Positions 1-64,000 of a stretch of DNA of 64,000 bases are shown piece after piece (the stretch's first letter is position 1; the number at the start of each line of letters is the position of its first letter). The DNA lies in the NCBI GenBank assembly GCA_002633005.1, contig NMRA01000179.1, positions 70,254 through 134,253 on the forward strand, in the 5' to 3' direction. The DNA comes from Phoronis australis (lineage: Eukaryota; Animalia; Phoronida). The notes under the pieces were generated by a model that worked only from the letters and a program-made list of their open reading frames with translations, was not told where the DNA came from and did no database searches. Made by a program: the position numbers and the translations under genes.

Positions 1-319
1 CACTGCGTCATAAACATTAGGCATTCAAAAGTGAAAAGCGTTGGAAGTCAGTCTTGGATTTTGAGGCGATCGTGGGTGTTTACTCATCATTAAAGGATAC
101 AGTATTATGCTGTGTCTTATTTCTTCTTCGTTTCTCTAGAAGCTCTCATACAGTTGTCATGTTCATCTGGTTAAATACACATTCTGGCAATGTTGAGAGT
201 TACTTTTGAATAGCTATGCGGCAGTTGCCTTGAAAGTAGTTTTTTGTTTCATACTGCGTCATAACATTTGTTTACAAACAGAAAAAATGTGCTCTATTTG
301 TTAATTTTATGTTTTAAAG

Positions 320-400
320 GCGCGGAACATCAAGAATAAACCTGTGGTTAACAGAGATGTGCTGTCTTTAAGGTTTGAAGAAATGCAGACTGAAATAAAG
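320..400 (+). CDS. KIF27: KIF27 exon: motor end/neck linker [27 protein letters not shown]
   Basis: AG at 318-319, GT at 401; kinesin neck motif. Confidence 0.92.
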
Positions 401-3400
401 GTAAAATCATGATTGCCCATAATTTGTTTTGTTTTGTCATTGTTTAACACATAACCAAGGAATTGTCAAACGGTCAACAGGTGAATGCAGTGAAGCTAAA
501 TATGATCTGACAAAGTTACCCAGAATTCCCCATTGTAATGTCTGAATGCATTTGGAACTCAATATCAGAGTCACTAGAATGAAGGGGTCAAGTGGATTTT
601 TTCTGATTATTGTACTGTTAAAAATACGCTTATCTGCTACAAAAATCCATTTTTGAGAATGTACCCATTTATTCTAGAGCCCTATGTTAATGACATCTTA
701 TGGTAGTTCCTAGATGACCTAGATTTCTCATGACTTTCAAAATTTAATTTTGATGAAACTAAAATTGTTATTTAGGCACTTCGTGAGGAGTTGCAGCGCC
801 AGCGTACCTCTGTGTTAACAGCTGGTGGTTCAGAGGTGGACATGGAGCGAGCTGTGATGGAGGCTGGTCAGATAAAGACACTGGAAGATCAAGTGATCAA
901 GTAAGAGTTTATAGTTATTGGAATATTAATAGCATTCAGATCTGTATTGTGTGTCCTTGCCTCAAAGAAGGGCTATTTTATGTAGTGTTATTCAGGGCTT
1001 GCAATTTTCCTTTTTTAAGAGGATTTTCTCATTTTTGGTTTCGATTTCCTGTTATATGATTCCCAGTTTCCTCTTTTTTGTCTACGTTTGTGTCATTATT
1101 TTGACTTTTTTCATGCAAAAAAAATGTTTCTTGCAGTTAAATTACAAAATAACATTTTTATATATTTGTAGAACAGTATGACTAAATTTGTCACCTGGAA
1201 ATTTTTTCTTTTTTGCCATTGGTCTCGATTACTATTCAGTAAGCGATGTGATTGTATGGTTGTTTAAATTTTGTTTTGCATCAGCCAAAAACAATTTTTG
1301 ATAATGTTGCTGAAGAAACTGGATAATATTGAATAAACGCTTTGCACATTTTTACTTTTACCCTTTATTTTTTGTTGTGAAAGTATTTACTTGTTATTGC
1401 AATTGGCATGTTGGACTAGTTAAAGTAAAATAATTATTTTTATGGTTGACAAATGCATATTTGAGACTATTGATGAATATGATAAGGTTTTGAAGTTTTA
1501 GCTATAAAACAAAATTATGTAACTTGTGTTTTGTGATTTTTTCGATTTGCCAACTGTCACCCTGCTCACCATTGTCTGCCAGATATTTGCTGAAATTGAG
1601 GATGGTAGCTATATGCTTAAAATACTCCGACTGTCTCTCATGGAGTTGTGTTTAGTTCAGTAAGCAGAACATTTGAGGGCGAGTGCCAAGGTTACGGGCT
1701 CGAACCAGTGCTTGGGTTAATTTCAGTACATGTTTTTCTCACCAATAATGTCACTTTAAAGCAGTGCTCCTGTGTCCAATGCAAGTCCCGCTCAGTAGAT
1801 ACCACAGTAACAAACAGTAAAAACGTACATGAGTTGTTAATTTTTAGACTTCAGACGGAATGCTCCCATTACAAAATGGTGGCAGAAGAGGCGTATACCC
1901 AGCTGACGGAGATCCAGGGGCGCGACATGTTGTCCAAAAGTCAGAGGTTTCGTCTTCAAGATTGGCTGGATTTGATGGAGGAGGTCTGAACGTTGTTGGA
2001 CATACCACATTGGAGAAACTCATTGTCACTTTTCATTCACAAGTTTGCGTGTTTTTATTATTGTGCTGTTATTTGTTGATAAGGTTATGGGCACAGAATG
2101 TTTCAACTGTTACTTTTATTTCAAGGTATGAAATCAGTGTATGTGCTGATGGTGTTCTTAAGTTACATGGTAGCACGGAGTTCACTGGTTGTTTTCTCAA
2201 CAACATTCAGTTACGACTTTCTTGTATCTTATTTTTTTCAAGTTTGCAATTTTGACATTGTCTTGAGGTCACAGCTCCTGCAAGTGACTGACTCCATTCT
2301 GTCTAACTGATTAGGAAAACCAACTTCTCATCAGGCAACCATAGTTTCGTTTTTGAAAATGTTCAAGTCTTGAAGGAAGGCGTGTCTCTTGGATTTGACT
2401 TGTTATTGTTCATTTCAGCTAAAGAACAAAGTCCCCAAAACTTTGAGTCGAGATCAGTGGGAGAATGAGACGGTGTTAAACTTGAAGAATGAATTGAGAA
2501 AGGTTTGTCTGGTGTTTCTTAACACTGCTTGGTTGGCTCTTGGTCACATTTCTGAGACTATTGATCAATTAGAGACACATTTATAATTTACAGAGCCGAT
2601 TGATTCACCTAGAGAAAACTCAATATTTGTCTTGAATGTGTGGATTGTATAATAACCATTTTTAGACTTTCTGTTGTCAAGTGGAAATGTGGCTTGATAT
2701 CCGCATGATTATATCACATACCTGGATGAAAATTGGCTTGTTTTTGTGGACGTAAATTCATCTAGGATAGCAGCACTTTTTCATGTTCAAAACTGGATAT
2801 ATTACTTGGAAAATGTTAAAGAGTTTGTCTTGAAGTTCAGTACGTAATAGATTGTGTTAAATTTGTATTTTCAGGCTCACAATGATTTGAAAAATGATGA
2901 GGAAATCTTTGCAGAGAAGTCCGGTGAGATAGAGCAACTGAATGCAGAATGTGAAAGACTGGTAAAGTACCACGTAGTTCTGTTGTGGATTTTAAAACTT
3001 AACTTTGTTTCTGAATTTGGTAAATTTGGTATCGTAGCATGTGGTGCAGTTGAAATTTGTGACTCATGAATTAGATGTGGGCGGGTGTTTTGTGCCATGC
3101 AATTGGAGATTGTCAAATGAATTTTGTTGAAACTACTGTATGACGTAACTCTGTGCTTTACAACGGGTCTAAAGAAATTAAATCTGACAAAAGGAGCACA
3201 TAGCACAACATTACGTTCCATGCATGTTAACACAGCTACCATCGTACAGCTTTATTTCTTTCATGATCAGTGCTAACTAATAGGTTTGGAATTATTTATG
3301 CCAGAACACTTACTTTGTTGAGATTTAGACTGATGAAGGATTACTGGGATACATGAGATGTATAGGGAGATTTCTGCTTTGTGGAAAATGCCTCCTTTTG

Positions 3401-6400
3401 GCATTTGAACCCTTGAGGGGAGGTAACTCAAATTATTTAGCACTTATCAAGTGATAATCAATCATTGATAAGAATGTTAATAACCTATTTTCAGCAAGCA
3501 GAGAATGAAGAGTATGCAAGACACTTGGAGTCTGCCATGGAAAAGGCCAGACAACAGGAGGGGGCGCTACTGAACCAGCAGATGTTAATGGCTGACATGG
3601 AGCAGCGTCTCAAGGTTTGCAGAGACCCTTAGTGTGTGTTCTCATTTTGGGACTGATCAGTTCAGTTTTCTTCTGTTACGTGATTGGTCATGAATATTTG
3701 TGGCATAAAGTGGTTTTGTGAGAACAATGTTAGAAATCAAATTTACACTTTTGATGCATGTAATGTTACTTTTAAAAGTACACCAAACCCGCTTTTGGCC
3801 TATTGACAAAAATTAAAAACGACTTTCCCACCCAGTTCTCTGAAACAAAGTAATGCTCTGTGACCCTCTACAACCCTCAAAAGTTTGGAGGAAAAATTGA
3901 AAAGTCCTTTCAAGGTCTACTAAATGGGCAAGCGTGACCTACGCCTTTTGGAATTACACGGCAACTGTAAAGAAAGACCACCCACCAAGGTCTATAATGT
4001 CCAATCTGTGACATAGGGAGTATTTAGTTTTAGGTGATTCATGCGTTTAGCTTCAAGTTGAAAGACTGATGCCAATGATGCATTAGCAAGTGACCGAATG
4101 AGAATGGGTTGAAATCATCAAAACAGGGTTTAGTAACCTTTTAGTAGTTATTAAAAAATAACTTAACTATGAATCCCTAATAGTGTATAACCCTACTGAT
4201 ACCAAACTTTGCTATGTGTCATTTCACACCTGTTTGAGTTTATGGACTTTTTGTTATTTCTTTTCTCATTATTTTTGCACTGATTTTCTTCATAGATTTT
4301 CTCTTTGACGACTTGAGATGTGTGCTACTACTCTGCAGTGTCACAAATGCAGCTGTACTCTAGACTTAAGAATTTTATTCGACTTGATGATTTCTTTCTG
4401 TTTTTTTTTATTGGTAATAATTCCAAAATTTTTCTCAATGATGACATGTGTAACTCAGAAATTACTAGAAGGTATTAAATCTGGGCTTGACTAGTATACC
4501 CTTTATTTGAATTATCAAGAATTTCACAATTTTGATATTTTAGGAGATGTCATCAAAGCCAGCCACAAGGAGCAGTTTTGACAGTAACTCATCCACTCCT
4601 GGTACATCGAGGAGGGCCATGTCTGTACCTGTGCACAGTCAGAAAAGACCCCCAAGCCAGGTAGGTGCAACAGAAGCATTGTCCAAACATTCAGAATTAA
4701 CAAAATTTAGTGAAAAGTCAATTGGCTTTGTCATAATTTTCTTTATAAAAAGTTAGAAGAAATTACTAGAAAAAAATGTTCCTTAAGCAACAGAGAATCA
4801 GTCACATTTTCACCCTGAAATTTTGCTTATTTGATGGATTTAATGTCATCTTTGGGGTTCCATTAAGTGCATTTCTAAGCCACATTGGTGTCACATGAAG
4901 GATTCAGTGTGCTCTATGGTTTCACACTCAGTTGTTTTCTGGATAAAGTATCAGATTTGCATACCTTGTATGTGTGTGGTTGTGAATTAAGTAATGTATC
5001 CAAGAGGGGGGGTCTTTGTTAAGTAACACTGCTCTGACATGTCTTTCAAGACGGCTGTAGTTGATGGTATGGGTGTATTGTCTGTGCCCAGTACTAACTG
5101 TGCTGTGAAGGGTCATAATGCCTAAAAAATTACCCACTTTCAAACCAAAAGCCGGTTTTAAACTTTGAACTTTCACAAAATTTACCGAAATGTCATCTTG
5201 TTGATAATGGACAAAAATTTGCAGTAAGGATATTGAATCTGCTATTAAAAATAAAATTGTCTTGTGGATTGCTTTTAAATTCCTTCCAAGAATTTCGTGC
5301 CACCAGACAAGAATTAAGAAGTTAACTATTTTGTAAATTTTTGTAGCCTATGAGATTCTACATTGTGCTTTTGTTGGCATTCTCAATTATTTACCTTTTC
5401 CATTTCTTCACAATCTTATCCTAACTTCAAAAGACTTGGACATCGCAATGATTTCGTTAAACAGTTAATTTGGAAAATGCTTTAAAAATCACATTTGATG
5501 GCGATAATCAAGAGTCTAAGATACCCCCAGGACCGGAGCCTGTGTTACCTAAAATTGTAGGTACGGACATTGGCAGAAAACTATGGTGTATGCTTTGATT
5601 TCAAATTGTGAATATTTTATTATTATGTACAAAGATAACAACTTAACTATCCGAATATGTTTACCAGGGACAGATGTTCACTTTTCTTGTAATGTATGAA
5701 GACAGGCTCAACAATGCTGAGTCCAGGTCGTCATGCACTTTGAAATTTGTGCCTCTCTGCTGTTTTTGTAAGAATGCGCTCAAAGTTGAAGCCTGCCTAA
5801 CTGTGCAATTACCCCCCAGGGTGCTGGTTTTCGTCCTATGTCCAGAAATGTTCATACTAGTCCCGCCCTCTTCTCCATGGAGCGCGTGATGCAGGGGTTC
5901 CGTGCCAGAAGTCAGCTGCTTGTAAATCGCCTTGACGATGATGACGAAGTCATTCATCACAACTTCAGTAGTGATGATGATGATGATGATGGTGACACCA
6001 GCAGCAGTACAAAGGTGGCTAGTAACAGGTCATCATCTGCCAAATCCAGGTATTAAAGTTTGTCATTTAAAATTTGATAATCTTTGGGGTTTATTACTCT
6101 GCGCATGCAAGCGCAGAGTACTGTTGTTCCTGGATTTTCTTCAATTTTATTCTTATTCTTATTACTCTGCGCGTGCAAGCGCAGAGTACTGTTGTTCCTG
6201 GGTTTTCTTCAGTTTTATTCTTCTTATTCTTATTCTTCTTCCGACCAACTTTGACACTTAATAACTCCAAAATGGTTGGAGGTATGTTAACATATGATTT
6301 TAGGCAGTATATAAATTTTGATTCATTTTATATTCATATTCCAAAATGCACTGGAAAAGGTCATTTGGTGCAAAGGACATGTAATTTTTAAAATGCTACT

Positions 6401-9400
6401 CCTTCTTTATTTTAAAAGCTATTCTTTTCAAATTCGGTACACAGGTATAAGTCAATAAGGCAATTTAAAAATTTACTTTTCTAAGTAATCGGGTCATCCA
6501 ATCACGTGTAACAGGTCAAAGGTCATTAGGTGCAAACTAAGATTTTGAGCTAGACACTTCAAATTCACAGGTCTAATTGGCAAAGGTAATTCAATTTGAA
6601 ATCCAAAGTTTCAGGTCCTTTAGTGCAAACATGGGGTCATTAGGTGCATTTTTCTTCTGAAATTTGACCTATTCATTCACCAAGTATTCTCATGTGTCAA
6701 CCATTAGACAACAGTGATTCGCAGCATTAAACACATTTTTCATGGGCTTTGCAATAATTCTCCTGAAGACACTTATAATGCACTGGATAGGGTCAATTAG
6801 TGCATAGGTCATCTAATGTTGAAAATGTTATATCTTACGTTTTTCAATTCTTTTCAATTTTAGCACACTGGTGTAAGCCAACATGGCAATTGAACACCCT
6901 ACTTTACTACGCAATAGGCCTAACAAATCAGAAAAAATAGGTCAAAGGTCATTGAGTGCAAACTAAAATCTTGAGCTAGAGACTTCAAAATTACATATCT
7001 GTTTACTAAATACGATTGAGTTTGAATTGTAAAGTTTGACCAATTCATTCATCTTGTATTCTGAAGTGCTTAAAGTAAAACATCTGTGATTCTTAGCATT
7101 AACCATCGGGGCTCATAATGCACCGGAAGAGGTCAATTAGTGGAAAGGTCATGAAAATATTAACATGTAATTTCTACTGCAATTTTAAAGAATTCATTTT
7201 CATTGGTAAACGGGTTGCTGTCAGTAACTCCCCAAAACAATCCCAGTAATACGCACATGCATAGTCCAACGTGACAATAATCTTTCTAGTTCTAAAATCA
7301 TATTTTTATTCTGAAAAAGCCACAGGCAATTGTTGCCTCAATCAGATTTCTGAAATTGCAGACACTGCATTTTGTTACTAAACGCCACAGACATGAAAAT
7401 TTTCACATGAAACTTTTAAATATGTTTCCTCCATTATATTAGCCTTAAAAGCGTGTCTGGGACTTTTTATTAAAGCCGTATTAACGCGAGAACTCTATTG
7501 TCAAATTGAGGACATTCCATGAAAAATTGAATGTTTTTTGCCTTTGTTAAGAGTCAGTTAATGTCTTAGACTTAAGGACCTTAAGTACTTCCAGGCACAC
7601 TATAAAAAGAAACAGAATTTGCAATGTGTGAAAGATTCATATGTGGAAGTAAGCGATATCCATGACAAATCATGGATTTTTAAGTGAAAACTCTCATTTC
7701 TTGAATTTACGATCAAATCCATGAAAAATCATGATGGTTTTTCAGAAAAAGTCACCTAATTAGGAATGGCTGGGCATTATTTATGCACATTGTGAGATTC
7801 TGTAATTCTTAAGAATTTTTCAAAATGAATAGTTTCATGTGTTTAAAGTTATGAATTTGATCCTTTTTAACTAAGGTTGTCAGTTACTTTAAAGTTTCAG
7901 TTTGACTGTTCAGCAGCAAAATTGCCACTGTATAGTAAACTCTTGTTTAAATAGGATGAAAGCCTTAATTTTTCCCTTGGCAATAAAATTATCTTGTTAT
8001 GCAAGCTGAAGGTAAAAGTGATAAAAAATGCGTTTTGAATCTTCAAAACTCAGTGTTCCCTTGAGTCTGCATTATTGCAGCAGTTAATGCAACCCAACTA
8101 AACAGATGATTGGTGTCTATATGAGGCCATCATATTTGATGTAATTAATAAGCTAAATTTAAGAAGGATCATACTGTACTGTTTTTCCATAGATTAAGAT
8201 ACACGTATCACTTGTTTAGTAAAAACTGCAACCATATTCTTGATAAATTAGAGATTGAGTTCTCACGGAACCCCAAATAATTTGGAAGGTGTGTCCACTG
8301 AACTTATAAGTGTTTTGAAAAATTGTGGAGCCAGTACTGAGTCATTTTTCATGAACTGGGTAATGATCGTGATAAAAACTGTTTGGAGAAAGAATGAAAT
8401 GTTCAAAATAAATCAAATTAGTGCAGTCACCTCCGATAAATAATTTTTTTGTAATGCTGTTTATGTACAAGATTTTCATAATCCAATAATTTATCGCATG
8501 TAGCGCTAATTTATTATGATACATTTTATTGTAATCTGGTGTCTTAATTTCATTTTAAGCTCCACAAAGACCAAATTAAAGGGAACTTTTACCATAGATG
8601 ATGCCGACAAAGTCAGGAAAAAGTTAACGAGCAAGAAAACCACAACCTCCAATAAAAAGCCCAGTGCGCTACCACTGGGCAAAACAATGGTGAAAGGTTT
8701 GTTTTTTGTTATTTCTGATTAACTTCTTGTTCATTATCGCACATGTCTGTGTCTGATGTTACATTCTAAACATTTTTAGCGAGGAAAAGTTTTTACAGAC
8801 TCAGTAATTTGTTTGATGTTTGCATTAGATCTGTACAGCATTTGATCACAGACATTGCATTATGGGACTTTTGTGTATTGCTGCCTTTGTGATCGCACTA
8901 CTTAAGTTATTTACGTGACCTGTGTCTGTGGCCAAAATGATGCAGAAATTTGATAAAAGTTAGGAACGTTAGAAAATATGCCTATGCTGCTTAAATTGGG
9001 AAATTCAGAAATCAGGGGTGGGTTGAGTCGAGCAAGAGCGGTTGAAAACCAAATGTTTGAGAAGTTAGGAATGGATGTTTCCCAATGATCAATGTGATCA
9101 CGCACACATGCTGTCAACATTTTTGCACTCAAAAACGATAATATTTGAATGCCTATCAGTCTCAGTTGAACATGCATGAGCCTAAAGAGCCATTTCACAT
9201 CTTCTTTTAAAGAGTGGGTCCTGGTGTTTTCTCGCTTCAGAAACTGACTAATTGTTAATCAAAAAGAAACTAAATGCGTACGTTTTGGGAGCTGCAAACT
9301 CTGTTGATATAGGTGTTCATGAACACACTGACATTTTTAAAGACATCTTGATCACATAATTTGTTATTGGGTCTTAAGATGAGCATGGGCATGAACATTT

Positions 9401-12400
9401 TTGAAATTTCAGAGGGTGCATGAACCCAAACGTAGTCGTTAATAGGTATAAACAGATGCGGTGGAGAATTTGATGATATTTAACCTTATGTCCTGAGGCA
9501 ATACACTAGTTTATAAGCTACTGTTTTCAAAATCTCAAAGACAAATTAAGTCAAGTTGTGTCAACAACTAAAAGATGCAATTTTGTTTGGAAGATATTTA
9601 GCGTCAGATGAATTTTTTTGGTGCGCCATTTTACCTCTTTTTCAGGAGGTCTGACTTTTTAGCTAGCCTTTGACTTTTCTGTCCTGTAACATTGTTTCTG
9701 ACTAGTAAGCGATATGTGTTAGTGGAGACTAGTCACATGACCAACCATTACCCCATCTCTTGGCAGGTAAAGCTGAAAATGGTAGCAAAGATTCCAACAC
9801 AGTTAAGTTTGCTGATGACACCCAGAACGTTCACTTCGAGGTGGACAGGCTCAAGTCAAGCATTGATGTCCAGAACAAACGTATCAAAGAGTCTCAGTTG
9901 AACATGCAGGAGTCTAACCAGAAGATGAGGGATCTGAGTATCAATATCAAGTCAGTATTCGTATTTGATCAGTAGAGGAGTACTACTGTTTTGAACAAAA
10001 GTTGACAAATTTTGTCAAAATTCGTCTGACTTCGTAAAAGTTATGTCGAAATCCCAGAATGAAAGCAGGAAAAAATTGCACGTTGCCTAAATCCTTTTAA
10101 AATTTTCTGGGAAGTTGTTGCTTTGAAATGCCGCTGATTATCTATGAGAAGAAATATCGTCATCTGTTTTGAAAACTAACAGTAACTGTGACAGCTGTGG
10201 TTTCAAAGTATGCTGGACCTATTTTGCCAAATCTACGTCAAACTCTACCCACAACTTTCATGCTCTTCATGTCACAATTACTGAGTAATCAGACAAGTGT
10301 TGTTGGTGTAAAGTAGCACAGTTGTCAGATTAAAGTCTGGCACAGCGCTAATCAAGTCAAACTAAAGTCACACACTTCAAACTGGAATAAATCAAGTTAA
10401 CAGCGTTGAATCTTCTCTTTGAACTTCATTCAAAACATTCCTTTATCAGGTAATCAGGAGTACTAATAGATTTTTCATTAACAAAAACAAACGATTTGGC
10501 ATCAAAACTTGATACAGACCAAAACAATGTAATTCAGAGATGGGGCCGCAAAGGTTTTAATTTCAAAATGAGTTAGAGTAAGTGGATTGACAAAATTTCA
10601 GTAAAAACCAGTCGTAAATGGTCAGGGTGCAATGTTTCTCATTGACAAATGAATGTTCTTTTTGCATTCTTAAATTGCTTTCTGCTCGGTAAATGATGGA
10701 CACTGTCTGAAAAGGGAGGGGACTCATATTAACAAAGAGTACACTCAATCATTGCTGAGCGTGAAATGTATACCCTTCGTGTTGACCATGACAAGACCAT
10801 TTTGTTAGAGGACAAAATGTTTACAGCCATTCACTATTAAGACGTTAAATTTTTCAGTTGTTACGCACACATTTATAGCCACGTTAACTATTATTTTTTT
10901 GTAAATTACTGGAAAGGACTGGGATGTGACTTGGATGATGGACAAAATAATTCATGCTAGTGAAGTTCTTGATCCAAACCTTTCTGGAATCTTACTGAAG
11001 TATTTTGCATGATGTTTTGTTGGTTCCTTCTGGAGATTGGTGACTAAACGACTTCAATCTGACTTCACTGTGTCTATTCATGTTAAGTTAGACTTCAGGT
11101 GGTGACGCAGTAGACTTTTTGTGAGATAAGACGCAAGGGGACTTTATCTTACTTTCCTTGACGTCTTGGTGCTTACCTGTTACTGCACGATAGGAATCCA
11201 CCTGAGGTTTGTGAGACCTCATGCTGATTTTCCACCTGCAGGGCTATAGACCTTATGTAGCAAGATGGTGATTTTGGCCTACTTCTCTTACCGAGTTCCT
11301 TCAAGTGGTCTATTTTGGTGGGTTATGATTCCCTGGTGGTAGGAGCCAGTTGGCTCTGCAATGTCAATTTTTCTGGAAACGTTTTGATTGACTTAGTATA
11401 CAGTGGTCTAAATACTTCAAATCCTGTATATTTGTGCAGAGAACCTGCTTTTGTTTACGTGGCTTCTATTTTGTTCCAACTATGTCGGTTCACGTTTTGC
11501 AGATTGAAAGAGCAACTCATCCGTGAACTTGTGAAAACTGGAAAAGAATCGGAGAAAATGAACCATCAGTATGCTGAGAAAGTTAAGGCGCTGAATAAGG
11601 TGACTATTGTACCGTTGAGGCTGCCACTAATAATTTTATTCATTTTAATTTCATAAATTGACATTTATTTATTACCAGCACTTGCACAGTGTTTGGTACA
11701 TACTGGATGTATACGATCTTATAGACTGATTACCTTGAATGATCTTGTGTTCAGTAACTGAAGGAAGCTGTGTATAAGTATACCCAATGTGATAAATCAT
11801 ATGATCATTCAGTGAAATATGTTTCTTCTGTGTTACTCAATATCTAATCGCTTTGCTGTAGCACACTCCAGTCTGAAGTTAGACAGCCACAGTGAAAGTA
11901 ATATCAGATTTGAAAGAATTAATAATGATTTTGTGCGACCTACTGATCACTAATTTCAAAAAACTCTGTAGACAGTAAGAGTGTAGTCATGTAGTTCCTT
12001 TTAAAAAGCTCTTTGTGTGATGCAGGAACAAGCATCCATCGATTAGAGTTCTGATTTTTGGATCTGATGTCTGAACTCACCTGAAATTTAAATAATCATG
12101 CCACTTGATTCCAGTTCACTCTAAGCATATCATGCGATTGGTCAATTTTTTAGTTGAATTTCAAGTACCTGCCAGTTGAACTTTTATTGAGAAAAATGAC
12201 TGCAGCCACTGTTCAGTTATTTTTATTTATTAACCTTACTTGAGCTGGTTGATGATGATTTTTGTGCTGGCAGGAAAAAGAAACAACTAGCAAGGAACTG
12301 CAGGAAGTTCAGAAGGCTTATCAAGATCTTCAGGTCAAAGGGCAGCAGGAAACAGCAGAGAAGAAACGTCTACAAAGGTATCATTGTTTTGATTTAAAAA

Positions 12401-14290
12401 ATTTTGAATGTGTATCAATCAAAGGTGCTGTGTTGTTTGAAAATCCTCAAGATAGGATTATTTAATGTTTAAGCTGTCAATGTGCAAAAGACTAGTATGA
12501 AAATCTTTGTTCTTTATTGTTCCTTTAATAGTATGTTGTTTTGTTTACAGACTGTTTGTTACATTTTCTTTTCATAATAGCTGCATGGGACATTTTATGT
12601 TTCACTGAATAGATGCTCAAAGTATTCTGTCTCTGCTTAGACTGACTTTAACTTGTTTTCCAGTGAGTTCCGAAAGAAAATTGAGGCAACCAAGGCAAAG
12701 CTAAACACTCTGCAAAAAAAGCAAAAAGACACTGAGAAAATGGCGAATATAACTACACAGACTGACAAGAAGTGAGTTGTTTACAAAATACAACCTCAGT
12801 TTACATTTAGTAGTTACATGTTGTTAGACAGTGATTTTTTCTTTTGCCAAAGATATAGAGCCAAAACGAAAAGTGTCCTTACATGAAGACACATAATAAT
12901 TGTGGTGGTTACGAACATTATGTTGTTAACCACATCATCTCATACGGTCAATGTAGAAACAATGTTCAGTTTAGGAACTTGCTATCTTGTTTTATCTATC
13001 AAGTGACTGGATTGAGGTTATTTAAGGCCCTAGAATAATGTTCAAAATTTTCCAACTTCAGAGCATTGTGTCTCAGAAATGGGTGATCTGGTGGTTCATG
13101 AAAGTTTCAGATACTGTGTTTTGCACACTGTTCTTCATAAGATGTTAGGAATGGTTTTCAAAATGTTCCACTTTTGTGTGAAAAGTTGGACTTTAATGGA
13201 TTTTGTGACAAAACTCAAAAGTTGTATAAAATGATAGTGAAATGATAAATTAGAATACTGTAACAGCGATTTTGAGATTTCATCTGAAACATTTATGTCA
13301 AACGAAATTTGATTGATACCGTTGTTTTGCTATTGATTTACCCTCTTTTTCCTAACTTTGTGACTAAAAGAAGCGTGGTCACATGACCCACTTAATATCA
13401 GATTTTGATAAAAAGTCAAAAATTAAATTCTACAAGCTTTCTACTTTTAAAAAATATAAAGTATACTTTTACTGGGTCAAAATATTTAATTTGTAGATTT
13501 TTGGCTAAATGACTAGTCAGTAAAGTCTTGCATAACCTTAATTATAAGGATACTGTGACAGTTGTCTCTTGTTTAATGTTGTCAGTAAAGTCTTGCATAA
13601 CCTTAATTATAAGGATACTGTGACAGTTGTCTCTTGTTTAATGTTGTCAGTAAAGTCTTGCATAACCTTAATTATAAGGATACTGTGACAGTTGTCTCTT
13701 GTTTAATGTTGTCTATAAATAATAGTGGTCATAGCTATTTAATTTATAATTTTGTTATATTGATTCATGAATATTTATAATTGATCCGGGAGACATTCGC
13801 CTCAGTCGAGCTGTTTATTGATTGTGGTGTAGAGATTCCAAGAGTATTTTTTTGCTGTGAGCCTCCTCGTAATTTGATTTATGTTTTGTAGAATTCAAGA
13901 GTTGGAGCAGGCTGTTGACAGAATGAAGAACCAGCATAATCTACTACAGAAGAAGGCTAAAGAGGAGAATGAGTTAAAGTCCAAGTTAGAGGTTAGCCTC
14001 AACTGTTGGAGGATCACAGTGTTTTGATGTCGTTAAATTTAAAGCGATCTTTCTTACTCACAAGCTGGGAGTGTAAAATGTAGTTTTGATTAGACCACTC
14101 ACAGTTCTTAAGGCAGTTGAAACACTTTAGTGGCTGAACTATTAATATTGAGTGTCTGTGTTACTAGTCAGCTGTGAGTCATTAGGTGCGCTATACCATC
14201 CCCTGATGCAATGTTTTTTACACGATATGGTAACAAATTGTACAAGTCACTTGAGGCCCCAGGAGTGAGTGAGTGTGCACGCGTGCGTGC

Positions 14291-14331
<41 letters not shown>

Positions 14332-17300
14332 CGTGTGTGTGTTACATTTTATTTCTTGTATCTTTCAGTTGTGTGAAATCAATTTCAAATCTAAAATATT
14401 GGATTTCCAGTCACATTGTCCAGCTATTAGAGCCTGGCCAACATTTTTTTGGGTCTCCCAACACATTCAATTTCCGGTCACGGTATTTTCAAAGTATGGA
14501 GATGGTATTTTAAAATCTGGTTTCTTCATGACTAAAAGTGTGACATCGTGTTTTACAGCGAGAAGTAACAAAGGAACATCAGCGAATCAAGGAACTGGAG
14601 ATCAAAAATGAACAGCAGCAGAAGATATTGAAAAGGAAAAATGAAGAGTTGGCAGCCATGCAGCGTCGTCTGCGTGGGGGCAGTGTCTCCACTCAGACTA
14701 TAGGGTACGCTGTGTGTGTTACGTGCTGGAGCGACATCTCTTGAATAAATTATTTTTATTTCAAAATTCTTATTCTGGATACATTTGGTTTTACAAGATT
14801 GTGCTCAGCTTATGACGAAAAGTTGGTTACTATCGAGCCACATCTGGATTGGTAGTGTTTCTCCTATCTTACAGTAAGATGTTGGCATTATTTAGTATTG
14901 AAGTTAAAACTATGAAGGCTTATTGATTTTGACAAATTTGCTGTCTCAAGTCTTGCATAAGTTTTCTTTTTGACAATCTTGCTAACCTGAAAATGTAACA
15001 AATAGACATGAGGCTCTCCTGAGATTAAATAAAATTCATGAGTTTTGAAGGATCCAATGAGCCATTACCAGCAGTTAAGTGCTGATGTCAGGATGCTGCT
15101 AATGTCCCAGGCAATGTTAAGTAGTTCAAGCGGAAATTTCATACTTCAAACCTGTATAAATTAAATGTGCGGCTGTGAATTGTCCTGATGAACAAATTAA
15201 TGAACTTTATTGGGTCCACGGTGTTGAGAATGCTAACTTGTTAAATAAAGAAAACAAATAGGTTCCATCAAAAACATGAACCAAGGTTTTCAAAGATATT
15301 GTAGGTTTTTTAATTTCTGCTGGCCAGGGTCTGTTTGAAGTAAAGGAACGTCATTGTGTTAGTCTATAAATTTGGGTTTTACCAATTCCAAGATGGGATG
15401 TAATATTACACAGAGAAAATATTCTAAATATTCTGTCCTCAAATAGATTGAAGTAAGTGTATAAGAATTTTACTTATTACGCACTATCACATTTCTTTTC
15501 ATAATATTGCTTGATTTCTACAGGGTATTCCTCATGTTTTGTAAAAAAGCTTGAAATTATCGATCTTCCACAAAGCAGTTTTTGATGGCAAAATTTGACA
15601 GAATGATGTGTTCTTGTGATTTCAAACACTTATCATTAACATGTTTAATGAATCAGTAAAAGCCATGATTACTGACTGCAGTTTCTTCCACAGAGATGGC
15701 GACACGTTAAAAATGGAGGAACAGAAGAAATGGCTGGACGGAGAAATAGAAAAGGTGCTGGCTCAGAAACAACAGGTGGAGAAGTTGCAAGAGGTAATTA
15801 ATAATTCGTAATATTTGTTGTTGGTAAAGGCAATGAGAAAGATATTACCAGTGACAACACAATAGTTTGTTTTATTTTCTATTTGTTGGTTAAGTTAGCT
15901 CATTTGTCAGTCTTATTTTGAGCTGTTGTATAGAGACCTGTAAACCAATACTGACCATGCGGGTTTGATGATTCTTGGCTGCATAACTGTGGTATACGCT
16001 GACACGTGTCCATGATCAGGTGTGCGATACCCAAAATCATCTTATTTCTTAGTTTTCAGAAGCTCACTACTTTGCAATAAATTATGGAAACTTTTCCAAC
16101 CGTTGTTTTGTGACATCTGCATAACAAATCAAGCTAATTATAGAGACGAAAAACTCTTGACAAAACGAAATTTCACGTTTTCACCAAATTGCATGCTTTA
16201 TAGGTGGGGTGTATTAGCATAAAGCATTGGCTGTTTTTAACATGGTTTTGATGAATGTACTTTATATTATTGTTAAACCTGTAAGCAAACATAATTCCAG
16301 GAGCTGAAAAAGCGAGAAGATATAATTGCGAGGCGTGAGGCCATTGCTGCAGAGAAGAGCGAGCTTGAAATGAAAAAGTTACGCTCCAGCCAGGTGCTAA
16401 CAAAGGTATGAACTTGTCCTGTTGCAACATCTTGCATACTCACGTACTAGAACTAAGTATTTAGTAATTAAGTTTGAGGTAATTTTGATTATAAATTTAT
16501 GCCAAACTCTCATCCATGTATAATCACTGCTGCCACTGCCTGTATTGTCTAAAAACAGGTGGTTTCATATTTGTCACGAAAGTCTAGCCTCAGTCTTCTG
16601 CTTTTCTCTGCATCATTCTGTTATTGACTTTTAAATCGTGTAAACCAGGACATAGCTACGGTCGTGCACCGGCTAGACGATGTTGAGCGAAAGATAGCAG
16701 AGAAGAACCGTCAGTTATCATCAGCGACATCTGTTAGCGACCCGCATAAACTTACTGATGACATCCATGGATTACAGAGGGCACAAGTGAAGTTGAGGAA
16801 ACAACGAGAGGTGCTGGACACCAAACTGTACGAGGGGGCGTTACTGTCACCACAAGAGGAAAGACGGTAAGCATTTTAACATCTTACGAAGAAGCTATAC
16901 ATCAGAGAATGTTAAATAAAATGAGCAACATACTCATTTGTTTTGAGTAAGATTTGTTGAAACTAGCACACTAAAATCTGGAAACGAGGGCATATTTGCG
17001 GAGAAGTGCTATTAAGTTTGGATTTGTTCTGAATGTCAGAGTTTGTTTGTATTAATCATCATATGTTCTGTTTGGTTGGATTTATTTAGAAATTTCTGGA
17101 GCTCTTTCCTAAGGGATATGATCAAAATACAGCATACACCAAATAAGATGTAGCAATATACCAGTTCTCTGTCGCAACGAATAGTGACCTGTGACGCTTC
17201 GCCTTTTCTACTAGTTTTTGATTGTGAACTTTGCTTGGCCTCAACCATCATTTTTTTCAATTTCTCATAAAGGATAAGTAGCTTCATCTCAAGAGCTGTG

Positions 17301-20300
17301 CCACAACAACCACTGACAGTGTTCTGAGATATTGTGGTCATTCACTACAATGAAAGAAATCTTAAATTTGAAAAGTGAAAGAAAGTGGAATTATTATTTT
17401 TTGTCAAAATTGGTGATATCTTACCGGAATAGGTTTTACTTGAGTCAACTAGGAGTTCAAGTTAACTTTGGAAGTGAAATACTGCCCCCTGGTGTACGTT
17501 TATGTCCTAACAAACTGGGCAGAATGATGTACAGTGTTTTGTTTGACTATAGAATGCTAGAACTGGATGAAGCCATTGATGCACTCGACGCAGCCATCGA
17601 ATACAAGAATGAGGCAATTCACGACCAAGAGATGGAGCTGAAGAGATCCTCACAAATGACACAGGTGGGTAAAATATTAGCATCTGAGTGGGTTTTTTTT
17701 GCAGACAAGCCATTGGCGTATATTTGGATAATGTCAGTTTAAGGACCAAGACTAAGTTGCGAACAATTTTAAAATTTATCCACTAAATAAGTTTGATTGT
17801 TGCATGGTGCCAAATGCATTGTTTAACAGTGGCAATGTAACTTGGGATAATATGACATCATTACTGCTATCCACCATATAACTTTTATGCAACTGAATTC
17901 AGAAGTCAAATCAAAATACAGTCACTCAGATATATTTAAAGTGCAGACATAACCAAGGATATCCTAGTTTTACCACACCTGCTGAAATTGAAAACAAGAG
18001 TGTAGTCATGCAACATAATCACGTATATGGGTTGAAAGTTATGGTTTTGGTGACCATTTCCAGCCCATGAAACTGCGGAAATTTTTGGGTTTCAGCAGTT
18101 GCTTTCGTCATATCTGCCAAGTCTCACAATGTATCGATAACAGAATTCGACAGACATGTTTGCATTGTGGAAGGGGTGTCCATAGGCGGAATTAGGGGGG
18201 GCCCAGGGGGCCCGGGGCCGCCCCCCTTGGCTGCCGCAAAAAAAAAACAGTAAGAGCGCAGGGAAATGTTGAGTTTATTAATTAACCCCGGTAATTAGAA
18301 TTATACGGGTGAAAAAACATTTAAATGTGTGCAGTTTTAGTGTTGGNNNNNNNNNNNNNNNNNNNNNNNNNNNNNNNNNNNNNNNNNNNNNNNNNNNNNN
18401 NNNNNNNNNNNNNNNNNNNNNNNNNNNNNNNNNNNNNNNNNNNNNNNNNNNNNNNNNNNNNNNNNNNNNNNNNNNNNNNNNNNNNNNNNNNNNNNNNNNN
18501 NNNNNNNNNNNNNNNNNNNNNNNNNNNNNNNNNNNNNNNNNNNNNNNNNNNNNNNNNNNNNNNNNNNNNNNNNNNNNNNNNNNNNNNNNNNNNNNNNNNN
18601 NNNNNNNNNNNNNNNNNNNNNNNNNNNNNNNNNNNNNNNNNNNNNNNNNNNNNNNNNNNNNNNNNNNNNNNNNNNNNNNNNNNNNNNNNNNNNNNNNNNN
18701 NNNNNNNNNNNNNNNNNNNNNNNNNNCCGACCTCCCCCCATTCGGTGCTATGCGCATCTACAATGATCGTGGTTCAGTTTGCGCAAATTTTTGCAGCCGG
18801 ACAAAATGTTGGGCCCCCCCCCTTGTGATATCCTAGATCCGCCACTGGTGTCACCAAACAATTTTCTGATGGCTCCGTCATTCTGTGCCCCCGTAGTCAA
18901 TTGTGCTATTTTGGTGTTGGTATGTTGGAGGTTGCCTCCTTATCTGCCAAACCGTGCGAAGGAAATTTGACGGATATGTTCCTGTTGACAAGAGCATGCT
19001 AGACATTGATTTTCAGATCATTTTGCTCCCAAGTGTCAGATTTTATTTTTTAAACCTGCCACAATATCAACCAAGTTTGTTGAAGGATCATCGGTATATT
19101 TGACAGAAATTTTTTTTGTTAGGAGAGTATACTGTTGATGATTTCAAACAAATTTGACCTGCTATGCCCCCAAAAGGCAAATTTATTACAACATTTTACT
19201 CCTGGCTAGTTGTCTTCCAAGTTCTCTAAAGAAATATTGTGGAATTTTATTCTGTTAATAAGAGAATCCCTCTATATTTACTGGTGGATCCAGCTACAGT
19301 TGTGCCCCCTGATGGCAGTTTTCCAAACATTAGCACACTATATTTTTACCTTTTGTGTTGCACAATGTAGCAGACTTTGTTAGAAATTGAAGAACGTTTG
19401 ACTAGGATTCATAATACTTGTGATTCTGCGAAAAAAGCTGTTTTACAATTTCTGGACAAGAGGCAGAAATCTGTTTTATGTGTTTATATTGTGCAGTAGG
19501 TTTAGAAATGTGCCGTTACATTTCTCTTACACAATTATTTTTAATTATTTCAGAGTGAAGATAACCTGGTACATAAACTGAGTTCCTTGAGTGCAACAGA
19601 AACTAAGTCTCTGTTGCACAAATACTTTGAGAAGGTCATCAACCTACGGGAGACAGAGCGACATCAGGATCTACAGATCAGCGAACTACAGGTTAGGAGA
19701 TATAATCTTTGGCTACTCCAGCTAAATAGTATCCCGTTTCCTTAGTTGGTAAAAGTGCTGGTCTCCCTACAGTGTCAAAATTTGTTCATTACATTTATTT
19801 ACCCAGAAATAATATTCATGGATAGGACTGGGGATGGGTAGTCCCTGCTATATGTCCTGGTAATGTATTGATAAGTAAACTAACAATTAATAATACCTTA
19901 CACTATTTTGAAGGAAACTAATATGGATTGGGCGTAAAATGAACATGGCAGCTGTATTATGATTATCAAAGGGGGGTATGAGAAGGGGGAAGGCAAAGAT
20001 ACTTTCATGCAGTAATCTTTTCCAACTACTGCACCCATTTGGTCTATTTCCCATGACTTAGATCCTAAAAAAATCAATGGCAGATGTTAAGAAGAAAGGA
20101 AGAAAGCATGGTGGCACAAATTAATGAAAGTCCTCAAAATTTGGAGGTGCATATTTGTCTGAATATGGACATCAGCCAAACAGTTACACAAACCACTCTG
20201 CCTCATTTAAAGCTGCAATTAATGTCCAAATGACAAACCTAAGAGTTGTGTCTCCTTACTACCAAGTGCTTTTTTGTGGTGGATGGAACAGCGATGTTAG

Positions 20301-23300
20301 ATGTTGGTAGTGTTCTCTCTAAAAGAATTCGTAATCTTGACCTGTTAGCTTTTCAACACCAAGACAGATGAACAACCCCAGTTCATTAATTGCCTTCCAG
20401 GTGAAGGTTGATGAACAAGAGCGACTACTGCGTGACATGGACGCTGCCTTGCAGTCAGCAGCCATTGAGACTGACCGACGGCTAACGACACAGCAGCAGG
20501 AGTATGAGCAGAAGATACAGCTATTAGTTAGGCAACTATCAACAGAGGGTGCTGGTGGTGACGGTGGTGCAGAGCAAAAGTACGAGGCTGTCTATTACGT
20601 ACTAATATGTACTGTTATTGTATTCTGCCAGACTTTTGCTAATTGTGCATAATAAGTGAATTTGGCAATCATGACTCACAGACGTGGATTTTATGGGTAT
20701 CATGCTTTTCAAAGTTAGACTGACTGCTTCTTGGCAATGCATGGTTTGTATTAGTTTTCATAAATTTCTTTGAGCCATGTTTTTTTGGCATCCAATCTCA
20801 TTGGTTTCTGAGGAATCTGCTCTCCACATTCTGGATGTGAATGAAAGTATACTAGACTTAGTGTGTGCTATCTTACTCTTATTGTGCACTAAAGCCTACG
20901 TAAAAAGTACTTCCTGCAATTTGTTCCCACTAGAAGGCGTGGTCAATGACTTGTGTCTTGAGCTTAGCATGCCCGTTGTGTTGGTGATTTTGTGTTCTGG
21001 TGAGATACTGTCTCTCATTGGAACAGGTCATCACTGCGAATATGTGCTGGCATGACTTGTCCTTCACTTCTCCAACTTCTGAAAGTTCAGGAACTAAATG
21101 GAATTTTCTAATGAATTATTGATTCACAGTTCATCTGTCAACAATTAAGTATGAGTTTTTAGTTTGGGAATTGAGCACCCCGTGCAAATTTTTATGTTGT
21201 ATCTCGAATGTAACACAACTCTCACCAGGTCCTAGCTATTCGCCCAATTTGTATGTTTTGTAGTCAGTGTGATGTGCCATTCACATAGGAATGCACGCAT
21301 TGCATTCTCTTAAAATTGTCGAGTATATAGGGACCGCTCCTCTTAGATTTCTGGTGAAATCGGTATGTCATAGGCTCTCGTATTCAATGTCCTGTCACAG
21401 GAGGTGACTTACAGATGATGGATAATAGTTACGGTAAAAATTCTCCAGTTTGGGACATTTTGAAAAATAATTTATGTTGCTCAAGGTTGGACCTTGTACC
21501 AGATTTTGTGTATTTGCTGTTCCGTATTCAAGAATTATGATCATCGACAAAAGGTGGTTCACCTGGATATTACACACTATGGGATGTGTAAAAATGTTGT
21601 GTCGGTGGCTATTTTAGATGATTTTATAAACTTCCAAGTCTGTTTTCAAATAACATTGATGTGAAAACAGTGTCCCAAATTTAAGAAATATGATGAACGG
21701 CAAAAGCACCCCTGTCCCATTTTTCAGAATCAAGGTTCAGTTTGACTTTCAGTGTTACCCAAATTTTTGAGACTGTCCCAAACTAGATATTTTTTACCAT
21801 ATAGTATAGATAACAGAGACTCATTAATTTTATTGATGAATAGCGTGACTATACTGTCTGTCCCAACCTAGAATTCAGATGCTGGAGAAAGACCTGTTCT
21901 ACTACAAGAAGACGAGCAGGGAACTGAAGAAAAAACTACGACAGGTGATGGGCGGTATCATCAGTCAGGATGGTGCAGGGGGAGGTAAGATGAGGTCTTG
22001 ACTAGATTATAGAATGACTTGATGATGGGAGGTACCATTAGTCATGGTGGTGTAGGGGAAGGTAAGATGAGGTCTTGACTAGATTATAGGATGACTTTAT
22101 GATGGGAGGTACCATTAGTCAGGATGGTGTAGGGGAAGGTAAGATGAGGTCTTGACTAGATTATAGAATGACTTTATGATGGGAGGTACCATTAGTCAGG
22201 AAACAAAAATATCCAATTCAAGATTTTCAAAATTACATTGACTGTATTTTAAGTAACTGACTTTAAATTAAAGCAAAATTTTAGTATTTTATTCTTGGTT
22301 TGTAATGGCTGTTGGATTACAAAACTTTGAGACAGTCTCTGATCACGATGTATACCATTTGTCTGTATTTTAACTAATGTGCTCCATGGTTGGAAAGACA
22401 GTGGGTTATGTGAACACTGTGTTCTGTTGGCATTACTGGTTGTGTTTCTGGTAGTATTAGATTTGAAAGGAAATTACATCACATGAATTCATTCAGGTGT
22501 CCCTTTAATGTATATTACATGGATGTATTCAAACTGTGATTAAACTGAGACAGCAGTTATCTTGGATATCTGTTTGAGAAGGAAAATGGTAAGTGACGAC
22601 AGTGGGTGTTTTGTTTACAGGGGACAGCGTGGATGACAGTCGCTGCTCTGTGGGCACCCATGAGCCCACGCCACGCACACACAGACCCAGCTCACACAGC
22701 ACTCCCCGACCCTCCAGCCAGGCACCCTCCGACCTCTCCAGACTACAAGACTTAGGTGAGTTACCCGTAATTTGTTGGTGGTACATTGTTTTCTCGATGT
22801 ATGGTGTTTTTGTTTTTATTTAGTTACTTAAATTATACTATTTCATTTTGGGTGACATGGTTTATGTCTAAAACAAATAATAAGTTTTCAATTGTTTTTG
22901 ATATTTTTTGTGCCTTGTAGTGCACAGTCATGTTTTAATTAGTGTTTCATTATTTTGGTGCTCAAAAACTTTTATCCATACAAAGAATTTTACATTCCTG
23001 AGTTAATGACTGGTGCGCTGTAGGTAACGGAGCAGTGCGGAGCCATCCTCCACTTCGGCAGAGCAAATCTGATGGTAGGGCATGTTGTGTTGCACTTCAT
23101 TGTTGTTCTGTCAGTTGTTTCATGTTCAAAAGCTGACACGCTTTTTGTCTGTTCACAAGTATTCTGTGCTTTAAATCTTGAATTAACAGACTGCATGTTG
23201 TAAATAAAATGCACTACGGAATATTGACACTTTGGATTAGAAATCTTCTGTAAGAGAACTGTAAAGGGGAGCCAACACTCTTTCAGTTTCCACAAAAACA

Positions 23301-25571
23301 TTATTTATGGTTTTCTCTATATTTACCCGCCTTAAATAGTAATTTTAGCTTTCCTGTTCTTTAGTTACTGGATAATTTTTATTCTGTTCTCTTTCCTAAT
23401 TTAATTCTAACGTTTTTTCTTTTTCACGTTTAAAATTTAAAATAATTTTGTTTCTAATTCCTGTCACATATATCACACCTCTGTATGTTAACCTTTATGT
23501 TGCGTATGTGTACATGCCTATTATGCAACTATATGAGATAATGGTGGACAGGTTGATTGTAAAATTCTCTTGTTCTTTTTATCACTTCAAATTTACATGA
23601 ACTAGTTATTGATTGTTGATTTTCAATATTCATGAGTTTCTAACAATTTTCCTGGAGTTAAGTGAAAGTTAGATGAAGTTCCTTCAACTTTGGTCACACA
23701 ACAACGAATCTGAAAATGTCTGTTTGTACCGGGCGTTCTTTACTTTCGTGGATGTTGTTGTAACATATCATCATTGTATCTTCAGGCAGCAACGGCTCTA
23801 GGCAAGGTACACCTGTCAAGATCTCCCGTAAGGATCTACGACCTATGACTGAAGCTGAGGTATCGCTACGGCGATCTAGTGTAACAAGGGAGTCTACACC
23901 AGTCCCAGCAGGTAATAAGTAGTAGTAAATGCCCTGTGATATTTAGTAGTAGCAGAAGTATAGTCTTGTGCTGTGAACCTGATTTCCGTGTTGACCAAGT
24001 CTCATATCTTTAGACTAGGTGATGTTTTTAGGACTTCCTTTTCTTGTCCCACATTGAGTCAAACCCATTCCGACTGCAAGAAATAAGTCCTTTTAGATCT
24101 CTAAAAGATTTTACGACTTTAAAGTTGTCAAAGATTTTGTACGCAGTTTTTTTATTAAAAATAGACAATTAAGTGAACAGCAGTAAACATTTATGTTAAA
24201 CAGGAGATTACATGATTGTTTGGTTCCAAAAAACTCGAATGCTCACAAAATGGTAATCATCGGACCAGTTGCAGCAATCTGGTTTGTTTCTTTAGTTACC
24301 TGTGTCAGCCAACAGGTGGCACAACAACAGGACTTTTATGTGGGATTATCTTCAATAGTGTGTTTCTGATGTTCAGGGCTTGGAATTTTCCGCGGAAACG
24401 CGGATTTCCGCTTTTTTCAAATGTTCTGTCCGCGCATTTTATTATATTTCCGCGTAAAAAAAAATCGGATTTGATATAAAATTTCCGCGGCAAATTCCTT
24501 TCTTACCGCGGCGTTGCAGACGATGTTCACCTCGAAAAGCGGAAGTTGCTCTTTATGTTTCGGAGGAACGTAAATTGTCAACATTGCTGGGGCATCTGGG
24601 ATAGCGTGGTGGGATTTTCAATGGCGTCTCGTGTTATTGTAAACCACGGCGACAAATAATACGGCTCTGGAGCCAAAAATGTATGGGTTGGGAGTGGACG
24701 GACGAGCTAAAAGGACACAGACGCATGCTACTGATGGTGGTAACGTTTTTTTTTTCAAGGCTGGGTAGCGCGCATGATTTGGGCCGTAAAAGTTTCCACG
24801 TTTTTTTGTCATTGGTCATTCCAAGCCCTGGTCCTATATTAGCATACTGAAGTGGCGATAATGGAGGGAGGTTGGTGGAGTGCGCTATTGATCCAAGTGC
24901 TAGTTTAATGAAATTACTTAATAAATTTGTTACTTTATAAAACAATGACAGAAAAGTTTGGGTCTATGTCCTTAAAACATTTTGCTCTAATCAGTATAAA
25001 TGCTGAACGAAATGTGGATTGTATTTGCAACACTCCAATAGTCTAAGACTTCACCATGCTGAACATATTGTTTCAGTTTTTCTATTGTGATGCTATTCCA
25101 AAATGCCTCAAGCATAAATAATGTGATCTTCGCTGCATTCTGCAGAGCAAGTTTTTTTGATATAACCATGCTTTACAAACAAAGCACGTGGTCACACTAC
25201 TCTACTCTCAAGTGTCTTTCATCTATGGAGCGCTCATCTTGTTAGTACCATACATGAGATTGCATCTGGGAGGTTGTAGACTTGGGTCATATAATGAAAT
25301 ATTATTCTCAAGGCTCAGTGGGACGTCGTCTTAGTTAGTCATGGCAACAAGCTGCTGTTTGCTAAATCCGATCCCTGTCTTAAGGCGGGAAATCAAAAAA
25401 TCTCACAGGCACAGATTTCCCCGAGTCTGTCCTAAAATAAACCTACAGCAGCTTGACTCTGCCGTTGCAATTCACTGCCAGGAGTAGAAGCCTAGAACTG
25501 ACGTCAACAAGCGACATGACCACGTTCCAAATGATTTGCTTTCAGATTCCCTTGATGCTGGAGACAACTAG
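320..25571 (+). CDS. KIF27: Kinesin-4 family KIF27 (KIF7/Costal2-related) gene, 3' 25 coding exons; motor-domain exons lie upstream of the window
   Basis: GT-AG exons with continuous phase: 320-400, 776-900, 1848-1983, 2419-2502, 2875-2961, 3495-3614, 4544-4660, 5820-6049, 8560-8696, 9767-9950, 11503-11599, 12274-12377, 12664-12771, 13892-13991, 14559-14704, 15694-15793, 16301-16405, 16649-16866, 17553-17664, 19554-19691, 20401-20579, 21872-21984, 22621-22755, 23786-23911, 25546-25571 (TAG); 3108 nt total. Motifs: [11 protein letters not shown] (motor end/neck), [24 protein letters not shown] (KIF27-like), [92 protein letters not shown]. Confidence 0.9.
776..900 (+). CDS. KIF27: KIF27 exon [10 protein letters not shown]...
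   Basis: tttag/gtaag boundaries, phase 0 to 2. Confidence 0.88.
1848..1983 (+). CDS. KIF27: KIF27 exon LQTECSHYK...WLDLMEE
   Basis: Phase 2 to 0, canonical sites. Confidence 0.88.
2419..2502 (+). CDS. KIF27: KIF27 exon LKNKVPKT...NELRK
   Basis: tttcag/gt, phase 0 to 0. Confidence 0.85.
2875..2961 (+). CDS. KIF27: KIF27 exon [15 protein letters not shown]...
   Basis: ttttcag/gtaaag; DEEIFAEK coiled-coil segment. Confidence 0.88.
3495..3614 (+). CDS. KIF27: KIF27 exon QAENEEY...EQRLK
   Basis: ttttcag/gt, phase 0 to 0. Confidence 0.85.
4544..4660 (+). CDS. KIF27: KIF27 exon, Ser-rich linker
   Basis: tttag/gtagg, phase 0 to 0. Confidence 0.8.
5820..6049 (+). CDS. KIF27: KIF27 exon with VHTSP...GFRARSQLL and acidic run
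   Basis: Resembles recalled vertebrate KIF27 segment VHTSPPMYSLDRIFAGFRTRSQMLL. Confidence 0.9.
6091..7291 (+). mobile_element. Helitron/Helentron-like non-autonomous element with internal diverged repeats
   Basis: Duplicated 5' hairpin unit TTATTACTCTGCGC..GCGCAGAGTA (6091, 6160), TTC/TTA microsatellite, internal repeats (GGTCAAAGGTCATT at 6514 and 6941; ATGCACTGGA..GGTCA at about 6346, 6778, 7119), ends TCTAGTT. Confidence 0.55.
8560..8696 (+). CDS. KIF27: KIF27 exon [14 protein letters not shown]...
   Basis: Phase 2 to 1 fits neighbours. Confidence 0.78.
9767..9950 (+). CDS. KIF27: KIF27 exon ...[11 protein letters not shown]
   Basis: Phase 1 to 2; conserved coiled-coil start. Confidence 0.88.
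11503..11599 (+). CDS. KIF27: KIF27 exon [14 protein letters not shown]...
   Basis: Conserved KIF7/KIF27 motif; ttttgcag/gtgac. Confidence 0.92.
12274..12377 (+). CDS. KIF27: KIF27 coiled-coil exon
   Basis: Phase 0 to 2. Confidence 0.86.
12664..12771 (+). CDS. KIF27: KIF27 exon [13 protein letters not shown]...
   Basis: ttttccag/gtgagt, phase 2 to 2. Confidence 0.9.
13516..13713 (+). repeat. Perfect tandem repeat, 65-bp unit x3
   Basis: GTCAGTAAAGTCTTGCATAACC... starts at 13516, 13581, 13646. Confidence 0.95.
13892..13991 (+). CDS. KIF27: KIF27 exon [12 protein letters not shown]...
   Basis: Phase 2 to 0. Confidence 0.9.
14270..14342 (+). repeat. (GT)n/(GCGT)n microsatellite
   Basis: Direct reading. 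Confidence 0.95.
14559..14704 (+). CDS. KIF27: KIF27 exon ...[25 protein letters not shown]
   Basis: Conserved KIF7/27 motif; ttttacag/gtacg. Confidence 0.9.
15694..15793 (+). CDS. KIF27: KIF27 exon [15 protein letters not shown]
   Basis: Conserved motif; phase 2 to 0. Confidence 0.92.
16301..16405 (+). CDS. KIF27: KIF27 exon ELKKREDII...KKLRSSQ
   Basis: Conserved KKLRSSQ motif. Confidence 0.92.
16649..16866 (+). CDS. KIF27: KIF27 exon ...LLSPQEERR
   Basis: Conserved LSPxEE motif; gtaag donor. Confidence 0.9.
17553..17664 (+). CDS. KIF27: KIF27 exon [17 protein letters not shown]
   Basis: Highly conserved KIF7/27 motif. Confidence 0.93.
18181..18847 (-). mobile_element. Non-autonomous TIR DNA transposon family A, copy 1 (KIF27 intron)
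   Basis: Termini CATAGGCGGA...ATCCGCCACTG, 5-bp TSD GTGTC; reverse complement of copy 3 ends; contains N gap. Confidence 0.85.
18347..18726. other. Assembly gap (N run)
   Basis: 380 N. Confidence 1.
19554..19691 (+). CDS. KIF27: KIF27 exon ...[14 protein letters not shown]
   Basis: Conserved motif; ttttcag/gttag. Confidence 0.92.
20401..20579 (+). CDS. KIF27: KIF27 exon ...[18 protein letters not shown]
   Basis: Conserved motif; phase 0 to 2. Confidence 0.9.
21872..21984 (+). CDS. KIF27: KIF27 exon [22 protein letters not shown]
   Basis: KIF27-type motif; donor triplicated by a tandem repeat. Confidence 0.9.
21944..22200 (+). repeat. Tandem repeat, 77-bp unit x3.3, spanning an exon-intron boundary
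   Basis: GGTAAGATGAGGTCTTGACTAGATTATAG at 21984, 22061, 22138. Confidence 0.93.
22621..22755 (+). CDS. KIF27: KIF27 exon, Pro/Ser/Thr-rich tail
   Basis: ttttgtttacag/gtgagt, phase 1 to 1. Confidence 0.85.
   Translation, partial: GTAWMTVAALWAPMSPRHAHTDPAHTALPDPPARHPPTSPDYKT
23786..23911 (+). CDS. KIF27: KIF27 exon [13 protein letters not shown]...
   Basis: Resembles the KIF27 tail motif TPVKLCRKELR; phase 1 to 1. Confidence 0.88.
24374..24830. mobile_element. MITE with 13-bp perfect TIR (hAT-like terminus)
   Basis: CAGGGCTTGGAAT ... ATTCCAAGCCCTG; CpG-rich with repeated CCGCGG; no clear TSD. Confidence 0.7.
25546..25571 (+). CDS. KIF27: KIF27 terminal coding exon DSLDAGDN*
   Basis: tttgctttcag acceptor, phase 1, TAG at 25569-25571. 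Confidence 0.72.
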
Positions 25572-28500
25572 AATATAGTTTGGAAAGCTGCAGCTGATTC
25601 AGTGTGTTGATTACATCATATGTATTTGTGCATCAAGGATTGGTGTAATCAGTGTCATCTTTGTGCTTCCGAACATCGGAGTTTCCCCACAGCCTCATTG
25701 AACGTTTTTGAGCAGGTATTTCAAAGTCTTCTCATGGTAGATTTCGGATGTATTGAGTAATCCTTGTTAGGATCTTCTAGTTTTGTTGAACTTAGGCAAA
25801 AATCAGGAAATTGATGATAGAACAAATTTTTGCTTTCACTTTTTGCTAGTTTTTGCCATGAAGATGTACAGTAGTTTTCAGAAAAAGATGAACAGACTTC
25901 AACAGAACTCTGTTAAACTACATTAAACTACAACAAAGTTCTTGTAAGAACTTTCTGACTGTTAAGTCAAACAAATGTCACAATAACATATCTTTTTGTC
26001 AAAATTTAGTTGAAGTTTAATGTGACCTTATTTTACCTGGCCACTAATTTTTTTGTGAACTGCCTTGCACAGTAGGTTGTCATGATTTCAACAACGTGCA
26101 GGGGGCAGCACCTATCAAAGGTTAGGCAGTATTAAAACAGTTTGTGTCTCGAAACTTTGTTGAATTTCGAGGTTGTCTGGTTTATTTTGAAAACTGATGC
26201 ATGGCTTGGTTTTTTTTTTTGAAATTACAGCAAACTGATTTTTCTCTTCATCTTTCATAAACTTCTGTTCTTCCATTGGTTGATCGTCTTGCCAATGTCC
26301 TGTAGCTATAGACACTATGTAGTAGCAGTTGATAGAACACATGACAGGTAGTCATGTTGTGCTCCAATAGAGGGCATGTATTCACACACCAGGTTGAGAA
26401 ACAATATTGGTATTATTATGTCAAGGAGCCTTGGCCCAAAGTACAACAACTGAAGTTCAATACATCAAAGCACATGATCTATCATGGTGTTCCACTGTCT
26501 CTTGTGTGAATATTTCCATATTTGATTTGAGGTTCGAGCATTGTAACTGATTGATTGCCTGTTTGTTGCTGTACAAAAGCGACATTAAGTATTTGTTAAA
26601 AACCAGAAGAGTCTTACATCACTGTAATAGGATGGTGTGTGATGTTCAATAGGCATAGTTAACGCATTATCAAGTTCGATTGCACAATCAGTTTCAGGCT
26701 GCATGTTTCATTGATAGACAAGCCTTGCTTCTTGGTGTTGATTGCTGTTAAATAACACTTGGTTATTCTTTAAGTCGCATTTGAGGGTGATAATAATTAC
26801 TTACAATAACAGTTGCAGATATACATTTTAGTCACATTTACTGACTGACGTAAGGCTAGGTGTCTCTTACGCAAAGTTTATTGAGTACATTCAAGCCAGT
26901 CGCACACAACTCATCAGGATTCATCTCATCTGAGCTCAACTATGGAGATGAGCTTTGTTGTGCATTGTGCTATGGTTGAGCAAAGTATTGCTACTTATGG
27001 TAAGACTATGCATGCTTTCAAAGGCAGAGAAGTATGCAAAAGCTTGAGACTAATATAAAACAAGTTTGGCAGAGTTTAACATTGGATATCAAATATGTTA
27101 CCTGTGTGTTCTATCCTGAAAAAGAAAGAACCGTGAATATCTACAAGACAGTGTTAACTCGCCTGATTTCTGAGCGTGAATTCGTTTGACAAACTCATTT
27201 ATCAAATCAAGACTCGCCATTGAAATACACGCGTGTCCCGGTCGTTTTGTCAGGAGACGTATTATATTGACCTATTAGTTGCGTAGTTCGGCCGTCTGGC
27301 AATTAATGTGGAGGTGTTTCCTTTTGAGCAGTCTCATTTATATGGGATGTTCGAGGTCAAAAGTCTCTCTAGAGAAGTCAATTGCCAGTTTAGATAATGA
27401 GCTGTTAGTTATGTTTTTGGTGTTGCAGTATTGAATTTGATCGGTGTTAGCATCTACATATGTTGTGCTGTTGCGTGGATGTTGCGTGGTGATTTTTATG
27501 ACATCAGCGAGAAGAGTGATCAGCCTCATTACATAATAATATTGATTACATAATAATATTGAAAGTGAAACCCCTGTGATGGCAGTATTGTACTGTACTG
27601 ACAGAGCTCAATCCCACTGGATCACTTCAGTGATTTGAGCATATTTAATTGGTGAAATTACTGGTCTTGATTTAGTGAATGTCTGGCAGACAACAGTGGA
27701 AAATTGGAGATTGGTAATGAAGTCACAAAAATACATTTGTTGTTTTGTTGAGCTGGTCAAAGTCACTAACTTCGAGAAATAATCTCATCCAATAGTAATT
27801 CCAAAAATGCATTTTTCATCCGTAAAACCGATAATGCCCCTTTTAAGTGGACTTGTAGTGGAAGAGACAGGTGTTCAAGACATGCTCTTGTTTGAACGAG
27901 TCGTATGCTTGATTTCGTGTAGGCAAATATGGCGTAAACAAACCAAAGTCATTGTTCGCATTGGTATGAAGTTTATGTATTAAAAACCTTCTATTTTAAC
28001 CATTGCGTTTGCTGATAATTTCTTTATGATAACTAAAAAGCTCCAGTCAAACATTGACAAATTTATGTAAAATCGGCATTAAATTAATGCGCTAACAGTA
28101 ATTTTTCATGAATTTTTGCACAAAAATAACTACAGTACCAAAATTGTCATTTTCCATTTTCAAAGGTTGACCCCTTTAAAGCAAATGATGGGAATTTACC
28201 ACAAGTTATTTTATGGCATCTGCATGTCCACGGTGCATGGTCCTGCTTGGTATAGACTTAACTTTTCTCAATCTTTATTTTTGTGGAGAAATTTGGCAAA
28301 ATAAAATGTCACTTGTTGACCATTTGGTGTGCTAAATATATGAAGAATTATCAATAGTTTTATGTTGCAAGTTACCCCAATAGAACAGGCAAAGGTACTC
28401 ATATTTTTCGCTATGTTAGCTACATGTAGGCCAGTGATGTCACTGAACTGTGCCGAGGCTGTAAGTTCAGATTGATATCGGCAGTCTTTTTTAAAGGTCA

Positions 28501-30053
28501 TAGACCCAGTTGTACCAACTGCCCCCACACAGTCAATTGAAGTGATTTGTCAAGATGACTGTCCAGTGTAAATATAGAGTATGGTCAAATTGATTTTATG
28601 TACAGTGTTTGGTTCATATCAAAAGGGTGCTTTTCCTTTTAGTCTGCTCCCAAGCAGGCTACGGCTTTCTGTCTTTTGGCTTGGAGTAAACACATTTTCA
28701 GACTTCAGCCTTGGCTTGGTTTCTTGACACAGGCTAAGTGATCCGTGTAGAGTCCTGAATTTTAGCCAAAAGTCAAATGGCATCAGGCTCTTCCAGAAAC
28801 AGTCCAAAGTTCTATAATTATTTTGTTGGAATCTTGTTGGGTAATTGGTAGATGACCTTGGCAGAAAAGTAGACAACTCAATACACAGACCACATGATCA
28901 CAGATGACTTCCTCCAGATTGCAAGTGCCGACACACGCAGTATTTATGTGTCCTTTATTGTTGAGTGACAGTATGCTGTCCATGTTCTTTGCCTGTTGTT
29001 TGTAGTGATGGGTTCCCAAGGGGGGGTCGCTCTAACTAGGGTACACTTTGATGTGTTGGGTGTTCACATGATTCTCTTTTGATGATACTCATTGTAATTC
29101 TTTGCCTATTGAACATGCAATGCAATGGCAGGGCAAGTGAAACTTGATTTCCAGAAATTTCTCATCAGAAATAAAGATTAATATGCAAATTATAGTCCCT
29201 TATTTGTTTAGTGTGTACTTTATAGATGCCATAAAACAACATTTGGTAAAATTTCCATTCCGTGCAGTAAGACAACCAACCTTTTGAAACATACAAACAT
29301 TACAATTTTGACTTATTTTTGTGTTAAATAACTCCACATACCCTGGTGTCAAGTGAATTGGTGAATGTACTTAGGTGCTTGTACAAAGGGATATTTTCAA
29401 CTAGCACTTTAGAAGTGTTATGGTAGCTAATGTCCTGTGGTGATTCAACATCACTCTTGCATTCCACTGAAACTACTTATTGATAAGGCACAAGAGGCAC
29501 AGGTATATTTTTCTTGTTCTTGGTATATTCAGTTTCAATTATTGTATCCTCTATTCTGTAACTTTTAGTAGATGCACAAGCAGTAAAACTGAGAAAACTT
29601 GAGTAAATCATGTTGTTCACTAGGTGTTTTGTAATCAGTTTATGATTATGTACATGTAATTAAGATTGTTCCTGGCTTTTTGTTGGTTTCAGGTCATTGT
29701 TGTATACTTGAAATTATTGTATGTGATTGAAGTTTGCTTGAATTCTTTGCCAGGTTTATTTTGACATTTGGGTTGCCCGTATTAGTTGCTATGTTTTTGT
29801 ACATATGTGCGGTATTTTAACTTAATATGTTTTTATGAATAAACATTCCATCTTTACAGATGTATTGTAGTTTTGTATGTCTACGTAAGGTGGCGTAATG
29901 CTTATACCAGAACCATACATTGTTTCCCAATGACCACGCGCTGACGTCAAGAGGTCGTGAGCCGTGTCTTCCAGAAATGGCAGATTGGATTTTTCATATG
30001 AAACTTTACAAACTATGCTTAATGCACTCGTCTTCAAAACACTTTAGAATAAA
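25572..30053 (+). other. Probable long KIF27 3' UTR with candidate poly(A) signals
   Basis: T-rich, CpG-poor character continues; AATAAA at 29170, 29838 and 30048 (variant ATTAAA at 25922 could end it earlier). Confidence 0.4.
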
Positions 30054-31992
30054 TAGTTTTCTATCCAATTGCTTTTAATTTTTTTTAAAAAACTCACAAA
30101 ACTTGCATAAAGAAAATGCTGTTTTAGAAAGCTGTAACAACTCTTTTTGAGATTTTATCTTAAATATTGACATCAAATGAAATTTTGCCGTGCTATTGCT
30201 ATGAAAAGAAAGCAGGCGTTTATAGGTCAAAAGGTCGGGCTCATTATACTGTCACCTGGTTATGGCTTATGAACGGCCTAAAAAGATATAAAGAACACCC
30301 GGCCCTTTATATCTTGCGGATGTGTGCTAGTGATTGAATGTTCTTGTGGATGATTTATGTTCGTGTGAATGAGTTTGCAGTGCGTATTCTATGATTTCGG
30401 TCGTGCGCATGATAATGCGGTTCGAAAAAATACGCCTAAAGCCCGACATGAGCTACAGTACGTGATGTTCCCAGCTCACGGTCTCGACTGTCAATATTTG
30501 CTTCATAATTCATAATGTCTTCGACTACTGGACCGTGAGGTTTGTCCCTCGCAAGGCGGTGAGGCGAATATCCACGTTATTTGCGTTGTTTTGCCTCGAG
30601 ACCCCAAATCCTCACTATAACGGTGTGCGGGCGAGGTGAGCTATGTGTTTTGCGAGTGTAATCTATTCTGTTGACTATTGCGCGTCGCTCATTGCCATCT
30701 ACAGGCTTGCTGTGCCATTAGTTGCCAATTAGACGTAGAGGTCCAAAAACACAGAATTTGCTGTGACAGTATCTAAAAATATCGCTTAACTTAAATTACA
30801 CTTGAGAAATGTCATCAAATTTTCAAGCTTGACATTTTCTCAAACGTTCTGTTTGCGTGATCTCAGCAGTTGTGACGCGTGAATTTCACATTTCGTTCCT
30901 CACAGACAACGTCACATGTGATGCTCCTGCTTGATGGAGATGCACTAAGCTCACTGTTGCATATGTATAATCAAAATATATCATCCAAGAGTACACGTGA
31001 AATGTCACGCCTGAACAATCGGGTGTTATTCTGCCCCTCACACCATGGCCATAAATGCTTGAATTTATGGCCATGGTTACCAACAACTTTGGTATAATAT
31101 TTTAAGCATTTCTTCTTCAATTTGTGTACTTTTAATTAATAAATAACATTAAAAAATAAAATATGTGTCTGACGTCATCAGGGGATCCGGTTTTTGCCAA
31201 ATACTCCTTCATAGTGCTACGAAAAGTAGCGCTGACAAAGTTGTTTAAGATGGCTTCTCATTGGTTAAAGTATTGAATCCGACGTCTGAACACTCAGTCA
31301 TTTTCATTGGTGGAAATCTGGGAAACCCTTTTCAGTTTACTGTTACGTAGTACGGTAACCACTTTTGACTTGAATAGTTGCATTGTTTAAAACAGGCAGT
31401 TATCGAAGTAGGGAAAAAAATCAAGCGAACCCCGATCCAGTGGCTTGAAGCCCAAACAAGCTACTGAGCATGAACGCATGTGTAAGAAGTAGCGATGTGA
31501 TAGGTATACTTCCGATCAAGGCGTGCGCATTGATGCTCACACACGGAATTCTGTGTGCCTTTCATCATGTTTCCCCAGGGCCACTTTTCAGTATAGGTGG
31601 CGCTGTGTCAGAGGGTAGTCTCTGCCGCTGTGTTGAGTCTACAGCAGCCGCGAGCCGTAGTCGGGTTTCGAAAACTAGTGAGGTCCATTGAGTATTATGA
31701 AAGTTGCATGCGCGGGGGGAACGTAGTTGTCAGGCACATACTGTAGTGAAATCAAGACTATCCGCAGACTGAGTAGGACGGATCCGACTCGGCTTCACTC
31801 GCCGGAGACGCCCCGGCAGTGCGGAGGCGTTCGAGGCCTCCTCAAGCACCGGCGCAAAGTCTGCCGATATGGCATTACCCGTTTCACCTATATGGCCTGA
31901 GTGTCGTCTTCAACCCCATCTCCATATACCTGTCTTCATAATTCTCGTCAAGCTCGTAGTCGCAACTTTCAAAATCATTACTACCGCCATAT

Positions 31993-32393
31993 CAGTGGCG
32001 GATCTAGGATATCACAAGGGGGGCCAACATTTTGTCTGGCTGTAAGCATTTNNNNNNNNNNNNNNNNNNNNNNNNNNNNNNNNNNNNNNNNNNNNNNNNN
32101 NNNNNNNNNNNNNNNNNNNNNNNNNNNNNNNNNNNNNNNNNACATCTTACCAACAGCTTCTGTTTTTTCATCGTCACTCAGATTCCATTTTCTTTAAAAA
32201 ATGAAGTAAATTTTCTTCATAGCACTGTGGAGCAGACGACGCAAACGGGGTCGTAGTGCGCAGCGCCACTGCCGGTCGCCTGGGATATCGCGGGAGAGCC
32301 TATACTTAGCCATAGTTCCGTTACGAATGCGCCGTGTTCCGAATTTGACACTTGAAATTGGATCTGAGCCCCCCCCCCCTAAATCCGCCTATG
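31993..32393 (+). mobile_element. TIR family A, copy 2
   Basis: CAGTGGCGGAT...ATCCGCCTATG, TSD CATAT; 32142-32370 closely matches 60769-61000; contains N gap. Confidence 0.85.
32052..32141. other. Assembly gap (N run)
   Basis: 90 N. Confidence 1.
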
Positions 32394-35300
32394 CATATAA
32401 TTGCATATGTTTAATATCAACTGGTCAACGTCTTCCACTGATGACATATATCCCATGGCGGGAAAACAAAGAAATAACTAATTTTTCTCTAAAATACAAA
32501 ATTCTCCAATTATTTTCCAAAATAAGTGCTTGTTTGGTTAAGATTCTTTGTCACAAAAGTATTACACACGGTCTAAAATCTCAAAAAGTACAAAAATCTA
32601 TTGTACGAAAGAGTCGGTACCTTAATTTCATTCTAATCAGTTTAAAATCTGAAATCGTGTTTTCTTTCAAAAATGTGGACTGGGGTGTGATGTTTGTAAA
32701 CCGTTGTCTTATCAAAATTATCATATTGTGACTCTTGGCCATAGATTTTTGAGCTTACGTAACACTGGCGAGTGAATGGTAGGAATGACCCGTCCCGTGG
32801 TTAGTTTGCGATGTTGAATAGACTTTTTGTGAAATACTACTTACATGTGACTCGAGCAATATATCCCACTTCTGTTGACGTCATGGTGCTAACCTGTTAC
32901 TACCCAAAAGGGGTCCTGCTGAGACTCCGTCAGTTGTTAGACCTCATGCCGGATACCACGCGCAGAACTACACAGACTACGGTTTTGTCTCGCTTCCCCC
33001 GGGTTCAGATGGAAAATCGACACGAATTGCGGGTTTACCGGCAAACCTGAGTGGGACAAGAGTAACCTTACGTACATAACGATCTATAGCCCCGCAAGTG
33101 GAAAACAGTCACGTGGTCTTACAAATCTCAGGTGACTTCCTTCTGAGCAGTAACTTAGTCTGGCAATATGACGCCGGCGAAGGAAATGGGACAAAAATCC
33201 ACCCTTGCTGGTTCCCTGCGTGCCGCTAGGTTGTAGCCAGCGTGCTGGGTCGAGCTACGCACATAGGGAACCAGCGAGAAATTCACCTTGCTTCTGGTCT
33301 CGCAAAATGTCCGATAGAAACAAGTAGGAAGCCTGGGGCATGTTTCGTACCTCAAAATGGCGCTAAAATTCCATTCTGTATCGCTGCAGACCCCTATCTA
33401 GTGACGATCCTGGGCCTGCGCTTGTCGCCTTGTAAGTTTGTAACCGCCCAATAGTCATCTCAATAAACCAACGAAAACTCTGATGCTATCATAACGCCCT
33501 CGTCTCGTCGTCGGGTCGAGTGTATTCAATGTGGTTGCCCTAGATAAAGCATATGTTCAATGTAGCAGGATCGGCCCTAGACGATATAGGCGGCAGATTA
33601 TCGCCGGGCCCGGCCCGCCACGGCCGGCACCACGAAAGAAGTAAAGATATGAATGCAATCTGTAGGGAAGGGGTCCAATGGCCGTGAGGACTGGTGATCT
33701 ATTTTGCAAAATAGCTGAGATACTGTCGATGTGTCACTCTTGCTCCTTATTAATACTAATTAGAGACAAATGTTGTCTACGGTGAAGGGAATCCGCTGTC
33801 AATTCTAGCTTTGAGCCCAATAGGATAGGACATTTCATTCTTGCTCAACCACGTGAACAGGAAAATTGCCACACGCAAAACAAAAAAACCCCTAAAAATG
33901 AATATGTTTAGCTTTTCAAAAACTTAAAAGCACGTCCTCAATAGATCATTTCATTGTATTAGTATCGGAGCACTTGGTCCGGCAATTTTGGATATTGTTG
34001 TTTTAGGTTTTTTAAATATAGAAGTATGATGGTATATTTAGATTGACCTCGAAGGTTGTTGTTCCCTCCCTCGCACAAGACTATTGTGTTTGATTTGCTC
34101 TGCCGTGTGTAAATGTCTAATCAAACCGTCTTTTCAATTAAGAAACTGTTATTTTTATTTGATGAGCTTGAAATGCAAATTCGCTTCAGTGATTTTAATT
34201 AATATTGTTGAAATGTCTAGTGACATGGTACGTGTAGCGTTTTGTTATTATTAAGTTTTAACTAAAAAGGAAGTGGCATAGTCTTTGCCCAATGCCATGG
34301 CAACGTCGCTAAGCCGCGAGGGTTGTGGGCTGAATTCTGCCGAAAAACAATGGTTCATTGATTAAAAGTTCCGTAATCGAAATTCGATAGATGAACATCC
34401 ATATGGAACATGTAACACGTTGAAAAAGAGTTTTTTCCCCGAGCCAATAAGATGACGAGATTTTCGGACAAGATAAAAATCCCCAAAGTAGGCCTCACTG
34501 GTGTTTGCATAACCTACAGACAAAAAGCAACGAGGACTCCTCTTTCACAGCGCCACCTCTGGGGGAGCCTGGGTAAGAATGTAGTTATTGTGTTATCAAT
34601 TCCCCGCAGTTAGAAACAAACATCACGCCTAAGGACCGTTTTATTAAAGGCAGTACTCGTACGTCTGCAGGTCATAGCAAAACCGTTATAGGCGTGTTCT
34701 TGCTGCTGCGGTGCTAGCGTTTAGCGTTTATATTTTCTTATTCAGGAACTTTGAAAAATGTTCTGACTTTCGAACTTTGGAACACAATATCTCAGAAACT
34801 GCAGATCGGGTTAATATGAAAATTACATGTACTATGCTTTATGCATTTTTCTCCACCACGTTGTTAAGATTGCTTTTATGTTGGGACACTTGTCTGCACG
34901 AGTACATGTGACTACGGAAATATCACTTGTATGAAAACAATGGAAAGATGCATAATAAACTGAAACAGCGTTTTGAGATTTCATCCCAAACATTTTGTCA
35001 CGCCAAACTTTGTCATTTAATTTTGCTATCAATGTACGTTTCCTTTTTGCTAAATTCTACTAAAAATATATGGTATGTTACCCAGTTAATTGGTGAAGCC
35101 AAAAATCCAATTCTTCAACTTTCTAGTTTCAGAAAATATTTACTATTACTGGGTTCAAATCTAGTTTTGTAAATATTTGGCTAAGCACACTGGAACCCGT
35201 CCGTAAGGCCGTATCAAGTTTTAACGACCGCTTCCGTCCGCAAACCACGTTAACGGACTGTCTGCAAGCAAAGACCAGGCTTACGACCCGCTAAGACGGG

Positions 35301-35839
35301 CCTCAAATTTTTACAAGAATAAATAGAATATCAGAAGTCATGCATGATAATCTGGGAAAACAACAAGAAAATCCGTTGCAGAGAATGGGTTTATTATCAA
35401 CAAATATTCCTTTTCAAAATATAGTTAATCATCTATAAAATCAAACACAATGGGACAGCGCCTGGTTACACAATTGGTGTTCTTAAATACGGAATAATTT
35501 ACAATCATATCTGACCACATATACATATATTTTTATAAGTTAAAGTTCTCACATAACATTTAATAAATAGGGTGATTATCACATAAATCTGGCCAAGAAA
35601 CAAGTAAAGCCGATAGTACAATATCAGAATTCATTGACAAAAGACACTGTCTATTTATAACTTGACAACATCCGGGCGTACGGATGTTTACCTATGATCA
35701 TCCAGTTGCACAATTTTTGGTTAGTGTGAACAGTGGTGGGGTGTTCTTCCAACTTTGAAGCGGAGACATGCTGAGACCACGTGACCACTGGATCAACAGG
35801 TCCTTTGAGAGGATCCAATAATAAATTATTGATGGATAT

Positions 35840-36785
35840 TTTATTTGGAACTGTGAAATGCACATGGCGTTTTCCAGGTGCATGCCAGATGGAACGAACG
35901 CGCAGGCTTCTGGAAGCAACAGGGCGGAAATAAGTTAAAACTGCTCGTTGTCAAAAGTCACGTGGTTAAGCGATATCATGGTCAAACCAACAGCTATTTC
36001 ATAAGCCCTCTGAGGACAATCTACAATTGTTTAATGATTAGCAACAAGTAATATTATCACCTGTATAATATTTTAATGTAACTCAACCAAATTAATCATT
36101 CAGGAAGGACATTATTCCACTTGTATGTTTGTTATATTTTCATGATTTCAAGCCAGCACAATGCAGTAGTTCGACTAAGATGATGGTATTTCAAGCTGTC
36201 TCGCACCATTGTTCAAACGTCTGAAAGAGTACGTAACGTGAGCTACTTCGTACGTACTTTGGCTTTAACGCGATATAAAACCATTAACGAAGGGTGTGGT
36301 CGGGGAACGAGGCAGCTTTTGGACGAGGTATCCTATTTCTTTCCATTCATTTTGATTTCTTTTCCATACACGGTGTAAATCGGCCACACGTAATCTGTCG
36401 CGAGTCAGGTCGCGTGCAAGACGCAACGGATCACTAGTATTTTCTCACGGACACTGCGTTATTGTCTCCGACTTCTGAACTTGTGATACGGAATCATTCT
36501 TATTTTGGAATCAGTGCCCTCGACGACTGTTTTTCACATTAGGAACCGATAGCGAAAACGCTTTATGGGATCGTTGCTTTGTCAATTAGTCTGCAGCATG
36601 TGAACGGTAAGATGACGCGGCGATTTGCAAGGCAGAAATTATCTATTGTGCGGCACAGCGCATGCTATCCTGAAGTCGTATCTGTCTGATTTGATTACTT
36701 TTAAAAAAATTCCAATAACTTCATAGCTCCATGAACAACGTTTGATATCCAAAAGACTCTGCTTCATTGAGAAGGTCGAACAAAC
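35840..36785 (-). other. Probable 3' UTR exon of the neuropeptide gene
   Basis: Strong acceptor attttattttttcag at 36786-36800 pairs with the donor at 37142; AATAAA (minus) at 35840-35845. Confidence 0.5.
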
Positions 36786-37157
36786 CTGAAAAAATAAAAT
36801 GTTCCGTGAACGTTACGCGTATAAACACGGCTTGTCGTAAAAACAAAAACACACATATGCGGAGCAGCTTAGGCGAGGTCACTGAGTGCATTATGTGCCT
36901 CACTAGATAGTACACGTACAAGTGCACGATTGTGTGTTTGATGAATTGATCAATGTGAGTTTTAAAAAGGTCTGTCGCTTGTTGTGCATCACTAAATCAC
37001 AGGCAAACTTGCATGCTTTTTTCTGCTCTAGTCAGGCTCCGTTGACCCTCATAGCAAGAGAGTACTTATATCATTCTTCTTGAGCAAAGGTTTAAACTAG
37101 CTTTGTTGCAGTGAACATGAAAAAGGTGCGTGAAATGTTTACCTGTGGCAATCAATT

Positions 37158-37291
37158 CTAACCGGCTTGTAATAGGTTAGCTAAATCGGAAATAGTCAAA
37201 CTGCCCATGACGAGCCTGTTGCCACGATTCCGACTTCGCGCTCTCTCCAACGTGCTGATGGCAAAATCGATGTTGTCTAAGCCGGCTATAC
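37158..37291 (-). CDS. Neuropeptide precursor, second coding exon: CRH/DH44-like (or PDF-type) amidated peptide
   Basis: Strong acceptor ctcccttctttccag; phase 1 joins A|GT=Ser giving SIAGLDNIDFAISTLERARSRNRGNRLVMGSLTISDLANLLQAG*. Gly immediately before the stop is an amidation signal. The exon continues to a CAG|GTAAAC donor at 37143. Confidence 0.78.
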
Positions 37292-40200
37292 CTGGAAAGA
37301 AGGGAGATCTTGGTTAGTTAAGAAGATAGCTCTATCTATTGAAATATGCCATTTAGTTCACAAGCCAAATGATTGCATGTTTACACATTGCTGTTGGCAG
37401 CTTTAAAACTTTAATGTTTCAAGACATACGTTTTGGTTTGAAACACCTCATGACTGCGTAAAACAGATTTGAATATAGTTTTCGTAAAGCGAGCGGTGTG
37501 ACGCTTGTGTAGCATCCTCCAGGCTGCAATGGCATAGTTTTCCATAACAAAACAAGTTGGTCATTGCGTAACGTGATGAACAAATAAAACTTCTTGGAAA
37601 TTAAGTGCAATACGTCACTCTATAATAACAGCGTTTAGAGTGTAGATCGGCAAATAAAAACAAACATTGACGCGTGTTGTTCACTGACGTTATACTAATT
37701 GTGAACACCTTTTTATTTTGAAAAGACGTCGAGTTTTAGACGTCTTCTCGGCACAACAGTAAAGTGTCCATAAGCCAGAACCTTAACTAGAACCATTATT
37801 ATTTACTTCAACCTAATTCGTTCCAATTGCAAAACCGGCCACAGGTATCCACGCTATGTTTAGATTTTTATCCTTGCAAATATTACCACTACCCCAGCGT
37901 TGCATTTGGATATTCAAGCGCGTGACAGAGGTTTTGCTTTCGAATATTGCTGCTTTGCCCAACCTAGCTGGCTAAAAAGTAAAAATCGAATTAGGCATTT
38001 TCCGCTCATAAAATTACATGTATTCCCCTACTATGATAGGATTCTATCTCCGTTACCATATCAAGCCACTAAGCAAAGTATATATGCGCTTTTTTCGAAT
38101 TCGCAATTTAAGTGTTCTATCGTTCTTGTTGGCAAAAGACGAAGAATCCTGTCACTGTAGTGAATTTTATGTGACCGAATTTCTGAGACTAAAAGGTGTA
38201 AGTCGATTTTCGCGTTTTAGCCAGATAAACCTGGCGAAACGCAACTTTAAATTTTGTCTTCGATCCTGGTTCCAGAATGATATTGAAAACTAAAAGGGTT
38301 ACGTCGCAACAGTGAAACAATCGAACATTAGTGTACAGTGCGAACCGCAAAACGCGTCTAACAAAATGGAATGTCGTACTTTAGGATAGTAAATCTTTTT
38401 AATTACGAATTCAGCGATATTTATTTCCATCAACAGATAGACTGACTGTACGTGAAAGTTGGTCAACGAATATTCTCTAAACGAGACTAAAAAACAGAGT
38501 CAACGCTTTCTAAACTAATTAGACAAAACGACAACTGTTACAAGCAGTAATGGTTTTCAGCTACATAAGCGGAATTTCTGTAAATGAAAAATGACAATAC
38601 TGACACCGTTAGAGGGGAATTAATGAATATTTAAGCACACACTTGGAAGTGACGCGATAAACAGCCGAGTAGTGGTAGCATTTGTAAAGTTTAAGGTTTA
38701 AATGACAGAAATTGAGCACACGTTACATTATTTCCCATAATTGCAAACTGACGAACAGTGAATCTTATTTTCATTGATCCAATTATCACAGTTAGTGATT
38801 TAAGGAGCGCAGCAAGCCAGGAGCGAAATTAACTAATCTATGCTCTATAAAAAAATCTCTTGAAACCCATGGGGTTAGGATCTAAAAAGAAGTCCCCCAC
38901 TCGGTATGAACTAGCTAATGGGTAGGGATAAACGGGAAGTCAATTTAGAACAAGTTCAGCATGAATTGACAATTAACAGAAATTCCAAAGCGCGAAGTCT
39001 TAACCGTCAAATCTTGCAAGTGAATTTCTCGAGCGAACAAACAAAACTAACAGTGTTCGAGAAAAGAAAAGAACGCTTTTAGGAGGTTAACACCTCCTCG
39101 AAGGTTTTGTCTCAGTTGGTGGCCTGTGAACATGCTAAACAGAAACCGACTAAAGAACGATTTAATAGGTAATTAAGAGCCCTGTACATTCTCATTGTTA
39201 GACAGGCTAAGGATCGAATGAAAACCAATCTATTGTTCCGAACAATGGTAAGTTTTGTTGTTAAGACAGTAGAATTCTACGCGACTGCAAGATGGATAAC
39301 ATGTGGAACACGATCGCCATGTCATCGACGCGATACTCAACAAGCTTTTGTTTTCGAGGATACGTTTTATTCAGTTCATTGAAAGGCGTGACAAATCCTG
39401 TTTGATAATTAGCTTACTGACACGTAGTTATGACGATACCCAACAGTGGTTGAATTTGAGTGCAGATGCATTTCCCCTGAAGATTTGGTGCATCAAATTT
39501 CATTCACGAATGACATCCCGGGGGTGGCAGGCATCCCATTATACTAAGCACATTCAGAGGTCGGGAAAGGTTACTTTAACAAGCAAGAAAAGCTAACATC
39601 AAATATGCTACATTGCATTGTACAGACCAGGGACTTAACAGTATGCAATCTTTGGTGATGCTTATAATTTAAAATCCCCATTCGTCGTGTAACAATTAAC
39701 TTGTGGCTGGCACTACAGCGACAAAATTACAATCCAATCTCTCTGAGGGAATTGATCAGGAATGGAACTGAATGTCTGAGATGAAGAATCGATATAAAAT
39801 GAAAAGAGTTAATTGGATTCGGCACAGTTACGTCGTTAAATTACAATGAAAAAAATCTTTGTGCACGAACAAAACGATTTTGAAATCAAGACCTTAAAAT
39901 TTAAATTTATCTGCTACTCTAAACACGTCAAAACACAATATCCGTTTTCATTGTGGTGCAGTCATGACATAAATCCAAAACCGCAAACACACATGCATTT
40001 TTCAAAGACTCAAAAAACGCGTTCAATTCCATGCAATATTTTGTAATATTACTTAGAGTTCAATATGCGCGAATCATTTGATTATTTATGGTCAATAAAG
40101 TAATGACATCAAAGATCGACTAAACACTCCCATTAGTCCAACGAACTGCAACAGGTCTGGGGGGGTTACACACTTAGGGTTGGTATAGAAGGGTGACGTT

Positions 40201-43200
40201 TTCATAGAGGTGCTTTGTCCAATTAGTTTACGCACGAATACGTTCCCTTTTAATGTCAAAAGTCCACAAAAAGATCCACTTTACAACAAAACTGCACAGA
40301 TAGGCTTCATATTATATTAAGGTGTGCTGTGTCAAAGGAACATCATCGGCGAGAAAAGTAATTATTTGCGATAAGCCCCTGTGCGAAATCGAACCTGGAA
40401 CCCTCGCGGACGCAATCAAACGCTCTGCTAGCGGATGTAAATCCCACTCGAAAAAATGCAACGAATAAAACAGCTTGTGTTTTTTAAACTTCTACCAAAG
40501 GATTACTTTGGCAAAGAGTTCACGAAATGAAGATATAACAGTTAAGCTAACAACAAATGGTTTCCATTCAATTACGCTTGACATCCAAAGGGCGGGGTTA
40601 TATCTTCTCAACTATCTAAAAGGTGGGCAAACTAATTTCTCAGCGGCACACCCTAACGCCGAGTAAACTCCGGATAGCAGGCCCAGCGGTGTCACGTACA
40701 ATTATGACTTGTGCCTGTCATGACTGGTGTTCATGACGCAAGTGAATTGAGTTCGTGACAATTTTTGCTATTAAAGTCCTCAGGGACCCTACTGGACGCT
40801 ACCTCGAGACTTAAACGCGGAAAATTGGATGAACTCGCGTGCCATCTATATCGCCAGACTCTGTAATTGTCATTTTAAAGTTGTTGATCTAATAGATTCA
40901 TTAACCTAAAAACAAACATGTTCGTGCATTATACAAACTTTTTGTGTACTTCCTTATTTATGGCGTCTCAAAATGAATTAACTATTTCGTCAAAAAATGA
41001 ATATTCATATTGCCAAATTTGACTGACGCTGGGAAATACTAAACATGACATCGAGTAGAAGAGTCTACATCTGCAAGCAAAATGCATTCTCATAAGTTGT
41101 CCTGTGTTTTTCTTCGAGTTAATTCGTGGATAAGACAATAGTATTTCCTCAAGGGCTTTCAATGCATGCTGAATGAAATCTTGAGTTTTCTGAGGTGAGG
41201 ATCTAACGCCTGCTGAGTCGATTTTCTATTGGCACAACTGTCATGAGAGTACATGTAGACATAGTGCTCTCAGAGAGTCGATAATGACACACCGTCATGA
41301 CCCATGGTCAATGAATATGGTAGTGAGTCTAATTCCATTACGCCGAGAAAACGACAGGTGACCAGACAAGTCGTCCCCGATCCCATGTTATGTTTTCTAC
41401 CTTTAGATAAGTACAAATGCCCCGGAGCTCAATGAGAAGCTATGTACTTCATTTTTTTGAGTCGTTGCGTCCGTGTTCCGTGATTGACATGTGATTTGAA
41501 GCCTGTAATCTACTCCCACGTGTAAGTTATCATAGTCGTTTAAACCCAAACAGACTTTTATATCAGTTTAGAGTTTGATCAACGGGCCATCTTCTTTCGT
41601 TAGAAGTCGCGACGACCGATTTCATTGTTACCAGGAAGACGTTACGGTATTTATTATGGTAATGTCTTCCTGCTTTAACGCAGAAACTTGACGCGACGAC
41701 GATGTTTCTTTAGGAAAGATAACAAATGTCATAACTGATAAGCCAGCGTTGATATTTCTTCCAAGTTTCATGTCGAATACAGGACATTGGCTTCATTTTT
41801 TTCGAAATGTACTTGCGTTTGCTTTTTGTCACTTATTTCCGACGGACATGCATTATCTTTTATCACACTTGAAAAGTAAGAGTTCGCAAGGGTGCTATTA
41901 AACAGTAGAATGACTTTTTGTTTGCTTAAACCCTCGCCTTAACGGTAAGCCCTTGCCTCTCACAATGTGTCACGTATCGTTTTCTCCAATAAGACAAAGT
42001 AACACGACACGAATTCCGACAACAAGAGGAATCATCATCATTTTACATTCGGCATGACGTCACACCTTCATTTTACAGGCGCGTCATTGTTCTTAAGTTT
42101 CCATTCAAAGTGACCCAGGACTTATGACAGACAATTGGTCTTATGCTGCCACAACTTCACAGTTCCTGAATAATAGTTTATTGAGCAACTGTCAAGTGTG
42201 AGTCACTTGTCATGAAACAGACCCCAAGTTCACATCATACGTCACAAATTATGAAATATTTCAATAAGAGTGTAAATTGTATTCAGCTATCGTCGTTGGT
42301 ATAAACACGCGGTACTCAGTGGTCTGCACGCCGCGGGTCTTTATTTACGACGCAGGCATGCAGTACAGGTACAGCAGTAGCTATCACAGAACACTACATT
42401 ATCGACACAAGACGCGCGGTCCTCTAATGGAAAAGAAACTTTTAATTACGCGGATTTCACTGATATAAAATTGATCTCAACTTGTTTCTTACTTTAGGGA
42501 CAGGTGGCTCCCGGATTTGGAAAAAAATGACACCTCGTTATTGTTTGAGACCACGCTCAGCGCATAAAGTGACACACCGTCAAACTGTAGAGTCTGATCT
42601 CAATCCAAAACGAGTTGTCAGTTCTTTTCAAGAGGAGAAATCACTTCAGAAAACAGCTTCACAACGGGAAGTGGACCAATCTTCAGTTGGCTTTCATGAT
42701 GGACGGCTGCTAGAAGTCTTTGCACAAAATAAAGGCCACACATCGTACGCAAGCTTGTGCGCCCCTTACCGCCATCCTTTACCACAGGTGTACGTGACTC
42801 CGAGAATTTTGTTAAAGGGGCGATGCCGGAAAAACAGTATGATCGAAAACAATATATGTAACTAGATTAACCAACCGGCGCGTGCCACTGGTTTTCGAAG
42901 TATTTTAACTAACAGTTCATGGGCTTTTAATGGGGGATATATGTCTTTGTCCTTACAAACGTTCTTGTAAGTTATATGATGAATCATCTTCACCATCTCT
43001 TGTTTACGAGGTTAAAAAGTCACTATTGCATTCTTACGGGAAGCAAAATATGAATAGGCTAGGATTCATCGGAAAGTATTCGTTTGACAATTGTGAAGTA
43101 TACACGTTATTCTCACCAAACTTTCGGGCGACGTGGTCTTTCTGCAGGATTTTGCTTCATGGCAAAACATAATGAAAATCGCGGTTGAGTTTGATATTTC

Positions 43201-43907
43201 ATGACAAGACTCACATATCTATCTCCTGTAGAAATTTGCAAGGAAAATTTACATTGTAATTAGTCTTACTTCAAATAAAATATCAGACTGTCAACAGTTA
43301 CGCCACGCTGTCCTGTCGTCTAATACATGCTGTCACCAACCTATCCAACTTCAGCGCGCGATTCATCAGGAAATATTAATTGTCTGTGTATGATTGATGG
43401 AAATATGAACAAAAAAATTAACGAGTTGAAGCTTGATATCGCGCCATATTCTGCAATGCACCACCAATCAAAGACATTGCCATGTGATTTCCCAATTGAC
43501 AAAACACACAAACTCGTCGATATTTTCGCGACGCTTCCGACCGCTTACACCTTACATGAATGAGAAATCCAATATAACCAATTACACACTCGGTGTAGAC
43601 TTGGTCGCATTCAAAACCGTCGCAGATCGCGTTAATACCCAATAATAGAACATTCTTCACTTTCGCTACCTAATCGCCATCGATCTTCGACGCAAGAGTG
43701 TTTGTCTTACCATTATCTGAATTTGAAAAAATACGGAAGAGGTCACTTGTGGAACAAGTTCATGTGTATTATTGACGTACTAATAGTCCCAGTCATTGCT
43801 TGAGTGAAACCGATGTTTCTAGAAATGGGTCATCTAAACTATGAGTTCGTGTTGGAAGCGGATTATATTTTGCCAGAAAATGGTCAACACAGGTGTAAAT
43901 CATATTG

Positions 43908-44053
43908 CGTGGGCGGAGCACCTTAGGGGGTTCGGGGGGCTATAGTCCCCTCACTTTTTTCAGTCTACGCCGCGCATGGTATATAGGCGATGCACCACAG
44001 GGGACTGAGGGTCGCTTTAGCCCCCCACTTTTTTCAGTGCTGCGCCGCTTATG
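43908..44053. mobile_element. Degenerate MITE in the neuropeptide gene intron
   Basis: CGTGGGCGGAGCAC ... GTGCTGCGCCGCTTATG with internal direct repeat CACTTTTTTCAGT. Confidence 0.5.
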
Positions 44054-44520
44054 TTAATTAGGAATCCGTTTAAACCACTTCGAAGTTTTTTCCATTCTAA
44101 TCAGATAATTGAAATTATAAGTGAAAGAAATGATACGCATTTGAGACCGATCACGGTGTGTAATTTGAATCCAGAATTTCCAAAAGCCATGCACCTTTTC
44201 CGTAAAGCGATCCGGCACGATCGATTAATCAGTTTTCAAGATAAGAACTTACAACGCAGTCTTGAATTGATTTGATTGCTTCAAGTCATTCATGATTCGA
44301 AATGCCAATGCATGTGTTTGAAAGAGGAAATATCATGTTCTATTGAGAAATTAAACTTTTTATTAAGCATTTACGTCAGGTTAAGCCTGATAGGTTATTG
44401 TGAATACAAGACTCGCAGAGTCTTTTAAAAATAGTTTCAACATCAAAAATACGTTAAGTTTGCAAAATAGGATCTCGTGGCAGAGAAATAAAGAAAACAA
44501 CAAAAGCAAAGACAACTTAC

Positions 44521-44701
44521 TAGGTCTTTTTACCCTATGTCGGGCATTTACTGTCGCGTATCCTGGTGAGCGTTTGTGAAGTGCCAATGTCTTTTTGTGT
44601 ATTGCACGAGAGTCCACGGTAGCGTAACACAAAATCCACAGAATCAGCATCACGCAAAAAGTTAATCGAGAGATTTTCCGCAAGTCCATCACCGAATCCA
44701 T
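44521..44701 (-). CDS. Neuropeptide/hormone precursor, first coding exon (signal peptide plus propeptide)
   Basis: MDSVMDLRKISRLTFCVMLILWILCYATVDS-RAIHKKTLALHKRSPGYATVNARHRVKRP; basic N-region, hydrophobic core, KR and RVKR sites. Acceptor tcttttccag at 44718-44727 (exon starts 44717); donor A|GTAAGT, phase 1. Confidence 0.82.
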
Positions 44702-44774
44702 CGCACCTTTTCCGAATCTGGAAAAGACCATCACAGTTTGGTAAGCAAATAGTTTTTGCACTACTTTCACTCAC

Positions 44775-45035
44775 GTTAGAGCGCTGGCGAACACCGCTCA
44801 AGTTTATCGTCTGCTTTGACGTCTCCAATAACTTTATAACTTCTGACGCAAACAAACCTTTTCCACACGTATGCCTTCAAAATCAGAGTAAGGTAATTGC
44901 AAATCAAATATCTTATGATTCGGGTCTTTTTAATACAAGCCCATACAGCTGTACGTTTGATTTCTGTCGTTTTGAGAAGCCCCGTGGTCTTAAATACAAC
45001 CCAGGAACGTGTCACGTGTCAAAAGTGGTCACGTG
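44775..45035 (-). promoter_or_regulatory. Candidate promoter and short non-coding exon 1 of the neuropeptide gene
   Basis: TATAAA (minus) 44833-44838; AAC|GTGAGT donor at 44774 giving a 57-nt intron to 44718; CRE-like TGACGTCT 44817-44824 and TGACGCA 44844-44850; two GTCACGTG E-boxes at about 45011-45035. Confidence 0.5.
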
Positions 45036-47829
45036 GCATTCATTCACAATTTAGACACACCCACTGCGCGTGTAAACAGTGGTCGTGTGTCTTAAACTTA
45101 CAGTAACTGTGTGTTCAATCGTTGCTTTGATTTATTTGTCAATAAAAGGGTCTTTGACGAGTTTACATTAGGCACATTAAGAAAATCGTTCGATGCTGTG
45201 TGACACTTATACTGGGAAAGTAAGAAGAAAACATTTCCTCTAACTCAAAAAGGAACGCCTTTTTGTTGCATTAAAATGATCTCGCTCTCGGGCTTGCACC
45301 ATATTCTGATGTTCTGAAATTTTTACGTTTTACGTCACAGCCAAAGTGCACGTGTTGCAGTTGAGAAAGCGTAAATCGCGTGGAAACATCCCTCAAAATG
45401 AAATACTTGAGGAATTTCTGGAATATGGCAAGACCGTAGAAGACAAGAGTTGTTTCGCTTTCCGCACACTGTCGTCCTCTACGACAGCATTTTAAGGTAG
45501 TATCGAAGAGAACTGTTCACTCAAAGCGCTAAAGGAAATCAGAATGTTTTAGAATTATGAGTGTTATGTCAGATAATTACATTTGAGTACTGACATTTTC
45601 TCACCTGCCACTAAATGCTGACAGACGCTTACATTTGTATGTACCCACGTCCGGTAGCTGCTAACGACTTGTCATGTGCTAATACTGTTTCTCTAAATGA
45701 CGGATTTCTGAGTCAAGCTAAGCGAAAATACGTTGTGATTTAGACTGCTGAATCTTTACAAAACAAACCATACACATTCAAAATAGGAGTTGTGGTTTGT
45801 ACAACTTCAAGGTTACTCTTAATACCAAATTTCAAACACTTCTCAAAACGTCATGGAAATGTGCTGCTCTTTAAAAATGTATGACTTTGCTTTTCTTCAA
45901 GCTGGGTAACTCACAATGAGCGCCGTAACACTTTACGTCCACCTACTTTAGAGGAAAATTTCGTTTTGTTTCAATGACTAGCGATACGGTTTTGCCTGAC
46001 ATGTCCCAAGAGATGAACTCATTGACGGGGTATACAGTGTAAGGTACAGTTATCGAGCACAAACATGATCAAACCATTGCACGCGTTTGGGGGCAGAAAG
46101 CGACCATAACGCTTGTCTGTGGACATGCACAGTGTTAAAGAGTGACACTGCGTGTGCATGTCCTGGGAATCCCAAATACATGTAGTGCCTTTATTGCCAT
46201 TGGACACGTGTTGTTTTGATGTTATGTTCGACAGTGGAAATGATTCAACCTCTGTAACAGTTGTAGTATTCCAAAAGTTGACGTGGGTCCTTCTTTGTCT
46301 GGGGTGGGCCCGACTTCGTCCGCGGTGAGCCTCGTAAGCAACATTTGTGGAATATTAAACAGTCTTAAAACTTTATTAACGATGGTTTGAATTTGGTTCA
46401 AACTTTTCGACTTCCGGGACAAGAAGCGTATTTCAATCTCTCTTTAAAACTGTACCAGATTTCGCCCGGTTTAGCTAACTGAAAATCTAAAATGGATTAA
46501 GACCCTTTACTCCTATAAAATCGGCCTCGTAACATGTCTTACTGGGATATGATACCAGCTCAAGTACCCCCGCAATGTGTTCATGCGCCCGCATTTTCAA
46601 ATTTGCAATTTTAAGGTTATCCAATCCCAATAATCTCCGAACCATTTCCGGTTAGGCTGATGGTCTCGATGCTTCTGTTGCTGCCGGAAATAGAATCCTA
46701 TCTTGGCAAGGAATATTGCAGGACCGGTTTTATGAAAATATGACGTGCAATTCGATTTTCGTTTTTATTGGCCAGCTTTAAATTCATGACAAATTTTATT
46801 TCGATGCGTAATTGAGGCTAACAAAATAAAATCAAGACAAGAAGATTAATTACCAATGTAGACCACTGCCTAGTAAGAAGCATGTTTAATTTCCTCGTCC
46901 GGTCCCTCACCCACCCCCTCAGTCCCATCTCCCAAGGCGTAATAAGCCCTGCAGTGAAGGAAATATCGAAGCCTACAGCAGTTGTTGATATTGTTCACCA
47001 ATTTTCTAAGATTAGCGCAATTTCTTGCTGAAATTGTGTTTTATTTAGCACAATCTTCGACATTGACACCCGTGTATTGATGAATGGCAAACTTTGTAAG
47101 TGGCTCGGAACAATAAAGTAATTCCTTAGGTAAACAGCGGCCCACGTGCTCGTTGACAGTAGTATTGATTATACCCGTTAATGTCAATATCAAAAGCGCG
47201 TGCGCTTACGCGTGTGTTTACCGCACTGCTATTTTAATCGTACGCTACGCTACTAACTTCAGGAATCACGCAACGTTATGATGTCACTCTCAAATTTGAT
47301 TGAATTTTGATTGCAATAGAAATGTAACGTTTTAACAGGAGTGCGGAACTGCCTCGTACAAAGTGCATGCATTAAGGTCATTACGAATCGATAGCCACAA
47401 GTTAGTTTTACGAACGCTACAATTCAAGTAAAAGTTGCATAAGTTAGTTACAGAACAATGGTGAGGATTGTGCGACACTAAGCGTAGGCTTCACGTCCGT
47501 TGAAACACCTATAAACCCCCCTCCCATGACACTAAAAATGATTCAGACCACTTAGCGTTATGAAATTGGTCTCAAATTGTTCCTCAGTCAACTTGATCCA
47601 GTACTTGGCGGAAGTCTCTGACAGATCGCCAATGCTTAAGATCAAGCTTTACAAGTTGGCTTGCCACGGCGAGTCATTTCATGAACCGAGCTCGGTCTTT
47701 AGGAATAACGAACTACTAAACAGTTATTTGCAAATTCAGAAAAAACGTCCCATCAGACAAAAGAAAGAGCTGAAGCTAGTTTCATAACGGATTTATAACC
47801 GCTTTGAATTACATGGTAATTTTTGAATT

Positions 47830-48300
47830 TCGGACCCATTTCCATGGCGTCCTCCACTCTCAGCAGGATATACGTACAGGACGTCCTTTATCATGTACAG
47901 CTTAAAGAAACATTTCATCTTGTTCAGCTGGCCTTTATAAAATCGTTCTCATAATTTTCCTTACAGTGATTGGGTTCTTCATGTATTTCCATCAGCGACT
48001 CAAGAAACCACTTCAAACTTTATTCGACTTGACTAACCAACCCTAAAAATGCTAACTTTTGCAGTTCGGACCAATTTCCATGGCTCCCTTCGCCCTCAAC
48101 AGGATGAACGTAGACGACCTGTCACGTGCAACGTAAAGCCTGCTTTGCTTTGAATAGCTGGCTAAAAACGGAAATTAATTCAGGTGTTTTACTATAACAA
48201 AATCGTTCCCATAATATCCCGTACCGCGGCAAGCTTCTACATGTATTTCCGTTACTAACATGAACATCAAAACCATCGGCGATCCAAGAAAACGCTTCGG
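47830..48300 (+). repeat. Diverged tandem duplication, about 235-bp unit x2
   Basis: TCGGACC.ATTTCCATGGC...CAGGAT...AAAATCGTT..CATAAT...CATGTATTTCC occurs twice. Confidence 0.7.
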
Positions 48301-48576
48301 ATTTTATTGGGGTTGCATGATTTACCCTAAAATTGTGAAAATGGCGCTGAATGCCTACGACTTGATAAAGGAGTTGAACTCTATCATGAGAACGATATTA
48401 TAGGAGTTGAAAAAAAGACATTTGATTTTCTTTTTTAGCTAGCTTAACAGGGCGAATGTTCTTTAAATGTTGCGTAATCGTCTCATGACGTACATGTAGG
48501 TTTGTCATGATCATACGCCCACCCAGTCTAATGGTCTCATTACGTACATATAAATGACGAATAGGTTTGCCATATT

Positions 48577-48828
48577 CATGCGCGCATCCGGGGGGCTCCA
48601 ATTTTTGACAAATTTGGACCTTTTCCTAAAAAATAAAAACGGGACTAAAACAAAAAAGGGGTTCGTTCAGAGCTATGAATTGTGCATTCGCCGAATTCCT
48701 GCCTCTTTAGAGGACTTTTGTCTTGTTGTCTTGTTTTCTCGGACTTTTTGTTTCTCTTGGGCGGACCTTTAGGCGCCCACACCGCCAAATGGGGGGAGGG
48801 GGGCGAGCCCCCCCTGGGTGCGCGCATG
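48577..48828. mobile_element. MITE with about 22-bp TIR
   Basis: CATGCGCGCATCCGGGGGGCTC ... GAGCCCCCCCTGGGTGCGCGCATG. Confidence 0.7.
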
Positions 48829-50138
48829 ATGATCAGGACAGCCCTGCTTCGCACCGATTTTCTTTTGCAACGAGTCCGGCGCACGGTAATATTAGAAACT
48901 TTCAAGTAGAAATTGTTCAAACAACTTGGGTCGTAAGAAACACAAGGCAGAAAACGTTTTCAGTAAATGGGCTAGAACAGCAGGGACATCGCAACGTAGA
49001 GCGTTGGAACTACTAACGTTAGTTGTATAGATATTGAGCCATATGGAACGCTTGCTAATTGGGCATGAACAATTTGAACAATGTCATCGTGACATCTCAA
49101 CTGTGCGTTACCCAAGTCAAGGTTGACTTATCCGTCAAAACGAGGAAATTAATGAGGGGGCACTTAATCGAGTTAAACTTTTTTGTTTAAACAATTGGAT
49201 AAACTCTGTTTACTACGTCTGCAGACAACAATACGCTAAAAAAGTGTTGGTAAACGTATGTGTTTTAAACAGTTATACACTGCTACCATTACAACAACAT
49301 GTTTGAAGCTGGCCCCAGCTAAAATAAATCTTAAATGTCTTGAGTTTGGAGCTCTGGAACCGGTGACGTTCAAAACAAGTCATCTATCCCTTAAGAAAGT
49401 AAAGTTACCAGTAGTTCTTTTACTCTTGTCTCGTTCGAGCATTGCAAAAGCTTGAGCCTTTAACATTTTTCACCGAATTCGAACATCGAACAAGTTTCTT
49501 TAGTCGAAAAGGCATGGACTTGTTACAAAAGTCCATGTGTATCAATAAAATAAAAAACCTTTCGTTGATTGTACACTTGGATATGTTTTTGTTATCAAGT
49601 TTTCGAAGTGTAGTATATGAATGGTCAGAAATTCGCAATTAAAGTGGAAGTACACAATCGGTTTTACGCCGATCAAACGTGGCATTCTGGAGGTTATTTT
49701 TAGCAGGATTGGGTTCTTGAAATTATCAGATTTGAGCAGAGCTATAGCACAATCTGTAGCTTTATTACATATATCGCCAATTCCGCATAACTAAATCGAG
49801 GCGGCGACCTCATCACCTGTTTCGTTACTGGACGCCGTGAAAATGGCCGAGAAAAAGAGAAATAGACAGGAACGTAGTACATTGGAGGAGTAACTTCTCT
49901 AGAATATGCATTTTGTGAATGAAATCGAGGGCTGGACTGCCGTGCGGGACGAGCTAAACAATTTCAGAAATACAGACGAAGCTCGCTCGAGTATGTAGCC
50001 GAACAAACTTGCAGGCCTCTCTCCTGGTCCCTGAATTAGCTTGACGAGTTTGATTTACTTTAACCTAATGGTTAAATTATGCTGTTTTGGAGGTTAACTA
50101 TTACCAGAGTACTTTCACGTAGACTTACACCTGGCGTG

Positions 50139-50279
50139 CGTTCAGTATACGCTAGGACCTACGCTAGGACCTAGCTAAAACCTAGTCAAAGGCACGTGTT
50201 CTCATTTAAAATACACGACAATATCTCACGTAATCTCGCGAAGTCTTGCTTTTTAGCGAGGTCCTAGCGTTACTGAACG
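50139..50279. repeat. Inverted repeat / small MITE
   Basis: CGTTCAGTATACGCTAGGACCT..GCTAAAA versus TTTTAGCGAGGTCCTAGCGTTACTGAACG. Confidence 0.6.
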
Positions 50280-53200
50280 GGAGGCTGTACTTTGTTCTTC
50301 GATACCATGACTGAACTCTAAAATTACACGCCAGGCAAAACGAGCTTGCGAGTGAGGCGGTATCCGAAGGTCATGTGATTTCGTAGGCTAGGAAGTCGCA
50401 TCACCGGCCTCGTCGATTTTTGGAGAAATCAAAACAAAAACTCGTTCACGTGAGAGAATCGAGCTATTTTTGGGGGTTAAGTTCCAAACAACTATTGAAG
50501 TGTTTCTGGCATGTATTCGGTAATTCTGTTCAGTTTTGCGCCTTTTAAAATCTGGGAAATCCATTTCATTTGAAAAATTGTTGACTTATTCACGCCTCCA
50601 GTCTTGAAACAATTGTTGACGGCATTAATTTGCATAACATTTAGTTTGATGAAGTTTTTAATGCAAACGACGCGGGAAAGGCATCTTTAACATTCCTACC
50701 AACGCAATCTAAGCTGAGGAATGTTGAACTATGTAGGCATTTCTAGTTCATGCAACAATACCGGACCTGGTTTTCATCCCACGAAAGTCCAGCACGACCG
50801 CTTGGAAATGCCAGATATTCGTCAATTTCAGTTTTACTGTTCGGCAGCCGGAGGCACGAAAACCTAAAAAGGAATCAGAGCAAGACATGTCTGTAAGGGC
50901 GAAGATGTGTTTGCCGACGTCATTCCCTTGGATAAGCGTTCGTTCTTCACATGACATGTTTGTAATTAGTGTATAGCAAAGTTGTTTCAGTCTTTCTTAG
51001 TCTTCGTTCTTCGCCTTTCAACTGGAGTAAAAACCACGCTTTCATTGCGTGTACCCACCTGTGGCGCGGTCATTGAGGCGAGTTTGGTGATATCTCGCAA
51101 GTCTTCGAGGGATATCTTTATGTACAAAACTCACCACATGACCGCACTATCTTTTACATCTGATTTCCCTAAATATGCATATCGTAATGTTCACGTTACT
51201 GCTTGTGTCTCCATTGTCGGATTTACACTTTGGGGACCGGCATCACTTCTGAATTTGCAACATGCAGAGCCTACACGTACTTTATCAAATTCCTAGAAAG
51301 TGCGACAAAACTTAAAAAAACAATTTCAGTGCAAAAAAATCACTAATAGCTTTAAATTGAAAACGACGAGATTTACAGATTGCAAAGCTGTCCGTTTTTG
51401 TGTTCATGATTTCAAGATGATCGAAGAATTGTTACAACTCTTTATATTGGGATTTATGATCTTCATTCATTAAGTTGGCTGTTCTTACTAATGTTATCCG
51501 GAGTGCTGTCATGTGCTATCAACTGTCAAACTGTATCGATGATAATACATTGAAGACAGTATTCTCATCCAACAGAGTGCGGATCGAGACTGTCGATGAC
51601 CTGTGTGCTGTGACAAACATGCCGTGATTTTCTCAGTGTTCCAACTGAAAGTGCCCTCCTGGATCAGGGCACCGCTGTGACACAATATTTCGTCTGTACC
51701 ATACGTTTCTCGACATTGTATTTTCAAATAAACACCACGCACTTGGCGTGTTTATACTGGCAGTTATTCAAAGAAGTTATGGTGATTATTCTAAAGCTGG
51801 GGCAACGACAATGTTGCGAAACGTTCAAGTACAGAAAACATGCAAAACACCCGTATACGACGCAGGTGTGGCCAATATATCTTTTAAACATAGAATATGA
51901 GGACTATAAATATACTCGCAAACGAGTGACTTCTACGAATTATTTTGAATGAAAAGTCGATGAAGTGCTGTGAATTTAACTTGGCCCATATACTTAAATA
52001 GCAGCCAGAGTCTCCGTCCGTGTTATTTCTAAATGCACGAACTGACATACTTGAAATGAGTGAACTCGTAGCTTTTGTGCAAATCCAGTCACGTCTTTTG
52101 AGAAATGCGTAAATTTGAGTCATTAGGCGGGTCACTTAGCCGGCGATTGATATTTCATTGTTATCCGTACTAATCTCCAATTGCCACTTCAACAATTGTC
52201 TTACTTGAATTATTACGTCCGGGGTTTGTACAGCAAATGCGTTAAGTATTGTTAGGCGATAAAGGAGTGTTACTGGATAACTGACAGGCTGTTTTGGGCG
52301 AACGCGTCTCAAAACATCCGGTATTCCGATTTTGTCCTCTTCAAATCTTTAAACCGCAAGAGATGCCACCCGATGTAACGCAAGACGGAATCTCGTCACC
52401 CTGTGACCAACACACACGCACACGCGTGTGATGTGGACTAGTAAATGATTGACTGGCTATTCCCTACTGAATCTTCTAGGAATCGAATAACGTTAAAAAG
52501 TGTTTTGGTTACCAAGTTTGTGGAAAACTGAAGACTAATGTCTGTGGTCAACCATGACAACAGCAGGGTGACCTGTCGTGAAATGTTTCTTTTCTAATTT
52601 TCAATTTGTCTGTGTACAATACATGCTTGAAAAATTGGAGGTATTGTACAAATGCTGGGTCCACGCCTAATCACACTGTCTTCTTTTCAGTGCTACGGAG
52701 CGTGGACACTCCTCCACTGTGAGAGGGGTTAACGCTCAGAATTATTCACGTTCTTGTCAAAAACATTTTCTTAGAGGTAAACTAATTTGGGGTTCAAGTG
52801 GGGGGATGGGGTGGGGAGTGGCAAGACACATCCCAAAAGAAATGTAGTTTTTATGGCTAACGGGGTGATTTTTCTCCGAAAATTGTGGTTGGTCCACCCT
52901 TACGCAATCTTAGATCAACCCAGGGCCGTAGCCGGGGGGAAGGGGGGTTAGGAGGGTTCGATCTAACCCCCGCCACGAAAAAAGGTCCAGCCCCAGCCTC
53001 TCCGTTACAGCTAGGATATAGATGGACAACAACAACAACAAAACTGTTGCAGCTACTCGTACTACTAACTACAATGACAGTATCGTGGTTGATAATTCAG
53101 CAATATTCCTACTTCATTCTCTTTTAGAATTGCAAGTTCGTACTCACTTTTTTCGTATTCTTAAGCCATGTCGGCAATTTCGCAATGCCATGCGCATGAA

Positions 53201-53340
53201 ATCCAAATAAAGTGTTTTATTTCCCGGGCGTTGCTTTCGGTATAGCTACAACACTGAGCTCATCTAATAACCGAAGTGTAGTTTAGTTTTGTATGCAGAA
53301 GTATAATAATTACACCTGGCTCCAAAAGTTTAGATATTTT

Positions 53341-53442
53341 CGGAGTATGTGAACCTTCGGAATAGTGAACCTTCGAAGTAGTGAACCTTTGGAATAGTGA
53401 ACCCTTCGGAGTAGTGAATATTCGGAATAGTGGGCTGTTCCC
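53341..53442 (+). repeat. 16-bp unit array (GTGAACCTTCGGAATA), probable subterminal repeats of a DNA transposon end
   Basis: About 5 units followed by GGGCTGTTCCC. Confidence 0.75.
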
Positions 53443-53643
53443 ATCTCCAGAGCGATGTAAGCAACTTACATGTAAGTAACACGTAAATAAAATCAGATAA
53501 ATAATTACGTCCTCGACTAAATATTTCCGTCCAAGCATGTAATGAGGTGTAATCACTCATTTGAGCACGACTTATTTGAAAGTATGGCAAGGGGTAACGC
53601 GAGAACGTTCTCGTGGGCTCGGCGTTCTGGTGAAAGTGACACG

Positions 53644-53821
53644 CATAATTACGCTCGTAAATCACGACCAAGATTTCGCTCGTGTTTTACGACCGAAATT
53701 GTTCGCCCATAATATTCTCGTAATTACGTCCAAGATTTCACTCGTGTTTTAAGACCGAAATCGTTCGTCCATAATTACTCTCGTGATTACAACCAAGACT
53801 TCTCTTTTAAGACCAAAATCG
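53644..53821 (+). repeat. Tandem repeat, about 63-bp unit x3
   Basis: CATAATTACGCTCGTAA..ACGACCAAGATTTC.CTCGTGTTTTA.GACCGAAAT repeated. Confidence 0.8.
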
Positions 53822-54526
53822 CTACATGTATATCCAATAAGAAATTGGTTTGTAGGTCACGTGAGATCTAAAGAATTTTTACGCTCGTATTATTCGCTCG
53901 TAATTTTAGCAAGCATAGTCATTATATTTAAGTACGAGTCCACGAGACCACCACCCAATAAATTAATATCCAGTTGATATTGTTTTTGGTATGCAAATGG
54001 TTTGTTATTCAAATGTCTTGAATAAAGAGCGAGTGATTTACCACCAACATTTAGAAGTTCTACAACACAACTCCACTGACAGCACCTGAAAGAGTGTGCT
54101 CCAGGCTAAGCCCACATTTTCTCCTCCTTAGTCCCACTTTTACTGCCACTGGCAGTGGCGACGAAATGGAAATGACGTCACTAATGTTTTTTTTCGAACG
54201 CAAGTTTCATTACACCATCATAAAAGTCACGATTATTGGTTGTGGTCGCTTGACAAAGGCTAGATTCTAATTTTTACTAAACAGTTATATCAACATCCGA
54301 TATGACAGTAACTTACACAACACTTTGTCATTCGAAAATTACAGTATTTAATTTACTTCTGATAAATGACCGGAACCCAATTTCCCTCGCCCATTACCTG
54401 TTGTGCCTATTTGCAAAAAACGTTCGTTTCCCTTTGTTGAAATGGCGCAAATAAAGAACGGGTAGTTAAAGCGTCATATCACACTAATTCTGTCAACAGA
54501 ACTAGCTGAGTTCGTGCATGTACAGG

Positions 54527-54602
54527 CATGACGTAGCTTGTCGCCACAGTCACGAGGTCTACATGTATGACGTAGCTTCCTGCCATAGTCACGAGGTCTG
54601 TG
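54527..54602 (+). repeat. 40-bp tandem duplication
   Basis: ATGACGTAGCTT...GCCA.AGTCACGAGGTCT twice. Confidence 0.8.
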
Positions 54603-55439
54603 TAATGAAGATAAATGAGAAAATGGTACTGGCAAAGAACGGGAAAGAGTCTTAACGTATGACCTAATAGAAGCATGCAGTATCGCAAGAACTCTCATCT
54701 TGCAATTGCCTTGTATGGAATCGTATTTTCCGGAAATAATCTAGCCATTTTCAATTGCTTTTGGCAAATATTATCAATAAATTTTGCCTCGGGTCTTGCT
54801 AGACTGCCGAGTGAGTTTGTTGGCTTCTCTTGTCAAAGAACTGCTTGACCTGAAGTTTCTTCTGTCAAAGCCCAAACAATGGTCATTCAATACTACTCCA
54901 AATATTTTCAAACTCAACTGAATTTCATCTGAATTTGTTGTTTAATTTTAATTTTGATTTTTGGTTCTACACCACCACCTAAAATGGCCACCTCAGTTAG
55001 TGACAGGCGGCTCAAGAATTATGGTCCCTCACTCATCTCGCGCCATACATGCATGTGATGAGGATTCCGCGGAAAACCCGCCCAGTTAAAAAATATCAGT
55101 GAAATAAGGCAAACAAAAACACGAAATGTTTATATTTTAGTGACGTCATTCGACTGACGAAAATCATCCTGTGTTCTAAATTAGTGTATGTAAAGGGAAT
55201 TGTGTATTTAATATTCTCTAATGTACACACGCCCATATCTGGCATAGTTTCCTAAGTCTTCATCGTTTCAAAGTGAATTTTTCTCGATAATCAGAAAGAC
55301 ACACAATTTGTATATTTTCCTCAATTGGAACTGCGTTAGACACCATGCTGTTTATCTGAACATACTGGAAACGGTAAGAAATATATAACTTATCAAAAAA
55401 AAAAAAATTAAAGATGGGATTGCAACCATAACATTTCGC

Positions 55440-57560
55440 TACCTCCTGTACTAAAAATTGGAGGATTTAAAAGGTCATCGCCTGCACAAATAATTTGGCA
55501 TCCTTCATAAAACTTAAATGATTTTGCCCTCACCCAATAAAAACCTCTCCTAGAAGTCTCATCGGGATTTGAAGTGAAACCTCATGAAGTAGAATAGACT
55601 TCAGAAAGTTATAAAGAGAACAATCAAACACAAAATGTAGCTCATCCTCCGCAGAATCGGTGTTACAACACAAGCAAGGTCTTTTGCTTACAGGAGTGTT
55701 TGCATAACGACAAGTTTCCAAGTGCAATGGGAGATTTCCTTATCTAAACTGGGACAAAAGAGATCGCTCGGAACGAGAGAAATTAAGCTTCACATACGGT
55801 TCGGTTACAAACTCGTGCTTAAATAAAATGTAGGTTTTTAACTTGGATTTGTTACAACAGACTCAGCCCAAACATGTTTCGAGCATTCAAGTAGTTTGTT
55901 TCTAGCCTCTACTATGTTACAAGTAGTCAAATTTTGAAATCAGAATTGCATGGCAAGTATGTTAAACAATTTTTGATGCCGTCTATCCATCCATTTCTAC
56001 CAACAGAGTACCCCTCTAGAAATTTCTTTTTCAATAACCTATCATCACCTGTGGTCACTAATTTGTTCCAAAGACGCAACATATTCAATTTAAATCTGTT
56101 TCCGGTCGAGTTCCACCCCATGTCACCACTAACAGCATGGGTGGCTGAAAATCGGTTGACCCTTAGATAAGAACGCATAGTTCTGTTTTGAATATTTTCA
56201 CCATTACCAAAATTTTCGTAACCCCAAACAGATGACCCGTAATCCAAAACTGGTGCCACACACGAATTAAATAATGTTTTAAACGTTTCGAATCCTAGAT
56301 TCTTGTTATCACGGAATGTTGAGCATATCTTCCCTAATATAACGCTCTACCAGAAGCTTCTGATAAGGTATTCAGATTTTCTTTGAAGCCAAGGTGTTGA
56401 TCCAGAATACCGCCTAAATATTTCTATGAGGACTTATAACTAACAACAGTGTTTAGAATAAATTCAAAATTGGATCTAGGCATAGCCCTAGCTCGAAAAT
56501 GGACAACGTTAGTTTTTGCCGTGTTTACAACCATTCTCCACTTTTTTCATCAGTTGTTTACACATCATTTTCAATTTCAAACGCAAGTGCAATATCGTCG
56601 GCGTAAACTATGAATTCAAACATTGTTTGGGCCACATTTGACGCCTTTAGCCAATTTTTTAATTTCCAGAGCTAAGTCATTTATATATAAGGCAAAGAGT
56701 GTAGGTGATAAAACTCCCCCTAACGGACATCATTTTCAGGAGTGAACCAACCGGCCACTGTACAGAGTGCCATTTAGTCGGATATAGTTCTCTAATCACC
56801 GGATTTCTGTAAATCACACGCTATACATTCTACCATTAATATTATGTTGCAGAAACTTAAAAAACAGAATTTCATGTTTCGTCCGGTCAAACGCTTTTAC
56901 ATGTCCACAAATGTCATAAAATGTAGACTTTCTTGTTTGAATTATTGATGACAGGACATATAAATGATCAATACAGGACTGTTGGCTTCGAAAACAATTT
57001 TCCTCGTCAACTAAAATATTGTTCTGCTCGCAGAAACCCGCAATTCTATTAGTCAAGGCGAACTGAAGAATTAATACATGTAAATATATAAGAGAAGTTC
57101 TGTAGAATTCTTAGGTATGGATTATAATTGACATTATACCAATCAGAAGCCATTAACGCACGTTTAAAAGATTCATGAAACAAACGGGTTAGAAAAACAG
57201 CAACAAATTCGAATCTTAGCACCTCATCAGGTATACATGTACAGTCATAGCCGACCACTTTGTTATTATTAGTTTCATTAAACGACATTTCTAACCTCAT
57301 CAGTAGATATTTCACAATTTAAGTCATGCTCAGTTAGAGCAATCGCAGATTTATGTTTTCCAAATAAAGTTCATCATCAAATAATTTATTTTCAAAACTG
57401 CTTGAAATAATTGTTATTTTCATTCATCTACAACAAAAATTCTTCTAGAGTATATTTTACTGTTTGAATCCAAGACTTCCAGGGGAACTTCACTGAACTG
57501 CTTTGATCCCAGTTTTAAAACATATGCTTAGAAATTCTTAGGATTGATAGTATTCAGATT
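55440..57560 (-). mobile_element. Decayed non-LTR retrotransposon (LINE) ORF2 remnant, RT domain plus C-terminal CCHC-like region
   Basis: Minus-strand motifs ENCFRSQQSCIDH, KAFD, VR*GGVLSPTLFALYINDL (about 56670-56730), YADDI (56591-56605), PVLDYGSSVWG, LHLETCRY...CLCC...EDELHFVFDC; many stops and frameshifts. Confidence 0.9.
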
Positions 57561-58527
57561 CTAAATTTGGAACTGTGCACGCTCGATCTTATGTTGCATG
57601 CTCATGGATGTCAATATGATTCCATTCACTAGGTGACGCGACCATCTCGCCCACAAGTCGGCTTGCTTTGCGTGAACTTGGAATCCTGCCTAATCTCAAG
57701 ATCGCGTATGCGTGAATTTGGAATTGAATATTCATTTGGGCAATCAGGTGAAAGTTTTTGTTCAGTGTAAAGAATTTTTGTAAATATTGCCTCATGATTA
57801 CCCATTTCTCCTCAAGTGTAACTGATGTCAAAGAATCGGATGAATATGTGAATGGTTAACTCAATTATTGTTTTGTGAATAAAATCACCAATAGTTGAAA
57901 AATGATCCTTTGAAATTTACGTTATTTATTTAACATGTAATTTGATTTAGTGCAGTTTAAATTTTTGCCAATGTGAACGTGATTATTTGAGTGAACTTGT
58001 CAAGTTTCTCGTGTATTCCAAGTTCATGCATACGCGATCTTGAGATTCAGCAAGATTCCAAGTTTACGCACAGCAGGCTTACCAAGAAGTGTCAAACAAC
58101 CTGTCGGGGAAATCGATGACATTTCGTGATTCCCCTCAAAACAGTTTGGCAAAGTCATAGTTTTCGAGAAAGGGAAGAAGAAAACGGTATCAAAACAGAA
58201 ATGGCCGCATTGCATTTCTTTTGATGCCTGACATTACACGATTTTCCTGCTTCCTTCGTCTGAAAAACTACCACATGCGGAGATAACCAGATACGAAGCC
58301 TGCTCCTCGAAAAGACTATTTGGCTTTTGTCTTTTGACTTTAGCCAAAAGACAAAGATCTGATTGCGAACATTAAAAAGTTGTATTTTGAACTTTGCATT
58401 TCTTGAAAGGTTTTACCTTCTGCCTTTTGACCTCGAGTTGATGGCAAATTTTCAGCCTTAGCCTGTTTTTGGGGTGAAACAAGGCTAAGCCACAAGTGAA
58501 CTGGTTTTAGCCGAAGGTCAAAGGTCA

Positions 58528-61500
58528 TTAGACTCTTCCAGAAACAAGCACCGGATCTAAGTAAACAAAAAGCGCTGGTGTTTACTTGTGCAGAAGTAAA
58601 TGAATCTGACGTCACGAGAAATGCACAAACAATTATCGTTGAATAAGCCATTAATTAATTCTAATTACGATATAATAAAAAATAATTTAGTATAATCAAA
58701 GAATTCTAAAATGCGCAGGAATGTTTTCACTGGGTCTCCTGTTATGTCTCAGGAAGGCAAGGTTAATATTTGAACTGCTTTGTTCCATAACGGGTCAGTC
58801 GAAATACCTTCATCTAAACGCTGTCGATGGCGCCTGAGTTCTTCGTTTTCATATTCGTCGGAATCTTTACAGGACGGCGTTGCTTTTTCGTCCATGCTAT
58901 TTTCAATCGGACTGTGTGATTCGTGTTTTGTCGCTTCGTGACGCACAATTCTACTGTGTTCGGTCTTTGTAACAATCCCGCGTACTCGATAAAGAAGTTC
59001 TTTTTTGTAATCGATTAACTGTTGACCTATTCATTATGTGATTTCATAATTAGTATCGTCTTCACATATAACATTCACTGCACTCGCAGATAATGAATAA
59101 TTTGCAAATGTCGATTTAAAGTTCACCATGTACACGTACATGTAGTAATTACCCGTTTCACATTAGTCTATCGTTTCAAACTGCACAAAAGCATTTTGTC
59201 AATCAAAAACGGCCCATGGTCCTTCGCTAGCAAGCAATGTCAAATCTATTAATAAATGAAATCTGGCTCACATTGACTGCGTCCTTTGGTCTGGAACCGC
59301 GTTAGCCAAGTTCATATTGCGTACAGATGGACGCTACGTTTGAAACAAATTTAGGCGCGTATTTTTACGCACTTACACCAAGGACACCTGTTTGTTTTTA
59401 TTCGAACTAATTGGGTCTTGGGACGTCGGTAATTGTGAATGTATTTTAGCATTCATTTGACAGGAAGAGATAGATTTAAAAAGAATGCATGAACTCCGAC
59501 AGGCGCTTGTTCATTACGTGAACACGAACTCTAGTAATTCATTCGCCTTTTCATTTTTGCATTTACCACACGCAAAGAATAGCGTGAATACTACCTGTGT
59601 AATGGTAGCTATTTTTTGTACATTCATTCGTGGTAAACAGGTGCTGGAAGAGAGAAATATGCTTCATATGAAACAACGTTAATTAAATTTTGACTCATAT
59701 TGAAACATAAATTAAGAAAAATCAACTTCAATTAAGCTACATGTAAATGGCACATTGGTGCACTCAAGTCTGCTTTCATATTTTTGACATTGATAATGAA
59801 ATTCTATTAATATGTCATCTTATGTTTCAAAATCATTATCGAACGACTGTTAATTATATAGTCTCGTTTCCTTTTTTGAAATACATGTATCAAGGGAATC
59901 CATTATCGTACGTATTACTTTACATCTGCTCAACATCGAAACAACATAAAATTCCTTAAGGTGTTATCTTAGGCCGCGAGCACGTTGTTATGGTATCTTT
60001 TTGCGGCTTTTTTCAAACCACCTGGCCGCACAGATATACACGGTCCTATATTTAGTCTTCAATGTGGCATAGTGTTCTATTTTGGTATTCGAAGGAGAGT
60101 ATCTGTTAAACAGATACACTCGTCCGATTGTTCTCTGAGCATTTTGCATAACGGAGTTCTCTTTGTTCCTACCGTTTTAAGTATCATGTTGCCACCAGAT
60201 CTTTATCAGTTTGACTTATGAGTGACCGGACGTCCGGTTCAGTAGACTTTTTAGGCAATTGGACATCTGTCCAGTGGCGGATATAGGATATCACAAGGGG
60301 AGGCCCAACATTTTGCCAGTAAACATTTGCGCAAAGCAAACTGTACATGTAGATGCGTATAGCACAGAATGTTGGGAGGTCGGGAGGGGGGTTTGTCCCC
60401 GTCCCGCCCAGGAAAACTTTTCTGATTTGTCTCTAAAAATCCAGCATTTTCCTTGATTCCTGAAGTATTATCCAAGAAAAAAAACACGGAGAACGTGTCA
60501 AACTTGAAAAACTGCAATTACCACAGACTCGAACTCACGAACAGAGCGCGAATGCTTTACCACTGCACCACCACGATATATATATTGTGCAATCATTTCG
60601 TAACAAATCTGTTGTATTTAAAATAGTCTTCAATTGCCCATACGACGAAATCCGTTTTTTTGTGTTTGCATTAATGACGCGATTGCTTTGGAAATCGTCT
60701 TAAGTTAAGGTTTGACAAAGAGAGAATTATGAGTTTCTGAGTGATTCACAAAGGCTTCGATTAAAATTCACATCTTACCAGCAGCTTCTGTTTTTTCATC
60801 GTCACTCAGATTCCATTTTCTTTAAAAAATGAAGAATTTTCTTCATTGCACAGTGAAGCAGACGACAGAAACGGAGTCCTAGTGGGCAGCGCCACTGCCG
60901 GTCGCCTGGGAGTATCGCGGGAGAGCCTATACTCAGCCATAGTTCCGTTACGATTGCGCCGTGTTCCGAATTTGACACTTGAAATTGGATCTGAGCCCAC
61001 CCCCCAAACACACTAAAACTGGACACATTTAAATCTTGTTTTAGCCGTATAATGTTAATTACCGGGGTTAATGAACTCAACATTTCCCTACGCTCTTGCT
61101 GTTTTATTTTTTGCGGAAGCCAAGGGGGTGGGCGGGCCCCCAGCCCCCCCTAAATCCGCCTATGCTGTCCTTGTAAAAAATCCGTTTATTCATAAGCACT
61201 GGGAATGGGGTACATACATTGAAGCGGTATATGGGACGTTAAGCTCTGAAGGGTGACTTTTTCACGAGCAGTTTCTCTATAATTGGTTGCCTTTTTTGAC
61301 AATTTTTTTACGAAACGATAGAATTTCCGCTTTAATTACCTAGAAAGGGTATGTTTAGATAATTCAAAACTATGGAAAAATTAAAAATTTTCAACTACAC
61401 AAATTCGAAGAAGAGTTGTGGAATGGTATATGTTTCTAAAACTATGGTTTCAAAATATCTACTAATTTTTTACAGCAGTCCATCTCTTCATGAACTGGGA

Positions 61501-63514
61501 CTCCGCTTAATGAGTGACAAATTGAGCGTCCCAAGAATCCGTACGAAAGGGTTGATATATTTTTTATGAATCCATACAAAAGCGTGTCGTTTCTGGAACA
61601 AATCCTTGCGCCATGGGTGAATTTTCATGGAAGTTTGCAACTAATGGGTCGCTTTTTGAGCTCACTCTCTAAGTAGCTGTTTATACCAATTGTCCCTCCG
61701 CATGCGGCAAATATCCCCCCCCCCCTTACGAGGAAGGCAATGGGTATTTTGTTAACGACCACAATACCTCGAAACATAGGAGTTATGAATTATAAACAAT
61801 GTTTATAAAACATCAAAATACGTATCATTATCACGTTCTCACTGCTTATCGTCAAAATTAACGGATTTGCGTTACAACAATACTGACCCTGATTTAAGGA
61901 TCCTATTACAATTGATTCTGTCATAGCTTTTGGGCTTGGGTAGTGCCTCCTCTGAGAGAAAAACGTATTGCTCATATGAAACGTTTTCTTTAACTGTGTC
62001 ACATCATAAATCTTATGGTTCGCGGTCTGTACCCGGGGATACTTGACTATATTTTTGACGGAGGATCAGCTAGAAAATTAGGATACGCACCCATTCAGAG
62101 AGACGTATGTCAAAAGGACCTATTTAAAGGTAGCTTGTGTAAAGTCATCCTTAACTTGGTGTGTTTCGGAAACAACACCCTTTTTCAGGGGGTTTATTTC
62201 ATAAACTCAAATACTTTCATGGAGATTCTTGGTCAGATGTCTGTATTTACCCAAGTCGAGTCCTCTTAGGAAGAAATGGCATAAACAATTAGTTTACGAA
62301 CACTTTTTTCATGTGTGAAGTTGAACAGCCGGGAAAGAAAATCCTTTTATAGTGAATTAAATAAGAAAATACACCCTTTTGTATTGTAATTGGTCTCGGT
62401 TGCAATAAATTCATCCATCCAATTGACACGTCCTGTAAACTTCCTCCCTAGAAACTACCTCTGCTTACCGATTTATAAAACTTTGTAAATGCAGGTAGAT
62501 TTCAAAATATGCTTCAAAAGTCTTGTGGATGGGCAACATTTACTTAGAATTGTTTCGTTTCAAAAGAATAAAGGCCATTCTAATGGACCTTCCGCCATTG
62601 GAACTAGCTTTTCATTTAAACAACTTACCGCTGTAAACTAGTTTTCACCTCTTTCTCACTCATATGAGAGAAAATTACAGGGAACAGCAAGAACTGGCAT
62701 AGTTTGAGACTATGCGCAATACATAACTTGACCCGCCGTGACCAACTTAATCCCAAAACAGTGCTTAAAGACCGCCAATAACCTTGTCAATGGGAGCGCT
62801 TGCACAATTTTCTCCACTAGGATCGCTACTAACGTGGTCGCCTCGTGAATTTGGGTCGGGTTTATTTGTAGGTAGTTTCTCCTATATTACCAAGTGCTAT
62901 GTGAAGGATTAAAAAAAATGTTTGATCAATACTCACTTTCTGAAGCTCTTACGTATTTTATTCAGCAAAATACATAGGCGGATGCAGGGGAGACGTCCAA
63001 CTATGGACCCGGAACTCCATTTTCGCCAAAGCGGCAAACAACAGTCACAGGAAAAAGACAATCTTTTTCGTTTCTATAGACACAGAGATTGCGGCACTAA
63101 CTAATATTGCCGGTTTTCTACTTATTGTTGGTAACATATATTTCTCTGCAGAAACCTATCGTGCTACTTCACCCTCCTCTTTCGTAAAAAACTGGATCCG
63201 CCTTTGATTACTTAAAGACTATTACAGTTGAAACAGAGCGGTTCATTTCCTTCTGCCCGACATCGGCTGCAAAAAACATTTGCATTTTGGATGGATTTAC
63301 AATAATCTTTTGCAAAGAGATACTTAATTGGGATTTCCTGTATCCAATAACGGGTTCTTACTGTAGTCTCTGTAAGACATCAAATAATATGTGTACTGAA
63401 CCGTCAGCTAAGAGCTCGTGTACCGCAATTCATGACGCGTTTTCTTACCATTGGCGGAAGGGGGGTCTAGTGGGCACACGTGACTCGTATTATTAGATGA
63501 ATATGGAAACTTTA
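58528..63514 (-). CDS. 3' part of an unidentified multi-exon protein-coding gene
   Basis: Phase-compatible GT-AG exons 63514-63449 (1 to 1), 61951-61888 (1 to 2), 59643-59595 (2 to 0), 59018-58808 (0 to 1), 58556-58528 (1 to TAA), most with good polypyrimidine tracts. Product ...KFPYSSNNTSHVCPLDPPSANEEALPKPKSYDRINCNRILKSGTCLPRMNVQKIATITQLIDYKKELLYRVRGIV...EELRRHRQRLDEDPVLVSGRV*. AATAAA (minus) at 57925-57930. Confidence 0.55.
60272..61164 (+). mobile_element. TIR family A, copy 3 (ungapped, 893 bp)
   Basis: CAGTGGCGGAT...ATCCGCCTATG, TSD CTGTC. Confidence 0.88.
60521..60576 (-). mobile_element. tRNA-like Pol III head (SINE fragment) inside TIR family A copy 3
   Basis: Minus strand A-box TGGTGCAGTGG and B-box GAGTTCGAGTC; too short for a full tRNA. 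Confidence 0.5.
62973..63206. mobile_element. MITE with termini related to family A
   Basis: CATAGGCGGATGCAG ... CTGGATCCGCCTTTG. Confidence 0.6.
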
Positions 63515-64000
63515 CTGAAAGACTGAGAAATGAATGAACTTTTTAGATGTTTAATAACAATTACTCTAAGCCGAGAGATACTTCGAACTAAGGTGCAGTT
63601 GGATGAATGTAAATACACTGTAGGACATGCCGCTGATACGTGGGTTCATTCACTACTAGAGGGCGTAATTGACGGGTGATGAAGTCTACAAAGGATTATT
63701 CTTTCCTTCTCTAAAATAAGTAGTTTTCAGGGAATTAAAAAATGGAAGTATCGGAGGAAGCCTGCGACGGACAAATTTTCATTTTCGAAAATAAATACAA
63801 AATTAAAGCAGAAGTGTACAATAAATAGCACCATTCGAAAGCTGACGAAAATGTGTTTTATTGCATTAATAATCGTTTCCAGAAATACCCTAGAATTTAC
63901 ACGGCAGTGCAAAATATGGTAAAAGGTGTCGAAAACGGGTACACTGATGCTATCTGGTTTAACTAAACAAAATTCGTTTTTAAGCGAAAGTATTGTGTCT

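Follow-up and report, generated by a model that had tools for sequence, protein, structure and literature searches.

Structure and transcription of the locus

In a window of 64,000 nucleotides of the Phoronis australis genome (all positions below are those of this window), a split gene of three exons is transcribed and spliced on the minus strand, as seen in the stranded RNA reads of a single study, in three of its runs. Exon 1 (44521–44970, minus strand), delimited by RNA depth, a joint at 44521 and an ORF scan, its 5′ end being an estimate, contains a 5′ UTR with a four-codon upstream ORF at 44944, followed by the first coding part. It is separated by intron 1 (37292–44520, minus strand, GT-AG, phase 1) from exon 2 (37143–37291, minus strand), which encodes residues 61–104 of the 104-residue form, including most of a predicted 44-residue peptide, with the last Gly codon at 37163–37161, the stop codon TAG at 37160–37158 and then 15 nt of 3′ UTR. 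Intron 2 (36786–37142, minus strand, 357 nt, GT-AG) lies in the 3′ UTR and its joint is crossed by 10, 6 and 20 reads in the three runs. Exon 3 (35000–36785, minus strand) is an untranslated stretch of approximately 1.8 kb with an approximate 3′ end; RNA depth is 5–12 over 35368–36768, reads reach at least 35038, and an ATTAAA lies at 35021, close to where the depth ends.

The coding exons 44701–44521 (181 nt) and 37291–37158 (134 nt) join into 104 codons plus a stop. Intron 1 has a GTAAGT donor and an acceptor made of a pyrimidine tract and CAG, and interrupts the Ser codon (A|GT) at position 2 of the predicted mature peptide. The RNA joint skips 7229 nt with CT..AC on the plus strand, which is the predicted junction exactly, and is spanned in all three runs by 6, 9 and 3 reads (5, 8 and 3 start points). 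All first mates of these reads are on the plus strand and thus indicate a minus-strand RNA, a rule that holds for most stranded libraries. The two-exon join proposed in the earlier note, with its coordinates, phase and frame, therefore agrees with both the sequence and the reads crossing 44521/37291, while the third, untranslated exon had been overlooked. A minor alternative exon, whose 3′ end lies at 41817–41860 (minus strand), is spliced from a GC-AG donor (GCAAGT) to 37291, its joint being seen in one of the three runs (7 reads, 7 starts); the frame check places an in-frame stop five codons ahead of the junction, so this transcript is likely non-productive. Frame-preserving joins between other donors and acceptors would rely on poor splice signals, and the reads list none of them. 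In the main transcript, the stop codon is located 15 nt upstream of the last exon junction, and under the 50-nt rule, by which a stop this near the last junction evades nonsense decay, the mRNA should escape it.

Upstream of exon 1, a promoter-like stretch (44990–45035, minus strand) carries two CACGTG boxes (45035–45030 and 45018–45013) and a TATA-like TATTTAA (44996–44990), to which a putative promoter function is given. RNA depth is present in the bin 44708–45174 and zero in 45175–46108. The Rfam search gave no match. The neighbouring kinesin gene matches the KIF27 of the mollusc Haliotis, its only match, with 37–72% identity per segment.

The earlier note had started the precursor at the ATG at 44701, giving 104 residues. 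Its frame and stop hold, but an in-frame ATG at 44729–44731 (minus strand), 10 codons (30 nt) upstream, extends the longest frame to 114 residues, and a further in-frame ATG at 44689 would give 100 residues; all three ATGs carry G at both −3 and +4. The mean RNA depth of 1.8–3.2 over 44708–45174, a region where no joint is listed, suggests that the ATG at 44731 is included in the mRNA, and the real start codon is probably the one located 30 nt upstream of the position proposed before. No ORF of the modelled mRNA is longer than the 114-residue frame, the next independent frame having 61 residues. One variant is listed in the coding region (37221) and it is synonymous, against seven substitutions and one insertion in the 3′ UTR, these being small numbers and the UTR approximately six times longer. 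A spliced non-coding RNA with an incidental open frame would be in agreement with the low RNA depth (approximately 3–12), the long 3′ UTR and the lack of a protein database record. The ORF being the longest of the mRNA, its sole variant being synonymous, and a leader, dibasic sites and a Gly-stop following each other in the textbook way on both sides of a real splice of 7.2 kb together make this reading extremely improbable.

Predicted precursor and its processing

The product of this frame is very probably a genuine precursor of an amidated neuropeptide, one having no relative in the databases searched. The predicted signal peptide (44609–44701, minus strand, residues 1–31 of the 104-residue form, defined by hydropathy) has a basic n-region, a hydrophobic core over residues 13–26, where the 9-residue hydropathy rises to 3.1, and small residues at −3/−1; from the −3/−1 rule, we infer a cut after Ala27 or Ser31. 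Both basic sites pointed out in the earlier note, Lys43-Arg44 (44570–44575, minus strand) and R-V-K-R at residues 56–59 (44525–44536, minus strand), the latter a candidate cleavage site fitting R-X-K-R, are found in the translated frame, as is the terminal Gly104 followed by the stop, which leaves a 44-residue peptide plus a Gly amide donor. According to established prohormone biology, the leader would send the protein along the secretory pathway, convertases would cut after Lys43-Arg44 and after Arg59, and PAM would convert the last Gly into an amide, a carboxypeptidase step being needless since the stop directly follows the Gly. The product would thus be a 44-residue helical amidated peptide, released from a secreted precursor of 104–114 residues.

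Pro60 stands directly after R-V-K-R, at P1′, and may block this cut, and five Arg are found within ten residues in the middle of the peptide. If processed differently, the precursor could be cut at Lys43-Arg44 only, leaving a 59-mer that starts at Ser45, or within its Arg-rich middle, leaving a 17-residue amide that starts at Leu87. Known examples of a cut ahead of Pro are myomodulin and pedal peptide. Lys-Arg-Pro junctions also occur in printed precursors, for example in a nemertean FMRFamide precursor, and nemerteans provide documented cases of monobasic cuts.

A single-sequence AlphaFold2 model of the peptide (mean pLDDT 78) has helices at residues 4–27 and 33–42, with the helix broken at residues 28–32. 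The peptide is likely to be a ligand of a secretin-type (class B1) GPCR. In keeping with class B1 pharmacology, its C-terminal helix would dock on the outer domain of the receptor, its N-terminus would enter the transmembrane core and cAMP would rise.

Searches and family comparisons

Searches with exon 2 kept none of 23 candidates among proteins of 77–2000 residues, and gave no match at E≤0.001 among 1.84 billion representatives, no PDB chain at E≤10 by sequence, no Foldseek match in the PDB and no usable match in the Atlas. No Pfam family was found with this exon either, the PDF family included, in a search run without a positive control for divergent invertebrate members. Exon 1 gave no candidate among proteins of 38–123 residues, no match in the Atlas and only two sub-threshold rows in Pfam. 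The queries were single short exons and the libraries are mostly microbial, so that these blanks show neither absence nor novelty. By tblastn, no paralogue was found within the window (best other matches at E 0.48 and 4.6), six short motifs of the peptide gave no match in the full texts of papers, and D-N-I-D-F is not in the supplements of PMC8557429 and PMC6188537. One metagenome locus, examined among at least 596 candidates, has a 9/10-residue match that was rejected as a homologue; it lies antisense to an 834-residue ORF of bacterial type and meets a stop codon. Since no database relative was found, the family assignment rests on comparison by eye. Selected patterns were also counted after shuffling the peptide 400,000 times; since they were picked with the peptide in view, their rates serve to rank the leads and should not be read as p-values.

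The headline of the earlier note was a CRH/DH44-like peptide, and a divergent CRH/DH44/ELH-type peptide acting on a CRH/DH44 receptor does account for several features. At 44 residues plus the Gly, the peptide falls in the amidated, helical format of approximately 36–46 residues of this group, its helices being those of the model, and like the starfish ArCRH (41 residues) it is a single amidated peptide at the end of its precursor. It opens with P-S-I, contains L-E-x-A-R, has a long N-terminal helix in the model, ends in L-L-Q-A-G where ArCRH has L-F-Q-I-A-G, and has V-M-G-S-L in common with nemertean DH44/ELH peptides. The six identities over 20 residues to a human CRH stretch hold by eye, the CRH string being that of the earlier note. 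In contrast, V-M-G-S-L is near the N-terminus in the nemertean peptides and at positions 29–33 here, and this post hoc pattern arises in 3.5e-3 of the shuffles; L-E-x-A-R, likewise chosen post hoc, arises at 2.2e-3, more commonly than the PDF-like patterns. The S-hydrophobic-D-L core and the C-terminal Asn, searched with patterns of our own writing drawn from papers and recall, are missing, as is the LTFH(L/I)LR motif, and the modelled helix is interrupted at residues 28–32. Pfam and the PDB (E≤10) give no match for exon 2, the only exon so compared, in searches without a positive control. The coding region is split here whereas the vertebrate and Ciona precursors are single-exon, a comparison limited to chordate genes. 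CRH/DH44 is the weaker of the two leads of the earlier note, and membership in this group is somewhat unlikely.

The two modelled helices with their short break recall PTH, which is built in this way. A peptide of the PTH/iPTH/QSGamide type that acts on a ‘cluster B’ secretin-type receptor would also be in agreement with the C-terminus, as phoronid QSGamide/iPTH peptides end in D-P-L-R-A-G and can follow R-X-K-R, and here N-L-L-Q-A-G ends a peptide that follows R-V-K-R, so that an L-x-A-G end and an upstream R-X-K-R are common to both. Unlike the iPTH/PXXXamide/QSGamide peptides (PMC7224569, PMC8557429), the present one lacks their highly conserved N-terminal S-D, their D-Q-R-L-A-E run and the Pro at −4, and its precursor stops at the Gly where the iPTH precursors extend past a G-basic-basic site. 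This assignment is very unlikely.

The second lead of the earlier note, a resemblance to PDF-type peptides, holds up better than CRH against the sequences printed in papers. An alignment by eye with starfish ArPDF1 spans 29 columns, needs two gaps of one residue each and gives 10 identities, among them D-N-(x)-D-F and three alternating Arg; D-N-(x)-D-F-A also occurs in AjPDF1 of a sea cucumber, whose AjPDF2 shares an L-L-(x)-[EQ]-A-G end with the peptide. Without gaps, the last 11 residues have three identical and six conservative positions with Capitella cerebrin. Although chosen post hoc, D-N-x?-D-F-A arises in the shuffles at a rate of 2.5e-5 and the anchored PDF-like ending, in a pattern without Pro, at 7e-5. 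The canonical PDF/cerebrin ending, [ND]-hydrophobic-P-[DNK]-hydrophobic-x-x-x-amide, fits only if the Pro is dropped, and the D-N-D-F near the N-terminus is present with one inserted residue, inside a predicted helix.

Compared with the echinoderm PDF-type precursors (ArPDFP, AjPDFP1a/b; PMC4772807, PMC6586643), the present one is similar in length (approximately 104–133 residues there), in its leader, in the D-N-D-F(-A) near the N-terminus with a stretch of alternating Arg, and in the ending, AjPDF2 ending in L-L-x-x-A-G. Their peptides also follow K-R. These, however, have 29–35 residues and a Gly-basic end, whereas here 44 residues end in Gly-stop, and each of those precursors holds two peptides whereas a single long one is bounded here by dibasic sites, an internal monobasic cut being possible. 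In addition, the introns of the A. japonicus PDF gene lie outside the peptides and are in phase 2, as computed from the listed exon spans (exons ending at CDS nt 77, 143 and 272), in contrast with the phase-1 intron inside the peptide here. With the protostome PDF/cerebrin precursors (PMC8557429 supplement), ours shares a single amidated peptide at the C-terminus, after K-R, the last 11 residues in the form hydrophobic-x-[ND]-hydrophobic-x-[DN]-L-x-x-A-G, and, close to the start, a run resembling A-G-x-x-D-N-[LI]. The canonical PDFs printed there have approximately 18 residues, nearly all with Asn1, and mostly a Pro near the end (−6), whereas this peptide has 44, starts with Pro and is without that C-terminal Pro, which some printed cerebrins also lack (PMC8557429). 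Judged by its sequence, the peptide is a canonical member of neither group because it is one long peptide, with no Asn1, no Pro near the end and a different intron. The same comparisons make it possible, at a little less than an even chance, that it belongs to the PDF or a PDF-like branch and not to another branch of class B1 ligands.

These likenesses could also be those of a secreted peptide that is specific to its lineage, is not truly homologous to any of these families and may be processed in one of the other ways described above. None of the searches gave a homologue, the likenesses are short, were picked out post hoc and are of the kind that amphipathic helices typically show, and the 9/10-residue match shows that such similarity can arise by chance antisense to a bacterial gene; the Pro at P1′, the Arg-rich middle and the monobasic cuts of nemerteans would agree with another processing. 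On the other hand, Lys-Arg-Pro junctions are present in known precursors, and a resemblance to PDF-related peptides is seen in two independent parts of the peptide, its N-terminal half and its last 11 residues; a lineage-specific origin is, in our view, distinctly unlikely.

Candidate receptors and significance

A bolder and unlikely proposal is that the peptide is the missing ligand type of those bilaterian PDFR-like (SEB-3/b-unchar4) receptors that are still orphans in animals other than nematodes, or an elongated PDF joining an echinoderm-like N-terminus to a protostome-like C-terminus. NLP-49, the ligand of SEB-3, may begin with a comparable Pro-Ser...Gly-Leu run. According to a 2024 review, no receptor of the PDFR-like family other than SEB-3 has been deorphanized; receptors of this family occur in nemerteans, brachiopods and phoronids. 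Receptors of the DH44/ELH, PDF and PTH types are also reported in lineages where the matching peptide was not found. The identity of the ambulacrarian ‘PDF-type’ peptides as PDFs is disputed, and an elongated PDF, if true, would settle whether those of echinoderms are true PDF homologues.

The ligands of secretin-type receptors are few and ancient, and several of these receptors are still without partners; a peptide mixing the features of at least two of these families would be a ready-made test ligand. If a hemichordate or echinoderm precursor on existing lists proved to be its orthologue, the finding would be routine; PDF-type (GI:187067819) and CRH-type (GI:281433636) precursors of the hemichordate S. 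kowalevskii are cited in PMC4772807. The locus adds an RNA-supported peptide-hormone gene, of a kind that sequence searches miss, and the intron placed inside its short mature peptide shows how such genes stay hidden.

Structure and transcription of the peptide gene

Both minus-strand coding exons of the proposed split gene (44701-44521 and 37291-37158) were recomputed; their coordinates, the phase-1 junction that joins them and the resulting frame of 104 codons closing on Gly-stop agree with the earlier note. The intron between them (intron 1, 37292-44520) has a GTAAGT donor and an acceptor formed by a pyrimidine tract and CAG. The RNA check of the 44521/37291 junction gave spanning reads in three public runs (6, 9 and 3, with 5, 8 and 3 distinct starts), all oriented as expected of minus-strand RNA. 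These runs, from one study and selected by species label, were read to 16-19% each, and the sampled individuals are probably other than the assembled one, since several fixed positions differ from the window; a single coding variant, synonymous, is listed in the reads. The RNA reads also show a 3' UTR roughly 1.8 kb long, with a further intron of 357 nt that begins 15 nt past the stop codon and is supported by 10, 6 and 20 reads in the three runs. The stop codon stands less than 50 nt from the last exon junction, within the distance set by the 50-nt rule for nonsense decay.

At the 5' end, RNA depth across 44708-45174 exceeds what a mini-exon would give and the reads list no joint in that interval, so that exon 1 likely continues past 44731, where there is an in-frame ATG. 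Translation from this first ATG would give 114 aa, the longest frame in the modelled mRNA (the next independent one has 61 aa), and the 104-aa product proposed earlier keeps its frame but becomes the form made from the second start. A TATA-like element is closely preceded by two CACGTG boxes and one related CACGTT, all three inside 30 nt (44990-45035, minus strand). In one run, 7 reads support a minor GC-AG splice that joins 41817 to exon 2; an in-frame stop lies five codons upstream of it. The region could be an alternative first exon, and its transcript would lack the signal peptide.

Low RNA depth was seen at about 41439-42839 (minus strand), around this splice. Elsewhere in intron 1, a short GC-rich repeat (about 43950-44056), likely a dispersed mobile-element copy, collects numerous reads from both strands that fit it only in part. 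Upstream of the gene, 46576-47500 has sparse reads, part of them from the opposite strand.

Precursor layout and predicted products

The predicted precursor has, in order, a leader (hydropathy to 3.1), K-R, a 13-residue spacer, R-V-K-R, 44 residues and Gly-stop, which on sequence grounds is the standard prohormone layout, and the gene very probably encodes a genuine neuropeptide precursor. Because a Pro follows R-V-K-R and the middle is Arg-rich, a 59-mer and a 17-mer remain alternative predicted products to the 44-mer; cleavage before Pro occurs in myomodulin and pedal peptide. The precursor would be secreted and cut by convertases, the peptide amidated by PAM and released, and its two helices would engage a class B1 receptor, leading to a cAMP response; by analogy, this route is likely. 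The single-sequence AlphaFold2 model of the peptide has two helices, as does PTH, and class B1 ligands bind both domains of their receptors. The predicted peptide probably works like a PDF/CRH-class hormone. A cAMP response is shown for sea cucumber PDF-type receptors with calcitonin-type ligands (PMC12638048), and also for PDF receptors.

Relation to known peptide families

With single exons as queries, no relative of either exon was found in Pfam, protein sets or the Atlas, nor of exon 2 in PDB by sequence or Foldseek. One metagenome match to the peptide lies antisense and was set aside as a chance hit.

The 44-mer matched five of eight family patterns, with shuffle rates of 2.5e-5 and 1.5e-4 for echinoderm PDF-type patterns, 7e-5 for the PDF ending without Pro, 2.2e-3 for L-E-x-A-R and 3.5e-3 for V-M-G-S-L, rates that serve to rank leads, since all patterns were chosen post hoc and matches are inflated by helix periodicity. 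Three patterns did not match, namely those for the CRH core, for the CRH C-terminus and for the PDF ending when Pro is required. The SEB-3 ligand NLP-49 may open with a Pro-Ser...Gly-Leu run similar to that of the 44-mer.

Families were compared by eye with sequences printed in papers, within the available parts of these. Starfish ArPDF1 shares 10 identities over 29 columns, with two single gaps, and starfish ArCRH has a similar ending (PMC4772807). D-N-(x)-D-F-A is common to the 44-mer and sea cucumber AjPDF1, and the C-terminal end of AjPDF2 resembles that of the 44-mer (PMC6586643). Lophotrochozoan cerebrins align in register with its final 11 residues (3 identical and 6 conservative in Capitella); V-M-G-S-L, shared with nemertean DH44/ELH, stands at a different position (PMC8557429). 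The CRH likenesses noted earlier, L-E-x-A-R and P-x-I, are present; for iPTH the L-x-A-G end is the sole likeness (PMC7224569, PMC8557429). The gene structure is unlike both comparators, chordate CRH being single-exon, in contrast to the coding region split here over two exons, and the sea cucumber PDF-type gene having phase-2 introns outside the peptides instead of a phase-1 junction (PMC6586643). Further sources were available parts of 10.1101/129783, PMC10508912, PMC7251081, PMC11521371, PMC7406891, PMC5860471, PMC5818035, PMC7235175 and PMC11004728.

Since CRH, PDF, echinoderm PDF-type peptides and iPTH each have a defining feature that was tested and not found, the 44-mer does not qualify as canonical for any of them. 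The earlier interpretation is partly supported: the split gene for a predicted amidated neuropeptide holds, and CRH/DH44 is the weaker of its two family leads. The 44-mer may be the orthologue of a peptide already in print, S. kowalevskii PDF-type and CRH-type sequences lying outside the comparison. A full-text motif search found no paper with its motifs, and D-N-I-D-F is absent from the available supplements of PMC8557429 and PMC6188537. A bolder reading, rather unlikely, is that the 44-mer links the PDFs of protostomes with those of echinoderms, or that it acts on the PDFR-like receptors still classed as orphans.

Neighbouring features

A multi-exon KIF27-type kinesin gene (308-23901, plus strand; 21 tblastn segments, 37-72% identity to Haliotis asinina KIF27, the only listed match) is convergent with the peptide gene, its start lying left of the window, and is useful as a synteny marker. 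A 139-aa stop-to-stop frame (55927-56346, minus strand) has no Pfam match and looks like a C-terminal segment of a LINE-type reverse transcriptase. Runs of N mark assembly gaps at 18347-18726 and 32052-32141, and 32142-32378 is 94% identical to 60770-61005.
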